A stretch of DNA of 64,000 nt from Leucobacter sp. (GTDB taxonomy: Bacteria > Actinomycetota > Actinomycetes > Actinomycetales > Microbacteriaceae), in NCBI GenBank assembly GCA_052094845.1, contig JBQDKK010000001.1, positions 163,386 through 227,385 of the forward strand, in the 5' to 3' direction. Every line of letters begins with the position of its first letter. Position 1 is the stretch's first letter. Of this stretch, positions 1 through 64,000 are shown piece by piece. Position numbers and translations under genes: made by a program. The notes under the pieces were generated by a model, which had not been told where the DNA came from, made no database searches, and saw nothing but the letters and a program-made list of their open reading frames with translations.

Positions 1-122
1 GGGTTCTCATCCACGCCTTCACCGGCAAGGCGAAGCAGGTGCACTGGCTGCTCTGGATCGTCTCGGCAGGGTTCGTGATCTTCTTCGCGCGCGGCCCGAT
101 CGAGGCGCTGCTCGGCGTCTAG
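1..122 (+). CDS. C-terminal fragment of NCS2/AzgA-like purine permease (partial, runs off window)
   Basis: Frame from nt 3 reads VLIHAFTGKAKQVHWLLWIVSAGFVIFFARGPIEALLGV*, TAG at 120-122; resembles the last TM helix of NCS2 permeases (KxxEVHPLMW-like). Confidence 0.55.
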   Translation, partial: VLIHAFTGKAKQVHWLLWIVSAGFVIFFARGPIEALLGV

Positions 123-137
123 CGACACCTCGCACGC

Positions 138-183
138 AACGCGGCGGTGCGGATCGGCTTCGGCTGATCCACACCGCCGCGTT
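138..183. terminator. Bidirectional intrinsic terminator hairpin between convergent genes
   Basis: aacgcggcggtg-cggatcggc-ttcg-gctgatcca-caccgccgcgtt long GC stem with UUCG loop. Confidence 0.75.
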
Positions 184-207
184 CGTCTGCCGGTGCGGCC
201 CGCACCG

Positions 208-1413
208 CTAGTTCCCGAGGATCTTCTGGTATGCCTGCGCGTACCGGTTGTCCTCTTGCGCGGTCGGCGTGCGCATATCGTGGATTCGCGCTGACATCTC
301 CTCGTCAGGGAAGACGAGTGGGTTCTCGGCCATCTCCGGGTTGAGCGTCGCCATCGCGTCGCGAGCACCAGCCACGGGCGTGACGTACTGCACATACTCG
401 GCGACGCGGGCCGCGACCTCTGGCTCGTAGTAGTAGTCGATGAGCGCGTGCGACTGCTCGTAGGCCGCAGTGCTCTCCGGGAGGCAGAACGAGTCAATGA
501 AGAGCGTCGCCCCCGCCTGGGGCACGACAAACTTCCAGACCTCCTCGCCCTCTTCTTCGTTGATCATCGCGACGTCTCCCGACCAGGCCATGCCCGCGAG
601 GACGGCCCCGCTCTGCAGGTCTTGCGTGTACGAGTTTCCCTTCACCGTGTACACATCGCCGTTCTTGATGTGCTCCTCCGCCACAGCGAGCGCCGCGAAG
701 AACTCGTCGTCGCCCCAGCCGTCGCCCGTGATGTCGACGCCCTGCTCGAGCATGATGAGCCCAAGCGTGTCGTCCTGCTCGCTCAGCAGGCTCACTTTGC
801 CCTTGAGATCGGGGTTCCACAGGTCGCTCACCGACTGCACACCCTTGGGGTAGAGCTTCGAGTTATAGACGAGCCCGGTCATGCCAGCCTGGTAGGGGAT
901 CGACCACTCGCGGGCCGGGTCAAACGACGAGTGGCGCACGAGGTCGATCATCTGCGCGTCAGCGTTCGGGACGAGCCCGTGGTCGAACGCTTTGAGCTGC
1001 TGCTGTTCCCACAGCCTGATGAGCGACGAATCGGTGAGCGTGAACAGGTCGTAGCCGGTGTCTTGCCCAAGCTTCAGTTGGTCCTTGACCTTCGCCATGA
1101 ACATCTTGTTGTCGTCAACGTCCTCGAAATATTCGACGCTGATGTTCGACTCGGCCATGAACTCGTTGAGCGTCGGGAAATCTCCGGCCTCCTCATCGAA
1201 GTCGAGGTAGTACGTCCAGCTCGCCCACCGCACGTTCCCGGCCGAGCCATCTCCGTACTTCGGGCCGCTCGGCGCACAGGCCGCGAGCGAGGCGGCGCCG
1301 AAGGCCGCGGCACCGAGCCCGAGGCCCTGCAGCAGCCGACGCCTCGAAAGCTGGGCGGTGCGGGCGCGCCGCACGAGTTCCGCGATGATGGGGTCAGATG
1401 GGGCACCACGCAT
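208..1413 (-). CDS. potD: Spermidine/putrescine ABC substrate-binding lipoprotein (PotD/PotF family), orphan paralogue
   Basis: Tat-like SRRRLL plus lipobox LAAC; W(A)SWTYY, SIPYQAGMTG, MAWSGD, NPLVFP motifs; AAGGAG RBS. Confidence 0.88.
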   Translation of the reverse strand: MRGAPSDPIIAELVRRARTAQLSRRRLLQGLGLGAAAFGAASLAACAPSGPKYGDGSAGNVRWASWTYYLDFDEEAGDFPTLNEFMAESNISVEYFEDVDDNKMFMAKVKDQLKLGQDTGYDLFTLTDSSLIRLWEQQQLKAFDHGLVPNADAQMIDLVRHSSFDPAREWSIPYQAGMTGLVYNSKLYPKGVQSVSDLWNPDLKGKVSLLSEQDDTLGLIMLEQGVDITGDGWGDDEFFAALAVAEEHIKNGDVYTVKGNSYTQDLQSGAVLAGMAWSGDVAMINEEEGEEVWKFVVPQAGATLFIDSFCLPESTAAYEQSHALIDYYYEPEVAARVAEYVQYVTPVAGARDAMATLNPEMAENPLVFPDEEMSARIHDMRTPTAQEDNRYAQAYQKILGN

Positions 1414-1462
1414 TGTTTTCTCCTTTGAAACGCACGTGAACGGCTGGGCCCATCATCCCAGA

Positions 1463-2296
1463 TCACTGCAGGCTGCGGTACGCGTCCCCGATGAGTGTCG
1501 CGAGCTCTGCAGAGATGCGCGGTGTGCCCGCGATGAGCAACTCCTCGCCGGGGGCGGCGTCGCCGAGGCCGCGGACGACCGCGCCGGATTCGCGTGCGAT
1601 GAGGGCGGCCGCCGCGTAGTCCCACGGTTGCAGGCCACGCTCGTAGTAGGCGTCGAGGCGCCCGGCCGCGAGCATGCAGAGGTCGATCGCGGCTGATCCC
1701 ATTCGGCGAATATCGCGCACCCTTGGCAGCACGTGGCGCAGCACCTCAACCTGCTCCGTGCGGCGCTCGGCCGTGTACCCAAACCCTGTCGCGAGGAGCG
1801 TACTGCCGAGCTCGGTTTCGGCTGGGCCGGTGAGGCGAACGCCGTCGAGGTACGCGCCGCCCCCGTGCCAGGCGCGGAATGCCTCACCCGTCGTTGGCAC
1901 GTACACCGCACCGGCGATGGCGCGGCGGCCGTCAGACATGGTGCCGGGAGCGCCGTCTGAGACCGTCGCAGCCACGCTGACCGCATAGGCCGGGAGGCCG
2001 TACAGGTAGTTCACCGTGCCGTCGATGGGGTCGACGACCCAGGTGATCCCGCTCGATCCGGCGCTGCTCGCGCCCTCCTCGCCCAGGATCCCGTCTTTCG
2101 GGCGCAGGCGACCGAGCCCCTCAGTGAGGAGGCGCTCGGCCTCCTGGTCCGCCGCCGTCACGACGTCGGTGAGGCTCGACTTCGTCTGCGCGACCGCGAC
2201 GCCCTCTGCGCGACGGGCTCGGACGACCTCGCCAACCTCGCGCGCGAGCTTCGCCGCAACGTCGGCCAGGGCTGCTGCATCAACCGGATCAGTCAT
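1463..2296 (-). CDS. suhB: Inositol monophosphatase family protein
   Basis: GEE, WVVDPIDGTVNY, RRMGSAAIDLC, WDYAA motifs; leaderless (TAGGCT 7 nt before ATG). Confidence 0.88.
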   Translation of the reverse strand: MTDPVDAAALADVAAKLAREVGEVVRARRAEGVAVAQTKSSLTDVVTAADQEAERLLTEGLGRLRPKDGILGEEGASSAGSSGITWVVDPIDGTVNYLYGLPAYAVSVAATVSDGAPGTMSDGRRAIAGAVYVPTTGEAFRAWHGGGAYLDGVRLTGPAETELGSTLLATGFGYTAERRTEQVEVLRHVLPRVRDIRRMGSAAIDLCMLAAGRLDAYYERGLQPWDYAAAALIARESGAVVRGLGDAAPGEELLIAGTPRISAELATLIGDAYRSLQ

Positions 2297-2356
2297 GCTT
2301 CCGAGCCTACCTTCCAGCGCTGATGGAGTGACCCTGGGTGGGTTGGGTCGACTGGC

Positions 2357-3577
2357 CTATGGGCGGTTAGCGGGACGGGGCTCGCGGTCAAGCGCGTACG
2401 CCTCCTCACCATGTACGGCCGCGTCGATCCCGCCCTCCTCGACCTCGGACGAGACGCGCAGGCCAGTCGTCGCCTTCACCACGAACGCGACGATGAGCGA
2501 CGCGGCGAACGAGTAGGCAGCCACGCCCACGACTGAGATGACTTGGACGAGCAGCAGCCCGCCGTCGCCACCGGTGAAGAGGCCGTCATCGAACGCGAAG
2601 AATCCGAGGTAGACCGTGCCGAGCACGCCCGCGACGAGGTGCAGGCCGACGACGTCGAGCGAGTCGTCGAAGCCGAGGCGAAACTTCCACTCGATCGCGA
2701 AGGCGCACGCCGCACCAGCGAGGACGCCGAGCAGCAGCGCGAGCCCGGGGGAGAGGTTTGCGGCGGCTGGCGTGATCGCTACGAGCCCGGCCACCGCGCC
2801 GGAAGCAGCGCCGATCACGCCGGGCTTCCGTGCGCGCAGCGCATCAACTGCGAGCCATCCGAGGATGCCAGCTGCGGGCGCGCCAAGCGTGTTCACAAGG
2901 ATCAGGCCAGCGGTCGCCCCGTCCGTCGCAAGGCCCGAGTTGAAACCGATCCAACCGAACCACAAGAGCGCCGCGCCAATCGTGACGAGCGGGATCGAGT
3001 GCGGCCGGTGTGCGCCCGGGGCGAAGTCCTTGCGCTTGCCGACGACGAGCGCGAGCGCGAGGGCGGCCGCCCCCGCGTTGATGTGGATCGCGGTGCCGCC
3101 GGCAAGGTCGATCACGTCTGGAGTCCCGAGCCAGGTTCCCAGCTGAGAGATCCAGCCCCCGCCCCACACCCACGCTGCGACGGGGAAGTACACGAGCGTC
3201 GCCCACAGGCCCGAGAACAGTACCCACGACCCGAGGCCGACCCGGTCGGCTATGGCGCCAGAGATGAGGGCGGTCGTGATCATCGCGAACACCGCCCCAA
3301 ACCCGACCCCAATGAACTCGCCCGGGTCGGTGTTTGCGAGCCCGAAGTCCCGTAGCGGGCTACCCGCGAACCAGCCGTCGCCGTCGCCGATGATGCTCAT
3401 GCTGTACCCGAACAGGATCCATAGAACGCCGACGACTCCCATCGCGCTCACGCTGAAGAGCATCATGTTCACGACTGAACGGACCCGCACGAGCCCGCCG
3501 TAGAAGAGCGCCAACCCCGGCGTCATGATGAGTACGAGCGCGGAGCTCGCGAGTGTCCAGACCTCTGTTGCTTCCAT
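2357..3577 (-). CDS. amtB: Ammonium transporter (Amt family)
   Basis: MTPGLALFYGG, DLAGGTAIHINAG, LLWFGWIGFNSG, DDSLDVVGLH, GIDAAVHGEEAY motifs. Confidence 0.95.
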   Translation of the reverse strand: MEATEVWTLASSALVLIMTPGLALFYGGLVRVRSVVNMMLFSVSAMGVVGVLWILFGYSMSIIGDGDGWFAGSPLRDFGLANTDPGEFIGVGFGAVFAMITTALISGAIADRVGLGSWVLFSGLWATLVYFPVAAWVWGGGWISQLGTWLGTPDVIDLAGGTAIHINAGAAALALALVVGKRKDFAPGAHRPHSIPLVTIGAALLWFGWIGFNSGLATDGATAGLILVNTLGAPAAGILGWLAVDALRARKPGVIGAASGAVAGLVAITPAAANLSPGLALLLGVLAGAACAFAIEWKFRLGFDDSLDVVGLHLVAGVLGTVYLGFFAFDDGLFTGGDGGLLLVQVISVVGVAAYSFAASLIVAFVVKATTGLRVSSEVEEGGIDAAVHGEEAYALDREPRPANRP

Positions 3578-3598
3578 AGTGTTCTCCTCTGCTCGGCT

Positions 3599-3647
3599 GC
3601 TGATGGCCGATGGTCGGCCGTTGATGGCTGATGGCTGATGGCTGATG
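3599..3647. repeat. Heptamer tandem repeat (GCTGATG)n, 7 units, upstream of amtB
   Basis: gctgatg gccgatg gtcggcc gttgatg gctgatg gctgatg gctgatg. Confidence 0.9.
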
Positions 3648-3705
3648 GCCGCGTGTCGCCTGTCGCGCCGGTGCGCTCAGGTGTTGCCCAGTCTGCGCCT
3701 TGGCG

Positions 3706-3765
3706 GTTTCGTCGCCGTTTCTCTTGTGCGACGACCTCGTCACTTCTCTGTTTCAGCGGTGTTTC
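3706..3765 (-). promoter_or_regulatory. GlnR-box array upstream of amtB
   Basis: Minus strand GAAAC-n6-GAAAC-n6-GTGAC-n6-GTCGC-n6-GAAAC-n6-GAAAC in exact 11-bp phase; matches the actinobacterial GlnR consensus gTnAc-n6-GaAAc. Confidence 0.72.
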
Positions 3766-3830
3766 GGCGGGGTGGGGCCTGCGCTGAATCTGGCGCTGCG
3801 TCCGCTCGTGTGGCTGGCGCTGGCAATCGG

Positions 3831-3927
3831 TGCTAAGGTGGTGAGGTTGCCGTTAGATCGGCCGCGGATACAGAGAGCCCAAGCACCCTGCTGAAGGCGC
3901 CGCGCAACTGGAGAAAGGGGATCACCT
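3831..3927 (+). promoter_or_regulatory. rpsO promoter (extended -10 TG-c-TAAGGT) and probable S15 autoregulatory leader RNA
   Basis: -10 at 3834-3839; ~80-nt leader with GTTGC...GCAAC and CGCGG...CCGCG pairing closing next to the RBS; S15 leaders are known at this position. Confidence 0.5.
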
Positions 3928-4197
3928 ATGTCATTGCCCACAGATGTCAAGAAGGCGATCATCGAAGAGTACGCGACCACTGCTGGTGACACCGGATCCC
4001 CCGAGGTCCAGGTAGCGCTGCTGTCGCGTCGTATCAAGGATCTGACCGAGCACCTCAAGGAGCACAAGCACGACCACCACTCGCGTCGTGGCTTGCTGCT
4101 GCTCGTTGGTCAGCGCCGCCGCCTCCTGGCGTACCTCCAGAAGACGGACATCAACCGTTACCGTGCGCTCATCGAGCGCCTCGGCCTGCGCCGCTAA
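3928..4197 (+). CDS. rpsO: 30S ribosomal protein S15
   Basis: [30 protein letters not shown]; 89 aa. Confidence 0.99.
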
Positions 4198-4271
4198 GCT
4201 CAGCGCTTCGGCACGGCCGCGAGGCCCGGTTGATCGCGTCAGTCCCTGCGGCTGATCGCCTTTGACTCTGG

Positions 4272-4301
4272 GAAGCCCCTCTCCTGCGGGAGAGGGGCTT
4301 C
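4272..4301 (+). terminator. Intrinsic terminator hairpin after rpsO
   Basis: gaagcccctctcc-tgc-gggagaggggcttc. Confidence 0.7.
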
Positions 4302-4335
4302 TCTGCGCTCTGCGCTCTGCGCTCTGCGCTCTGCG
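4301..4335. repeat. Perfect heptamer tandem repeat (CTCTGCG)x5
   Basis: Five exact units read directly. Confidence 0.95.
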
Positions 4336-4366
4336 CTCGCCCGCTCCGCTGACCCCGCCCACCATT

Positions 4367-4432
4367 CCTCCCCAAATCATCTGTTGCGCCCCAAATACCC
4401 CTCGAATTTGAGGTGGACTGGAGAAATTGGGG
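4367..4432 (-). repeat. Four-box palindromic interspersed element, copy A (orphan, inverted relative to B and C)
   Basis: Reverse complement aligns without gaps to 8202-8267 at 47/66 nt (hand count); boxes CCAATT/CAAAT...ATTTG/ATTTG. Confidence 0.8.
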
Positions 4433-4491
4433 TGGAGGGGACGGGAAAACGAGGCAGCACGCGCCCGCCTTCCGAGTTTTCGCCCCGCACT

Positions 4492-4557
4492 GACCGCACC
4501 ACCGACCCCGCCGACCGCACCGCCGACCGCACCACCGACCCCGCCGACCGCACCGCC
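4492..4557. repeat. Perfect 33-bp tandem duplication
   Basis: gaccgcaccaccgaccccgccgaccgcaccgcc x2. Confidence 0.95.
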
Positions 4558-4601
4558 CCGACCTCACGCCGGAGGCCGCCCGTGCCGGGTACTCTATGAA
4601 C

Positions 4602-5333
4602 ATGCCAAGGGGAAGCCGTCGGCCGCGCGATCGCGGCCTGTACGTCGAGATCCACATTGACGCGCCGATGGAGCGTGTCTGGGAGCTCACGCAAGACCCG
4701 CACCTCCACGCCCGCTGGGACGCCCGATTCAGCAAGATCACCCCGACAGCGGTGCGCGACAACGGGGTGCAAGAATTCGGCTACGAACTCGATCTCGGTG
4801 TGCACACGATCCGCGGCACTGGGGTATCGCTTGGCGAGAAACGCACAGAATCAGGGCAGCGGACGTCGGCACTGCTCTTCACTACCGAGGACCCGCTCTC
4901 ACCACTCGGCGACGGGCGCGGGTATTGGCGCTATGTTCCCTCGGGAAGCGGCGTGAGGTTCTTCACCGGGTACGACTACGAGCCCGGCTGGGGCGCGATC
5001 GGACGGCTACTTGACCCGATCTTTACCCGACGGCTTGTCTGGTGGCTCACGGCCTGGAGCTTCGACAGGCTCCGACTGTGGGCGGAGCAGGGTATTGAAC
5101 CCGAACGCGTCGGATGGTGGCGCGGCTGGCTCGGCGGCCCCCGGGCGAGAGCGCGAAACTGCGCGTCCCGGCCTACTTCCTCAACTCTGGGAGACGACGT
5201 TTCCCGGACACGCGGGGCGTCCCACCCAACCCGGATCATGGACAACGCACCGCCAACACTTGACGAGCTCGGTGACATCGGGGCGATCCGGCCGCGCCAA
5301 CGCCGTACGCGCAGAGAGGGAACACATGGCTGA
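4602..5333 (+). CDS. SRPBCC/START-like domain protein (YndG-like)
   Basis: LYVEIHIDAPMERVWELTQDP.LH.RWD.RF start typical of SRPBCC folds; TACTCT -10 six nt before ATG 4602 favours this start over 4596. Confidence 0.65.
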   Translation: MPRGSRRPRDRGLYVEIHIDAPMERVWELTQDPHLHARWDARFSKITPTAVRDNGVQEFGYELDLGVHTIRGTGVSLGEKRTESGQRTSALLFTTEDPLSPLGDGRGYWRYVPSGSGVRFFTGYDYEPGWGAIGRLLDPIFTRRLVWWLTAWSFDRLRLWAEQGIEPERVGWWRGWLGGPRARARNCASRPTSSTLGDDVSRTRGASHPTRIMDNAPPTLDELGDIGAIRPRQRRTRREGTHG

Positions 5334-6033
5334 CCCCCAGAATCATCAGAGCATATTTGCTCGGGCAATCGGCCCTGGGTTCGAGCGGCTGCATCCGCAG
5401 ATGCAACGCCGGTTCGGCGTCGGGGTTGGCACTGGGGCGGGGACTGGGTATGCCTGCGTCGGTCGCGGGGTGATGCGCGAGATTCGCCGTGGACCGTGGT
5501 GGGTGCGGCCGTTCCTTATGCTCGGCGCGACGCGAAACATCATGTTCCCCGAACGCGGCGCGCACGTCCCGTTCCAGATCGACAACTACGCATACATCGA
5601 CGGGTACGGGCGTGAGACAGTCACGTTTATCCGCACAATGGAGCTCGGCGGAGGGCGCCGAAGGCGATTCGACGCGACAATGATCCTCAGCGAAGCGAGC
5701 GGGAAGATCGTTGATTACTTAGGGACCCACCAGCATCTGGCTGTCGATCTGGATCTATCAGTCACCGCCGACGGGGGCCTACGACTCGAATCGGGGGAGC
5801 AACGATTCTACGAAGGGCTGATCGGGTTCCGGTTCCCCGCATCGCTCACAGGTCGCGCCTTCCTGACCGAGCACTTTGATGATGCCAAGGGCTGCTTCGT
5901 TATAGACCTTGAGGTGCGACATGAGCGGCTCGGGTTGCTCTTTGGATACCGTGGCGAGTTTACCTGCGAGTTTCCGGAGGAGGTCACAGTGCCGGGCGCC
6001 CTGAAGCCATATCGCGAGGAGCGGCGCGAGTGA
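5326..6033 (+). CDS. DUF4166 domain protein (YndH-like)
   Basis: F..LHP.MQRRF, ETVTFIR, DYLGTHQHLAVDL, LFGYRGEF; start overlaps the upstream stop (ATGGCTGA), RBS gagagg. Confidence 0.75.
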   Translation: MADPQNHQSIFARAIGPGFERLHPQMQRRFGVGVGTGAGTGYACVGRGVMREIRRGPWWVRPFLMLGATRNIMFPERGAHVPFQIDNYAYIDGYGRETVTFIRTMELGGGRRRRFDATMILSEASGKIVDYLGTHQHLAVDLDLSVTADGGLRLESGEQRFYEGLIGFRFPASLTGRAFLTEHFDDAKGCFVIDLEVRHERLGLLFGYRGEFTCEFPEEVTVPGALKPYREERRE

Positions 6034-6704
6034 CGACGGAGAAAGTCCTCACCGAGGGCAGCCCAGTCCCGGGCGGGTCTGTCTTTCTGCGTGCGCTGGG
6101 AGATGAAGCAGTAAAGCTGCACCCCGAGGTGCTTCGATACGTATCGGGTTCGGGAGTCGTCGGTCAGGCCGTCAGCCTTGACGGAGTGTTTGACGTCGCG
6201 GGCAGCCGTTTGGGTATGCTCAACTATCTCGTACGTCCCGTCGTCGGGCCAGGGCTCTTGGTCACCGCCTTTGAACGAGGGGTGGCGTTTCGTGTGGAGA
6301 ACCGACCGGGCTGGGAGCCTCGGTCGGGAGCGAGGGAGCTGGGTCTGCACGCAGAACGTGTCTTCAAATTCCGGCGAGGCGAACAGCGATTTGTCGACGT
6401 GCTGCTGGCCGGCGATGCTCCCGGAACCCTTCGGAACTTGCTCGGCGAGCGCCGCCGTGTCGAGCTAGAACTCCATTGCTCTGCAACGGACTCCGGTCGA
6501 CTCCGGCTAGAGTCGGGCCGGGCCTGGTTGCGCTTCGGCCGTTTGCGGCTGCGGTTGCCGCACCTGTTCTCAGTGCACGCCGTCGTGGAAGACGGGTATG
6601 AGGAGACCACCGGGCGCAACACGGTGGACGCGCGGGTGCGCAGCCCGCTCCTGGGCACGATCCTCGAGTACCGGGGTAGCTTCCGTCAGTCCACGGGCGT
6701 CTGA
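6030..6704 (+). CDS. Second DUF4166 domain protein
   Basis: LHPEVLRY...GVFDVAG...LG...EYRGSF, same architecture as the upstream gene; GTGA coupling. Confidence 0.7.
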   Translation: MTTEKVLTEGSPVPGGSVFLRALGDEAVKLHPEVLRYVSGSGVVGQAVSLDGVFDVAGSRLGMLNYLVRPVVGPGLLVTAFERGVAFRVENRPGWEPRSGARELGLHAERVFKFRRGEQRFVDVLLAGDAPGTLRNLLGERRRVELELHCSATDSGRLRLESGRAWLRFGRLRLRLPHLFSVHAVVEDGYEETTGRNTVDARVRSPLLGTILEYRGSFRQSTGV

Positions 6705-6769
6705 CTGGCGGGAGCCCGGGCCCGCGCCTACCAGCGGGCACTCGCACTCTGCGGCGGATCTCGCCTGGC

Positions 6770-6835
6770 CCTCGATTACGCCAAACCCAGTTGAACTTAG
6801 CCCGAAATTGAGGGCCAGCGGATGAAATGGGGTAG
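6770..6835 (+). repeat. Four-box palindromic element, copy B (upstream of AbiEi-like nuclease gene)
   Basis: GAAATTGAGGGCCAGCGGAT (6804-6823) vs GAAATTGGGGCCCAGCGGAT (8236-8255), 18/20; internal inverted arms CCTCGATT...AATTGAGG. Confidence 0.72.
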
Positions 6836-6991
6836 TGGCGGCGTGGGCCGTGTGGGCGGGTTTGAGCTGCGGGTGTTGCCTTTACGTTCTTGCTTCGTCC
6901 CCAGCTGTAAGGATGCTGCTGCTGAAGCGGATTCATCCACGATCTCCTCCCTCGCGGAGCGCGGGGGGTCGCAGGCCGTCAGACTACGTCT

Positions 6992-8053
6992 ATGTCTCCC
7001 GCACGAAATAGTCATTCAGTGGCACCGCTTCAAGCGGCCGTCGCCGCGGTGGAGCTCATCGCTGCTGAGAACAGGATCCACAATGCGCTGGCGCCGATTC
7101 TGCTCCGACGCGAGCTTGTGCGTCTGGGTGAGGCAACGGACGGCGAGCTCTCGGCGCGTGTGCGTGCGGGCGGGCTGCGACGGCTCGCACATGGAGCGTA
7201 CATCGATTCCTCGCGTTGGGAACCCATGTATCCCGAGCAACGCCTGCTTGCCGTGACGCTCGCTCACGCGAAGCGATATCGCGAGCGTGACTGGGTGTTC
7301 GCGAGAGAGTCCGCGGCGGCGCTGTGGGGCCTGCCCCTGTTTGGCTTTTCTGGTCTGCGGGTGCACGTTGCCACTCGCGAGGGAAGCCGGGGGCACAGCT
7401 CTCGGCCCGTGGCGCGACATCTAACGGAGCTCCCCGAGACAGACATCGTGGAGGCTGCTGGAGTGCGGTTCACGAGCCTTGAGCGCACCCTCCTCGATCT
7501 TGCACACGGCGCAACACCTGAGGCCGCGATTGGTGCCCTTGACGCTGGCGTTCGCCGAGTGTTTCAGGTGGAGCGGGCCGATTCGGCTTCCGCGGTCGCT
7601 GAATGGCGGGAGCGCCAGCTTGCCGAGACTAAGCGCAGCGGACGGCCGGGGGTGCGAGCGGCGCGGCAGCTGCTTCAGATCGTAGACGGCCGTGCCGAGT
7701 CGGTGCTTGAGAGTGTGAGCAAGCTGCAACTCTCACGACTCCAGGTTCCCTACGAAATACAGGTTCCCGTCCGGGCTCCCAGTGGCGCAAAGTACTGGAT
7801 GGACTTTGAACTGCTCGGGCAAGACGCCTTTGGTGAGGTGGACGGCGCATCGAAGTACTTTGACCGGAGTGCTCACAGCGCTGGAACGCCCAAGGAACGC
7901 CTGCTCGCGGAGAAACGGCGCGAGGATGAGGTGCGCGGTGTGACCGGAAAGCGCTTCGTGAGGTGGGGTGCGCAGCACATTCAGACAGCGAGGCTGTTGG
8001 GGGAGCGCTTAAGTTCGTTTGGGATAGCTGTTCCAGGCCTCGAACACTGCTGA
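6992..8053 (+). CDS. AbiEi-antitoxin-like N-terminal wHTH fused to DUF559/Vsr-like PD-(D/E)XK nuclease domain
   Basis: LRRLAHGAY, FARESAAALWGLP, TSLERTLLDLA, AESVLES, WMDF...GEVDG.SKY, EKRREDEVR, VRW. Confidence 0.8.
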   Translation: MSPARNSHSVAPLQAAVAAVELIAAENRIHNALAPILLRRELVRLGEATDGELSARVRAGGLRRLAHGAYIDSSRWEPMYPEQRLLAVTLAHAKRYRERDWVFARESAAALWGLPLFGFSGLRVHVATREGSRGHSSRPVARHLTELPETDIVEAAGVRFTSLERTLLDLAHGATPEAAIGALDAGVRRVFQVERADSASAVAEWRERQLAETKRSGRPGVRAARQLLQIVDGRAESVLESVSKLQLSRLQVPYEIQVPVRAPSGAKYWMDFELLGQDAFGEVDGASKYFDRSAHSAGTPKERLLAEKRREDEVRGVTGKRFVRWGAQHIQTARLLGERLSSFGIAVPGLEHC

Positions 8054-8110
8054 ACGCGGGCAAGGACTGGGTCCCGCGGTGCGGACGGGCCGGGGCTGAC
8101 CTCGTCCAAG

Positions 8111-8200
8111 CCGCCAGGGCGCGCCAGAGCGCGCGAGAGCGTGCAGAAGCGCGCCAAAGCACTCCAGAGCGTGCAGAAGCGCGCCAGAGCGCGCAAAAGC
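8111..8200. repeat. Degenerate 10-bp tandem array (consensus GCGCCAGAGC), 9 units, running into palindrome copy C
   Basis: ccgccagggc gcgccagagc gcgcgagagc gtgcagaagc gcgccaaagc actccagagc gtgcagaagc gcgccagagc gcgcaaaagc. Confidence 0.9.
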
Positions 8201-8201
8201 A

Positions 8202-8267
8202 CGCCAATTCTTCCAATGTCCCCCAAATGCGGCGGGAAATTGGGGCCCAGCGGATTATTTGAGGGGG
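8202..8267 (+). repeat. Four-box palindromic element, copy C (downstream of nuclease gene)
   Basis: CGCCAATT-n-CCCAAAT-n-AAATTGGGG-n-ATTTGAGG, AT-rich boxes about 18-19 nt apart; homologous to copies A and B. Confidence 0.8.
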
Positions 8268-8290
8268 TGGGGGTGGGACACTCCCGCGAA

Positions 8291-8350
8291 AACGGGCGCG
8301 AGAGGCCATGAACGGGCGCGAGAGGCCAGGAACGGGCGCGAGAGGCCAGG
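8291..8350. repeat. 20-bp tandem repeat x3
   Basis: aacgggcgcgagaggcca(t/g)g three times, followed by a partial unit. Confidence 0.95.
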
Positions 8351-8473
8351 AACAGGAACGGGCGGGAACCGCGCGACCGGGGAGGAAACGGCGGCGACGG
8401 CGGCCGCGCCCCAAACGCCGGTGGCCCCTCCCGCAAATGCGAGAGGGGCCACCGGGCTGAGAGTCTCAGATCA

Positions 8474-9868
8474 TTAGATCTTCGACGAAGCATCCTTCAG
8501 GACGCTGCGGAGGATTCCGCCGATCTCAGCGAACTCAGCCGGGCCAATGGTCAGCGGCGGAGCGAGCTGGATGACGGGGTCTCCACGGTCATCTGCGCGG
8601 CAGTACAGGCCTGCGTCCCAGAGAGCGGGCGACAGGTAGTCGCGCAGCAGGCGGTTCGACTCTGCCTCGTTGAAGGTCTCCTTGGTCGACTTGTCCTTGA
8701 CAAGCTCGATGCCGAAGAAGTAGCCCTCACCGCGGACGTCACCGACGATGTCGATGTCGAGGAGCTTCTCGAGCTCGGCGCGGAACAGCGGGCTGTTCTC
8801 GCGGACGCGGCCGTTGAGGTCCTCTTCCTCGAAGATGTCAAGGTTCTCGAGAGCCGCGGCTGCAGCAGCCGGGTGACCCGCGAAGGTGAAGCCGTGGTAG
8901 AAGGTGTTGTCCTCCGAGTTGAAGGGCTCCGACACCTTGTCCGAGACGATCATCGCACCCAGCGGGACGTAGCCCGAGGTGATGCCCTTTGCAGAGGTGA
9001 TGATGTCGGGCTCGTAGCCGAGCGCCTTCGAAGCGAAGAAATCGCCGACGCGGCCGTACGCACAGATGACCTCATCCGAGACGAGGAGCACGTCGTACTG
9101 GTCGCAGATCTCGCGAACGCGCTTGAAGTAGCCGGGGGGAGGCGGGAAGCAGCCACCCGAGTTCTGCACGGGCTCGAGGAACACGGCAGCAACGGTCTCG
9201 GGGCCCTCGAAGAGGATCGCCTCTTCGATGCGGTTTGCAGCCCACTGGCCGAATGCCTCGATGTCGTCCGAGGGAGCGCCCATCTCTTCAGCGCGGTAGA
9301 AGTTCGTGTTCGGCACGCGGTGACCACCGGGGGTCAGCGGCTCGTAGAACTTCTTCATGTCGGGGATGCCGGTGATGGCAAGGGCGCCCTGCGGGGTGCC
9401 GTGGTAGGCAACCGAACGCGAGATGACCTTGTGCTTCATCGGCTGGCCCTTGATCTTCCAGAAGTGCTTCGCCAGCTTGAATGCCGACTCAACAGCCTCG
9501 CCACCACCGGTGGTGAAGAAGACCTTGTTCATCTCGCCGGGAGCGTACGAAGCGAGGCGCTCCGACAGCTCGACGGCGGCGGGGTGAGCGTACGACCAGA
9601 TCGGCATGAAGTCGAGCTGCTTCATCTGCTTAGCAGCTGCGTCGACGATGCGCTGGCGGCCGTGGCCGGCGTTGACAACGAACAGGCCTGCAAGACCGTC
9701 GATGTACTCCTTGCCGGCGGCATCGTAAATGTGGTGGCCCTCGGCGCGGGTGATGACGGGGATGCCGTCGTTGAGTACCTTGCGGTTAGTGAAGTGCGGC
9801 CACATGTGGCGCTTGGCCGAAGCCTGCAGCGCAGCAGTGTCGACCGCAGCGGTCGGATCGAAAGACAT
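8474..9868 (-). CDS. Class III PLP aminotransferase (putrescine/omega-amine:pyruvate transaminase-like)
   Basis: YIDGLAGL, TTGGGEAVE, EPVQNSGG, DEVICAYGR, SAKGITSGY, HGFTFAGHP. Confidence 0.9.
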   Translation of the reverse strand: MSFDPTAAVDTAALQASAKRHMWPHFTNRKVLNDGIPVITRAEGHHIYDAAGKEYIDGLAGLFVVNAGHGRQRIVDAAAKQMKQLDFMPIWSYAHPAAVELSERLASYAPGEMNKVFFTTGGGEAVESAFKLAKHFWKIKGQPMKHKVISRSVAYHGTPQGALAITGIPDMKKFYEPLTPGGHRVPNTNFYRAEEMGAPSDDIEAFGQWAANRIEEAILFEGPETVAAVFLEPVQNSGGCFPPPPGYFKRVREICDQYDVLLVSDEVICAYGRVGDFFASKALGYEPDIITSAKGITSGYVPLGAMIVSDKVSEPFNSEDNTFYHGFTFAGHPAAAAAALENLDIFEEEDLNGRVRENSPLFRAELEKLLDIDIVGDVRGEGYFFGIELVKDKSTKETFNEAESNRLLRDYLSPALWDAGLYCRADDRGDPVIQLAPPLTIGPAEFAEIGGILRSVLKDASSKI

Positions 9869-9870
9869 GG

Positions 9871-10338
9871 TTATCTCGTTCCCCAGTCGTATTTTTGTTT
9901 GTTGAGTTGGAGGTAGACGAACGTCTCAGTAGCTGAGACCCCATCGATGTCCCTGATCTTGTCGTTCAGGAGCTCGATGAGACCGTCGTCGTCCTCACAG
10001 ACAACCTCGGCGAGGATGTCGAAGGAGCCTGCGCTCAAAACGACGTAGCTCACTTCGGGCAGTTCCGCGAGGCGGTCGGCGACGACCCGGGTGTCGCCGG
10101 AAACGCGAATGCCGAGCATTGCTTGTCGGTGGAAACCGAGTCGCATTGGGTCGGTCACAGCAACAATCTGCATGACCCCGGCATCCGTGAGCTTCTGAAC
10201 ACGCTGCCGAACGGCTGCCTCGCTGAGGCCGACCGCTTTCCCGATTTCGGCGTACGAGCGGCGACCGTCGAGCTGAAGTTGCTCGATGATCGCCTTCGAC
10301 GTCGAGTCGAGGGCAGGAGTAGTTCGTTTGCTGCTCAC
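9871..10338 (-). CDS. Lrp/AsnC family transcriptional regulator
   Basis: LDSTSKAIIEQLQLDGRRSYAEIGKAVGLSEAAVRQRV HTH; GSFDILAEV; GTG start at 10338. Confidence 0.92.
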   Translation of the reverse strand: MSSKRTTPALDSTSKAIIEQLQLDGRRSYAEIGKAVGLSEAAVRQRVQKLTDAGVMQIVAVTDPMRLGFHRQAMLGIRVSGDTRVVADRLAELPEVSYVVLSAGSFDILAEVVCEDDDGLIELLNDKIRDIDGVSATETFVYLQLNKQKYDWGTR

Positions 10339-10742
10339 GCTTCCGATTCTGACAGTACTGACTGGAAAAAGCAAAGGAATCCGTTGTTTGAGCATCAGTT
10401 TTCTGCGCATTTCCCCGGAGCGGCGCGAAAAAATGACGGCAATGAGGCTGCCGTAGCGCGGTTGCGGGCGGCGTATCGGGCGCAGCCCTGCGCCTACCAG
10501 CACTGTAGCAACGGTGGGCGCGGGAGTGCTCGACTTTTCGGCGGAATCATCTGCGAAAGCGCAAAAAGGGTGTGTGAATCGTCGGTTTCCCGCGAGAAAG
10601 GTAACTGTTTCATGAAGAAGTCTGGAAATTCGGTTCCAGACGATTGGCAACCCCGCCCAACGTGTGGGATATTCGTCCATACGACTCGGCGGGTTCAATG
10701 ACTGCACCCGACGAAGCTAAATATGAGTCAAAGGAGACTTTT

Positions 10743-11957
10743 ATGGCACGCCGTATCCCCGAAGACCCCATTGTTCGCAGCATCGTGAACATGGTGCGCA
10801 GCGCACAGTTCGATCGCAGGCAGATGCTCAAAGGCGCCGCCGTCGGAGCCGCAGGGCTCGGCGCGCTCACGCTCGCATCCTGCGCCCCCGGAGGCGGCGG
10901 GGGCGGGGGCGATGCGAAGAAGCTCGTGTGGGGTAACTGGACCTACTACCTCGACTTCAACGAGGACACAGGCTGGTATGACTCGCTTGATCTCTTCAAA
11001 GACGAGACCGGTATCGCCGTCGAGTACATCGAAGACATCGACGACAACAACACCTTCTACGGCAAGATCAAGGACCAGCTTGAGCTCGGCCAGCACACCG
11101 GCTACGACGTCATCACGTTCACCGACTGGATGAACGCGCGTCTCATCCAGGCGAAGCAGGTGCAGGAGTTCGACTACGCCAACCTGCCAAACGTCACGGC
11201 GAACCTCGTCGACGCTCAACTGAACGCGCTCGACGCCGACCAGGGCCGCAAGTTCACGATCCCGTGGCAGCTGCCCGCCTCCTGCCTTATGTGGGACACG
11301 GAGGCCGTTCCGGGCGGCATCAAGACGCTCGATGACTTCATGCATCCTTCGCTGAAGGGCAAGGTCGGTGTGCTCACCGAGATGCGCGACACGATGGGCA
11401 TCATCCTCGCGGGCCTCGGGTACGACCCCGCGGGCGCCTGGGGTGACAAGGAGTGGGGTGAAGCGATCCAGTGGCTCGACGATGGCATCCAGAGCGGCCA
11501 GATCAAGAACGTGAAGGGTAACTCCTACACGCAGGATCTGGAGCGGGGCGACACGCTCGCCGCGATGGTCTGGACCGGCGACGTCGTGATGATGAACGCC
11601 GAGTCGCCAGACGGCCCGCGCTGGACGATCGAGGTACCCGAATCGGGCGGCATGATCGCGGCCGACTCATTCACGATTCCGAACGGAACCGAGTCGGCAA
11701 AGAAGAAGCTCGCCGAGGAGATGATCAACTTCTATTACGACCCAGAAGTCATGGCGGCAGTCGCCGACTATGTAACGTTCGTCCCGCCGGTGAAGGGGAC
11801 GCAGGAGGCCATGCGCAAACTCAACCCCGAGAACGCAGACAACCCTCTGATCTTCCCCTCAGACGAAGATTGGACCCGTTTGCACAGCTTCCGCTCGCTC
11901 TCGCCCGAGGAAGACAAGAAGTACTCCTCCGAGTTCCAGAAGGTGCTGGGGCTGTAA
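10743..11957 (+). CDS. potD: Spermidine/putrescine ABC substrate-binding lipoprotein
   Basis: RRQMLK twin-Arg plus LASC lipobox; NWTYY, TIPWQ, WTGD, NPLIFP; AAGGAG RBS before ATG 10743. Confidence 0.9.
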   Translation: MARRIPEDPIVRSIVNMVRSAQFDRRQMLKGAAVGAAGLGALTLASCAPGGGGGGGDAKKLVWGNWTYYLDFNEDTGWYDSLDLFKDETGIAVEYIEDIDDNNTFYGKIKDQLELGQHTGYDVITFTDWMNARLIQAKQVQEFDYANLPNVTANLVDAQLNALDADQGRKFTIPWQLPASCLMWDTEAVPGGIKTLDDFMHPSLKGKVGVLTEMRDTMGIILAGLGYDPAGAWGDKEWGEAIQWLDDGIQSGQIKNVKGNSYTQDLERGDTLAAMVWTGDVVMMNAESPDGPRWTIEVPESGGMIAADSFTIPNGTESAKKKLAEEMINFYYDPEVMAAVADYVTFVPPVKGTQEAMRKLNPENADNPLIFPSDEDWTRLHSFRSLSPEEDKKYSSEFQKVLGL

Positions 11958-11960
11958 CCC

Positions 11961-13142
<1,182 letters not shown>

Positions 13143-13155
13143 GGGGGTCACCGCC

Positions 13156-14016
13156 ATGGCGTTTACGGCATTCTCCGGAAACACGAAAGCGGTTGAGCAG
13201 CACCCGCGCAGGCAGGGGTGGGTAGTCCTCCTGCTGCTCGCGCCCGGCATCGCCTACATGCTGCTGTTCTTCGTCGCTCCCTTCATTCAGCTCGCGCTCA
13301 CCGCGCTCCAGGCCCCCGCGGCCTCGGGGGGCATCGGGCAGTACGTCGCCGCCCTCGAATTCGGCAACTACTGGACTGCGCTCAGCGAGTACTGGCCGCA
13401 CCTCGTGCGCTCCTTTATCTACGCGCTGACCGCGACGATCATCGGGCTGCTCATCAGCTACCCGCTGGCCTACCTCATCGGCGTGAAGGCGCGGTCGAAG
13501 CCGATGCTGCAGGGCATCCTGCTGATCCTCGTCGTTGCGCCGTTCTTCATCAGCATGCTGCTCCGCACGCTCGCGTGGAAATCCATCCTCCCGAGCGAGC
13601 TCATCGGCACGCACTTCTCGGTGATCTTCGGCCTCGTGTACAACTTCATCCCGTTCATGGTGCTCCCGATGTTTGCGTCGCTCCAGGCGCTTGATTTGCG
13701 GCTCGTCGAGGCCGGGAGCGACCTGTACGCGTCGCCCGTCACGACGTTTCGCAGGGTGACCCTCCCGCTCTCGATGCCAGGCATCGTGTCGGGCACCCTG
13801 CTGAGCTTCATCCCGATGTCTGGCGATTACGTCGTCGCATCCCGCGAGTTCTTGGGCGGCACAAGCACGGCAATGATCGGCAACGTCATCGAGTCCAACT
13901 TCTTGCAAACCCAGAACTACCCGATGGCGGCAGCGCTGTCGATCATGCTCATGGTGATCATCCTCATCATGATCGCGACGTACGTCCGAAAGAGTGGGGC
14001 GGAGGATCTGCTGTGA
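13156..14016 (+). CDS. potB: Polyamine ABC permease
   Basis: YPLAY, VEAGSDLYA (EAA loop), LPLSMPG, YPMAAALS. Confidence 0.9.
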   Translation: MAFTAFSGNTKAVEQHPRRQGWVVLLLLAPGIAYMLLFFVAPFIQLALTALQAPAASGGIGQYVAALEFGNYWTALSEYWPHLVRSFIYALTATIIGLLISYPLAYLIGVKARSKPMLQGILLILVVAPFFISMLLRTLAWKSILPSELIGTHFSVIFGLVYNFIPFMVLPMFASLQALDLRLVEAGSDLYASPVTTFRRVTLPLSMPGIVSGTLLSFIPMSGDYVVASREFLGGTSTAMIGNVIESNFLQTQNYPMAAALSIMLMVIILIMIATYVRKSGAEDLL

Positions 14017-14816
14017 AGAAGTTCAGTCTCGGTAAGGCGTTCGTGCCCGTCGTCGGCGCTATCGGTCTCATCTACCTGCTGCTGCCGATCGCGCACGTCA
14101 TCCTGTTCTCGTTCAACGAGAAGCGGGGCCGCAACAACATCATCTGGAACGGGTTCACGCTTGAGAACTGGCAGAACCCGTGCGGCGCCCCGCAGGTGTG
14201 CACGGCGTTTGGCAACTCGATCATGGTGGGTCTCGTCTCGACGGTCATCGCGACCGTGCTCGGCACGATGATCGCGATCGCGCTCGTGCGGTACCGGTTC
14301 AAGTTCCGCTCGACGATCAGTCTGCTCCTGTTCACCCCGATGGCGACCCCCGAGGTCGTGCTCGGTGCGGGCCTCGCCGCGCAGTTTCTGCTCGCCGGTG
14401 TTGAGAAGGGGCTCGGCACCGTCATCCTCGCGCACGTGATGTTCTGCATCTCGTACGTTGTCGTTGCGGTGAAGGCGCGCGTCGCGTCACTGAACCCCGC
14501 GATCGAGGAGGCGGGGCGCGACTTGTACGCCTCGCCCGGTCAGGTGTTCTGGCGGATCACGCTGCCGATGCTCATGCCGGGCATCATCGGCGCCGCGCTC
14601 TTGAGCTTCGCGCTGTCGTTCGACGACTTCATCATCACGAACTTCAACTCGGGCACGGCGACGACGTTCCCGAAGTTCATCTACGTGTCGGCGCTCAAGG
14701 GCGTACCCGCGCAGGCGAACGTGCTCGCCTCGATCGTGTTCATCGGCGCGCTGCTACTTGTCATCATCGTGCAGTCGGTGAATATCAGTCGCCAGAAAAA
14801 GCTAGCAACCAGGTAA
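14013..14816 (+). CDS. potC: Polyamine ABC permease
   Basis: LFSFN...FTLENW, EEAGRDLYA, SFDDFIIT; GTGA coupling. Confidence 0.9.
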   Translation: MKKFSLGKAFVPVVGAIGLIYLLLPIAHVILFSFNEKRGRNNIIWNGFTLENWQNPCGAPQVCTAFGNSIMVGLVSTVIATVLGTMIAIALVRYRFKFRSTISLLLFTPMATPEVVLGAGLAAQFLLAGVEKGLGTVILAHVMFCISYVVVAVKARVASLNPAIEEAGRDLYASPGQVFWRITLPMLMPGIIGAALLSFALSFDDFIITNFNSGTATTFPKFIYVSALKGVPAQANVLASIVFIGALLLVIIVQSVNISRQKKLATR

Positions 14817-15013
14817 CCAAACGTTCAGCTGTTACTGAGTGTTACGCGTGAAAGCCCGCTCGATCTCCGAAGATAATTCGGCGTGTCGGGCGGGCTTTTG
14901 CGCGGCGCCGCGGATGGGTGCAAGATGAACTCCTGGCGGAACACACTTCCGTCCAAGCAGTTGTCGCATCGGAGCGAAGAAGCCTGTGCGACTCTCGGTA
15001 TTTAGGAGAGCAC

Positions 15014-16432
15014 ATGACAAAGACGTTCACGCCCGCTGCAAAGCGTGGCGGGTCGCTCAAACGAAACCTAGGGCTGTGGGCCATCGTTGGCCTCGGGCTT
15101 GGGTACATGACCCCGACTGTCGTCTTCGACACGTTTGGTCTCGTCGCTCGCGATACCGACAACGTCGTGCCGCTCGCGTACCTTGTCGCGCTCGTCGTGA
15201 TGATGTTCACCGCGGTGAGCTACGGCAAGATGGCCGGCGCCATCCCGAGCGCGGGCTCCGCATACACATACGTGCGCGAGTCGATCCACCCGAACGTCGG
15301 CTTCATGGTCGGCTGGACGTCACTCATCGACTACCTCCTGCTCCCGATGGTGAACTGCCTCATCATTCGCAGCTACCTCGAAGCGGTCTTCCCGGGTACG
15401 CCGGGATGGATCTGGGTCGTGCTCTACTGCATCCTCGTCACAAGCGTGATCTATCTCACGATGCGCGGCACCTCAAACCTCAACATGATCCTGCTCGTCT
15501 TCTCGATCGTCGTCATGGTCGTGTTCGTCGTCATGGTGTGGGCGCAGCTGCGCGAGGGTGAGGGCGTTGGCTCGATCGCTTCGACCCAGCCGTTCTTCCA
15601 CGAGGGCGTGCAGATGAGTGCGGTGCTCACCGGCGCCACGATCGTCTGCTTCTCGTTCATCGGCTTCGACGCCGTCACGATGTACGTCGAAGAGGCGAAG
15701 AGCCCGAAGATTATGCCCCGCGCGATCTTGCTCACCGTCGTGCTCGGCGGCGCGATCTTCCTCATCGCCGGCTACTTCACCCAGCTTCGCTTCCCGGAGT
15801 GGCAGGAGTTCGCGCCGGGTGGCGACATGCAGTTCGTCGAGGATTCGACGCTGCCGCTCATCGGCCAGTTCGTCGGTGGCCCCGTACTGCAGGCCGTGCT
15901 CACCGCCGCGGGCTTCGCCGCGACGCTCGCCTCGGGCCTCGCCTCGCACGCCTCGGTCTCGCGCATGCTGCTCGTGATGGGCCGTAACAACGTGCTCCCG
16001 AAGAAGTTCTTCGGGTACATCAACCCGAAGACCCACACCCCGACGTTCAACATCGTGCTGACCGGCGTGGTGAGCCTCCTCGCGATGGCCTTCACCCTCG
16101 AGATCATCTCGGCGTTCATCAACTACGGCGCGCTCATCGCGTTCACCGCGGTGAACGTCTCGGTCATCGCGTGGTTCGCGATCAAGCAGAAGCGCTACAA
16201 GACGCCGAAGGATTTCTTCTCGTACGTCGTGATGCCGGGCATCGGCATGATCCTCACGGGCGTGCTGTGGGCGAACCTGCACCTCGACGCGCTCATCGGC
16301 GGCGTCGCGTGGACCGTGCTCGGCCTCATCTACCTCGTGTTCCTCACGAAGGGCTTCCGCAAGAAGGTCTCGGCCTTCGACGAGAGCCAGCCGGTGACGG
16401 GCTACAACAAGGTGCCGGAGGGCGCCGAGTAG
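15014..16432 (+). CDS. APC family permease (PuuP/PlaP-like putrescine importer)
   Basis: GLGYMTPTVVFDTFG, PSAGSAYTY, FSFIGFDAV, INYGALIAF; RBS aggag before ATG 15014. Confidence 0.85.
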   Translation: MTKTFTPAAKRGGSLKRNLGLWAIVGLGLGYMTPTVVFDTFGLVARDTDNVVPLAYLVALVVMMFTAVSYGKMAGAIPSAGSAYTYVRESIHPNVGFMVGWTSLIDYLLLPMVNCLIIRSYLEAVFPGTPGWIWVVLYCILVTSVIYLTMRGTSNLNMILLVFSIVVMVVFVVMVWAQLREGEGVGSIASTQPFFHEGVQMSAVLTGATIVCFSFIGFDAVTMYVEEAKSPKIMPRAILLTVVLGGAIFLIAGYFTQLRFPEWQEFAPGGDMQFVEDSTLPLIGQFVGGPVLQAVLTAAGFAATLASGLASHASVSRMLLVMGRNNVLPKKFFGYINPKTHTPTFNIVLTGVVSLLAMAFTLEIISAFINYGALIAFTAVNVSVIAWFAIKQKRYKTPKDFFSYVVMPGIGMILTGVLWANLHLDALIGGVAWTVLGLIYLVFLTKGFRKKVSAFDESQPVTGYNKVPEGAE

Positions 16433-17101
16433 TTAGGTGCTGAGTTCGGAGCGAGCCGCCGGGGGTGGCGGCTCGCTCTGAGCAACAGCACCAGCAGACC
16501 CAGCCCGCGCCGCGCGCAGTTCCCGGCGCGTAATCGGGTCGAAGAAGGGCAGCGTGACGCCGCAGAGGGGCCCGATGAGCAGCGCGAACGCGACGGTGCC
16601 GAGCCCGACGTTGCCGCCGAGCAGCCATCCCGCGAGCAATACCGTGAGCTCGACCGAGGTTCGCGCGATCCAGATCGGTGTGCCGAAGCGATTGTGGATC
16701 CCGGTCATCAGCCCGTCGCGCGGCCCCGGGCCGAGCCGGGCACCGATGTAGATGCCGCTCGCGGCGGCGAGCAGTAGCAGCCCGGTCGTGAAGAACACGA
16801 TGCGCAGCCAGAGGGGCCCGGGTGTCGGCAGCAGCCAGAGACCGAGATCGATCCCGGGGCCGACGAGCAGAATGTTCAGTACCGTGCCGAGCCCGGGCCG
16901 CTGGCGGAGCGGGATCCAGAGGAGCAGCACCGCGAGCCCGATGAGGTTTGTGAGCACCCCAATGCTCAGCCCGGTGCGCAGCGCGATGCCCTGCGCGAAT
17001 ACGGTCCAGGAGTCGACGCCAACGGCGGCCTTGATCATGAAAGCGTCGGCGATGCCGTACAGCAGGAGCCCGGGGATGAGGCGTGAGAGTCGAGCGAGCA
17101 T
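16433..17101 (-). CDS. yczE: YczE/YyaS/YitT family membrane protein
   Basis: LPGLLLYG, LRQRPGLGT, GPGPRDGLMTG, GNVGLGT; divergent from a MocR gene. Confidence 0.85.
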   Translation of the reverse strand: MLARLSRLIPGLLLYGIADAFMIKAAVGVDSWTVFAQGIALRTGLSIGVLTNLIGLAVLLLWIPLRQRPGLGTVLNILLVGPGIDLGLWLLPTPGPLWLRIVFFTTGLLLLAAASGIYIGARLGPGPRDGLMTGIHNRFGTPIWIARTSVELTVLLAGWLLGGNVGLGTVAFALLIGPLCGVTLPFFDPITRRELRAARAGSAGAVAQSEPPPPAARSELST

Positions 17102-17137
17102 GCGATAAGTCCACTCGCATTTGGCCTGGTCTTCAAG

Positions 17138-17161
17138 AGGCCACTTTGGTTAGAGTGGCCT
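17138..17161. promoter_or_regulatory. Palindromic MocR (YczR) operator
   Basis: AGGCCACT-n8-AGTGGCCT perfect inverted repeat in the 61-bp divergent spacer, with related AGTCCACT and TTGGCCT half-sites nearby. Confidence 0.7.
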
Positions 17162-17162
17162 C

Positions 17163-18596
17163 ATGATTGCGCAGCGGCTTTCGGCAAGGCGCCTCGTCCA
17201 GCTCCTCGGGGAGTGGCGCGGCGACGGGCACAGCTACCTCGAACTCAGCGACTCGATCGCCCTTCTCGCCCGCGACGGAACCGTGCCCGTGGGCACCGCG
17301 CTGCCGGCCGAGCGGCCACTGTCGGAAGCGCTCGGCGTGAGCCGCACTACAGTGAGCGCGAGCTATCAGCGCCTGCGGGAAAGCGGGCTCGCGCACTCGC
17401 GTCAGGGCTCGGGCACCGTGATCCGCGCCCGCGGGGAAGGGGCGGGTGCTGCCGCCGACGCGGCCTCCGGTGACATCGATCTTACGACTGCGTGCCCGGC
17501 GCCGTGGCGCGGGCTCAGGAGCCTCACCGCGCGGGCATTCGCCGAACACGCAGACACCTTCGACGAGCTCGGCTTCGACACGATCGGGAGGCAGGATCTG
17601 CGGGTCGCGATCGCCGACAGGTACGCGGCGCGCGGCCTCCCGACCGGGCCCGAGCAAATCATGGTCACGCTCGGAGCCCAGCACGCGAACTACCTCGTTG
17701 CAAGGACGCTGCTTCGGCGGGGCGACAGGAGCCTCATCGAGTCGCCGAGCTACCCGAACGCGCGCGAAGCGCTCCGGGCTACGGGAGCTCTCGTAGCGGA
17801 GCTGCCTGTCGCTTCGGCTGGTTACGACGCCCCGGCGATTCTCGACATCGCGCGCCGCACGTCGCCCCGGCTCGCCTACCTCATCCCCGATCACCACAAT
17901 CCGACGGGGCAGAGCATGCCCGAGGAACTGCGCGCCGAGCTCATCGCGACGCTCACCGCCCAGGGCGCGCACATCTTGGCAGATGAGACCACCGCGGAGT
18001 TGACGCTCGGCACGCCGGCCCTCGTGCGGCCCTTCGCCGCGGCGGCCGCGCTCCCGCACCAGCGCGACGCGGTCATCACTGTCGGGTCGCTCGGCAAGAG
18101 CGTGTGGGGCGGGTTGCGGGTCGGCTGGATCAGGGCCGCGCCGGAGCTCATCGCCCGGCTCGAGATTTCGCGGAGGATCGGGGATCTCGGCACGGGCGCG
18201 TGGGAGCAGGTGATCGCGCTCTGCGCGCTCGAACAGTACGACGAGATCCTTGCCGAGCGCGCGATCGAGCACGCCGCCCAATACCGAACGCTCGCGGAAC
18301 AGGTCGCCGCGCAGTTTCCCGAGTGGCGGCTGCCCCAGGTCGCAGGGGGAGTGAGCACGTGGGTCGACCTCGGCGGGCACCACTCGACGCGGCTCGCGCG
18401 GGCCGGGGCCCGCTCGGGCGTGCGCATCGCGCCGGGGCCGAGGTTTGGAAGCCCGGGGGTGTTCGAGCGCTTCATCCGCTTCCCGTTCTCTGCGCCGTCT
18501 GACGACCTCAGGGAAGCCGTGCGGCGACTGCGGCACGGCTGGGAGAGTGACGGTGGGGCTGTGCGCGCCGAGCTTGCGGACGTCGCTGTGATCTGA
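17163..18596 (+). CDS. MocR/GntR family regulator with PLP aminotransferase-like domain (YczR-like)
   Basis: LPAERPLSEALGVSRTTV...QGSGT wHTH; IPDHHNPTG, SLGKSVWGGLRVGW. Confidence 0.9.
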   Translation: MIAQRLSARRLVQLLGEWRGDGHSYLELSDSIALLARDGTVPVGTALPAERPLSEALGVSRTTVSASYQRLRESGLAHSRQGSGTVIRARGEGAGAAADAASGDIDLTTACPAPWRGLRSLTARAFAEHADTFDELGFDTIGRQDLRVAIADRYAARGLPTGPEQIMVTLGAQHANYLVARTLLRRGDRSLIESPSYPNAREALRATGALVAELPVASAGYDAPAILDIARRTSPRLAYLIPDHHNPTGQSMPEELRAELIATLTAQGAHILADETTAELTLGTPALVRPFAAAAALPHQRDAVITVGSLGKSVWGGLRVGWIRAAPELIARLEISRRIGDLGTGAWEQVIALCALEQYDEILAERAIEHAAQYRTLAEQVAAQFPEWRLPQVAGGVSTWVDLGGHHSTRLARAGARSGVRIAPGPRFGSPGVFERFIRFPFSAPSDDLREAVRRLRHGWESDGGAVRAELADVAVI

Positions 18597-18640
18597 GCGC
18601 GGCTGCAGCGCCGCCGCCGGGGGAGTAAACTTGCCCCATC

Positions 18641-19744
18641 ATGCTTGAACAGGACTTCTCCGCCCGGATCCGCTCGCTCCGCGCCACCTACGCCGATATC
18701 GCGGAGGTCACTGACCTGCCGAAGCTCGATCGCGAAATCGCGGAGCTCGAGGAGCAGGCCGCCGCCCCAGACCTCTGGGACGACCCCGCGGCCGCCCAGG
18801 TCGTGACGAGCGGCCTGTCACACCGCCAGGCGCGTGTGCGCAAGGTGCGCGGCGTCGAGTCGCGCATCGACGACGTTGAGGTGCTTGCTGAGCTCGCCGA
18901 GGAGGCGGGTGACGCAGACACGGAGGCGGAGGTGCTCGCGGAGCTCGCCGCGATCGAGGCGCAGATTCAGGATCTCGAGGTGCAGACGCTTCTCTCGGGC
19001 GAGTATGACGCCGAGTCGGCGGTCATGACTATCAGGTCGGGCGCCGGCGGTGATGACGCGACTGACTTTGCCGAGATGCTGCTGCGCATGTATCTGCGCT
19101 GGGCGGAAGACCGCGGCTACACGACGAAGGTGCTCGACACCTCGTACGCGGAGGGCGCCGGCATTAAGTCGGCCACCGTCGAGATCGACGCGCCCTACGC
19201 GTTCGGCACGCTCTCGGTTGAGGCCGGGACGCACCGCCTCGCACGCATCAGCCCGTTTGGGTCGGCCGACAAGCGGCAGACGAGCTTTGCCGCGGTCGAG
19301 GTGATCCCGCTGCTCGCGGAGGCGACCGAGGTCGAGATCCCTGAGACCGACATCCGTGTCGACGTGTACCGTTCGAGCGGCCCCGGCGGCCAGTCTGTGA
19401 ACACGACCGACTCGGCCGTGCGCATCACCCATATCCCGACGGGCATCGTCATCTCGATGCAGAACGAGAAGAGTCAGATTCAGAACCGCGCGGCCGCGAT
19501 GCGCCTGCTGCAGGCCCGACTGCTCATCCTGCAGCGCGAGGAGGAAGCGGCGAAGAAGAAGGAGCTTGCGGGCAACATCACCGCGAGCTGGGGCGATCAG
19601 ATTCGCTCGTACTTCCTTTACGGCCAGCAGCTCGTGAAGGATCTGCGGACGGGGTTTGAGTCGACGCAGCCCGATGCGGTGTTCGACGGTGACCTCGACG
19701 GCTTCATCGCCGCGGGTATTCGCTGGCGCTCGCTGAACAAGTAG
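18641..19744 (+). CDS. prfB: Peptide chain release factor 2 (single ORF, no programmed frameshift)
   Basis: SPF recognition motif, [16 protein letters not shown]. Confidence 0.98.
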
Positions 19745-19862
19745 TCGAGGCTGGCTTGCCACACAGGCCAGTCGTGGCCCGCGCAAAGGTTCCCGGGAAT
19801 GCGCCTAACTCGCGCGCGCCTCAGCCGCTATTCACCAAACGGCGCGTAGTCTCTGTGGCGTT

Positions 19863-21029
19863 ATGATCCTCTTTGAAAACGTCACCAAGAAGTACCGGGG
19901 CACGCAAAAACCCGCGCTCGACTCGGTTGATCTCAAGATCGACCGCGGCGAGTTCGTCTTCATCGTGGGTGCGTCGGGCTCGGGCAAATCAAGCTGCCTC
20001 CGGCTCATTCTGCGGGAGGATCGCCCGACCTCGGGCCAGATCCACGTCGCCGGGCAGGATCTCAGTAAGATCTCGTCGCGCAAGGTCCCGTACTTTCGGC
20101 GCGGCCTCGGCACCGTGTTCCAAGACTTCCGGCTGCTCGCCAACAAGACCGTGTTTGACAACGTCGCGTTCACGCTGCAGGTCATCGGCAAGTCGCGCGG
20201 CTTCATCCAGGAAGCGGTGCCTGACACCCTCGAGATGGTGGGGCTGACGGGCAAGGCCAAGCGGTTCCCGCACGAGCTCTCGGGCGGCGAGCAGCAACGC
20301 GTTGCGATCGCGCGTGCCATCGTGAACAAGCCCGCCATCCTGCTCGCGGACGAGCCGACGGGTAACCTTGACCCCGCCACGAGCCTCGGCATCATGCAGC
20401 TCCTCAAAGCGATCAACGCATCGGGCACCACCGTCGTCATGGCGACCCACGAGGCGACCTTCGTTGACATCATGCAGCAGCGCGTCGTCGAGCTGTCCCA
20501 GGGCGTTGTCGTGCGCGACGATGTCGAGGGCGGCTACGGCCACACCGCCTCGATCCCGATCGCTGAGCTCACCGACACCGGCGCGCGCGTGCTCCGCACC
20601 TCCGAGGAGGTCGTGCGGCAGGCGCTGGCCCCCGACGTCGAGCGCATCCGGCAGCAGGACGCGGCGGCATCCGCAGCGGCCATTGCAGACGGCACCGTGC
20701 CTCCGGCGCCCGGCGTGCCTGCGGCTGCGCCGCAGGGCACTGACGGCGCCGCGCCCGTCGAAATCCCGCTTCCTGAGCCGCTGCCCTCCGCCGCCGCGGA
20801 GCCCGTTTCCGCGGAAGACGTCGCCGAGCCGCTCGCGACCCGCCTCGACAGCGGCGACGACCTGAGCGTCCCGCCACCGCCCGACGAAGCGGTGCCGGGT
20901 AAACGCATCCCGTCGTTCCTTGAACCCGACGTTGAGAGCACCGTGCAGGTCGCCGAGACGGGCGGCTTCGCGGAACGCCTCGGGCTGAGTGAAGACGACG
21001 ATCAGGGGAATGTGGGGCCCACCCGATGA
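19863..21029 (+). CDS. ftsE: Cell division ATP-binding protein FtsE with long acidic Pro/Ala-rich C-terminal tail
   Basis: [31 protein letters not shown]; about 160 aa beyond the usual end; ftsX follows. Confidence 0.95.
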
Positions 21030-21940
21030 GATTTAGGCTCGTAATGGGAGAGGTCTGGAGCGGCCTGCGCCGTAACCTCTCCGTCGTGATTTCCGTGATT
21101 CTCGTGACGTTCGTGTCGTTGACGTTTGTTGGCGCTGCGATCCTCATGCAGCAGCAGGTCCAGCAGATGAAGTCGTTCTGGTATGACCGGGCCCAGGTCG
21201 CCGTCTACCTCTGCACGTCTCACGACCGCAGCGCGACGTGCGACGGCACCGACGCTGGCGAGGAGCAGATCGCCGCCGTTGAAGACGCTCTGAAGTCTGA
21301 GACGCTCGCTCCGTACATCGAAGATTACTTCTTCCTGGACCACGACCAGGCGTACGAAGAGTTCAAGAAGCAGTTCGAGGGCAACCCGATTCTCGACGTC
21401 ACCAGCCCCGACCAGCTCAACCAGACGTACTGGGTGAAGCTGAAGGACGCGGCGAAGTCGCAAATTATCCTCGAGACGTTTAGCGGCATCCCAGGGGTGC
21501 AAAGCGTGAAGGACCAGCAGAGCCTCCTCGACAGGATCTTCCTGTTCCTCGGGGTGGCGAGCTACACGGCCATCGCGATCGCGGGCCTCATGCTCATCGC
21601 CGCGATGCTGCTCATCTCGACGACGATCAGGCTCTCGGCGTTCTCTCGCAGGCGCGAGATCGGCATTATGCGCCTCGTCGGCGCCTCCAACAGATTTATC
21701 CAAACCCCGTTCATCCTTGAGGGAATCATTGCCGCGCTCATTGGCGCGGTGCTGGCGGGCGCCGCCTCCGTCGCGATCGTGAAGTTCTTCGTGCAGGGCT
21801 TCCTTGTGAAGGAAGTGCCGTTTACGAGCTATATCACTGTCGAGCAGTCGCTGATCGTGCCCCCGATCCTCATCGCGCTTGGCGTGATCCTTTCGGCGAT
21901 CGCCGCGAAGATCGCGATTACCCGCTACCTGCGCGTCTAG
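21026..21940 (+). CDS. ftsX: Permease-like cell division protein FtsX
   Basis: [35 protein letters not shown]. Confidence 0.96.
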
Positions 21941-22085
21941 CGTTCGCCTCCTATGACGCCGCCCGCCCGGTTCCTGCCGTGGTGGGCAGCGTCGTATCGG
22001 GGCGCGAGTTCGCGCCGCGCCCGAGGGCTCCGATAGGCTGGATCCTTGCGTACACCCGCAGAGACGACGACGAGAGGGCGTGAAC

Positions 22086-22562
22086 ATGCCAAAAGAGACC
22101 GGTGAGAAGCTCATCGCTTCGAACAAGAAGGCGCGTCACGACTACCTCATCTTCGACACGTACGAGGCGGGTCTCGTGCTCACCGGCAGCGAAGTGAAGT
22201 CGCTTCGGATGGGGCGCGCGTCGCTCGTCGACGGCTACGTCTTCATCGAGCGGGGAGAGGCCTGGCTCGACGCCGCATACATCCCCGAGTACTTGAACGG
22301 CTCGTGGACGAACCACGCGCCGCGCCGCAAGCGCAAGCTGCTCCTGCACCGCAAGCAGATCGACAAGCTGTACGACAAGACCCGCGAGGGTGGCATGACG
22401 ATCGTGCCGCTGCGCATGTACTTCCTTGACGGCCGCGTGAAGGTCGAGATTGCGCTCGCAAAGGGTAAGCGCGAGTTCGACAAGCGGCAAACGCTGCGCG
22501 AGCAGCAAGACAAACGCGAAGCCGAGCGCGCGATGCGCCAGCGCAACCGCACAGGGGAGTAG
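22086..22562 (+). CDS. smpB: SsrA-binding protein
   Basis: [39 protein letters not shown]. Confidence 0.98.
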
Positions 22563-22569
22563 GGCGTCG

Positions 22570-23523
22570 ATGGGGGATCGGTTGCGCCAAGTCGCTGTCG
22601 TCATCTTGGACGGCGCGAAACCGCTCGACGTCGGTATCCCCGCGCAAGTGTTCACCACGCGCCCGAGCATGCCCTACGAGGTACGGGTGTGCGGCGTTGA
22701 GCCGGGCCTCGTGTCTGGCGGCGATGGGCTCTCGTATGCGGTTGAGCACGGGCTCGAAGCGCTCGAGGACGCCGAGCTGATCTTCATCCCCGGCTACCGG
22801 CACCCCGACCGCGAGGAGCCGCCAGCAGCTCTCGTCGAGGCGCTCATTGCCGCGCATGACCGGGGCACGCGCATCGCCGCGATTTCGACGGGGGCGTTCG
22901 CGCTCGCGGCGACGGGGCTCCTCGACGGAAAGCGCGCGACCACCCACTGGCACTACTCGCGGATCTTCGCCGAGCGCTTCCCTCGCGTGCAGGTCAACGA
23001 GAGCGTGCTCTTTGTCGACGAGGGAAACGTACTGACTTCGGCCGGCGCCGCCTCTGGCATCGACCTGTGCCTGCACATCCTCCGCGGTGATCTCGGGATG
23101 GCGACGGCGAACCACGCCGCGAGGCGCCTCGTCGCCGCGCCCTACCGCTCGGGCGGGCAGGCGCAATACGTGCGCCGGAGCGTGCCGCCGACGATCGGGG
23201 AGCGCTTTTCCGCGACGCGCGAGTGGGCGCTCACCCACCTCGACGACCAGCTCACTATCGAGTCGCTCTCGCGACACGCGAACGTCTCACCGCGCACGTT
23301 CTCACGCCGGTTCCGTGAGGAGACCGGGTACACGCCGATGCAGTGGGTCATGCGCGCGCGTATCGACCTCGCGCGAGAGCTGCTCGAGAACACTGACTTC
23401 GGGATCGACGAGATCGCGCTCAGCGTCGGTATGGGCTCGGGCGCAAACCTGCGCCAGTTCTTCCGTCGCGTGCTTGGCACGACGCCGAGTGAGTACCGGC
23501 GCACGTTTACCGCGGGGGAGTAG
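22570..23523 (+). CDS. GlxA-family regulator (DJ-1/PfpI plus AraC HTH)
   Basis: ISTGAFALAATGLLDGKRATTHW, TSAGAASGIDLC, RRFREETGYTPMQW, GTTPSEYR. Confidence 0.92.
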   Translation: MGDRLRQVAVVILDGAKPLDVGIPAQVFTTRPSMPYEVRVCGVEPGLVSGGDGLSYAVEHGLEALEDAELIFIPGYRHPDREEPPAALVEALIAAHDRGTRIAAISTGAFALAATGLLDGKRATTHWHYSRIFAERFPRVQVNESVLFVDEGNVLTSAGAASGIDLCLHILRGDLGMATANHAARRLVAAPYRSGGQAQYVRRSVPPTIGERFSATREWALTHLDDQLTIESLSRHANVSPRTFSRRFREETGYTPMQWVMRARIDLARELLENTDFGIDEIALSVGMGSGANLRQFFRRVLGTTPSEYRRTFTAGE

Positions 23524-23580
23524 GCCGGGCGAGCCTCGCTCGGGGGCGCCGCGGTACCCGATCGGTGGCGCCTGGCGCGG

Positions 23581-23617
23581 GTGGCATAATCCTTTCGGGA
23601 GCGGGCGTTAATGCCAC
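23581..23617. promoter_or_regulatory. Inverted repeat upstream of gap (candidate GlxA-family site)
   Basis: GTGGCATAA...TTAATGCCAC arms; TGGC/GCCA boxes are typical of GlxA-type targets. Confidence 0.5.
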
Positions 23618-23683
23618 TTGATGGGCTCTCCTTTTCTCTTGAGAATGGTCTTAGTACCCCAGAAGTCCGAGAGAGATGGATAA

Positions 23684-24682
23684 ATGACCGCTCGTATTGC
23701 TATCAACGGTTTCGGTAGGATCGGCCGCGGGCTCCTCCGCGCGATCCTTGAGCGGGGCAGCGCCCTCGACGTTGTCGCGGTGAACGACCTCGGCGACGGA
23801 AACGCGCTCGCGCAGCTGTTCAACTTTGACTCCGTCTACGGCCGCGCGCCCGAGCGGATGCGCTTTGAAGACGGCTTCCTTGTCGTGGGCGACCGCAAGA
23901 TCCAGATCATTGCGGAGCGTGAGCCCGCGAAGCTGCCGTGGGGAGACCTTGGCATCGACGTCGTCGTGGAGTCGACGGGCCGCTTCACCGACGCGAAAGA
24001 CGCGGCGCAGCACCTCGAGGCTGGCGCGAAGCGCGTTCTCGTGAGCGCGCCCTCGAAGGGCGCAGACGTGACCATCGCGCGCGGCGTGAACCACGACGCG
24101 TTCGACCCTGAGAAGCACCGCATCATCTCGAACGCGTCGTGCACCACGAACGCGCTCGCCCCCGTCGCGCAGGTGCTCAACGACCTCGCAGGCATCGAGC
24201 AGGGCTTCATGATGACCGCTCACGCGTACACGGGTGACCAGAGCCTCGTGGACGGCCCGCACAAGGATCCGCGTCGTGCGCGCGCTGCGGCGCTGAACAT
24301 CGTGCCGTCTTCGACCGGTGCGGCGAAGGCGATCGGCCTCGTGCTGCCCGAACTCGACGGCAAGCTTCAGGGCGACTCGCTTCGCGTGCCCGTGCCCGTC
24401 GGGTCGATCGTTGAGCTCACCGCGATCGTCAGCCGCGAGATCACGCGCGATGAGCTGCTCGCCGCCTTCAAGGATGCCGCTGAGGGGCGCCTAGAGGGTG
24501 TGCTCGCGTACTCTGAGGATCCGCTCGTGTCGAGCGACATCGTCGGCGACCCGCACTCCTCGATCTTCGACTCTGAGCTCGCCAAAGTCGAGGGCAAGCT
24601 CGTGAAGGTCTCGGCCTGGTACGACAACGAGTGGGGCTTCTCGAACCGCGTTGTCGAGACGCTGGAGTTCCTGACTCGTTAG
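23684..24682 (+). CDS. gap: Type I glyceraldehyde-3-phosphate dehydrogenase (probable secondary copy)
   Basis: INGFGRIGR, SNASCTTN catalytic Cys, WYDNEWGFS; not in a gap-pgk-tpi operon. Confidence 0.95.
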   Translation: MTARIAINGFGRIGRGLLRAILERGSALDVVAVNDLGDGNALAQLFNFDSVYGRAPERMRFEDGFLVVGDRKIQIIAEREPAKLPWGDLGIDVVVESTGRFTDAKDAAQHLEAGAKRVLVSAPSKGADVTIARGVNHDAFDPEKHRIISNASCTTNALAPVAQVLNDLAGIEQGFMMTAHAYTGDQSLVDGPHKDPRRARAAALNIVPSSTGAAKAIGLVLPELDGKLQGDSLRVPVPVGSIVELTAIVSREITRDELLAAFKDAAEGRLEGVLAYSEDPLVSSDIVGDPHSSIFDSELAKVEGKLVKVSAWYDNEWGFSNRVVETLEFLTR

Positions 24683-24692
24683 TCCTTGCGGG

Positions 24693-24726
24693 GCGGGTGG
24701 TCGGCTGCGAGCCGCCCACCCGCTTT
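24693..24726 (+). terminator. Intrinsic terminator of gap
   Basis: gcgggtggtcggct-gcg-agccgcccacccgc-tttt. Confidence 0.7.
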
Positions 24727-24840
24727 TGCGCTGGTGGGGCTGCGGGGGTCGCTTCGGCGAATTCGCTGTGGGCGGAGTTCCGCCGACAGCGCGCCACACG
24801 GCGTCCGTGGTACTCTGGAGGGCCTGGCCTGCCCGGGAAC

Positions 24841-24876
24841 CTTGAAAACTCAACAGTGTGTGATGCGAAATGTTCG
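24841..24876 (+). promoter_or_regulatory. rrn-leader-like boxA/processing-stem 5' arm of pre-tmRNA
   Basis: CTTGAAAACTCAACAGTGTGTGATGCG-AA-ATGTTCG is complementary to 25272-25307; extended -10 TG-g-TACTCT at 24808-24816. Confidence 0.65.
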
Positions 24877-24902
24877 CGGGTTGTTTGCTGACCCGCACAG
24901 AC

Positions 24903-25271
24903 GGGGCCGATCGGTTTCGACACGTCGATTTGAGACTGTGAGAAGCGGGCCGAGGACGCGGAGTTATCTCGTAAACGCCCTTCGCAACCAATAGGTGCCA
25001 CTTCTAAGCGCACCGACTTCGCTCTCGCTGCCTAAGCACGAGACCGAGTCCGTCAGGCCGGGTGTGCCTCCGCCCCGGTTTCCTGGCGTCATCTAGGGGG
25101 CTTGCTGGTGCTTTGCGTCTCAGGACGCACCGGGACTTTTGCTGAGGCTGGGCCTGTCATCCTAGGTGTTCGTGACAAAGAATGGGGCCGAGTAGAACGT
25201 CAACACGAACTACGCTCGTAGAAGGCATGGAATCGTCGAAGTGGACCGGGGTTCAATTCCCCGCGGCTCCA
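24903..25271 (+). ncRNA. ssrA: tmRNA; tag peptide (A)ATSKRTDFALAA* at 24997-25035
   Basis: 5' GGGGCCGATCGGTTTCGAC, 3' GGGGTTCAATTCCCCGCGGCTCCA; tag ends in ALAA; downstream of smpB. Confidence 0.97.
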
Positions 25272-25304
25272 CGAACATGCGCATCACGCACTGAGTTTTC
25301 TTCC

Positions 25305-25332
25305 AAGAGGCCGCCCTATGGGGCGGCCTCTT
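25305..25332 (+). terminator. Intrinsic terminator of ssrA
   Basis: aagaggccgccc-tatg-gggcggcctctt followed by a T-rich tract. Confidence 0.8.
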
Positions 25333-25478
25333 GTGGTTTCTGTGTGCCCGGGTTGGCCCTCGCATTTTGCCAATGTGATCGGCACTACCTATGTTGGGGC
25401 GCCTGTCTGCGCGGCATAGGGTGCGTCGATCCCAGTTCTTGGTGGTGTCCAGTAAGCAGCCGAGTGAGCGGCCGGGTT

Positions 25479-25522
25479 AGCAACTAAGGTTGACAAAACG
25501 GATCGAGCAACGTAGGTTGACA
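25479..25522 (+). promoter_or_regulatory. SigA promoter with two overlapping palindromic operators
   Basis: TTGACA (25490-95), 17 bp, TAGGTT (25513-18), ATG 6 nt later; AGCAAC-n4-GTTGACA occurs twice (25479, 25506). Confidence 0.75.
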
Positions 25523-25524
25523 GC

Positions 25525-25767
25525 ATGGACCTTGAGTACATTTCAGGCATTGCAAACGATGTGGCCGACCCGCGTGAGGGGCTGCGGGCAGTCGTCTCGC
25601 TCCGCGCTCTCGCCGACGCGCTTGAGCTGAAGCAGGTCGAGGCCGCGCTGGCCGAGGGTATGACCTGGCAGGTGATCGCCGATGCGCTCGGCGTGACCCG
25701 ACAGGCCGTTCACAAGAAGTACGCAAAGCGTGTCGATCAGCGCCTCCTGCCCAGGAAGGGCCGCTGA
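25525..25767 (+). CDS. Small HTH DNA-binding protein
   Basis: DPREGLRAVVSLR...MTWQVIADALGVTRQAVHKKY. Confidence 0.85.
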   Translation: MDLEYISGIANDVADPREGLRAVVSLRALADALELKQVEAALAEGMTWQVIADALGVTRQAVHKKYAKRVDQRLLPRKGR

Positions 25768-26795
25768 TGGGCAAGTTCTCGCGAAGCGCCGCGACCTCGT
25801 ATGACCTATCGCTGGCGGCTATGGAGGAGGCATCGCGCGACGGTCTGCGAGAAGCCGATCTAGCTCACCTGCTGATGGCACTCTCGATTTCTGAGCAGGT
25901 GGGGGGCCAGGTGCTCAGAGCGGCCGGTGTGACGCTGCAGCGGGTGCGCCAGGCGGTCGCGGAGGAGCGAGAGGTGCAGCTTCGAGCGCTCGGCGTCGAT
26001 CGGGCCTCGGTGACCCCGGGCCCCATTGTCTTTCACCAGACCGGCGGGTATGAGTGGTCGCGGCGCGCGCAGCGGGTGTTGACCCGGGCAAACTCTCGCG
26101 GCCGGGATGGCACGGCTTCGGCTGTCTTGCGCGAGCTCCTTGATGAACCGAGCGGGGCTATCGTGTCGCTGCTGGGTGGCCTGGGTGTGACGCGCGGAGA
26201 ACTCGTTGCAGAGCTCGATGCCGTCGAGCGTCTCACCGCGTCGGGTGCCGGGGGCGGTGTGCCGAGTGGGGGAGGCGTGCTCCAGAGGTCCGCCGTCACG
26301 TTTGTGCCGGCCACGGTGAGCGACGTATGGGCGCTTCTCGCGGATCCGGCCCGAATGCCCGAGTGGGACATTCTGCTGGGTGAGGTTGAGGTGCCCGATG
26401 AGTCGCGGGCGCGTGTGCCGAGACCTGGCGAAACGTGGGAGGGCCGGGCGAAGTCTGAGGGGCCAGACGGCGCCCCCTTGAAGATTCGCCCGGCGCTGCG
26501 GCGTACCGTGGTCGAACTCCTGGCTTTTCGTCCAGAGGAACTCATTTCCTGGCGTATGACCACTCCCGACGAGCCGCGAGCCAACGCCCGTCGCGTTACG
26601 GTGGGCCTCGAGCCTGCCGCGGGCGGCACCCGGCTGAATATCACGTTCGCCTGGGAAGCCGTCGCCCGAGAGCCCGCCTCAATCGCGCGGCGGGTACGCC
26701 GGCTGTTAATGACCCCGGCCATGCGGTTCGCGGTGTGGATGCAGCTCTCGCAAATCGGGAGCGGCATCAGTCGGCTGTTCCGCTCTGGTGGTTAA
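25767..26795 (+). CDS. Clp N-terminal repeat domain fused to SRPBCC domain
   Basis: AAMEEASRDG..ADLAHLLMAL and SRRAQRVL Clp-N repeats; VPATVSDVWALLADPARMPEWD SRPBCC start. Confidence 0.75.
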   Translation: MGKFSRSAATSYDLSLAAMEEASRDGLREADLAHLLMALSISEQVGGQVLRAAGVTLQRVRQAVAEEREVQLRALGVDRASVTPGPIVFHQTGGYEWSRRAQRVLTRANSRGRDGTASAVLRELLDEPSGAIVSLLGGLGVTRGELVAELDAVERLTASGAGGGVPSGGGVLQRSAVTFVPATVSDVWALLADPARMPEWDILLGEVEVPDESRARVPRPGETWEGRAKSEGPDGAPLKIRPALRRTVVELLAFRPEELISWRMTTPDEPRANARRVTVGLEPAAGGTRLNITFAWEAVAREPASIARRVRRLLMTPAMRFAVWMQLSQIGSGISRLFRSGG

Positions 26796-26910
26796 CCAGG
26801 GAATTGCAATGATGGACCGGTTCCCAGTCCCTGAAGGGGTGCGGCGCCTAGGTGTCGCAGTGATCGAGACCTAACCGCCGCACCGGCCGCTAAATAACGG
26901 AGTGGCGTCG

Positions 26911-28623
26911 CTATTGAATCCTCTGGGTATCGTGTCGCGCTACCGAGGCCGTGATCTCGCTCATAAATGGTGCTTCGACCAAGCGGGAAACTCTGCAATC
27001 AAGCAGGAACAACCCCACGCCGTTGTCTACCCAGTCCTGAAATTCCGACAGGTCGGCAAGCGAGCGGATTATGCTTCCTTGACCTCCAACTGCGTGAGCT
27101 GCAGCGGCGAAATCAACCTCGTCGATCAGCATCGGGGCGGGGTTGAGTCCCTGAGCATCTGCGTATTGCAACACCTCTGCGCTGTAGGCAGCATCGTTCC
27201 AGACAAGCACAACGCAGCGGTTCTGGGAGCGAGCTATCGTGTCGAGGTCTGCGAGCGCCATTAGTGCAGAGCCGTCCCCCATTACGGCTAGGGTGAGCTC
27301 TCCGGCCGACGCAGCGCATGCGCCGATTGCGCCGAGCAAGCCAAGTCCCGTCGACTGAAACGCGGAGCCCATGAAGATCGGGGGCAAGCTGGGGGTCGGT
27401 GGGAGGTATCGGGGGGCCCACGAGATACTGTGTCCGATATCCTGCACCAGCTGCACTCGCGCGGGCAGGATCTCGCTCAACCGCTGAGCAACCGCGCGAG
27501 GATCAAGACGCCCGTCGCTTGCGAACTCCGATGGTGGCGTTTCAGGGCGCGTATCTATTCCGCGCGCCACCGCGGCTCCCCATGCCGAAGCCAACGACCC
27601 CCGAGAACTGATTGCTTCGCGCAGAGCGGGCACAAGGGCGGCGGCATCTCCGATAAGAGACTGCGTCACCGGCACCTGTGTTGAGCCTGGGTCGTGGTCC
27701 ACTCGGACGACCTGTGCGGCGCCAAATACCGTACCGAACCGACTGCTAAAGGGGTTCAGGCTAGCACCTACGACGAGTACGACATCGGCGGCTGCCAGCG
27801 CTGCCGCGACGGTCGAATTCGCAAACCCTCCGATCACTCCAAGGCTCGGCACGTCGTTGCTGAATGCGCCCCTTGCTACCGCTGTGGTGGCTGTTGCGGC
27901 ACCAAGCGCACGCGCGACGGCTTCAAGTTCTGGGATGATCCCAGCTTTGATGGCGCCGGCGCCAGCGACTACCAGTGGGCGGGAAGCTCCGGTGAGTAAC
28001 GTTGCCGCAGCGGAGACTCGTGTGAGTGTCTCCATTGCCGGTGTCGAGAAGGCGGCCTGGGGCACGCCGGAGCTCGACGTTTTGGCACTGAACTCCTCCA
28101 CGGCTGAGCGGGCTGAATCGGGCGACACCACCGAACGTGTCGCGATGTCGTATGGAACCTCGATCACAACCGGACGGTTTTGAGACTGTGCATTACGTGC
28201 CGCAGCTCTGATGGTTCCCGCGACCCCTGCCTCTCCGACGCGAACGACGTCGGCTCCAACCGCACGAGCGCACGCAGCCTGATCGATATCCCATGGTCGC
28301 GGCGACGCCGGGGGTGCGCCCGTGACAAGGAGCAGAGGAGACCGCGCAGCGACGGCCTCTGCCAGAGGGGTGAGCGCATTCGTAAAGCCTGGGCCATATG
28401 TGGTGGTGGCGATGGCCAGTAAGCCCGTCTTGCGTGCAAATGCGTCCGCTGCGGCTACGGCTCCTGCCTCGTGCCGCGTTGGGGTGAACGAAACACCGTC
28501 GGCAATGAGCGCGTCAACGAGGTGCGCGTTGCCGTTGCCCACAACTCCGAATGCGATGTCGACTAGTGACGAGAGTTCAGAAGACACCGCCTGTGAGACT
28601 GTCCGAGTGGTGACAAGACTCAT
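26911..28623 (-). CDS. Thiamine-diphosphate-binding enzyme (acetolactate synthase/decarboxylase superfamily)
   Basis: FGVVGNGN, TRHEAGA catalytic Glu, TTYGPG, GDGS...VWNDAAY ThDP motif; ATGA-coupled to the amidohydrolase. Confidence 0.9.
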   Translation of the reverse strand: MSLVTTRTVSQAVSSELSSLVDIAFGVVGNGNAHLVDALIADGVSFTPTRHEAGAVAAADAFARKTGLLAIATTTYGPGFTNALTPLAEAVAARSPLLLVTGAPPASPRPWDIDQAACARAVGADVVRVGEAGVAGTIRAAARNAQSQNRPVVIEVPYDIATRSVVSPDSARSAVEEFSAKTSSSGVPQAAFSTPAMETLTRVSAAATLLTGASRPLVVAGAGAIKAGIIPELEAVARALGAATATTAVARGAFSNDVPSLGVIGGFANSTVAAALAAADVVLVVGASLNPFSSRFGTVFGAAQVVRVDHDPGSTQVPVTQSLIGDAAALVPALREAISSRGSLASAWGAAVARGIDTRPETPPSEFASDGRLDPRAVAQRLSEILPARVQLVQDIGHSISWAPRYLPPTPSLPPIFMGSAFQSTGLGLLGAIGACAASAGELTLAVMGDGSALMALADLDTIARSQNRCVVLVWNDAAYSAEVLQYADAQGLNPAPMLIDEVDFAAAAHAVGGQGSIIRSLADLSEFQDWVDNGVGLFLLDCRVSRLVEAPFMSEITASVARHDTQRIQ

Positions 28624-30215
28624 GCAACTTCCCTTTCCCAAACGAGTATGCCATCGACATACGTCTGGCGAACGCCTATTGCTCCGAGGGCAGCGGTTGG
28701 CGCAGTGAAAGGATCTTCGTCGAGCACGACGAAGTCAGCCCGCTTCCCGGGGGAGAGAGAACCGGTCCACTCCTCTGTTCCTGCCGCGTAGGACGCCTCA
28801 ATTGTGTACGCGCGGACCGCTTCAGTGACGGATAGCCGCTCCGCGGGCGCGAGCGTCGCACCTGATTGGGAGCGACGCTCGACGAGCGCTTGAATAGCTT
28901 GCATCGGAGTACCTGCGTGCGGTCTGTCGGTTGACGCAGCGAGCCGCACTCCCGCATCAATGAGCGACCTGCCGCGGTACAGTCGCGCAGTGCGCTCTTC
29001 TCCCATGATGTGAGCGAAATCGTCGCCGCTTGTTTGGAGGAAACACGGTTGAGACACCACGGTCACTTCGAGGTCAGACAGCGCCTCGAGCTGATCATCT
29101 CGTATGTAGGCGCCGTGTTCGATTCTGGGACGGCAGCCCACAAACGGGGCGCGCTCACGAGCAATGCGGAGCGCCGCTATCGCGACGTCGATAGCAACAT
29201 CCCCGATCGCGTGGATGGCTATACCGTATCCAGCGGCGTGCGCTGCCGTAACCTGCTGGATGAGCTCGTCTCGATCTCCGGCGAGGAAACCAACGTTGTC
29301 GGTGCGTGTATATGGTTCGCTGAAGGCCGCGGTGCGGGCCATCATTCCACCGTCGAACCAGAACTTCACCGCTCCGATTCGGAGGCGTTCGCTGCCGAAC
29401 CCTGACCCAATTGCCAGGCCCAGACCAATCTCTATGTCGTCGTCGGGATGGGCTGCGAGTGGCTTCAGAGTGTCGAAGTGTGGCATGAGCGTGGCGCGCA
29501 CAGTCAAGCGGCCGTCAGAGGCCAATCGTTGGAATGCGCGTAGCTCGACGGCGGAGATCGACGCGAGTCCTGCGCCGATTCCAGCATCGACGACGCTGGT
29601 AACGCCGTCGCGCAAGCACAGCTCTGCCGCCGTGCGCACTGCCTTCTCAATGAACGACAACGGGTAGGGATACACCTGCTCGCTCACCAGTTCTTGCTCT
29701 TCTTCGAGAAGCAGCCCGGCGCGGCCAAGGCAAGCGGCTGCGAGGCTCTGGTCGTCGGCTGAGGCGAGTGCTGCGCTGCTCGCAACTGAGGCGTGACCGG
29801 AGAAATGTTTCACCCATACCGGCCGGCCGCCTCCAGCAATGTCTAACTCAGCGGCAGTGAGGTGAACACCGCCGATGCGTCGCTGGTCGTAGCCTGTCAC
29901 CTCGATCCACTCTGTGGCTCCACGTGTGGTGGCGGCAGCGCTGACGCGGTTGAGCACACCCTCAGCGGTGGTCTCTTCCGTCACGTCCACTGAGAACTCT
30001 CGGGTTCCGGTCCAGCCCAGGTGGGTGTGGGCGTCGACAAAACCGGGAAGCACGGTTCTGCCGCGACAATCGAATCGAGCCCGAGCGTCAAGGTCATCGA
30101 TTTCCTCATCGAAACCGAGGATCTGTCCGTTCCACACGGCCATTCGCTGTGCAGTCGGACGGAGCGGGTCCATCGTGTGGATGGCCGCGTTTTCTATGAC
30201 GAGGTCGGCGCGCAT
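28620..30215 (-). CDS. YtcJ/NfdA-like metal-dependent amidohydrolase (Amidohydro_3)
   Basis: PGFVDAHTH, KFWFDGG, IHAIGD, RIEH, GSLSPGKRADFVVLD. Confidence 0.9.
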   Translation of the reverse strand: MRADLVIENAAIHTMDPLRPTAQRMAVWNGQILGFDEEIDDLDARARFDCRGRTVLPGFVDAHTHLGWTGTREFSVDVTEETTAEGVLNRVSAAATTRGATEWIEVTGYDQRRIGGVHLTAAELDIAGGGRPVWVKHFSGHASVASSAALASADDQSLAAACLGRAGLLLEEEQELVSEQVYPYPLSFIEKAVRTAAELCLRDGVTSVVDAGIGAGLASISAVELRAFQRLASDGRLTVRATLMPHFDTLKPLAAHPDDDIEIGLGLAIGSGFGSERLRIGAVKFWFDGGMMARTAAFSEPYTRTDNVGFLAGDRDELIQQVTAAHAAGYGIAIHAIGDVAIDVAIAALRIARERAPFVGCRPRIEHGAYIRDDQLEALSDLEVTVVSQPCFLQTSGDDFAHIMGEERTARLYRGRSLIDAGVRLAASTDRPHAGTPMQAIQALVERRSQSGATLAPAERLSVTEAVRAYTIEASYAAGTEEWTGSLSPGKRADFVVLDEDPFTAPTAALGAIGVRQTYVDGILVWEREVA

Positions 30216-30246
30216 GCCGAACTCCTTTCAATATGTTGGAAAGTCA

Positions 30247-31575
30247 TTACTGCGTGGGAGCTTGTGCCGGTTCCGGCATCTTCCTGTTGCGGTCGAGTCG
30301 AGCGCGGTCTCGCTCGAGCCCGGCTTTGATGTACGGCGTCTGCATCAGCAGCACGCACAAGAGGGTGACTGCCATTCCCGCCGCGAGGAATCCAGCAATG
30401 GACCACCACGATCCAGTTGCCAAGTACAGTCCAGTCACAATTGCGGGGGCGAAGCCAGAGAAGATCCCCACGAGGTTGAATCCGAGGGACATGCCGGAAT
30501 ATCGGATGCGCTCATCGAAAAGCTCGGCAAACAACGTGGGATAGGCCGCGAATGGCAACGAGATAATCGGGAACCAAATGATCATCGCGAGTGTGATTGA
30601 CCATGCCTCATTAATGTTCACGAGCATGAAGAACGGGGTGACGTACAGAACACCGAGACCGACGGCCCAATAGATGAGGCTCTTCGGGCGGTACTTCAGC
30701 ATGATACCAGCGTAGATTGGCAACACAATGAGCTCGGCGACGCCGCCCCACAGCACCGCGCTGGTGACATTCCTTGCTTCGCCACCAAGCGTCGTTGTGA
30801 CGTAGCCGACCAAGAATACCGTAGCAACGGTGAAGCCGGTGAGCTCAAGGATGCGCGAGCCTGCCACCAGGAGAATGCGTCCCCACGCCGATACGATTGC
30901 TTCCTTGATGGGGAACTCTGTGGTGCCCCCGTCTGCGGTCGCCGACGTGAAATCGTCGGTCTCTTCTACGGTACGTCGAATGACATAGCCAACGACGATG
31001 AGGAGCGCACTGACCAGGAATGGTATGCGCCAGCCCCAGCTGAGCATGTCTTCCTCTGGGAGCATCGCCACGAGTATGAAGGCGCCGTTTGCCATGATCG
31101 TACCGACCGGGCTTCCCATCTGCGGGGCAACGCCAAAGAATGCGCGCCAACGCAGCGGTGCGTTCTCAGTGACCACGAGCACCGACCCGCCCCACTCGCC
31201 GCCAACGCCTATTCCTTGGATGATGCGTAGGCAGACGAGGAGGACCGCAGCAATGCTTCCGATCTGAGTGGCGTCTGGAAGCAGTCCGACGGCGACGGTC
31301 GCAGCTCCCATGACGAGAAGTGACCAGGTGAACGCCACTCGCCTGCCGTGCCTGTCGCCGATGTGCCCGAAGATAACCGCCCCAAGCGGGCGGGCGAGAA
31401 AGCCGACGGCAAAGGTGAGCAAGCTGAAAAGCGTGCCCAAGCCGGGGTCGAGGTCATTGAAGAAGACCCTATTGAAAATCAGGGCGGAGGCTGTCCCGTA
31501 AATAAAGAAGTCGTACCACTCAATAGAACTACCGAGGAATGCGCCGAGCGTTGCCCTCGTGAGATTGCGGTTCAT
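30247..31575 (-). CDS. MFS transporter, metabolite:H+ symporter (MHS/ShiA-like)
   Basis: IEWYDFFIYG, GHIGDRHGRR, QGIGVGGEWGG, WGWRIPF, ELFDERIRYSG. Confidence 0.92.
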   Translation of the reverse strand: MNRNLTRATLGAFLGSSIEWYDFFIYGTASALIFNRVFFNDLDPGLGTLFSLLTFAVGFLARPLGAVIFGHIGDRHGRRVAFTWSLLVMGAATVAVGLLPDATQIGSIAAVLLVCLRIIQGIGVGGEWGGSVLVVTENAPLRWRAFFGVAPQMGSPVGTIMANGAFILVAMLPEEDMLSWGWRIPFLVSALLIVVGYVIRRTVEETDDFTSATADGGTTEFPIKEAIVSAWGRILLVAGSRILELTGFTVATVFLVGYVTTTLGGEARNVTSAVLWGGVAELIVLPIYAGIMLKYRPKSLIYWAVGLGVLYVTPFFMLVNINEAWSITLAMIIWFPIISLPFAAYPTLFAELFDERIRYSGMSLGFNLVGIFSGFAPAIVTGLYLATGSWWSIAGFLAAGMAVTLLCVLLMQTPYIKAGLERDRARLDRNRKMPEPAQAPTQ

Positions 31576-31622
31576 GTGTTCCTTTCCAAGCGCACCATTG
31601 CGCTATGCACCGCGACGTGCGG

Positions 31623-32255
31623 CTAGTTTGCGATGTGGGGGCAGCGCCCCCGCATCATTGAAGAAATCTCTCTGTCATCGGAGTCGCCGTTGGCAAGTTT
31701 TGTGGCGACGGTTTCGTTGTCTTCGTCCGCGCGGTTTTGTCCGAGCTTTGTTTTCACCTCGAGGATGGTTACGGGCAACGCAAACCCGAGTACCTGCGGG
31801 AGAAGCCGTTCAAGCCTGCCGTGTGCTGCTTCGTCCAACTGCCATGACGTCGACTCGGGGGAGTGCCTTGCCTCATGATCGGCTACCAGATCCAAAAGGT
31901 GTGCGCGTAGCTCGTCTTCAGTCAACCGGGTGGGGGTACCCGCGACGTGGACTGGAGCGTAGTTGTAGGTGGGAAGCCCCTCGCTGTGGTACCAGGCTGG
32001 CGTCACGTAGCTTGCCGGTCCGGGGAAGACAACCGTCACGCGCTTGCCTGCTGCGAGATGCTTGCTCGTTGGGTCCGCGAGCGGCATATGGCCAACGAGA
32101 ACGGGATCGCCGTCTCGGTTCTCTCGCCAGAGCACAGGCATATGCGCAATAGCGAGGGGTTGCTCCGTGATGATGACGGCGAGCGGGTGACGATCAACGA
32201 TTGCCTTCGCCGTGCCATACGCGTCGTGTGGAGCGTAGTTGGGGTTAATCCACAT
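31623..32255 (-). CDS. PaiB-like split-barrel protein (annotated elsewhere as FMN-binding negative regulator)
   Basis: LVGHM..ADP, SYVTPAWY, PTYNY..VH..G, KTKLGQN. Confidence 0.85.
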   Translation of the reverse strand: MWINPNYAPHDAYGTAKAIVDRHPLAVIITEQPLAIAHMPVLWRENRDGDPVLVGHMPLADPTSKHLAAGKRVTVVFPGPASYVTPAWYHSEGLPTYNYAPVHVAGTPTRLTEDELRAHLLDLVADHEARHSPESTSWQLDEAAHGRLERLLPQVLGFALPVTILEVKTKLGQNRADEDNETVATKLANGDSDDREISSMMRGRCPHIAN

Positions 32256-32272
32256 TGATGTTCCCTAAGTGT

Positions 32273-32299
32273 ATTGGTACAGTTTGTAACTGTGCTAAT
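32273..32299. promoter_or_regulatory. Palindromic operator between paiB-like gene and MocR
   Basis: ATTGGTACAGTT-tgt-AACTGTGCTAAT (10/12 inverted match). Confidence 0.6.
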
Positions 32300-33611
32300 A
32301 GATGATCTGGCGCCGGTAGCGTACACGGATGAGCTTGTCTCCGCAATAACAGTCAGGATTCGGGATGGTCGGCTGCAGCCAGGCGTGCAGCTGCCTTCGA
32401 TTCGGGCGCTCGCTACTGCGGTGGGTTTGAGTCCGGGAAGTGTTGCCAGCGCAATGCGAACACTGGGTGCACGTGGCCTTATCGTTTCGACGCAAGGGCG
32501 GCGCAGCGTCGTCGCCGACCTTGCCCGGCTTCCTGTCAGCTATCTCGCGACGGTGCCGACTGGTTTGGTAGATCTCAGCTCTGTGGAGCCGGATCCTGGG
32601 CTACTTCCTGACATTCGTGGATACCTCAATGCTGATCTGTACTCGGCGAGTATGTATGACGCGACAAATGTCATCCCTGAGCTGGAACGTGTCGTGCGTG
32701 AGGGGTTTGACGCTGACGGAATATCGGGCGAGCTCACCGCGACGAACGGGGCGCTCGACGCGCTCGAGCGGATATTGAGCGCTCGTCTACACCCGGGAGA
32801 CGTGGTATTGGTTGAAGATCCCTGCTGGGGATCGCAGCGGACGCTTTTGCAGGTGCTTGGCCTGGAAGCCGTGGGGGTGGCAATCGACGATGAGGGGTTC
32901 GTTCCGGAGGCGTTATCGCAGAGGCTGACACAACGGCGAGTGGCGGCGATTATTCACACACCACGGGGGCAAAACCCGACTGGTTCGGCGCTCTCCGCGG
33001 AGCGCGAGACCGCCTTGCGACGCGTCCTCAGTCGATATCCCGACGTGCTTGTCGTAGAGGATGACCACCTGTCGGGGGTTGCCTCGGTCCCGTTTCGCAC
33101 GCTCACGATGGGGCGGGCGGCCTGGGCTGTAGTGCGTTCGTTTAGCAAGACACTCGGCCCTGACCTGCGTCTCGCGGTCGCCGCGATGGACCAGGAGACG
33201 ACTGGCCGTGTACAGATGCGCCAGCTGATTGGGCCGGGCTGGGTGAGTCACCTGACGCAGCGGCTTGCCGCACGGGTACTCAGTGACCCGGTCGCGAAGG
33301 ATCGAATCGAGCGCGCCGCCGCGAGCTACGATGAACGTCGAGACCTACTGATTGAGGTGCTTGCGAAGTCCGGTATTCATGCGCGTGGCGTGTGCGGATT
33401 TACGGTGTGCGTGCCGGTGCCGGCCGAGGCTGAAATCGTTGCTGCGCTTGCCCGTAAGGGGTGGGCCGTTCAAGCGGGGGAGCCCTACAGGCTCGAGAGT
33501 CGTCCATTTATTCGGGTCTGCATTTCCCCGCTTACGGCCAGTGGAGTCTTGGAGTTCGCGAATGTCCTCGCTGGCGTGCTGCTCGTTCCACGACGGGCAC
33601 TCAGGCGCTAG
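32292..33611 (+). CDS. MocR/GntR family PLP-dependent regulator
   Basis: LPSIRALATAVGLSPGSVA wHTH; TPRGQNPTG, RSFSKTLGPDLR; GTG start at 32292 chosen (ORF is open from 32274). Confidence 0.88.
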   Translation: MLIDDLAPVAYTDELVSAITVRIRDGRLQPGVQLPSIRALATAVGLSPGSVASAMRTLGARGLIVSTQGRRSVVADLARLPVSYLATVPTGLVDLSSVEPDPGLLPDIRGYLNADLYSASMYDATNVIPELERVVREGFDADGISGELTATNGALDALERILSARLHPGDVVLVEDPCWGSQRTLLQVLGLEAVGVAIDDEGFVPEALSQRLTQRRVAAIIHTPRGQNPTGSALSAERETALRRVLSRYPDVLVVEDDHLSGVASVPFRTLTMGRAAWAVVRSFSKTLGPDLRLAVAAMDQETTGRVQMRQLIGPGWVSHLTQRLAARVLSDPVAKDRIERAAASYDERRDLLIEVLAKSGIHARGVCGFTVCVPVPAEAEIVAALARKGWAVQAGEPYRLESRPFIRVCISPLTASGVLEFANVLAGVLLVPRRALRR

Positions 33612-33968
33612 CAAAAGAGGCTCACGAGCGAGTAACTTGCGCGATTGCGCAAGTTGCTGTATGTTGGAGTGAGTATCAGGCCTATGCCAGGGTGAGCCTT
33701 CTGTACTCAGGCGCGCCGGGTGTACGTGACCGTCGGCCGCTGCGCAACGGGCTGATCGATGTTATTGCCCACATCGTCCCGGGCCCCGGTGAGTCTTTGA
33801 CGACCGGACAACTGGGCGGCGAGGTGCGCCGCTTCAGTCCACTGAACGCTGCAAGAATGCTTGTCTGGTGTCGGTTGGGCCTGGCGAGTATGGCATGTCG
33901 GGTAGGGCTTTGCGCTGCGGCAGGTGATTTGTCGGGGCGTCTATCTAACGCTTGAAAGGGGGCACGTC

Positions 33969-34679
33969 ATGGAAATGCTTGATCTTGCTCTTCGTATCTT
34001 CGCCGGCCTCGCGCTTGGCGCCGCCATCGGGTTCGAACGCCAGCTGCGATCCCGCACCGCGGGAGTGCGCACGAACGCGCTCGTGAGTCTCGGGGCCGCG
34101 CTCTTCGTGATCATGGGCGCCTTCAGTTTCGACGAGTCTGGAGCAGACCCGACGCGGGTCGCCGCCCAAATCGTGTCTGGGATCGGTTTCCTCGGCGCGG
34201 GTGTCATCATGAAGCAGGGCACCTCGATCTCTGGCCTGAACACCGCGGCGACGCTGTGGGCCTCGGCGGCCGTCGGCGCGCTCGCGGGCGGTGGCATGCT
34301 GCTCGTGGCCGTCGGGGGAACGGTGGCGATCGTGCTGTCGAACATTCTGCTGCGACCGCTCGGGAGGCTCCTCGACCGCGCGGGCGGCGCCGCCTCCCGC
34401 GAGCCCGTCGCGACGGAGTATGAGTTCGTGGTCCGTTCGTCGGCCTCTGCGGAGGTCGCCGTTCGGTCCAAAGTTGTCGCGGCGCTGCAGAACCCCGAGT
34501 TCACGGTGCACTCGCTCGCAGCGGCCGATGTCGCAGACGGCGTCGTCGAGCTCACCGCGACGATCATCTCGCACGAACGCAATGACAGTGCCCTGGAAGC
34601 CGCCATCGCCGACGTCATCCCGGTCCCGGAAGTGACGTCGGTGCGGTGGGCCGCGCAGGAACTGCGCGGAGAGGACTAG
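33969..34679 (+). CDS. mgtC: MgtC/SapB family protein with C-terminal ACT-like domain
   Basis: IGFERQ...AGVRTNALV, DPTRVAAQIVSGIGFLGAG, GLNTAATLW. Confidence 0.93.
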   Translation: MEMLDLALRIFAGLALGAAIGFERQLRSRTAGVRTNALVSLGAALFVIMGAFSFDESGADPTRVAAQIVSGIGFLGAGVIMKQGTSISGLNTAATLWASAAVGALAGGGMLLVAVGGTVAIVLSNILLRPLGRLLDRAGGAASREPVATEYEFVVRSSASAEVAVRSKVVAALQNPEFTVHSLAAADVADGVVELTATIISHERNDSALEAAIADVIPVPEVTSVRWAAQELRGED

Positions 34680-35077
34680 GAGCGGGCCTGCTCGCGTGAA
34701 GCGATGAGCGCGATGAGGCGCCACCCGAGGAGGAAGGCGCCCACGGTCAGCGTCGCGACGATCACGAACGGGATCGCGGTGCCCTGCCCTGTCAACGCGC
34801 GGAAGAGCATGCCGAAGCCGACGGTGCCGATCCAGACGGGAACACCCGTGCGGAGGATCGCGCCGGGTCGGCGCCACGCGAGCGTGAGTAGCCACGAGAG
34901 CGCGAGGCCCGCGAGGAACGGCCAGGCTGTTTCGAGCGGGCCAAGGAGCGTCGCCTCGCGCGCATGGCTGCCGCGGCCAACCGCGGCAAACACCACAATG
35001 AGGGCGGCGTCGAGCAGCAGCATGCCGGTCACGGCGGCGGCCGACGCGCGATTGGGGGAGTCTGCCCGCGTTGTCAT
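34676..35077 (-). CDS. DUF3054 family membrane protein
   Basis: D..L...FA..GRGSH, TAWPFL.G, GTA.PF..VA. Confidence 0.8.
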   Translation of the reverse strand: MTTRADSPNRASAAAVTGMLLLDAALIVVFAAVGRGSHAREATLLGPLETAWPFLAGLALSWLLTLAWRRPGAILRTGVPVWIGTVGFGMLFRALTGQGTAIPFVIVATLTVGAFLLGWRLIALIASREQARS

Positions 35078-35092
35078 GTTCCGCTCCGCTCG

Positions 35093-35896
35093 CTAGTTCT
35101 TCGCTGCGGCGACCGTCGCGATGACGGCGTCGTGGAGGGGGCCATTGGTGGCGAGCGAGCTGCCGTTCCACGCAGTCTCGTTGCCCTCGATATCGGTGAA
35201 ACGGCCACCCGCCTCGGTGACGATCGGCACGAGCGCCGCGAGGTCGTACGCCTTGACGTCGAACTCGGCGACGATATCGACGAGGCCCTCAGCGAGCAGC
35301 ATGTACGACCACATATCGCCGTAGGCGCGATCGCGCCAGGTCGCCTGCTCGAGAGCGAGCAGTGAGTCAAGGTAGCCAGCGAGGCGCCACTGCTCGATCG
35401 ACTGGAAGCTCAGCGATGCGTGCTCGAGGTTGCTCACGCCCGATACGCGGAGCCTACGTGGCTCCTTCCCGACTTCCTGACCCCAGGCGCCGCCTCCGAT
35501 CTCGGCCCACCAGCGCATCCCAAATCCGGGTGCGGAGACCACGCCGACGGTCTGTACGCCGTCGACTTCGAGTGCGATGAGCGTCGCCCAGTTCGGGACG
35601 CCGCGGAGGAAGTTCGAGGTACCGTCGATCGGGTCAAGGATCCACCGACGTGAGCCCTTGTCCTCGCGACCGGACTCCTCGCCGAAGAAGCCATCGTTTG
35701 GGCGCTCAACCTCGATTCGCGCCCGCAGAGCGTCCTCAACCGCCTTGTCGGCGTCGGTGACGAACGTGCGGTCAGGCTTCGTGTCGACGCGCAGGTCGGC
35801 CGCGCGGAAGCGGGGGAGAGAGATCGAGTCTGCGAGGTCAGCGAGCGCGAGCGCGAACGCGAGATCCGGCGACGGGGAGGTGGGCTGCTCGATCAT
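35093..35896 (-). CDS. hisN: Histidinol-phosphatase (IMPase-like)
   Basis: KPDRTFVTDAD, WILDPIDGTSNF.RGVPNWATLIAL, RAYGDMWSYMLLAEG. Confidence 0.88.
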   Translation of the reverse strand: MIEQPTSPSPDLAFALALADLADSISLPRFRAADLRVDTKPDRTFVTDADKAVEDALRARIEVERPNDGFFGEESGREDKGSRRWILDPIDGTSNFLRGVPNWATLIALEVDGVQTVGVVSAPGFGMRWWAEIGGGAWGQEVGKEPRRLRVSGVSNLEHASLSFQSIEQWRLAGYLDSLLALEQATWRDRAYGDMWSYMLLAEGLVDIVAEFDVKAYDLAALVPIVTEAGGRFTDIEGNETAWNGSSLATNGPLHDAVIATVAAAKN

Positions 35897-35948
35897 GAGG
35901 CTCCGTGAGTGCTCGGGCCGCTGCGCGGCTTGACTACCTCAGCTAAGC

Positions 35949-36362
35949 CTAGCGCTCCGTGTTGAGCCGTGAGAGCTTCGCGAGCTCTGCAGCCTCGTCG
36001 ACCGTGGGATCCTTCTTCGCGATTCGCTTGATGAGGTCCGCAGCTCCGTCGTAGACGACGTGGCGCAGGAAGGCCGCCGGATCCTCAGCCTGCGCTGCGT
36101 CCGCCACCGCGAGCGAAAGCTGCCCGGTGGCGGTGCGCTTTGCGAGCGAGACCCGCGGGTTCTTCAGGCCGGTCACGCCATCGCCCGCGCTGATCTCACC
36201 CCCGATGTGAAGAAACAGGTCGAGGTCGTACGCGAACACTGTGTCGGCGAGATCGCGCGTGATGCGCTTCGGCTCCCCGTAATAGTCGGGCTTGAGCGTG
36301 GTGCCGCCGAACACCGTGCGGAAGGTCAGTCGACCGGCCTGCGGCGAGAGCGGATCTGGCAT
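35949..36362 (-). CDS. Hypothetical protein, possibly Imm12-like polymorphic-toxin immunity protein
   Basis: N-terminal strand ending VFGG; LFLHIGGEIS....TGL..PR.S..KR pattern recalls Imm12; recognised by eye only. Confidence 0.45.
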   Translation of the reverse strand: MPDPLSPQAGRLTFRTVFGGTTLKPDYYGEPKRITRDLADTVFAYDLDLFLHIGGEISAGDGVTGLKNPRVSLAKRTATGQLSLAVADAAQAEDPAAFLRHVVYDGAADLIKRIAKKDPTVDEAAELAKLSRLNTER

Positions 36363-36392
36363 AGGGGAATTCTCGTCGGAGCGGGGCCCGGC

Positions 36393-36722
36393 TCACGAGA
36401 TAGCTGCGAGTTGCGTGACTACGAAGAAGAGCCAGATGGCGCCAGCGATGAGCCCGAGGTATCCGAGCACGAGCCCCGCCACGGCGAGGCCCCACCCGCG
36501 CTCGTGAGTGCGGTTGATCTGGGAGAGCGCGATGTGTCCGAGCACGATGGCTGCGATAGAGATGCAGAAAGACAGCACGAACGAGAGGATCGCGAGCGAG
36601 TTGTACTTCTCGACAGTCATGTACGACGTTGTGCGGTGTTTCGCCCGCCTCACGGCCGTCGTAATGACGATGACCGTGCACGCGACGAGGGCGACAAGGA
36701 TGAGCAGGGTGAGCGGATCCAT
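36393..36722 (-). CDS. DUF4190 domain membrane protein
   Basis: NSLAILSFVLS...AIVLGHIALSQI.RT.ERG.GLA.AGL.LGY. Confidence 0.88.
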   Translation of the reverse strand: MDPLTLLILVALVACTVIVITTAVRRAKHRTTSYMTVEKYNSLAILSFVLSFCISIAAIVLGHIALSQINRTHERGWGLAVAGLVLGYLGLIAGAIWLFFVVTQLAAIS

Positions 36723-36942
36723 GTGGGCTCCTTCCGGTGGCCGGCGCGGTGCCGGGCTTCGGCACACGCTAGTTCAGTGGAGATCGATCGCGGGGGCAAA
36801 CGGGCGGGGCACCCCGTTGCGATTCTCCGGAGAGTCCGTTCGGGCTCCGAACGGGCCGGGGAGATCATCAGGTCAATAGCTCTTTGATAGCTTTTCAGCA
36901 GCAAGACTATCTTTTCTGAAATCTCAGGGCTAGGGTCGGCCC

Positions 36943-38325
36943 ATGGGAGACATAGGCATTACAAAAGTTTCGCCCGTGAAGAAGTTCGCCGGATTGGCGC
37001 TCGTTGCCGGGGTGTTGCTCTCGGCGGCAAGCGTTCCTTCCGCGGCTGTCGCGGCTCCGTCAGACGCCGTCGCGTTCACGGACCCGGCATTGGAAGCGTG
37101 CGTCAGGGAACAGCTGCAGGCCGAGGAAGGCGACGCGCTCACCGAAGAACAGCTGGCATCGATGAAATCGCTCAGCTGCCGAAACCGCGGCATCACGGAC
37201 ATCGAACCGCTCGCCTTTGCGACGTCGGTGAGATTTCTCGATCTGTTTGGGAACCAGGTGTCCGATCTGAGTCCCATTGCAGACATGCTCGCGCTCGAAG
37301 ACCTGGGTCTCGCGAACAATCCCGTCGAAGAACTGGCCCCGCTTGCTGGGCACCCGTCGCTCAAGGACCTCTATCTCAACAACAGCACGGTGTCAGACCT
37401 GACCCCGCTCGCCAGCGTGTCGAACTTGCGCGCCCTGTTGCTGCACAACAACAAGATTTCAGACCTCACGCCACTGCAGAACGCGACGAATCTCATGATC
37501 CTGTACGTTCCGGGCAACTCCATCAGGGACCTCTCGCCGCTGAACGGGCTCCCGAAACTCCAGACCGTCAACGCAACGCGTCAGATGCTGCCACCGGTGG
37601 AGGTGACGGTGGGCTCTCCGATGGAATCCCCAGCGGTGAGCGTCAGCGGCGACCGCATCCCGCTGCAGATCACCGGGGGAGAAGGGGTCGTAGAGGGGAG
37701 CGCAATAACGTGGACTGCCGCGGGGTCGGGTAGCGTCCTCTGGGACCACACGTGGCCCCTCGGCGCCTCAAAGGGGCTCTACTCAGGCAGGTTCGACGTC
37801 AACGTTGCCCCTGCGCCCGCCGTTGCGTTGGAAGGCACGCCGCCCTCCGGTGTCGTGGGCACGCCGTACGGCTTCGACTTCGTGCTGACCGGGGTACCAA
37901 CCGCACCCACATCCACGATCGTCCAGGGCGCACTCCCTGACGGGCTGGCGCTGTCGACCGATGGGCGGATCGAGGGGACACCGACAAAGCCCGGGACGTT
38001 CGAGTTCGTGGTGCTGGTCGCCAACGGCGCGGCCGAACAAACCTACTCGCGCACCATCGTCGTCACCGAGCCCGCGATTGTCCCGCCGGAAGAGGGCGGC
38101 GAGGGTGACGGCGAAACCGAGGGTGGCGGCAATGGGAAGGAAAACGACAAGACCGGAGGCGTCACGGCGGGCTCGCAGAAACTCGCTGAGGGCGGTGGGG
38201 AGGCCCCCGGTTCGCTCATCGCCGTGTCGGCTGCCGCGCTTGTGCTGGGCGGGGCTGCGGCGGTGCTTGGGCGCCGCCGCACAGCACAGCGTCACGCTTT
38301 GAGTGGCTCGCGCCGCGGCGCATAG
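36943..38325 (+). CDS. Internalin-like LRR surface protein with Ig-like domain and sortase-type anchor
   Basis: Signal peptide; FTDPAL..CV cap; 6-7 22-aa repeats (LxxLxLxxNxIsDLsP); LPDGLAL..DGRI.GTP Ig domain; LAEGG, hydrophobic stretch, RRR. Confidence 0.88.
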   Translation: MGDIGITKVSPVKKFAGLALVAGVLLSAASVPSAAVAAPSDAVAFTDPALEACVREQLQAEEGDALTEEQLASMKSLSCRNRGITDIEPLAFATSVRFLDLFGNQVSDLSPIADMLALEDLGLANNPVEELAPLAGHPSLKDLYLNNSTVSDLTPLASVSNLRALLLHNNKISDLTPLQNATNLMILYVPGNSIRDLSPLNGLPKLQTVNATRQMLPPVEVTVGSPMESPAVSVSGDRIPLQITGGEGVVEGSAITWTAAGSGSVLWDHTWPLGASKGLYSGRFDVNVAPAPAVALEGTPPSGVVGTPYGFDFVLTGVPTAPTSTIVQGALPDGLALSTDGRIEGTPTKPGTFEFVVLVANGAAEQTYSRTIVVTEPAIVPPEEGGEGDGETEGGGNGKENDKTGGVTAGSQKLAEGGGEAPGSLIAVSAAALVLGGAAAVLGRRRTAQRHALSGSRRGA

Positions 38326-38423
38326 GCGGCACCAGCGTCAATGCGGGCCGGGCGGCACCCCTCGTGGGTGTTGCCCGGCCCGCGACGGCTGCCCGGCTCG
38401 TGATGACTCCAGGAAAACAAAGA

Positions 38424-38452
38424 AGCCCCGAGATCGTGATGATCTCGGGGCT
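38424..38452 (-). terminator. Terminator of tRNA-Lys
   Basis: agccccgagatc-n5-gatctcggggct with a T-rich tail on the minus strand. Confidence 0.75.
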
Positions 38453-38458
38453 AATCTG

Positions 38459-38531
<73 letters not shown>

Positions 38532-38686
38532 TTGCTGCGGTGTGCAACGGGATATACGATAGCACGCAAATTTTCGCCTAATCAAATCGGGGCAAAAAAC
38601 TGTGTATCCCGCGTGTGCCGCGGCCCCAAAATCCTAGTGCGTTGGGGCCGCGTCGCGCAGCAAAAACCGCGGAATGGTGCGGATGT

Positions 38687-39997
38687 TCACTCGCCGGTCA
38701 CGTGATTCACCTGCGTGGAACGCGCTCGGGCGTGTTTGCGCTGGCTCGGCACGAGAACTGCGGCCGCGACGACGACCGCGAGGAGTGACGCGACCATGAC
38801 AGAGAGTCGGCCGGTGTCGATGTCGCTTGCGTTGGTGAAGCTGAGCTCGGCGACGAGCATCGCTACGGTGAAGCCGACGCCCGCGAGAGCGCCAACGCCG
38901 ATGACCTCGCGCCAGAGCACGGACGAGCCGAGGGTCGCCCGCGTGAAGCGGGTGAGTAGCCACGTAGTGAGCGTGATGCCGAGCGGCTTGCCGATGACGA
39001 GGCCGAGCATGATTCCGATCGCGATCGGGTCGAGGGGGAACCGCGAGGCGCCCCCGAGCGAGACGCCGGCGGCAAAGAGTGCGAAGACCGGCACTGCGAT
39101 GAAGGCTGACAGTGGGTGGAAGCGGTTGTTCAGCGTCTCGGAGACCTCTCCGCCGGTCTTGCCGCGCACGGGGACGAGGAAGGCGAGAACAACGCCCGCG
39201 ATCGTCGCGTGGATGCCCGAGTTGTAGAACAGCGCCCACGTGGTGATGCCGAGGGGGAGCAGGATCAGCCAGGCGCCCCACTTCGACTGCGCGAACCACT
39301 CGCCCTTCCAACGCATAAGAAGCGCGAAGACGAGCGCGGGGGCGATCGCGATGAGGAGGGGCGTGAAGTTCACGCCGTCGGTGTAGAAGATCGCGATGAT
39401 GGCGATCGCGATGAAGTCGTCGACGACGGCGAGCGTGAGGAGGAACATGCGCAGGGCCGGGTTAATTCGGGGGGCGATCAGGCCGAGAACGGCGACCGCG
39501 AATGCGATATCTGTCGCGGTCGGGATCGCCCAGCCGTGTGACGTCGTGGTCCCCGCATTCACGGCGAGGTAGATCGCTGCTGGGAAGGCCACGCCGCCAA
39601 CCGCGGCGGCTACCGGCACGATCGCCGTGCGCGGGGAACGCAGGTCACCCTCGACGAACTCGCGCTTGAGCTCGAGACCGACCATGAAGAAGAAGATCGC
39701 GAGCAGGCCATCGGACGCCCAGTGGCTGACGCTCATGTGGAGCCCGAGGGCTTCCGGGCCGATCTTGAACTCGCGTAGTTCAAGGAACCACTCTGAGATG
39801 GGGCTGTTCGCGGCGACGAAGCCCACGAGGGCGGCGATCATGATGATGAGCCCGCCGACGAACTCGCGGCGCAGCAGCCGGTTGAGGCGCAGCAGTTCGC
39901 GCCTGCCGATATAGGCGAACAGGCGGCGGCGCGGGCGCCGCTGGCTTCGCGCCTGTGGCGCATGTGGGATCGGCGAGGTGGGGGTGGGGTTCGTCAT
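38687..39997 (-). CDS. nhaA: Na+/H+ antiporter NhaA
   Basis: DGLLAIFFF.VGLELKRE, GWAIPTATDIAFA, LAVVDD, SGIHATIAGV, GVGFTV; RBS gaggag before ATG 39997. Confidence 0.95.
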   Translation of the reverse strand: MTNPTPTSPIPHAPQARSQRRPRRRLFAYIGRRELLRLNRLLRREFVGGLIIMIAALVGFVAANSPISEWFLELREFKIGPEALGLHMSVSHWASDGLLAIFFFMVGLELKREFVEGDLRSPRTAIVPVAAAVGGVAFPAAIYLAVNAGTTTSHGWAIPTATDIAFAVAVLGLIAPRINPALRMFLLTLAVVDDFIAIAIIAIFYTDGVNFTPLLIAIAPALVFALLMRWKGEWFAQSKWGAWLILLPLGITTWALFYNSGIHATIAGVVLAFLVPVRGKTGGEVSETLNNRFHPLSAFIAVPVFALFAAGVSLGGASRFPLDPIAIGIMLGLVIGKPLGITLTTWLLTRFTRATLGSSVLWREVIGVGALAGVGFTVAMLVAELSFTNASDIDTGRLSVMVASLLAVVVAAAVLVPSQRKHARARSTQVNHVTGE

Positions 39998-40030
39998 CAA
40001 TGACTCCTCGTGGTGGGTTGGTTCGAACGC

Positions 40031-40062
40031 AACGTCGACCAGACTTCCCGACACACCTAACC
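40031..40062 (-). promoter_or_regulatory. Candidate nhaA-associated riboswitch/leader motif
   Basis: GTTAGGTGTGTCGGGAAGTCTGGTCGACGTT directly after a TAGTTT -10 (40068-73); GTCG/CGAC stem; similarity to known nhaA motifs recalled, not verified. Confidence 0.4.
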
Positions 40063-40111
40063 GCTGAAAACTATCGCACCTTGCCCGCGGAGGCAAGTGC
40101 GGTGCGGGCCG

Positions 40112-40324
40112 TTACTCGTCGGCGAACTCGGCGTCGCGATCCTGCATTGCGACACCGGCGATCGCAAGAATGAGGCCGGCGATCCAGACACCCCACACGA
40201 TAAACCGACGCCAGTCACGCGGCATCGAATTCGTGCGGCGCGCCGTCGAAACGACACCGGCCGCGGCGCCAAGCACTCCGATGTTGGTGAGGTACTTACC
40301 AACCTCAATGCGTTGCCGAGTCAT
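40112..40324 (-). CDS. Small membrane protein
   Basis: 70 aa MTRQRIEVGKYLTN...WGVWIAGLILAIAGV; one or two hydrophobic helices. Confidence 0.7.
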   Translation of the reverse strand: MTRQRIEVGKYLTNIGVLGAAAGVVSTARRTNSMPRDWRRFIVWGVWIAGLILAIAGVAMQDRDAEFADE

Positions 40325-40497
40325 GGAACACCTCCGGGCCGAGTGACTGTATAGGGGTGAAGCGCCGCGTGAGCGCCCGCACGCCAAGCCTAACGGGTGC
40401 GCCCCTGGCAGTGCGCTTCTGGGCGGGTCTAGGCTACGCTGGGTGTATCGCGCGTAACTGCGTGCAAGCTTTTGAACCACGGAGGATTTGAGAAGTC

Positions 40498-40737
40498 ATG
40501 GCAAAGCAGAGCGAGGACCTGTTCGAGGAGAGCTCACAGGGTTCGGTGAGCGCCGTTACGGCAATCGTGTTTGTCCTGTCATTCGCGCTCGCGATGGGCG
40601 GCATCGTGCTCGCGAGCTACGGGTTCAACCCCTCGCTCGGCATGAGCACTGAGCTGTTCATCTTCGCGGGCGGCCTGGCCGCAGCGACGATCGGGTTCGC
40701 GCTGCCGTTCGCGCTCCTCCCGAAGCTCGGCAAGTAA
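40498..40737 (+). CDS. Small two-TM membrane protein
   Basis: 79 aa with two hydrophobic helices; followed by terminator hairpin 40760-40792. Confidence 0.75.
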   Translation: MAKQSEDLFEESSQGSVSAVTAIVFVLSFALAMGGIVLASYGFNPSLGMSTELFIFAGGLAAATIGFALPFALLPKLGK

Positions 40738-40840
40738 CGCCGAAGTCACGTCTGAAGGAAGAGGCACCCGGAGCTCAGCTCCGGGTGCCTCTCTCGTTTA
40801 CGTCCCGCTTCGGGAATCCCTCAGGGCGTAGGATGAGTCC

Positions 40841-42544
40841 ATGGCAGAGAAGTCAAATATCGATATGAAGCCGCGCAGCCGCGACGTCACCGACGGCATT
40901 GAGAAGGCCGCCGCGCGTGGCATGCTTCGCGCTGTCGGCATGGGGGACGAAGACTGGGACAAGCCACAGATCGGTATTGCGAGCTCGTGGAACGAGATCA
41001 CACCCTGCAACCTCAGCCTCGACCGGCTCGCGCAGGGCGCGAAGGAGGGGGTGCACTCGGGCGGGGGATACCCGCTCCAGTTCGGCACCGTCTCCGTCTC
41101 TGACGGCATCTCGATGGGCCATGAGGGCATGCACTTCTCGCTCGTGTCGCGCGAGGTCATCGCCGACTCGGTCGAAACGGTCATGATGGCGGAGCGCCTC
41201 GACGGCTCGGTGCTGCTCGCGGGGTGCGACAAGTCGCTGCCTGGCATGCTCATGGCCGCCGCCAGGCTCGACCTCGCCTCAGTGTTTCTGTACGCGGGAT
41301 CGGTCGCGCCCGGCTGGGTGAAGCTCACGGACGGCACCGAGAAGGAAGTCACCATCATCGACGCCTTCGAAGCTGTCGGCGCGTGCAAGGCGGGCACGAT
41401 GAGCGAAGAGGATCTGAAGCGCATCGAGTGCGCAATCGTTCCCGGTGAGGGCGCGTGCGGCGGCATGTACACGGCGAACACGATGGCCTCGATCGCTGAG
41501 GCGCTCGGAATGAGCCTTCCCGGTTCCGCGGCGCCGCCCTCGTACGACCGGCGTCGCGACTACTTCGCGCACCGCTCTGGCGAGGCCGTCGTGAACATGA
41601 TCGCGAAGGGCATCACCGCCCGCGACATCCTCACGAAGAAGGCGTTCGAGAACGCGATCACGCTGCTCATGGCATACGGCGGTTCGACGAACGCGGTGCT
41701 GCACCTGCTCGCGATCGCTCGCGAGGCCGAGGTCGACCTCACTCTCGCGGACTTCAACCGCATCGGCGCGAAGGTTCCACACCTCGCCGACATGAAGCCG
41801 TTCGGCAAGTACGTCATGGCCGACATCGACCGTCAGGGCGGCGTGCCCGTCGTGCTGAAGGCGCTGCTCGACGCGGGTCTCCTGCACGGTGACGCGCTCA
41901 CCGTCACCGGGAAGACGATGGCTGAGAACCTCGCCGACCTGAACCCCGACCCTATCGACGGCAAGGTGATCCACCACCTCGACGACCCGATCCACGCGAC
42001 CGGCGGGCTCACCATCCTGCACGGTTCGCTCGCGCCGGAGGGCGCCGTCGTGAAGACCGCGGGCTTCGACGCCGACGTCTTCGAGGGCCCTGCGCGCGTG
42101 TTTGAGCGTGAGCGCGCCGCGATGGACGCGCTCACCGAGGGCAAGATCGGCAAGGGCGACATCGTTGTGATCCGCTACGAGGGGCCGAAGGGTGGCCCGG
42201 GCATGCGCGAGATGCTTGCGATTACTGGCGCGATCAAGGGCGCGGGGCTCGGAAAAGATGTACTACTATTGACTGACGGCAGATTCTCGGGCGGCACAAC
42301 CGGCCTGTGTATCGGCCACATCGCGCCTGAGGCCTCGGATGGAGGCCCAGTGGCGCTCGTGCACGACGGTGACCTGATACGGGTTGACATCGCGGCACAG
42401 ACGCTCGATCTGCTGGTAGACCCCGCTGAGCTTGAGGCCCGACGTGCGAACTGGGCCCCGCTTCCCCCGCGCTATACGCGGGGAGTGCTCGCGAAGTACG
42501 CAAAGCTCGTGCATTCGGCATCTGAGGGTGCCATCACGGGCTAG
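40841..42544 (+). CDS. ilvD: Dihydroxy-acid dehydratase
   Basis: [49 protein letters not shown]. Confidence 0.98.
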
Positions 42545-42611
42545 TTCCCACATTCGACGCGCTGGTCCCGATGCGGCCCGCGTTCAATCACTACCGTAAG
42601 AAAGCGAAAGA

Positions 42612-44414
42612 ATGACGCTCGAGTCGAACGCTATTCAACGACAATCAGGCGAGCCGCCCGCCCGCGGCGAGCGAATGACCGGCGCAATGGCCGTCGTCCG
42701 CAGCCTTGACGCACTTGGGGTCACCGACGTCTTCGGCCTTCCCGGCGGCGCCGTCCTGCCCCTGTATGACACCCTCATGGGTGACGAGCACCTCCGCCAC
42801 GTTCTCGTGCGACACGAGCAGGGTGGCGGCCATGCCGCCGAGGGCTACGCCGCGGCATCCGGCAAGGTCGGTGTCGCGATCGCGACCTCGGGCCCCGGCG
42901 CGACGAACCTCGTCACTGCGATCGCCGACGCGTACATGGACTCTGTCCCGCTGCTCGCAATCACCGGCCAGGTGTTTTCGCACCTCATGGGAACGGACGC
43001 GTTCCAGGAGGCCGACATCATGGGCATTACGATGCCCATTACGAAGCACTCGTTCCTCGTGAAGACGGCGGATGAGGTGCCAGCCGCGATCGCCGCCGCC
43101 TACCACCTCGCCTCGACGGGCCGCCCCGGCCCAGTACTCGTGGACATCACGAAGGATGCGCAGGAGGGCGAGCTCGACTTCGTCTGGGACCCCCGCGTTG
43201 ACCTGCCCGGATACCGCCCGATCACGAAGGCGAACAGCAAGCAGATTCAGGCCGCGGCCGAGCTCATTGCTGAGGCAGAACGCCCTGTGTTCTACGTCGG
43301 CGGCGGCGTCGGCCGAGCCGGCGCTTCCGAGGAACTCAAGCAGCTCGCCGAGCTCGTTGGCGCGCCCGTCGTCACGACGCTTATGGCGCGCGGCGTGTTC
43401 CCCGACTCGCACCCGCAGCACCTGGGCATGCCCGGCATGCACGGCACAGTTCCCGCGGTGCTCGCGCTGCAGGAGGCCGACCTGCTCATCACTTTGGGCG
43501 CCCGGTTCGACGACCGCGTCACGGGCAAGGCAGCGCTGTTCGCTCCCGACGCCAAGGTGATCCACGCCGACATTGACCCCGCTGAGATCGGCAAGATCCG
43601 CGCCGCCGATGTGCCGATCGTTGGCGACGCGGCCGAGGTCATCTCCGACCTCATCGCCGCGGTGTCGACGGCGAAGCTCGGCCGTGATTTCGCCGATATG
43701 ACGGCCTGGTGGGAGCGCCTGCGCGGGCTGCAGGAGACCTACCCGCTGGGCTACGCCGAGACGAGCGACGGGCTGCTGTCGCCGCAGCACATCATTCAGC
43801 GGATCGGTGAGCTCACCGGCCCCGAAGCGATCTACGCCGCTGGCGTCGGCCAACACCAGATGTGGGCAGCTCAGTTCATCAAGTACGAGCGCCCGAACTC
43901 GTGGCTGAACTCGGGTGGCGCCGGCACGATGGGGTACGCGGTTCCCGCTGCCATGGGTGCCAAGGTTGCCGAGCCCGAGCGCACGGTGTGGGCGATCGAC
44001 GGCGACGGCTGCTTCCAGATGACGAACCAGGAGCTCGCGACCTGTGTCGTGAACAACATCCCGATCAAGGTCGCCGTCATCAATAACTCTTCACTCGGCA
44101 TGGTGCGCCAGTGGCAGACCCTCATCTACAACGGGCGCTACTCGAACACCGAGCTGAACACGGGCCACGGCTCGCAGCGCGTTCCCGACTTCGTGAAGCT
44201 TGGCGAAGCCTACGGCTGCCTCGCGATTCGCGTGGAAAAGGAAGACGAGATCGACGCGGCGATCAAGCTTGCGCTCGAGACGAACGATCGACCCGTCGTC
44301 ATCGACTTTGTCGTGAGCGCAGACGCGATGGTGTGGCCGATGGTTCGCCAGGGCACCTCCAACAGCGATGTCCAGTATGCCCTTGAGCAAGCCCCCGAGT
44401 GGGAGGGAGAGTAA
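42612..44414 (+). CDS. ilvB: Acetolactate synthase large subunit
   Basis: [52 protein letters not shown]. Confidence 0.98.
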
Positions 44415-44416
44415 TC

Positions 44417-46029
<1,613 letters not shown>

Positions 46030-46057
46030 CGTTCGACGCTAGCGGATCTCGCAAGCA

Positions 46058-46100
46058 AGGGTGGGCGCCCGGAGGAAACTCCGGGCGCCCACCCTCTTTT
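46058..46100 (+). terminator. Terminator of ilv operon
   Basis: agggtgggcgcccggag-gaaa-ctccgggcgcccaccct-ctttt. Confidence 0.85.
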
Positions 46101-46198
46101 CGCTGTGGGTGCCTCACACCACCTGCGATCTACGTTGTACATGCCCTCCCGGCCCGGTGAGGGCATTTCTTGGGCAGATCACAGACGAGGCGTGCGAG

Positions 46199-48796
46199 CT
46201 AAGCCCCGCCTGCGCCCCGCCCCATCGCCCGCTTTGTTCGCGCCGTGGCCTCCGCCGCCCAGGGGTCTTCTGGCCACGGGTGTTTCGGGTACTTGCCCCG
46301 CATCTCGCGCCGTACGTCTTGGTACGGCCCATTCCAGAACGAGGCGAGGTCAGCCGTCACAGCCAACGGCCTGCGAGCGGGCGACAGCAGGTGGAAGAGC
46401 ACAGGGACCCGCCCGTCTAAGAGCCGCGGGGTCTCTGCGAGCCCGAAGACCTCCTGCAGTTTCACTGCGACGACCGGGCCCCCCGAGCCCGAGAAGGCCT
46501 CAGCGTAGTCGATCGCCGCTGTCGAGCCAGAGGGAACTCGCAGGCGCTCGGGCACGAGCTCGTCAATGCGCGCCGCTTCAGGCCACGGGAGCAGCCGGCG
46601 CAGCGCGCCCATCACGTCGAGTGACGCGAGCGACGCTTTGGGGCTGAGCCTGTCGAGGTCAGGCCCGAGCCAGTCGCGCACCCGGTCGAGCAGCGCCCCG
46701 TCGGAAACGTCGGGCCAGGGACCGCCGAGTTCGCGGTGCAGCAGTGCAAGCCTGGCGCGCAGCGCGCTCGCGGGCCCGGTCCAGTTCAGCGCGGAAAGGC
46801 CCGCCTCCCGCAGGTGTGCGGCGAACGCCGGGCCAGAGTCTTCGGGGAGGGGAGTAGCCGGCTGCGAAGAGAGGAGGATCGCGCCAAGCCGATCTTCCTC
46901 GCGCACTCGCACGCGGCCCTCCTCAATACGCGCGCTGCGCTCACGGGTGCGCAGCGAGGCGCTGATCCTGATCGCGTCCTCGGCGGAAAGCGCGGCGGCG
47001 AGACGAATTACGGCGCCGGTGCCGTCGGCGGCGCGGCCCTCTGCGCGCTGCACCTCGCGCACGGCGATCCACTCTGACGTGAGGAGCGGGCTGCCCTCGG
47101 GGACGGCAGCCCGCGTGCCGCTCGCGAACAGGTAGCTCCGGGAGTGCTCGGCTGAGCGACGCGCGACCCACTCCGGCCGCGCGTAACCGGCAGCGATGCC
47201 CTCGGGCTGGGACGAGGCTCCCGAGGCTCCCGCGGCGCCGGCCCGGTGTTCCGACCCAAACCGGGCGAACCGCTCGACCTCGCGGCGCCACCTGTCGGCG
47301 CCGGGTGCCCGCCCGGTTCGCAGCTCTCTGAGCAGCGTCGAGAGATCGGCATCCGGTGCGCGGTAGTCGTCAGAGAACGCCGCCACGGCTTCCGCTATCC
47401 GTTTGGCATCGCCCGTTGCCGCTGTGCCCGCGGTGATCGCGCGTGCCTCCCGCGCCCCGAAAGGTTGCCCGGCAATTCGAGCCCCGAGTGGCGTGACGCC
47501 GCCCGCCGCGTCTGTGAGGTCGAGCGTGCAGAGCGTGGCCTGGGCTCGCTTGATCGCCGCCTCGGGCGGGGCGGTGAGCAGCCTGAGGCCCGCGCCTCCC
47601 GGCGTGCCCCAGGCCGCGAGGAGGAGCGCGGCGTCTGTGAGATCGGCGGACAGGATCTCGGGTGTGATTGCCGCCGGCATCCGCGCGAAGTCAGCCTCAG
47701 TGTACGCCCGCACCGCGCGCCCGGCGCCCTCGCGGGCTGCGCGGCCCGCACGCTGCTCGGCGCTTGCGCGCGATGCGCTCACGGTGACGAGCCCCTCCAT
47801 GTCGCGGGCTCGGTCGCGACGCACCTCGCGCGACAGGCCCGCGTCGATGACGAGCCGAACGCCGGGGACAGTGAGCGAGCTCTCGGCGAGGGCGGTGCTG
47901 ACAACGATCCGCGGAGGATCTTGCGGGCCGCGGCCGGAGACGGCGCGATCCTGTTCGCGCGAACTCAGCCGCCCGTGGAGCGCGAGGACCTCAACCGGCC
48001 CGCCGGGGCGGCCGGCGCACAGCTCCCGCGCCTCGGCAACCACAGCGTCGACTTCCCGCGCGCCCGGCAAGAACACCAGAGCATCGCAGCCCTGCGCGGC
48101 CTGTTCCCTGACCGCGAGCCGTGCGACGTGCGACAGGAACGCGCGGGTGACCCCGCGGTCGTCGAGGCGCGGCGACGCGCCAGCATCGTACGAGATCTCG
48201 AGCGGGTGGAGCGGGGAGGGGACGTGCACGACCGCACCCGAGATCAGGTCGGCGGTCGCCTCAGCGGCAAGCGTCGCGGACATCGCGACGAGGATCAGGT
48301 CGGGCCTGAGCTCGCGCACCTCAGCGAGCATCCCGAGCAGCAGGTCGCCGTCGACCGATCGCTCGTGCACCTCGTCAAGGATGACGGCGCCCACGCCCTC
48401 GAGCTCGGGGTCTGAGAGCAGACGACGCAGCAAGACACCGGGGGTAAGGGCCTCGACCGCGGTGCTGCTGCCGATACGACGATCGCCCCTCACCGTGAAG
48501 CCGACGGGGCCGCCAAGCTCCGAGCCGTCAAGCGAGGCAAGGCGCCTGGCGGCTGCGCGCACTGCCACCCTGCGGGGTTGGGTGAGGAGGGTGCGTTCGT
48601 TGCCCGAACGCGCGTCCGCGGCGATCTGGGCAACGAGGTTTGCGGTGAGCGCGGGCACATACGTTGTCTTGCCAGTGCCGGGTGGCGCAGTGATGACGGC
48701 GGCGCCCGTGCGCAGGGCCCGCTCGATCTCTGCGGAAGCCGCCGAGACGGGGAGGCCCGCGCCGATCGTGGCGAGGTCGAAACGATGCGCGGTCAT
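46199..48796 (-). CDS. hrpB: ATP-dependent helicase HrpB
   Basis: PPGTGKT, QPRRVA, DEVHER, MSAT, QRAGRAARE, KLQEVFG, YPKHPWP; leaderless (TAGGAT 6 nt before ATG). Confidence 0.96.
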   Translation of the reverse strand: MTAHRFDLATIGAGLPVSAASAEIERALRTGAAVITAPPGTGKTTYVPALTANLVAQIAADARSGNERTLLTQPRRVAVRAAARRLASLDGSELGGPVGFTVRGDRRIGSSTAVEALTPGVLLRRLLSDPELEGVGAVILDEVHERSVDGDLLLGMLAEVRELRPDLILVAMSATLAAEATADLISGAVVHVPSPLHPLEISYDAGASPRLDDRGVTRAFLSHVARLAVREQAAQGCDALVFLPGAREVDAVVAEARELCAGRPGGPVEVLALHGRLSSREQDRAVSGRGPQDPPRIVVSTALAESSLTVPGVRLVIDAGLSREVRRDRARDMEGLVTVSASRASAEQRAGRAAREGAGRAVRAYTEADFARMPAAITPEILSADLTDAALLLAAWGTPGGAGLRLLTAPPEAAIKRAQATLCTLDLTDAAGGVTPLGARIAGQPFGAREARAITAGTAATGDAKRIAEAVAAFSDDYRAPDADLSTLLRELRTGRAPGADRWRREVERFARFGSEHRAGAAGASGASSQPEGIAAGYARPEWVARRSAEHSRSYLFASGTRAAVPEGSPLLTSEWIAVREVQRAEGRAADGTGAVIRLAAALSAEDAIRISASLRTRERSARIEEGRVRVREEDRLGAILLSSQPATPLPEDSGPAFAAHLREAGLSALNWTGPASALRARLALLHRELGGPWPDVSDGALLDRVRDWLGPDLDRLSPKASLASLDVMGALRRLLPWPEAARIDELVPERLRVPSGSTAAIDYAEAFSGSGGPVVAVKLQEVFGLAETPRLLDGRVPVLFHLLSPARRPLAVTADLASFWNGPYQDVRREMRGKYPKHPWPEDPWAAEATARTKRAMGRGAGGA

Positions 48797-48864
48797 CTGT
48801 CCATCCTAAAACGCCGCGTGGCCCCGGGAACCCCCGAGGCCACGCGGCGTCTACGCGTTCGAGA

Positions 48865-49797
48865 CTACGCTGCGGGGGCGTTCTCGATGACGATCGGCGC
48901 GTCGCCCGGGTTCGCCCACACGGGAGCCGGAAGGGTAACGCCGGTCGCACCGCCCTGGATCTCCTTGAGCGCAGCCTCAATTTCAGACGCGTTCTCCGGG
49001 ACATTCAGGCCGCACTTCTGCAGCTCGCTCGCGAACTTCAGGGTGAGGCGCTGCTTGCCTGCTTCGACAGCCTCTGCGGTCGTGCCGGTGCGCTTCTCGC
49101 TGCCGGTCTGAATGTCGGAGACGTTCTCGCACACGTGGTAGACGGAGCCGCCGTCGACCCACACGACCTCGTCTTGCCCGAGCAGCTGAATCACGGTCGA
49201 CTGGTCGGCGGTGTACTTCTCGACCGACGCAGGGTTGTAGTCGATGCCGAGCGCGGTTGCGGCGAGCGCGAGCACGATGCCGATCGCGCCGGCGATGCCC
49301 TTCTGCTTTCCGTCCATGTCCTTATTCGTGAAGATGAGGATGATGAGCGGGAGGAAAGCGATGATCGAGATGATCGCGCCGAGCTGGTTCTGCACGAAGA
49401 ACTTCACGGTCTCGGACTGACGTGCGGGGTCGAGACGGTTCGCCTTCTTCCACAGCATCGAGCCGGTGATCGCGAGAGCGGCGATCACCACGAGCGCGAT
49501 GATCAGCGTGATAAACGCCCACTGCGGGAACACCGCGGTCGCGTTCTGCTGCTCAAGCAGGCCGGTGTCTTCGTTACGGACGAGGGTGCCGTCCTCGCCA
49601 ACGAACTCGCGCTGACGAAGCAGCCAGAAGATCGAGACGGCCTCGAGCGCGATCGCGAGAGCCCACAGAGCCACTGCGATCCAACGGAAGCGGGTTGCCT
49701 TCGTCTTGGCTGACGCCGTCGGGCTCCACGAGGCGTCTGCGGTGGGTTCTGCTGACGCCGCGGCCTTGCCGGACGCATTCTTCTTGGGTTCAACCAC
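48865..49797 (-). CDS. Conserved hypothetical membrane protein with C-terminal soluble domain
   Basis: Four hydrophobic segments (FFVQNQLGAIISIIAFLPLIILIFTNKD), then VYHVC...CGL; host-like codon usage; own terminator at 48811-48850. Confidence 0.8.
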   Translation of the reverse strand: MVEPKKNASGKAAASAEPTADASWSPTASAKTKATRFRWIAVALWALAIALEAVSIFWLLRQREFVGEDGTLVRNEDTGLLEQQNATAVFPQWAFITLIIALVVIAALAITGSMLWKKANRLDPARQSETVKFFVQNQLGAIISIIAFLPLIILIFTNKDMDGKQKGIAGAIGIVLALAATALGIDYNPASVEKYTADQSTVIQLLGQDEVVWVDGGSVYHVCENVSDIQTGSEKRTGTTAEAVEAGKQRLTLKFASELQKCGLNVPENASEIEAALKEIQGGATGVTLPAPVWANPGDAPIVIENAPAA

Positions 49798-49918
49798 GGT
49801 GCTGTTATTCCTTTGTAGGCATTTCTATGAAATCGCTTTAAGTGTAGCTGTCGTTGGGCAACGCGCTGGTGACGATTTTGCAACGGGGAGAAATGTGCGA
49901 AATGTTGTTGCGCATTCC

Positions 49919-49950
49919 TGTCAGAGATGTCAGAATAATTTCGCTGACAT
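49919..49950. promoter_or_regulatory. Candidate GntR operator upstream of the amino-acid ABC operon
   Basis: ATGTCAG-n10-CTGACAT plus an extra TGTCAG direct repeat in an AT-rich spacer. Confidence 0.55.
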
Positions 49951-49997
49951 TTCACATAAATTTGGGTGGGGCTACCCTCCCTGACTAGCAAGGATCA

Positions 49998-50879
49998 ATG
50001 ATGATTAACGCTCTCACGCGCGTCGGTGGCGCAGCCCTCGTCGCCTCAGCTCTCTTCCTCACCGCTGGTTGCAGCTCGACCGAGGCGCCAACCGATTCAG
50101 GGGCCGCCGGCCATAACTTCGGAGACTGCGACATCACCGAAAACCCCACGGTGCACGAGCTCACTCCGCTCAAGTCAGGCGCACTTACCGTCGCAGCGTC
50201 ACTTCCGTACCCGGCGGGCTATCGCGGGAACACGCTCGAAGACGTCGACGGGGGCTACATGTACTGCCTCGTTGCCGAGATCGCGAACCGCGCGGGCCTT
50301 GAGCGCGTCGAGCTCGTGAACGCCCCCTTCGAAGCGCTCGTCACTGCGAAAGCCTCCAATTTCGACATGGCTGTGTGGGACATCATCGTCACACCTGAGC
50401 GCGAGAGCGTTGTCGATTTCTCTACCCCGTACAACACCTACCAGACGGGCGTGCTCGTGCGTGCAGGGAGTGACCTCACCGAAGCATCGATCAAGGACTC
50501 CGTGGTGGGCGTGCTCGCCGGCTCACGGCAGCAGTCGCTCGTCGATGATCAGCTGCACCCCAAGGAAGTACGCGTGTTCAACTCGAACGACGACCTGTTC
50601 AATGCCCTGCTCGCGAAGCAGCTTGACGTCGCGCTCAACGACACCGCGACCGTGATGCCGCGCGCCGCTGCCTCCGACGGCAAGCTTGAGGTCATCGCGC
50701 AATACGAGGTCGGCGGAGACGTCGCAGCGCTGTTCCCCAAAGGCTCACCGAACCTCGCACCCACTGACGAGATTCTCGCTGATATGCGCGAGGACGGCAC
50801 CCTCGACAAGATTATGAGCCGGTGGCTGAACGAGATCCTCGGTGGCGACCCCACGGCCCTGCCGGTCTGGGTGGCCTAG
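49998..50879 (+). CDS. Polar amino-acid ABC substrate-binding lipoprotein (SBP family 3)
   Basis: LTAGC lipobox; DFSTPY, VGVLAGS, DGTLDKIMSRW. Confidence 0.9.
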   Translation: MMINALTRVGGAALVASALFLTAGCSSTEAPTDSGAAGHNFGDCDITENPTVHELTPLKSGALTVAASLPYPAGYRGNTLEDVDGGYMYCLVAEIANRAGLERVELVNAPFEALVTAKASNFDMAVWDIIVTPERESVVDFSTPYNTYQTGVLVRAGSDLTEASIKDSVVGVLAGSRQQSLVDDQLHPKEVRVFNSNDDLFNALLAKQLDVALNDTATVMPRAAASDGKLEVIAQYEVGGDVAALFPKGSPNLAPTDEILADMREDGTLDKIMSRWLNEILGGDPTALPVWVA

Positions 50880-50909
50880 CCCCGAGAATTCGAGAGGAAA
50901 CGTACACCT

Positions 50910-51989
50910 ATGTTTACAGAAGAACTCTCAACGGTCGACGGGACGCCGACCCCGGCAGAGCCGATGGCGACGAAGCACTACCGAAGCGGGGCCGTGATTC
51001 TCGCGGCGCTCACTATCGGAGTCTGTGCGATGTTTATCGCCGAGCTGCTGCCAGCCAACACGCTCGCGCTTGTCGGCCTCGGAATGCTCGTGCCGGCCCT
51101 AATCATCGGCGTGCCCCTTGGCCGGGCGTTCGTCGCTGCGAATGAGTCGAGCACCCAGTGGCGCGCGCACAATCCGGTGGGGGCCCGCGTCGCGGCCTCC
51201 CGCTCTCGCGATCACTCGATCACGGCGATCGGCGTCTCCGGTGCCCTCGCGGTCATCGGGGTCATCGGCTGGGTGATCTTCGTGAATGGGGGAGCCGTCC
51301 AGCAAACCTTCTTCAACGTTGAATTCATGTTCAAGGGGCTCGGTGACATCTTCAAGGCGCTCCTCGTCAACGTGCAGATTGCCGTGGGCGCGCAGATCCT
51401 CGCAATGGTCTTCGGGCTGTTGTTGGCTGTCGGGCGTCTGCTCCCGGGAAAGGGCTTCGCCCCGATCCGCGCCCTCTGTATCACGTACATCGATGTGTTC
51501 CGCGGCATCCCGTCCGTCGTGCTCATCTATCTGGTGTGCTTCGGGTTGCCGCTCACAGAAGTACCGGTGCTCAGCGAGGGCAGCCTCGTGGTGTACGCAA
51601 TCGTTGCCCTCTCCATCACCTACAGCGCCTACAACGCTGAGCTGTACCGAGCGGGCCTTGAATCGATCAACCCTGACCAGAACGCCGCGGCGGTATCGCT
51701 CGGTCTCACCCCCGGGGACGTTATGCGCTTCGTGATGGTGCCGCAGATGTTCCGCAACATCGCGGCGCCGATGCTCAGCCAGTTCATCGGGTTGCAGAAG
51801 GACACGGCGCTCGTCATCGTCGTCGGCATCATTGACGCCTTCAGCCAGGCGAAGATCTACGCGGCGAACGATTTCAACCTGTCGGCGGTGACCGCGGTGT
51901 GCTTCGTCTTCGTGCTCATCACTATCCCGCAGACCAGATTCGTTGACTACCTGCTCGCGCGGACAAGCGTGAGCCGGAAGGGGAAGTAG
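50910..51989 (+). CDS. Amino-acid ABC permease with extra N-terminal TM segments
   Basis: YIDVFRGIP, SAYNAELYRAGLESI..DQ.AAA.SLG, KDTAL. Confidence 0.9.
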   Translation: MFTEELSTVDGTPTPAEPMATKHYRSGAVILAALTIGVCAMFIAELLPANTLALVGLGMLVPALIIGVPLGRAFVAANESSTQWRAHNPVGARVAASRSRDHSITAIGVSGALAVIGVIGWVIFVNGGAVQQTFFNVEFMFKGLGDIFKALLVNVQIAVGAQILAMVFGLLLAVGRLLPGKGFAPIRALCITYIDVFRGIPSVVLIYLVCFGLPLTEVPVLSEGSLVVYAIVALSITYSAYNAELYRAGLESINPDQNAAAVSLGLTPGDVMRFVMVPQMFRNIAAPMLSQFIGLQKDTALVIVVGIIDAFSQAKIYAANDFNLSAVTAVCFVFVLITIPQTRFVDYLLARTSVSRKGK

Positions 51990-51991
51990 CC

Positions 51992-52738
51992 ATGCAGCCG
52001 TTTATCGAACTCTCCGACGTCGTCAAGCGCTACGGCGAGAACGAGGTGCTCAAAGGAATCGACCTCGAGGTCGACCGTCACGAGGTCGTCACTCTGATTG
52101 GTGCCTCAGGGTCGGGTAAATCTACAATGCTGCGTTGCGTCAACGGGCTAGAGACGATTCAGGGTGGGCAGATCGCGCTCGAAGGAGATGTGATCTCCGG
52201 TGAGGGCGTCGACCTCGTTGCGCTGAGGCGCAAGGTGGGGATGGTGTTTCAAAGCTACAACCTCTTTCCGCACCTCTCTGTGCTGCAAAACTGCACCCTG
52301 TCGCCCGTGCGCGCCAAGGTCATGGGGAAGCGAGACGCCGAACAAGCCGCGCGCGACATGCTTGCCCGCGTCGGCCTGAAAGACAAAGCCGACGCATACC
52401 CTACGCAACTGTCGGGCGGCCAGCAGCAACGCGTCGCGATAGCCCGCGCCATGCTCATGCGCCCGCGTCTCATGCTGCTCGATGAGATCACGTCAGCGCT
52501 CGACCCCGAACTCGTCGTTGAAGTGCTGAACCTCGTCCGTGAACTCGCAACCGACGGGATGACGATGATGATGACGACTCACGAGATGCCGTTCGCGCGA
52601 GAGATCTCGTCAAAGATCTGTTTCCTGCACCAGGGAAGGATCCTCGAACAGGGGCCGCCCGCTGCAATCTTTGGCAACCCGCAGACCCCGGAGCTCATCG
52701 CGTTCCTCAGCAAGCTGCACGAGGCCGGCCGCGACTAG
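51992..52738 (+). CDS. Amino-acid ABC ATP-binding protein
   Basis: [37 protein letters not shown]. Confidence 0.93.
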
Positions 52739-52778
52739 TGCCCGCCCACACAACAACCATTCACAGGAGCCACACACT

Positions 52779-53522
52779 ATGAAGACCAACTACGACCCGA
52801 ACAGCTTCTTCGACTTCCTCGGCTACCCGAGTGGGGACACCCCCTACACGAGCCCCGACCTTCGCACCCTCTCGGTCTACTGCCGGGGGAACCGTGCGAA
52901 CCTCGAAAAGTTGCTCGAAGCCACCCCGTTCGAACTCACCGACGATCGGTTTGTCGTGCAGATCGCCGACTTCACGAACTCGAGTGTCGGCGCATTCTAC
53001 GACTCGGGCATCGTCCTCCCCGTCCGCTATGGCGACACCGTCGGCGCGAACTACACCTTTGAGTGGGAAGACCAGCCGTGGAGCATCCTGCTCGGCAGGG
53101 AAGTGTGGGGTTACCCAAAACAGTGGGGCAAGATCGTGCTGAATGATGCTCCGGAACGGGTGGCGGGCGAGGTAACCCGTGAGGGGGAGCTGCAGTTCGC
53201 GATCAGCATGACGCCGAACGAATCAGCGACGAATGCCGCCTGGGAAGACATGCACATCTACCCGCACCTGCAGGTGCACTACCTGCCCAAAGCGAACGAG
53301 CGTGGTTTCGAGACCTTCGAAATCGTGTCGCGCGACACGTCAAAGGATTTCGAACTCCACTCAAAGGTGTTCGGTGCCGCTGAGGTCGAGCTCGGCGCTT
53401 CCGTGAGTATTGGCGGTGTCGCACTTGAGATCGCTGAGGTACTCGGCGGCGAATACTCCGTCGGTTACTACAATTGCAGCACGGAACACGGCCGGTCAGA
53501 GGTGATCGACTCGCTTGTGTAG
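52779..53522 (+). CDS. Acetoacetate decarboxylase-like (ADC superfamily) protein
   Basis: GREVWGYPK Schiff-base Lys motif; FYDSGIVLPVRY; RBS aggag. Confidence 0.85.
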   Translation: MKTNYDPNSFFDFLGYPSGDTPYTSPDLRTLSVYCRGNRANLEKLLEATPFELTDDRFVVQIADFTNSSVGAFYDSGIVLPVRYGDTVGANYTFEWEDQPWSILLGREVWGYPKQWGKIVLNDAPERVAGEVTREGELQFAISMTPNESATNAAWEDMHIYPHLQVHYLPKANERGFETFEIVSRDTSKDFELHSKVFGAAEVELGASVSIGGVALEIAEVLGGEYSVGYYNCSTEHGRSEVIDSLV

Positions 53523-53595
53523 TTCGGCCCGCAAGCCCCGCCCGATAGCCTGGCGGGGCGCAGCCTCTCCGACAGAAAGAACATAGGAACCCACC

Positions 53596-54291
53596 GTGTC
53601 AGCCCGTCCCGAAAGCCAGAGCAGCCGTGGCCCGCTCTCGGCTCAACCGAGTGCCTCCGCGATGCTTGGTGACCAGGTCTACAGCGCCCTCGTCGACCAG
53701 ATCGTGCGCCTCGACCTGTTGCCAGGCACCAAGCTCAGTGAGAGCGAACTTGCCTCCCAGCTCGGCGTCGGCCTCGCACCCGTACGGGCTGCCGTACGCA
53801 GGCTTGAATCCGAAAAACTCGTCGTTATCGTGCCGCGCTCGGGTACTGTTGTGCAGCCCATCAACCTGCGAATGTCTCGCTCGATCCTTGAGGCGCGCCT
53901 GCCGCTTGAAGACCTCGCGGCGCGGCTCGCGGTGCGTCGCGGCACACGCAAGGAGAAGGAGCGGCTGCTTGACATTGCTGTGAAACAGCGCGACTCCGAG
54001 CGGCTCGACGACAAGCTCGACCTCGACGTTCTCTTCCACTCGACCGTGTATGAGCTCACGCGCAACGAGTTCCTCATCCCGACGCTCCGGATGTACCTGA
54101 ACCACTCACTGCGCCTCTGGCACTACGTGTCCCGCATCCTTGAGTCCGAAAACTGGACCACCGTTGACAGCGTCGCGATGGCCGAGTCGATGCTTGCGGG
54201 GGACGAAGATCAGGCGGCTGCGAAACTCACTGAGCACGTGGGGCATGACGGCCAAGAGATCATCAATCTGCTTGGGGAGCACGGGCTGTGA
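53596..54291 (+). CDS. GntR (FadR/FCD) family regulator
   Basis: PGTKLSESELASQLGVGLAPVRAA..RLE, PRSG; FH...Y.LTRN FCD domain. Confidence 0.92.
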   Translation: MSARPESQSSRGPLSAQPSASAMLGDQVYSALVDQIVRLDLLPGTKLSESELASQLGVGLAPVRAAVRRLESEKLVVIVPRSGTVVQPINLRMSRSILEARLPLEDLAARLAVRRGTRKEKERLLDIAVKQRDSERLDDKLDLDVLFHSTVYELTRNEFLIPTLRMYLNHSLRLWHYVSRILESENWTTVDSVAMAESMLAGDEDQAAAKLTEHVGHDGQEIINLLGEHGL

Positions 54292-55085
54292 GCGCGGCGA
54301 AACCAGGCGCACGAGAGGCCGGGCCGTTCTCGCTTGTCGGCGAGACGGCCCTCGTGACCGGCGGAGCGGGGGGTCTCGGACTGGCGCAGGCCCAAGCCCT
54401 TGCCCGTGCAGGTGCGACGATCATACTCGCCGACCTTCGCGACGACATCGTTGAGAACGGGGTCGCCGCGCTCGCCGCAGAGGGGGTCGTGGCTCATGGG
54501 GTCGAGCTCGACGTCACAGACTCCGCGAGCGTCACCGCGGCATTCGCCGACATCGAGGCCCGCGGCATCGCCCCGACAATCCTCATAAACAACGCCGGGG
54601 TCTCGCTTCGAAACGCGGCAATCGACGCAACCGAACACGAGTTCGACGTCACATTCGGCGTGAACGTGAAGGGAACATTTCTCGTCGCGCAGGCGGCCGC
54701 ACGTCTCATGCGTGAGCGGGGCGGCGGAACGATCGTCAACCTCGCCTCGATCGGCGGACACGTCGTCGATGGCCCTCGTTCGTCGGTGTACGACGCATCT
54801 AAAGCGGCCGTGGTGCAACTCACGAAGAACCTCGCCTACGAATGGGCGCCGTTCGGAATCCGGGTCAACGGCATTTCTCCCGGTTACATGCGCACTGCGA
54901 TGACGGAGTCACTGCTTCCCGACGTGGCCGAAGAGCAACGGATCATCGACGGGCACATCCCGCTTGGGCGGATCGGGGCGCCGAAGGATCTGGAAGGGAT
55001 CGTCGTATTTCTCTGCTCGCCGGCGGCCTCGTACATTACGGGGCACACCGTGCTCGTCGACGGCGGCTGGCTCGTCTCGTTCTGA
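54288..55085 (+). CDS. SDR family NAD(P)-dependent oxidoreductase
   Basis: TGGAGGLG, NNAG, YDASK (YxxxK), VNGISPG, TGHTVLVDGG. Confidence 0.95.
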   Translation: MSAAKPGAREAGPFSLVGETALVTGGAGGLGLAQAQALARAGATIILADLRDDIVENGVAALAAEGVVAHGVELDVTDSASVTAAFADIEARGIAPTILINNAGVSLRNAAIDATEHEFDVTFGVNVKGTFLVAQAAARLMRERGGGTIVNLASIGGHVVDGPRSSVYDASKAAVVQLTKNLAYEWAPFGIRVNGISPGYMRTAMTESLLPDVAEEQRIIDGHIPLGRIGAPKDLEGIVVFLCSPAASYITGHTVLVDGGWLVSF

Positions 55086-55142
55086 TGGCCCGGGCGAGGC
55101 TCTCACAGCGGCTGAAGCCTGCGGCTCGGTAAGATTGTGAGC

Positions 55143-55631
55143 ATGCGAACCGGAAGTGGCGAGGAGCGCGAGAGCTCCCTGCAGAGCGGGTGGACGATTC
55201 AGCCCGACCCGAAAACCGTCGAACCGGCCCCGGCCTCAGCGACGCCGAGCACCGAGCCCGCCACCGAGTCTGAAGGCCCAGCTGACAGCAGTGAGCCCAG
55301 CGCCGTGGCGCCCGATGCGCAGCTGAGCAACCTCACCGTCGTGCTCCTTGGGCTCGCGGGCGGCCTGTACCTGCTGTTCGCTCTGGTCTGGCTGAGCTGG
55401 GCGCAGGGCTACTCAGCCGTCAACGCAGCTGTTGCCGCCGGCAGCGGGTCGGTCGGGGGCGTGCTGCAGCAGACCTTCTTCTGGATCGCGCCGCTCGCAC
55501 CGATCCTGTGGTTCTTCTCGGCGCTCGTACTTGCGCGCAAGCGGACCCGGGCGCTCGTCGTTGCGCTCCTGCTCGGCCTCATCGTGACATTCCCCCTCCC
55601 CATGGTCTTTGCGAGCGGAGCTGCACTGTGA
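55143..55631 (+). CDS. Hypothetical membrane protein
   Basis: Low-complexity N-terminus then three TM helices; TAAGAT -10 seven nt before ATG 55143. Confidence 0.7.
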   Translation: MRTGSGEERESSLQSGWTIQPDPKTVEPAPASATPSTEPATESEGPADSSEPSAVAPDAQLSNLTVVLLGLAGGLYLLFALVWLSWAQGYSAVNAAVAAGSGSVGGVLQQTFFWIAPLAPILWFFSALVLARKRTRALVVALLLGLIVTFPLPMVFASGAAL

Positions 55632-55924
55632 ACGCGAAGCTGATTTCGGCCTGGGTCGCCGGCGTACTGATCCTTGCCCTCTACGCATACGGCGTGGTTG
55701 CGGCCATCGGCAACCTTATGGGCATGTCGACGTTCCTCGGCGAGGCGCTTGGGCCGCTGCCGTGGGCACTGCTTGGCATCGCGATCTTCGTGCCGATCGG
55801 CGCCATCATTGTGTCGCTCATCGTCGCTCGCGGCCGTACCGCGTGGGTGCGGGTGCTGCTGCTCGCAACTGGGCTCTGCGTGACTGCTGCCGTGCAGCTC
55901 GAGATCATGCACCTCATGTCGTAA
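55628..55924 (+). CDS. Small hydrophobic membrane protein
   Basis: GTGA-coupled; MNAKLISAWVAGVLILALYAY... three TM helices. Confidence 0.7.
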   Translation: MNAKLISAWVAGVLILALYAYGVVAAIGNLMGMSTFLGEALGPLPWALLGIAIFVPIGAIIVSLIVARGRTAWVRVLLLATGLCVTAAVQLEIMHLMS

Positions 55925-56048
55925 CCACGCTGAGCAATAGCCACACGACCGCCCGTCGCGTCACACCGCGCTGCCGGGGCGCTCGTCCAACGCAGTCGCC
56001 CTCCGATACCGCGCGGTACCGGAGGGCGAGAGCTGGGGGAGCCTGGCG

Positions 56049-57164
56049 CTAGCCGCCGTACTCGATGACCGAGCGAATGCCGCGGCCCTTGCGCATCTCG
56101 GCGAATGCTTCATTCACGCCGCTGAGGGGGATGCGGTCAGTCACCATCGAATCGAGGTCGACGCGGCCTTCCATGTAGAGATCAATGATCTTGGGGAAGT
56201 CGATCGACTGGCGGCTCGACCCGTAGTTTGAGCCGATGAGACGCTTCTCCTGGTCGCTCATCACGAACGGGTCGATCGAGATCTTCACGCCGTCCGCGAC
56301 CTGGCCCACGACAACGGCAGTGCCGCCTCGGCGAATCGCCTCGTAGCAGGCCTCGATCGTAAACGGCAGGCCGATCGCCTCGAACGCGTAGTCGACGCCG
56401 CGTCCGTCGGTGAGCGCCATGACAGTCTCGACGAGGTCGACCTCGCGGCTGTTGATCACGTGCGTCGCGCCAAACGTGCGCCCAAGCTCGAGCTTTTCAG
56501 CGCTCACGTCTGCGACGATGATCTGCTTGGCCCCGGCCAGCCGGGCGCCCTGTACGACGTTCAGCCCGACGCCGCCGCAGCCGACCACGAGCACGGTGCT
56601 GCCGGGCTCGACCCCCGCGGTGTTGGTGACGGCGCCGATGCCGGTTGTTACGGCGCATCCGACGAGGGCCGCCTGCGCGAGCGGGGCATCACGTCGAATC
56701 TTGATCGCCGCCGAAGCCGGGACCATCGCGTACTCGCCGAAAGAGCCGACCGCGAGAAAGCTCCGCACGTCTTCGTCGCCATCGCGCAGGCGAGGCTTGC
56801 CGTCAAAGAAGACGTGCTGGTAGGCGGTCTCGTTCGCGAGCTGGCAGAGCACGGGGCGGCCCACGACGCAGAACTCGCACTTTTGGCAGGAGGGAGTCCA
56901 CGACAGGATGACGTGGTCGTCGGCCTCGAGCCCGGTGACCTCGGAGCCGACGGACACGACGACGCCCGCGCCCTCGTGTCCGAGCACGAGCGGAGCCGGG
57001 GTCTCCCAGTCGCCGTCGAGCGCGTGCAAGTCGGAGTGGCAGACGCCCGATGCTGCGAGGCGCACAAGCACCTCCTGTGGGCCAGGCTCCGACGGGATCG
57101 TGAGCTCGCGAAGTTCGAGGGGCTCGTTCGGGCCGACGAAGACGGCCGCGTTCATGGTGATCAT
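56049..57164 (-). CDS. Zn-dependent alcohol dehydrogenase (MDR, class III-like)
   Basis: GVCHSD, GHEGAG, CxxCxxC...C structural Zn site, GCAVTTG, GCGGVG. Confidence 0.94.
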   Translation of the reverse strand: MITMNAAVFVGPNEPLELRELTIPSEPGPQEVLVRLAASGVCHSDLHALDGDWETPAPLVLGHEGAGVVVSVGSEVTGLEADDHVILSWTPSCQKCEFCVVGRPVLCQLANETAYQHVFFDGKPRLRDGDEDVRSFLAVGSFGEYAMVPASAAIKIRRDAPLAQAALVGCAVTTGIGAVTNTAGVEPGSTVLVVGCGGVGLNVVQGARLAGAKQIIVADVSAEKLELGRTFGATHVINSREVDLVETVMALTDGRGVDYAFEAIGLPFTIEACYEAIRRGGTAVVVGQVADGVKISIDPFVMSDQEKRLIGSNYGSSRQSIDFPKIIDLYMEGRVDLDSMVTDRIPLSGVNEAFAEMRKGRGIRSVIEYGG

Positions 57165-57183
57165 GGTGATCCTTTCGTGTGAA

Positions 57184-57780
57184 TCAGACGGAAAGTGGAG
57201 ACCAGGTGCGAAGCGCGCGGACGATGTCGAGCAGACGCTCGGGCTCGCCGGCAGGGAATGCCGTGGCCTTGAACACAGGGGGAATAAGTACCCACACGTA
57301 CGAGCCGCCCATCGGGGTGAGCGTGAGTGTGCGCGAGGTGCGCGGGCCCGACACGGTTGCGGCGACGAGATCGACGCCCGTTAGCCGGTCGCCGACGGAG
57401 CCGTGCAGTGCTGCAAGCCTGGCCGCGAGTGCGCCGCCAGCGCCGGGCTGCCCGGCTGAGACGCTGGCCCCGGAGCCCGCCCGCACGAACTGCGGGCCGG
57501 TTCGGGCGCGGTGCGAGAGCTTCAGCCCCGTGGGCACGTCTGACTCGGCGGGGAGGGCGACCGAGAGCGTGAGGTTGTACACGCGGGAGAACACGAAGTT
57601 ACCCCCTTCGTAGCTCAGCGTGACGTCGAAGCCGTCTGGTGTGCGCGCCGTGACCGTGGTCTGGTCGCTCGCGACGACGTCGCCAAACTCTGTTGCGGTT
57701 CTCAGCAGAGCAGCCCGGGCTCGATCAACGATCGGCCCCGAACCGGCGAGCGGGTGCTTGCGCACGCGTGCGTTCGTCAT
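57184..57780 (-). CDS. Hypothetical protein (DUF3156-like)
   Basis: C-terminal TLTPMGGSYVWVLIPP; ATGA-coupled to an APC permease, a context recalled for DUF3156. Confidence 0.55.
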   Translation of the reverse strand: MTNARVRKHPLAGSGPIVDRARAALLRTATEFGDVVASDQTTVTARTPDGFDVTLSYEGGNFVFSRVYNLTLSVALPAESDVPTGLKLSHRARTGPQFVRAGSGASVSAGQPGAGGALAARLAALHGSVGDRLTGVDLVAATVSGPRTSRTLTLTPMGGSYVWVLIPPVFKATAFPAGEPERLLDIVRALRTWSPLSV

Positions 57781-59228
57781 CGAACTTCACCGTCAGTCTC
57801 GCGCTGCAGTGCCGCTGGCGCAGCAAGCGGGGACTCGAAGTCGTCGTCGAGGCTCTCCGACCGCACGACGATGTTGTTCTGCGTGTGCGTGAGGTCGGTC
57901 GGCGTGAAGAGCGGGAGCCGATTGCGCTTCAGCCAGATCACGGCGAACAGCGCGATCGCGCCGAGGATGACGGCGGCGCTCGACCAGATGACGATGCGCT
58001 GGCTCATGTCGGGGACGATGAACACGATGAGGTACACGCACGACGCGATGCCGAGGAGCTGGGGTAGCGGGTAGAACGGCGTCTTGAACGGGCGTCGGGC
58101 GTTCGGGTAGCGCTTGCGGAGCACGATCACGTCGATCTGGGCGATGATGTAGCTGAACAGCCAGGTCGTGCACGCGATGCTGATGAGGTTGAGGATCAGT
58201 TCGATCCCGCCCTTCGCGAACGTCGAGTAGAGCAGCACGGATGCCATGCACGCGGCGGTGACAAGCATGCCGGCCCATGGCACGCGCGTGCGCCGGCTCA
58301 CCCTGGCGAGCCACTTCGGCAGCAGGCCCTCGTTGGCGAGGCCGTAGAGCATGCGCGGAATCGCCGCGAGGTAGGAGTTGCCGGTCGAGAACGATGCGAG
58401 GATGGTGACGACGGTCATGATGACGCCGCCCGTCGCGCCGAAGATCGCGGTCGCGCCGACGACGTGCGGGATCGACGAGCTCGCCATCTCAGCGAGGTCG
58501 GCGAAGCGCGTCGCGCCCCAGCCGAAGAGTACGTCGACGACGAAGATGGTGCAGACGCCAATGATCATCGCGGCCGGAATCGTCTTCCAAGGCTTCTTGA
58601 CCTCTTCTGCGAGCGGGGCGACGAACTCCATGCCGATGTAGAGCCAGATGGCGACCGCGCCCATCGAAGCCAGTGTGCCCCAGTCGGTGTTGAGCACCGG
58701 GTTGTCGACGGGGGTCTGGCTCGTGAAGCCAAACACGCCGGCAAGGCCCATGACCGCGAGGATGCCCATGAGGCCGAAGACGACCGGGATCTGCACGCGC
58801 GCGAAGATGTCGACGCCTGAGATGTTCAGGACGAGCAGGATCGCGAGCAGGATGAACGAGAACGCTGCGGCCGGGAAGCCCGTGAGGCTTTCGAACGAGT
58901 CGCCGGCGACCATGAGCTGGGTGCCGCCGTCCGCTGAGACGAGCACGAGGTATCCGCCGAGCACCGCGAGGATCGCTGGGAGCCTGCCGAGCGCCGGCAG
59001 TGTGTACTCGCCAACCATGCCGCCACCGGGCAACATCGACGCGAGCTCACCGTAGGAGATCGCGACCATCGTGATGATGATCAGGCCGATGAACGCCGGG
59101 ATTGCGAACGCAAGCCCGCCGGTACCGAACCCGTTCCCGAGGGAGACCATCGCGGTACCAGAGACCACGAGTCCTGTTGACGCCGCGTAGGCGGCGCCGA
59201 AGCCGAGACTTCGCTTGAGTTTTGTCAT
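57777..59228 (-). CDS. APC family amine/amino-acid permease
   Basis: SYGELASMLPGGG, WLYIGME...LAEE, IPRMLYGLANEG, RPFKTP; RBS aggag before ATG 59228. Confidence 0.9.
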   Translation of the reverse strand: MTKLKRSLGFGAAYAASTGLVVSGTAMVSLGNGFGTGGLAFAIPAFIGLIIITMVAISYGELASMLPGGGMVGEYTLPALGRLPAILAVLGGYLVLVSADGGTQLMVAGDSFESLTGFPAAAFSFILLAILLVLNISGVDIFARVQIPVVFGLMGILAVMGLAGVFGFTSQTPVDNPVLNTDWGTLASMGAVAIWLYIGMEFVAPLAEEVKKPWKTIPAAMIIGVCTIFVVDVLFGWGATRFADLAEMASSSIPHVVGATAIFGATGGVIMTVVTILASFSTGNSYLAAIPRMLYGLANEGLLPKWLARVSRRTRVPWAGMLVTAACMASVLLYSTFAKGGIELILNLISIACTTWLFSYIIAQIDVIVLRKRYPNARRPFKTPFYPLPQLLGIASCVYLIVFIVPDMSQRIVIWSSAAVILGAIALFAVIWLKRNRLPLFTPTDLTHTQNNIVVRSESLDDDFESPLAAPAALQRETDGEVR

Positions 59229-59415
59229 ACATCGCTCCTTTGCGGTGGGGCCTGTGGCGGCCACACTCAAGCATGCGGAATCTGCGGCGCTCGCGCATTC
59301 GACAGTTTGTGCAGATTCCTACGGCGCATCGCCGCATTGTTACGCATTCTGCGAATTCAGATTTGGCAAAGCGTCGATCTGGTCACTTCTCAATCGACGG
59401 TTTGCGACAATCGGG

Positions 59416-61002
59416 TCAGTCTTGTAGGTATCTCAGCGCGAGGGCGAGCTCCGCCCGAGCTTGGAAATCCTCAAGGTCTGTCCCAGTAAGCACCGAGATC
59501 TGCTGCAGCCTTGCCCCGAGCGTGTGCCGATGAATACTGAGCTCACGCGCGGCAGGAAGAGTGCGTCCGTGATGGCGGAGCCACACCCGCAGCGTCGAAA
59601 GGAGCTCAGCATTGTGTTCGGCGTCGTGAGCAGTGAGCGGGCCAAGCAATCTGCGCGCTACGTGCGCCGCCTCAGACGAGTCGATGAGGTCAGAAACACC
59701 CTCGCGCCAGATATCAGGGAAGGCGGTCACGCCTGCTGCCTCCCGACGCAAGCCAAATTCCGCGGCTTTCTTGGCCTCGTCAAGCGACAGGGCGAGCCCC
59801 TCCCAGCGGTCACAGCGTGACCTGCCGAGCGTGAGCGGGAACGTCTCGAGGTGGGCGATCACCCGGTCGGCGTCGCGTTCGCGTGCCAAGACGGCGAGGT
59901 CTCCGCGGTACTGGGCAAAGAAGATACCCAGGTCCTCCTGCACCTGTAGTGCTTCGAGAGCGGGGAGTACGCGTGCCGCTTCGACGTCGCGCGGCACTCC
60001 GACAATCGTTACGAGCGGCACCTGCGGTAGTGGCCGCCACACGCTCTCGACGATGTGCGAGGTGACGGCAACGTTGTCTGAGAGCACGAGCTGCAGGAGG
60101 GCTTCGCGGAGCGTCGAGTGCAACCGCTCAAGCGCCTGGTTCTGCTCGAGCGAGACACTCACGAGCGCGAGCACGCTCGACAGCACGTTGCGCGAGACGT
60201 CGTCGAAGGCCTGGCTGAGGGTGAGGACGAGCATTCCGCTCGGCTCTCCAGGTTCACCGAGAAGCTGGAGGATCGCCTCAACCTCGGCGGTGACCTGCGC
60301 CGAGCGGAAACGCTGGCCGCCCGCAAGCGTCTCTTGCACGATCGCGGTGAGCTTGGGCTCGGAGAGGCGCCTACCATCCGGGGCATCGATCACGATGACG
60401 GGGTGGCCGAGCGGGTCATAGAGCGCTACACCGCAGCCCAACTGCCTGGCGGTCTCGCGCAACGTCGCGCTGAGGCCGTCGCGCCTGGTTGCGGCGTTCG
60501 CGATCGCCTTCTGCGCGCGGAGGGAGCGCCCGTAGCGTTCTGTTTGGTCGCGCTGCAGCACGCGCGAGGCCTCCTGCAGAATGTCCATGAACGAGATCTC
60601 GTACGGCACCTCGAAGAGGATGAGGCCGTGCCGTCTGCAGGCCTGGGCGAGTGGGTGGGGCACCCCGCGGTGGAGCACGTCGCTGCCGAACCCGATGCCG
60701 ATGACGCCGTGCGCGGCGATGAGCGCCACGTAGTCCTCGTACACGCGCTCGAGGCGTGCGGGGGAGACGCGCGCCTCGGGGATGGCGGGGTCGGCGGCCT
60801 CCGTGACGGGGAACTGCCAGCCCAGAGTGAGAATGACCTCCGCCGGGCCAAGGAACGGCGTCGGGTCAACCATGTCTGTGGCGTGCAGCCACTCGAAGTC
60901 GCGGTCGAGCGCCTGCTCGTCCGTCGTGCCCGCCTCTCCACCGACGATGAGGTTCAGGTGGAGCGATGGGTTCTGGAGAAGCTTGCGGAGGCTGAGGGAC
61001 AC
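59416..61002 (-). CDS. PucR family transcriptional regulator
   Basis: WLHATDMVDPTPFL...ILTLG PucR N-domain; L..TL..WL.H.G....AARELSIHRHTL..RL C-terminal HTH. Confidence 0.92.
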   Translation of the reverse strand: MSLSLRKLLQNPSLHLNLIVGGEAGTTDEQALDRDFEWLHATDMVDPTPFLGPAEVILTLGWQFPVTEAADPAIPEARVSPARLERVYEDYVALIAAHGVIGIGFGSDVLHRGVPHPLAQACRRHGLILFEVPYEISFMDILQEASRVLQRDQTERYGRSLRAQKAIANAATRRDGLSATLRETARQLGCGVALYDPLGHPVIVIDAPDGRRLSEPKLTAIVQETLAGGQRFRSAQVTAEVEAILQLLGEPGEPSGMLVLTLSQAFDDVSRNVLSSVLALVSVSLEQNQALERLHSTLREALLQLVLSDNVAVTSHIVESVWRPLPQVPLVTIVGVPRDVEAARVLPALEALQVQEDLGIFFAQYRGDLAVLARERDADRVIAHLETFPLTLGRSRCDRWEGLALSLDEAKKAAEFGLRREAAGVTAFPDIWREGVSDLIDSSEAAHVARRLLGPLTAHDAEHNAELLSTLRVWLRHHGRTLPAARELSIHRHTLGARLQQISVLTGTDLEDFQARAELALALRYLQD

Positions 61003-61190
61003 GTCACTATCGTAGGTGGGACGCGCGCTTTCGCGGGGGAAACTGCGCTCACGCTCGGCTGGCCGTTTGACGACTGAGGTGTCACGTGGCGCCGGGCGTG
61101 AAAATGTGCGCATCCTCGAACTTGTAGACTGGTGATCCGCGCTCTTGCGCCTCAACATGTGACGCTTCATCTATGCCGAAGGAACCACTC

Positions 61191-62780
61191 GTGACAAAGC
61201 CGGTCGTGCTGATCGCCGAAGAACTTTCGTCCGCCACTATCGCCGCGCTCGGCCCCGATTTCGACGTGCAGAACGTCGACGGTACCGACCGTGATGCACT
61301 CCGATCGGCGCTCGCCACCGCCGACGCGGTGCTCGTGCGATCGGCCACCCAGCTCGATAGCGAGGCGATCGCTTGGGGTTCGAACCTGAAGGTCATCGCC
61401 CGCGCGGGTGTCGGCCTCGACAACGTTGATATCAAGGCGGCGACGCAGGCCGGCGTCATGGTCGTGAACGCGCCCACCTCGAACATCATCAGTGCTGCGG
61501 AGCTCACTGTCGCGCACATCCTCGGCCTCGCGCGCCACCTGCCGCGCGCGCACGGCTCGCTCTCGGCAGGGGAGTGGAAGCGCTCCTCCTACACCGGAAC
61601 CGAGCTGTACGAGAAGACGATCGGCATCATCGGTCTCGGCCGGATCGGCGCGCTCGTCGCCGAGCGGCTGCGCCCCTTCGGCGTCGAGCTCATCGCCTTC
61701 GACCCGTATGTAACGGCCCCCCGCGCCCAGCAGCTTGGCGTGCAGCTCGTCTCGCTTGAAGAGCTCGTTGAACGCTCTGACTTCCTCACGATCCACATGC
61801 CGCGCACGCCCGAGACGCTCGGCATGATCGGTGCCGAGCAGCTGAAGGCAATGAAGCCGACCGCGTACGTCGTGAACGTCGCGCGCGGTGGGCTCATCGA
61901 CGAGGCTGCGCTCGCTGAAGCGCTCACCGCGGGTGAGATCGCTGGCGCGGCGCTCGACGTCTTCGTGCAGGAGCCCCCGGCTGACAACTCGCTCACCGGC
62001 CTGCCCAACGTGAACGTCACGCCCCACCTTGGAGCGTCGACCGCTGAGGCGCAGGAGAAGGCCGGCGTCGCGGTTGCGAAGTCGGTTCGCCTCGCACTCG
62101 CGGGTGACCTCGTCCCCGACGCTGTGAACGTCGCCGGCGCTGGGATCGACGAGTACGTCCGCCCCGGGCTGCCGCTCACTGAGAAGCTCGGCCAGGTGTT
62201 CGCAGGTCTCGCAGCCGGCCCCCTCGCGTCGATCGACATCGAGGTGCACGGCGAGCTTGCTGAGCACCGCGTTGAGGCGCTTCGCCTCGCCGCGCTCAAG
62301 GGCATCTTCTCGAAGATTGTCTCTGACCCCGTGTCGTATGTGAACGCCCCGCTCCTCGCTGAGCAGCGCAACGTCGAGGTCCGTTTCTCTGCAGACGCTG
62401 TCGCGGAGAGCTTCCGCAACATCATCACGATTCGCGGCTCGCTCACCGACGGCACCCAGCTCTCGGTCTCGGGCACGCTCACCGGCCCGAAGCAGATCGA
62501 GAAGCTGATCGAGGTCAACGGGTACGACGTCGAGCTGCCGCTCACCGAGCACCTGCTCGTGCTCAGCTACAGCGACCGCCCCGGTATCGTCGCGACGCTC
62601 GGCGGCAAGCTCGGCGACGCCGGCATCAACATCGCGAGCATGCAGATCGCACGTGACGAGAAGCGCGGTATGGCGCTCTCGGTGCTGACGATCGACTCGC
62701 CGCTCGCTGAGGATCTCGTTGACTCGCTCGCCGAGTCCATTGGCGCGGAGTCTGCGCGCGCGGTCGCCATCGACGCGTAG
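61191..62780 (+). CDS. serA: D-3-phosphoglycerate dehydrogenase
   Basis: ARAGVGLDNVD, GLGRIG, NVARGG, TPHLGAST.EAQ, C-terminal ACT (DRPG); RBS aagga before GTG 61191. Confidence 0.97.
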   Translation: MTKPVVLIAEELSSATIAALGPDFDVQNVDGTDRDALRSALATADAVLVRSATQLDSEAIAWGSNLKVIARAGVGLDNVDIKAATQAGVMVVNAPTSNIISAAELTVAHILGLARHLPRAHGSLSAGEWKRSSYTGTELYEKTIGIIGLGRIGALVAERLRPFGVELIAFDPYVTAPRAQQLGVQLVSLEELVERSDFLTIHMPRTPETLGMIGAEQLKAMKPTAYVVNVARGGLIDEAALAEALTAGEIAGAALDVFVQEPPADNSLTGLPNVNVTPHLGASTAEAQEKAGVAVAKSVRLALAGDLVPDAVNVAGAGIDEYVRPGLPLTEKLGQVFAGLAAGPLASIDIEVHGELAEHRVEALRLAALKGIFSKIVSDPVSYVNAPLLAEQRNVEVRFSADAVAESFRNIITIRGSLTDGTQLSVSGTLTGPKQIEKLIEVNGYDVELPLTEHLLVLSYSDRPGIVATLGGKLGDAGINIASMQIARDEKRGMALSVLTIDSPLAEDLVDSLAESIGAESARAVAIDA

Positions 62781-62840
62781 TCGCGGCAGCGGCACTCGTG
62801 CCGGGGTCGGCCAGGGCAACCTGGCCGGCCCCGGCTTTCG

Positions 62841-63549
62841 CTATTTCTGCCGGTTGATCGTGAACGACTCAAAGAAGACGTCGTCGCGCGAAGGCGTTCC
62901 GCCCTGAATCAGCGCAAAGACCCCGTCGGGCGATGCGACCACCGCGTTCAGGAGCCAGGCGGGTTCCTCACCAAGCGTCACCTCCGTGGCGACGGCCTCA
63001 ACGCCGGGCAGGTTGAGGGGCACAGAGGAGGCGATGTCGGCACCGATGCCAGCGGCCGAACCGCGAGCGGAATCTGAAGCAGTGAGGCGGGCCGCGGAGT
63101 TTCCCGAGAATGAGGCCTGATAGAACACGTCGCGGCTCTGGCAGGTCGCCAACGTGATCGTGTCGTTGCCCCCGAGTGGGTCGGGTATCTCGGTGATCTC
63201 CGGTTCGCCCGGGAACGTCACGCTGAATCCGTCTGGTGAATCATACGTATAGCCATTGCTGGGGGATGCAGAACTATCGTGGGCGCCAAGGGTGTCAGGG
63301 CCCGTGTGCTGCTCATGCTGGGTGTCGAGCGGCGCCGCCAGCCGATCTTCCCCCGCCTGAGGCGAGCCAGGGGAGGGCGCGCCAGCCAGGCGGAGCACGA
63401 CGTCAACGCTGAGCTGCGTCGGGTGTGCGGGCGTGCCAAGCAGGAGCCCGGCGAGTGCCAGCGGAGCTATGACGGCGCCGACCAGTGCACGAAGCCGGTG
63501 ACCGTTCTGGTGCGGGGGTTGTGAGCGCGGCGAACTCGTCGAACCTCAT
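62841..63549 (-). pseudogene. Secreted PsbP/DcrB-like hypothetical protein, apparent frameshift just after the start
   Basis: The body frame continues upstream of GTG 63398 through a signal-peptide-like stretch (HRLRALVGAVIAPLALAGLLLG) with no in-frame ATG/GTG/TTG; the ATG at 63549 is one base out of frame. Confidence 0.45.
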
Positions 63550-63642
63550 TGTCGTCGCGAGCGACGGGTATGAGATTGCTCAAGGCGCACCGGCCAGCTG
63601 ACGCTTCGATGTGCCCGACATCACGCCCGCGACTCCCCCGCC

Positions 63643-63815
63643 GGTGGCAACGTTGAGATTGAGGTGGGCGGAGAATACGCGGGCCAGATGGTCCACGTGT
63701 TCCTGTTCTCTGAGCCGACCTACCTGGGTGAGCACCTCGTTGACAGCGCTGGCTTCGTGCTCGTGAAGCTCGCCGAGGGGCTGGCCGGGGTGCACCGGCC
63801 CGCAGCATACGACGT
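63643..63815 (+). pseudogene. Fragment resembling an Ig-like domain of actinobacterial surface proteins
   Basis: GGNVEIEVGGEYAGQMVHVFLFSEPTYLGEHLVDSAGFVLVKLAEGLAGVHRPAAYD with no plausible N-terminus. Confidence 0.4.
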
Positions 63816-63826
63816 CACGCCGCGCA

Positions 63827-64000
63827 CTAGGTCTGGTCTGCGGCGCGGTGCTGGCGGATCCTGTCGCTCGCGAGTAGCGCGGCGCAGGCGAGCACCGCCA
63901 CCGCGATCCCGGTCATCGCGATCGCACCGTCGGAGAAGCCGAGAAACCTGGCCGCGACCGGGTGTGAGGCGCTCACAGGCTCGGCGAACTCCCACCAGCC
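63827..64000 (-). CDS. C-terminal fragment of a membrane protein (partial)
   Basis: GWWEFAEP...MTGIAVAVLACAALLASDRIRQHRAADQT*, TAG at 63827-63829. Confidence 0.5.
   Translation of the reverse strand, partial: GWWEFAEPVSASHPVAARFLGFSDGAIAMTGIAVAVLACAALLASDRIRQHRAADQT

What the first reader, a model, noticed from the sequence alone, without database searches (positions are those of the whole stretch)
6770..8350. AbiEi-like/PD-(D/E)XK nuclease gene bracketed by direct copies of a 66-bp four-box palindrome: candidate REP/MITE-like element with a cognate nuclease
Seen: the 353-aa gene has an AbiEi-type wHTH and an intact-looking DUF559/Vsr-like core (WMDF...GEVDG..KY, EK.RED). The same AT-boxed imperfect palindrome lies 156 bp upstream (6770-6835) and 148 bp downstream (8202-8267) in the same orientation, sharing an 18/20 core. 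No adjacent nucleotidyltransferase (AbiEii) toxin is present. Known: AbiEi antitoxins bind inverted repeats at their own promoter, which does not explain a downstream copy; RAYT nucleases maintain flanking REP palindromes. Inference: this family may be a non-HUH analogue of RAYT, a site-specific binder/nuclease that maintains or spreads its own palindromes.
Basis: partly seen in the sequence, partly recalled or inferred. Interest (0 to 1): 0.8.

Follow-up and report, generated by a model that had tools for sequence, protein, structure and literature searches.

The report
Nuclease gene framed by own palindromes
A Leucobacter gene for a DNA-binding nuclease lies between two copies of a hairpin-forming repeat that also sits at about 55 conserved places in the genome, and its relatives across the Microbacteriaceae are framed by their own versions of such repeats. 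This looks like an undescribed protein-repeat partnership resembling REP/RAYT systems, built on an unrelated enzyme.

Summary
The 353-aa gene (6992-8053) lies between two same-type ~90-nt four-box palindromes, with a third 2.4 kb upstream.

The protein is an AbiEi-type DNA binder fused to a Vsr/DUF559-like PD-(D/E)XK domain. The genome has no AbiEii toxin and no RAYT.

The repeat has 55 copies in this Leucobacter genome, mostly between convergent genes.

The framing is general. An upstream/downstream repeat pair frames 63 of 80 family genes in Leucobacter, Microbacterium and Humibacter, against 0 of 300 random genes. Each gene lineage has its own palindrome sequence.

The repeat type follows the gene clade. 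L. komagatae-group genomes carry CCCCAAAT-box copies. A species with a 53%-identical gene carries a GAGGCAAAT-box variant at other sites, and that variant also frames its gene.

Active spreading is not shown. Copies sit at orthologous sites in sister species and change about threefold slower than synonymous sites. They are old, constrained and not recently mobile.

Verdict: a real, apparently undescribed palindrome-framed nuclease module that is REP/RAYT-like in layout. Recognition of the repeats by the protein is likely. Mobilisation remains unproven.

The parts
6992..8053 (+). Gene for the 353-aa AbiEi-like (wHTH plus AbiEi C-domain) / Vsr-DUF559-like PD-(D/E)XK protein
   Evidence: ORF. PADLOC AbiEi E 1.6e-11 on residues 50-204. 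AF2 pLDDT 93, with Foldseek matches to AbiEi 6y8q, R2 RLE and Vsr. Invariant D271, E282, G285, K288, Y289, R310. dN/dS 0.155 and 0.143 against orthologues.
6756..6851 (+). Upstream framing copy of the four-box palindrome (R1 family).
   Evidence: nhmmer 6761-6848, E 7e-9. Covariance model 42 bits, E 9e-6 per genome. Arms 6765-6780 / 6803-6818 are 88% complementary (I23).
8188..8283 (+). Downstream framing copy of the four-box palindrome (R1 family)
   Evidence: nhmmer 8196-8278, E 1.7e-16. Covariance model 69.6 bits.
4356..4451 (+). Third R1 copy. Together with the 6756-6851 copy it brackets the SRPBCC / DUF4166 three-gene block (4596-6704).
   Evidence: nhmmer 4358-4445, E 2.6e-21. Covariance model 83 bits. 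Pfam hits of the enclosed genes.
8112..8211 (.). GC-rich tandem array (10-nt period) abutting the 5' side of the downstream palindrome
   Evidence: the repeat finder family D1, 7 copies.
8291..8365 (.). Tandem array (20-nt period) abutting the 3' side of the downstream palindrome
   Evidence: the repeat finder family D3.
8418..8455 (-). Ordinary terminator-type hairpin of the convergent aminotransferase gene (8474-9868, minus strand). It is separate from the palindrome.
   Evidence: Inverted repeat I6, 18-nt arms, 94% complementary. The same hairpin is present at the empty sites of relatives.

Best explanation
What it is. The gene is one member of a very large, unnamed actinobacterial family. 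The protein has an AbiEi-type DNA-binding part (winged helix plus AbiEi C-domain) fused to a Vsr/DUF559-like PD-(D/E)XK nuclease domain. Each gene is framed by an upstream and a downstream copy of its own 70-100-nt four-box palindrome.

Most likely working:
1. The winged helix reads the 8-9-nt boxes, here CCCCAAAT / ATTTGGGG. There are two boxes per arm, 21 nt apart. AbiEi and Rv2827c read inverted repeats at their own promoters in the same way.
2. Binding at the upstream copy represses the gene.
3. The same recognition extends to the downstream copy. In the L. komagatae group it also extends to a population of about 55 copies between genes, mostly at the 3' ends of convergent genes.

The whole is a single-copy, vertically inherited gene with a cognate repeat population. 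That is the layout of REPIN-RAYT systems, but with an unrelated enzyme.

Shown: the fold and conserved residues; the framing; the match between repeat type and gene lineage; the age and constraint of the scattered copies.

Inferred: that the protein binds the boxes.

Speculative: that the nuclease domain cuts at the palindrome (as a hairpin or cruciform) and thereby copied it to new sites, at a rate too low to see between sister species.
For: Protein:
- PADLOC AbiEi, E 1.6e-11.
- Foldseek matches to AbiEi 6y8q, R2 RLE and Vsr on a pLDDT-93 model.
- Invariant acidic and lysine residues.
- dN/dS 0.14-0.16, so the gene is functional.
- 5,988 clusters (50% identity) at E <= 1e-30.

Framing:
- An up/down repeat pair of at least 50 nt occurs in 63 of 80 family loci from Leucobacter, Microbacterium and Humibacter, against 0 of 300 random genes.
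- Long palindromes lie on both sides in 39 of 80 family loci, against 1 of 2445 genes.
- In one genome (G017) the palindrome occurs only twice, as the two flanks of the gene.
- Each lineage has different boxes.

Repeat anatomy:
- 55 copies.
- 73% of stem cells pair, against 35-50% when the partner is slid. No shuffle reaches the covariation score.
- The boxes are the most conserved columns, while the spacers vary but stay complementary.

The repeat goes with the gene:
- R1-type loci number about 55 (own), 57 (gene 88% identical), 22 (61%) and 17 (53%; a variant).
- Genomes with a 44-47% gene have none.
- Genomes with an empty or decayed locus have none.
- In G041 the variant (GAGGCAAAT boxes) lies at sites that are palindrome-free in this genome (6 of 8 assessable sites). 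A profile of it hits both flanks of G041's own gene at E 3e-12 and 3e-11, and only one place in this genome.

Precedent: AbiEi binds inverted repeats in its promoter, and Rv2827c binds two sets of them (PMC7319586).

No RAYT is present.
Against: - No binding or cleavage data exist.
- The scattered copies have not moved since the split from the sister species (about 52 of 54 orthologous), nor since the split from G008 (18 of 18).
- The scattered copies are under site-specific constraint: arms 90-91% identical where dS is 0.30-0.37. This fits a host function independent of the gene equally well.
- G004 is as close as G008 by RF2. It carries a different family allele yet keeps 6-7 of 16 R1 copies.
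- In this genome R1 copies also bracket unrelated DNA: an SDR gene, a 9.6-kb block and the SRPBCC/DUF4166 block.
- Another palindrome family (R4) is dispersed in G004 and G008 with no family gene beside it.
- The window's own upstream copy is the weakest member of the family (42 bits).
- The link between repeat type and gene rests on two lineages only, so it is confounded with phylogeny.
- An earlier check in this scan, on another lineage, found that the repeat did not go with the gene.
Confidence: 0.55

Rival explanations
1. Self-contained, autoregulated orphan AbiEi-nuclease, for example a fused toxin-antitoxin-like or defence gene. The upstream palindrome is the operator. The downstream one is a terminator or insulator kept similar by gene conversion. 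The 55 scattered copies are host elements (terminator-like or nucleoid-protein sites) that merely share ancestry with the flanks and do not depend on the protein.
For: - AbiEi-family operators are inverted repeats, two sets of them in Rv2827c.
- Scattered copies are static and under purifying selection at each site.
- They lie mostly between convergent genes (32 of 55).
- G004 keeps some copies without the matching gene.
- Other palindrome families exist without a nearby family gene.
- R1 copies bracket unrelated genes too.
Against: - Ordinary short terminators already stand next to the palindromes.
- G·T and A·C mismatches are equally frequent on the sense strand (59/47 upstream, 47/56 downstream), so there is no sign of RNA-level selection.
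- The scattered family changes type together with the gene flanks in G041, and at different sites.
- Relatives with an empty or decayed locus have no R1 copies.
Confidence: 0.27
2. A mobile cassette. The gene and its two palindromes move as a unit, the palindromes acting as recombination ends in the manner of IS200/IS605 ends or integron attC sites. Solo palindromes are left behind by excision or by recombination between the two flanking copies.
For: - At one locus, next to the aminotransferase 3' end, relatives differ. Some carry the gene, with 42-88% identical alleles. Some carry gene fragments (G022, G050). G043 has a solo long palindrome. G021, G024 and G045 have clean empty sites with no palindrome.
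- Up/down copies are up to 96% identical in some loci.
- G017 has sister genes at two loci.
- Subfamily members sit at non-syntenic sites.
- In this genome a 9.6-kb block absent from G008 is bracketed by two R1 copies with an identical 58-nt left half.
Against: - The gene tree is largely vertical. Genes at the syntenic locus cluster (4 changes against 8.3 for shuffled labels), and orthologues of the paralogues are near-identical between species.
- No near-identical multi-copy genes were seen.
- No recombinase or transposase lies in the cassette, and no target duplication was seen at the G004 empty sites.
- The G017 sister genes have quite different palindromes.
Confidence: 0.1
3. Chance: the gene simply landed in a repeat-rich intergenic region.
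For: With 55 copies in roughly 3000 intergenic regions, about 0.6 genes per genome are expected to be bracketed by chance (own estimate). An SDR gene is in fact bracketed.
Against: 63 of 80 family loci against 0 of 300 random genes have an up/down pair. The framing repeats differ from genome to genome and are sometimes unique to the gene.
Confidence: 0.01

Closest known systems
REPIN-RAYT systems (REP-associated tyrosine transposases; PMC3116915; 10.1101/2021.07.10.451892)
   Same: - A single-copy gene sits in the same extragenic space across species, is vertically inherited and is framed by its cognate palindromic repeats.
- A population of tens of the same repeats is scattered between genes.
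- Repeat type and gene lineage match.
- Turnover is very slow.
   Different: - The enzyme is unrelated: AbiEi winged helix plus a Vsr-like PD-(D/E)XK domain, not an HUH/Y1 transposase. The genome has no PF01797.
- The repeat is a 70-100-nt four-box hairpin rather than a ~20-nt REP or a REP doublet.
- Many family members have only the two framing copies and no population.
- Scattered copies keep private spacers and are conserved site by site, rather than tracking a master sequence.
- Dependence of the repeats on the gene is unproven.
AbiEi antitoxin of type IV AbiE toxin-antitoxin systems (S. agalactiae AbiEi, PDB 6y8q; M. tuberculosis Rv2827c; PMC7319586, PMC3985639)
   Same: The N-terminal ~200 residues match by profile and by fold. 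A multi-box inverted-repeat element stands upstream of the gene, like the AbiEi and Rv2827c operators.
   Different: - No AbiEii nucleotidyltransferase lies beside the gene or anywhere in the genome.
- A nuclease-fold domain is fused instead.
- A second copy of the element follows the stop codon, and dozens more are scattered.
Vsr / DUF559 / MTES_1575 restriction-endonuclease-like PD-(D/E)XK domains
   Same: The C-terminal ~110 residues fold like Vsr, the R2 element's restriction-like endonuclease and PvuRts1I/AbaSI. They keep the D...E-x-D-G..K-Y and E-K-x-R-E-D motifs. Some homologues hit PF04480 or PF18741.
   Different: The window's protein itself is below the Pfam thresholds. Substrate and activity are unknown. 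No Dcm-type methylase context was looked for.
Integron gene cassettes with attC sites; IS200/IS605 ends
   Same: Genes are bounded by imperfect palindromes whose structure is better conserved than their sequence. attC also has four boxes (R'', L'', L', R'; from my own knowledge).
   Different: There are no cassette arrays, and no integrase or TnpA in or beside the unit. Copies are scattered singly or as doublets, and both ends carry the same palindrome. An integron integrase was not specifically searched for.

Membership tests
AbiE type IV toxin-antitoxin (AbiEi antitoxin) | Two-domain AbiEi fold (N-terminal winged helix plus C-terminal antitoxicity domain) | tested here: met
   PADLOC AbiEi models, best E 1.6e-11 on residues 50-204. 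Foldseek top PDB match is 6y8q, E 2e-4, probability 1.0. AbiEi_4 or AbiEi_1 in 20 of 50 homologues.
AbiE type IV toxin-antitoxin (AbiEi antitoxin) | Bicistronic partner AbiEii (DUF1814 nucleotidyltransferase toxin) | tested here: not met
   Neighbours are DUF4166, SRPBCC, an aminotransferase and an Lrp-type ORF. PF08843 has no match in the whole genome, although the control genomes respond.
AbiE type IV toxin-antitoxin (AbiEi antitoxin) | Binds inverted repeats in its own promoter and autoregulates | not testable with these tools
   A four-box palindrome ends 156 nt before the ATG. The consensus scan found no sigma-70-like promoter. Binding needs EMSA.
Vsr / DUF559 PD-(D/E)XK nucleases | Restriction-endonuclease-like fold with conserved acidic and lysine residues | tested here: met
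   Foldseek: R2 RLE probability 0.98; Vsr 1vsr/1cw0 probability 0.75, TM(target) 0.47-0.50. D271, E282, K288 are invariant and D284, E307, K308 are at least 90% conserved.
Vsr / DUF559 PD-(D/E)XK nucleases | Passes the Pfam DUF559 (PF04480) model | tested here: not met
   No Pfam family at E <= 0.1 for the window's protein. Only 4 of 50 homologues hit PF04480 and 5 of 50 hit PF18741.
Vsr / DUF559 PD-(D/E)XK nucleases | Endonuclease activity | not testable with these tools
   Needs an enzyme assay.
REPIN-RAYT system | Enzyme is an HUH / Y1 (IS200-like) transposase | tested here: not met
   PF01797 is absent from the genome. The protein has a different fold.
REPIN-RAYT system | Gene flanked by its cognate palindromic repeats | tested here: met
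   Window copies at 6756-6851 and 8188-8283. 63 of 80 relatives against 0 of 300 controls.
REPIN-RAYT system | Population of the same repeats dispersed in extragenic space | tested here: met
   55 loci in this genome, about 57 in G049, about 22 in G008 and about 17 (variant) in G041. This does not hold for all family members: G017 has only the two flanks.
REPIN-RAYT system | Single copy, same extragenic space, vertical inheritance | tested here: met
   The gene lies at the same locus in 10 Leucobacter species. Genes at the syntenic locus cluster on the tree. The three paralogues in this genome belong to different subfamilies.
REPIN-RAYT system | Repeat population depends on the enzyme (decays without it) | tested here: inconclusive
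   There are no R1 copies in G021 (empty locus) or G022 (gene fragment). G004 (different allele) keeps 6-7 of 16 sites. The topology of these species is not resolved, there are few independent events, and an earlier scan check elsewhere was negative.
MITE / insertion sequence | Terminal inverted repeats with target-site duplication, and recent copy-number change | tested here: not met
   No duplication was visible at sites lacking the copy in G004. About 52 of 54 copies are shared at orthologous sites with the sister species.

The most novel reading that the evidence does not exclude
AbiEi-Vsr proteins are the replicators or keepers of their own long palindromes. The winged helix docks on the four boxes of a palindrome extruded as a hairpin or cruciform, and the Vsr-like domain nicks it. 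Over millions of years this seeds new copies at the 3' ends of genes. That would be a second, independently evolved class of vertically inherited 'repeat plus single-copy enzyme' replicator, a non-HUH counterpart of RAYT/REPIN. It would be widespread in Actinobacteria, where the family has about 6,000 clusters at 50% identity.
Probability: 0.3. Interest if true: 0.85.

Novelty: new variant of a known kind. Interest (0 to 1): 0.72.

Why it matters
- Scale. REP-type repeats are known with one kind of cognate enzyme, the RAYTs of Proteobacteria. Here an unrelated and very large actinobacterial protein family shows the same gene-inside-its-own-repeats layout. It has about 6,000 clusters at E <= 1e-30, and I found no paper on it.
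- Annotation. If the protein recognises its palindromes, thousands of 'hypothetical' or 'AbiEi domain-containing' genes, and the long intergenic hairpins of Microbacteriaceae, get an explanation at once.
- Testability. It gives a second system for asking how repeat populations persist inside genomes. It also offers a natural series of matched protein and DNA-box specificities.
- Function of the repeats. The scattered copies evolve about threefold slower than synonymous sites. This argues that they do something in the cell, which is testable in culturable Leucobacter and Microbacterium strains.

Tried and rejected
- Known RNA families: Rfam has no match on 3500-9000 at E <= 1, so this is not a known RNA.
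- RAYT: none in the genome.
- RNA-level hairpin (terminator or stabiliser) selected on the sense strand: rejected as the main constraint, because G·T and A·C mismatches are balanced and ordinary terminators stand alongside.
- 'Same palindrome around the paralogues': rejected. No R1 copy lies near C4:218766-219899 or C5:38727-39695. They have their own palindromes.
- Pre-existing palindrome as an insertion target at this locus: not supported. The empty sites in G021, G024 and G045 have none.
- Active MITE: rejected for the recent past.
- Arm-to-arm correction keeping palindromes perfect: little support. There were 183 one-sided changes against 16 double changes, of which 6 kept pairing.
- Background density of weak covariance-model hits in other genomes: could not be measured, because the tool's first-look filter drops weak hits. 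Replaced by the control.
- BLASTN with a concatenated query of the gene plus 55 copies: too insensitive to count repeats in four further relatives. It found only 4-5 of G008's roughly 20.
- R4, a second palindrome family that replaces R1 at two G004 sites: no family gene was found beside any copy.
- The search for related loci with the 50-sequence alignment failed. A 21-sequence alignment worked.
- Integron-like cassette idea: not pursued beyond noting that there are no arrays and no recombinase in the unit.
Full report
**What is at the coordinates.** The window is C1:163386-227385 of a 3.49-Mb, 66% G+C Leucobacter genome. The closest named homologue of the gene is from L. komagatae. The ORF 6992-8053 (+) encodes 353 aa. 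One lies at 6770-6835, 156 nt before the ATG. The other lies at 8202-8267, 148 nt after the stop. They run in the same orientation and share 18 of 20 core positions. The repeat finder groups them with a third copy at 4404-4441 (family D4).

**The protein.**
- Pfam and NCBIfam give nothing useful on the protein itself.
- PADLOC AbiEi models match residues 50-204 at E 1.6e-11.
- An AlphaFold model built on 50 homologues has pLDDT 93.
- Its best PDB match is the S. agalactiae AbiEi antitoxin 6y8q. The C-terminal domain matches the restriction-like endonuclease of R2 elements, PvuRts1I/AbaSI, Can2 and Vsr.
- Homologues carry AbiEi_4 (17 of 50), MTES_1575 (5), DUF559 (4) and AbiEi_1 (3).
- D271, E282, G285, K288, Y289 and R310 are invariant.
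- dN/dS is 0.155 against the 88%-identical orthologue and 0.143 against the 61%-identical one, like its neighbours. The gene is functional.
- The genome has no AbiEii and no RAYT.
- A profile search finds 5,988 clusters (50% identity) at E <= 1e-30. The family is very large and unnamed.

**The repeat in this genome.**
- An iterated nhmmer profile finds 55 loci.
- They align without gaps over 96 columns: C-rich flank, box CCCCAAAT, ~10-nt variable spacer, box CCCCAAAT, ~9-nt loop, ATTTGGGG, complementary spacer, ATTTGGGG, G-rich flank.
- For a 29-pair stem, 73% of cells pair, against 35-50% when the partner is slid. No shuffle out of 500 reaches the covariation score.
- By a crude gene call, 32 of 55 lie between convergent genes and 3 between divergent ones.
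- Rfam has no match.
- The two paralogues of the gene in this genome (32-33% identity) have no R1 copy nearby. They do have palindromes of their own.

**The framing is a property of the gene family.**
- Homologues in other Leucobacter species, mostly at non-syntenic loci, are bracketed by pairs of 70-110-nt repeats.
- Each repeat is a long four-box palindrome, with a different sequence for each gene lineage.
- In G017 one such palindrome occurs exactly twice in 2.9 Mb, as the two flanks of the gene.
- Among 80 loci from public genomes (Leucobacter, Microbacterium, Humibacter and unnamed Actinomycetota), 71 have a significant upstream/downstream pair and 63 have one of at least 50 nt.
- The same test on 300 random genes of similar size in this genome gives 0. 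Long palindromes on both sides occur in 39 of 80 family loci against 1 of 2445 called genes.
- The upstream copy typically ends 35-150 nt before the start. The downstream copy begins 0-100 nt after the stop.
- G·T and A·C mismatches are balanced on the sense strand. The constraint therefore looks like one on DNA, not on a transcript.

**History of the locus.**
- The gene lies next to the 3' end of a highly conserved aminotransferase gene.
- Ten Leucobacter species carry a family gene at this locus, 42-88% identical to the window's.
- Two species have only gene fragments.
- G021, G024 and G045 have a clean empty site holding just the two ordinary terminators and no palindrome.
- G043 has a solo long palindrome.
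- On a maximum-likelihood tree the genes at this locus cluster: 4 label changes against 8.3 for shuffled labels. Orthologues of the other paralogues are near-identical between species. Inheritance is therefore mainly vertical. One intragenomic duplication in G017 has sister genes with quite different palindromes.

**Does the scattered repeat go with the gene?** The covariance model R1 gives these counts of loci:

| Genome | Gene at the locus | R1-type loci |
|---|---|---|
| This genome | 100% | about 55 |
| G049 | 88% identical | about 57 |
| G008 | 61% identical | about 22 |
| G041 | 53% identical | about 17, weaker |
| G004 | 42% identical allele | a few |
| Three genomes | 44-47% identical | none |
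| G021 | empty locus | none |
| G022 | gene fragment | none |

- By release-factor-2 identity, G004 and G008 are equally close to this genome (98%). G041, G021 and G022 are all at 85-87%.
- G041 is the informative case. Its elements are near-perfect hairpins with different boxes (GAGGCAAAT / GAGCCAAAT).
- At 6 of 8 assessable sites this genome has no palindrome at the orthologous place.
- A profile of the G041 elements hits both flanks of G041's own gene (E 3e-12 and 3e-11) and only one place in this genome.
- So in two lineages the scattered repeat type matches the type that frames the resident gene, and the two populations sit at different sites.
It comes from only two lineages.

**Against recent spreading.**
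- About 52 of 54 G049 copies lie at sites orthologous to copies here.
- All 18 G008 copies tested do too, although dS between these genomes is 1.4-2.3.
- Orthologous copies are each other's best match: median 81% against 67% for the next best.
- Between this genome and G049 the arms are 90-91% identical and the loop 86%. The C- and G-rich flanks are 65-72% identical, and further flanks are not alignable. Neighbouring genes have dS 0.30-0.37.
- The palindromes therefore change about threefold slower than synonymous sites, and they keep their private spacers.
- This is site-by-site purifying selection, not homogenisation and not recent transposition.
- Double changes that keep pairing number 6, against 0-2 in the shifted controls.

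**G004: an ambiguous case.** At 16 sites that hold R1 in both this genome and G008, G004 keeps 6-7 copies, has none at 7, and at 2 holds a different palindrome family, R4. R4 has about 12 loci in G004, about 7 in G008 and none here. No family gene lies beside any copy. This fits either decay after the allele change or later gains in the other branch.

**R1 copies also bracket unrelated DNA here.** Examples are an SDR gene (C4:82383-83198), a 9.6-kb block absent from G008 whose two bounding copies share an identical 58-nt left half, and the SRPBCC/DUF4166 block in the window.

**Reading.** The module (gene plus its own two palindromes) is real and general. The most economical mechanism is that the AbiEi-type winged helix reads the boxes. 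AbiEi reads the inverted repeats in its promoter, and Rv2827c reads two sets of them (PMC7319586). This would give autoregulation at the upstream copy and a shared recognition element at the downstream and scattered copies. The layout, single-copy vertical inheritance, matching of repeat type to gene lineage and very slow dynamics parallel REPIN-RAYT systems (PMC3116915; 10.1101/2021.07.10.451892). The enzyme is unrelated. That the nuclease domain copies or maintains the repeats remains a hypothesis, to which I give about 0.3.

**Literature and earlier notes.** Searches found no description of this family or layout. Earlier notes of this scan describe the same layout in other actinobacterial genomes and reach the same analogy. 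One of them records a negative check of 'the repeat goes with the gene' elsewhere. I treated these as leads and tested the claims on this lineage.

**Limits.**
- Gene calls were crude.
- Species relationships rest on one or two proteins.
- Counts in other genomes depend on the tool's pre-filters.

Noticed in passing
window 4296-4335, 4492-4557, 8112-8211, 8291-8365: Each palindrome copy is abutted by short GC-rich tandem arrays with periods of 7, 9-12, 10 and 20 nt. Similar arrays fill the empty or decayed site in relatives (G021, G022, G024). The C-rich 5' and G-rich 3' flanks of many copies contain GGGG-N-GGGG runs, e.g. own-genome C10:100679, that could form G-quadruplexes.
   Followed up: no
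own genome C5:173152-182877 (outside the window): Two R1 copies share an identical 58-nt left half but have different right arms. They bracket a 9.6-kb block (surface proteins, methyltransferase, ABC transporter, Crp-like regulator) that is absent from G008, where a single weak copy stands. This looks like a rearrangement or insertion with a breakpoint in the palindrome centre.
   Followed up: partly
window 4356-6851: The three-gene block 4596-6704 (SRPBCC/Polyketide_cyc2, an unnamed ORF, DUF4166) is itself bracketed by R1 copies. It is missing at this locus in G001, G021 and others. The interval between the conserved left neighbour and the aminotransferase therefore reads as two repeat-bounded units.
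   Followed up: partly
own genome C4:82208-83383 (outside the window): An ordinary short-chain dehydrogenase gene (C4:82383-83198) is also bracketed by two R1 copies. Within this one genome, bracketing is therefore not unique to the nuclease gene.
   Followed up: partly
G004:C1:3591236-3591300 and 2099299-2099354 (loci L229, L232): A different long palindrome family (GTTGGCAGTTGTGGTCG...CGACCACAACTGCCAAC) occupies two intergenic sites that hold R1 copies in this genome and G008. It has about 12 loci in G004, about 7 in G008 and none here, and no family gene lies beside any copy. This suggests turnover of palindrome families at the same intergenic 'slots'.
   Followed up: partly
own genome C5:38727-39695 and its flanks: The 55 'R1' copies seem to include a sub-type with CACNTCATTTTC / ACACNTC boxes, about 13 members. 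A profile of that sub-type weakly hits both flanks of the C5 paralogue (E 5e-6 and 3e-5 within 2.6 kb). This hints at two gene-repeat pairs in one genome.
   Followed up: partly
own genome, all contigs: A simple scan finds 198 long palindromes (26-nt arms, at least 20 pairs). Only 22 of them overlap R1 copies, so other long-hairpin families or single hairpins remain unexamined.
   Followed up: no
own genome C4:218763-219905; G001:C3:75544-76518: The C4 paralogue is read through an in-frame TAG, and the G001 gene at the syntenic locus through an in-frame TGA. These are possible pseudogenes within the family.
   Followed up: no
G043 locus L042, positions ~4815-4885: At the otherwise gene-less syntenic site, G043 has a solo 66-nt near-perfect palindrome (GTAGGAGATCTTGATCCACGCGGG...) between the two ordinary terminators. 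It may be a remnant of a lost cassette.
   Followed up: no
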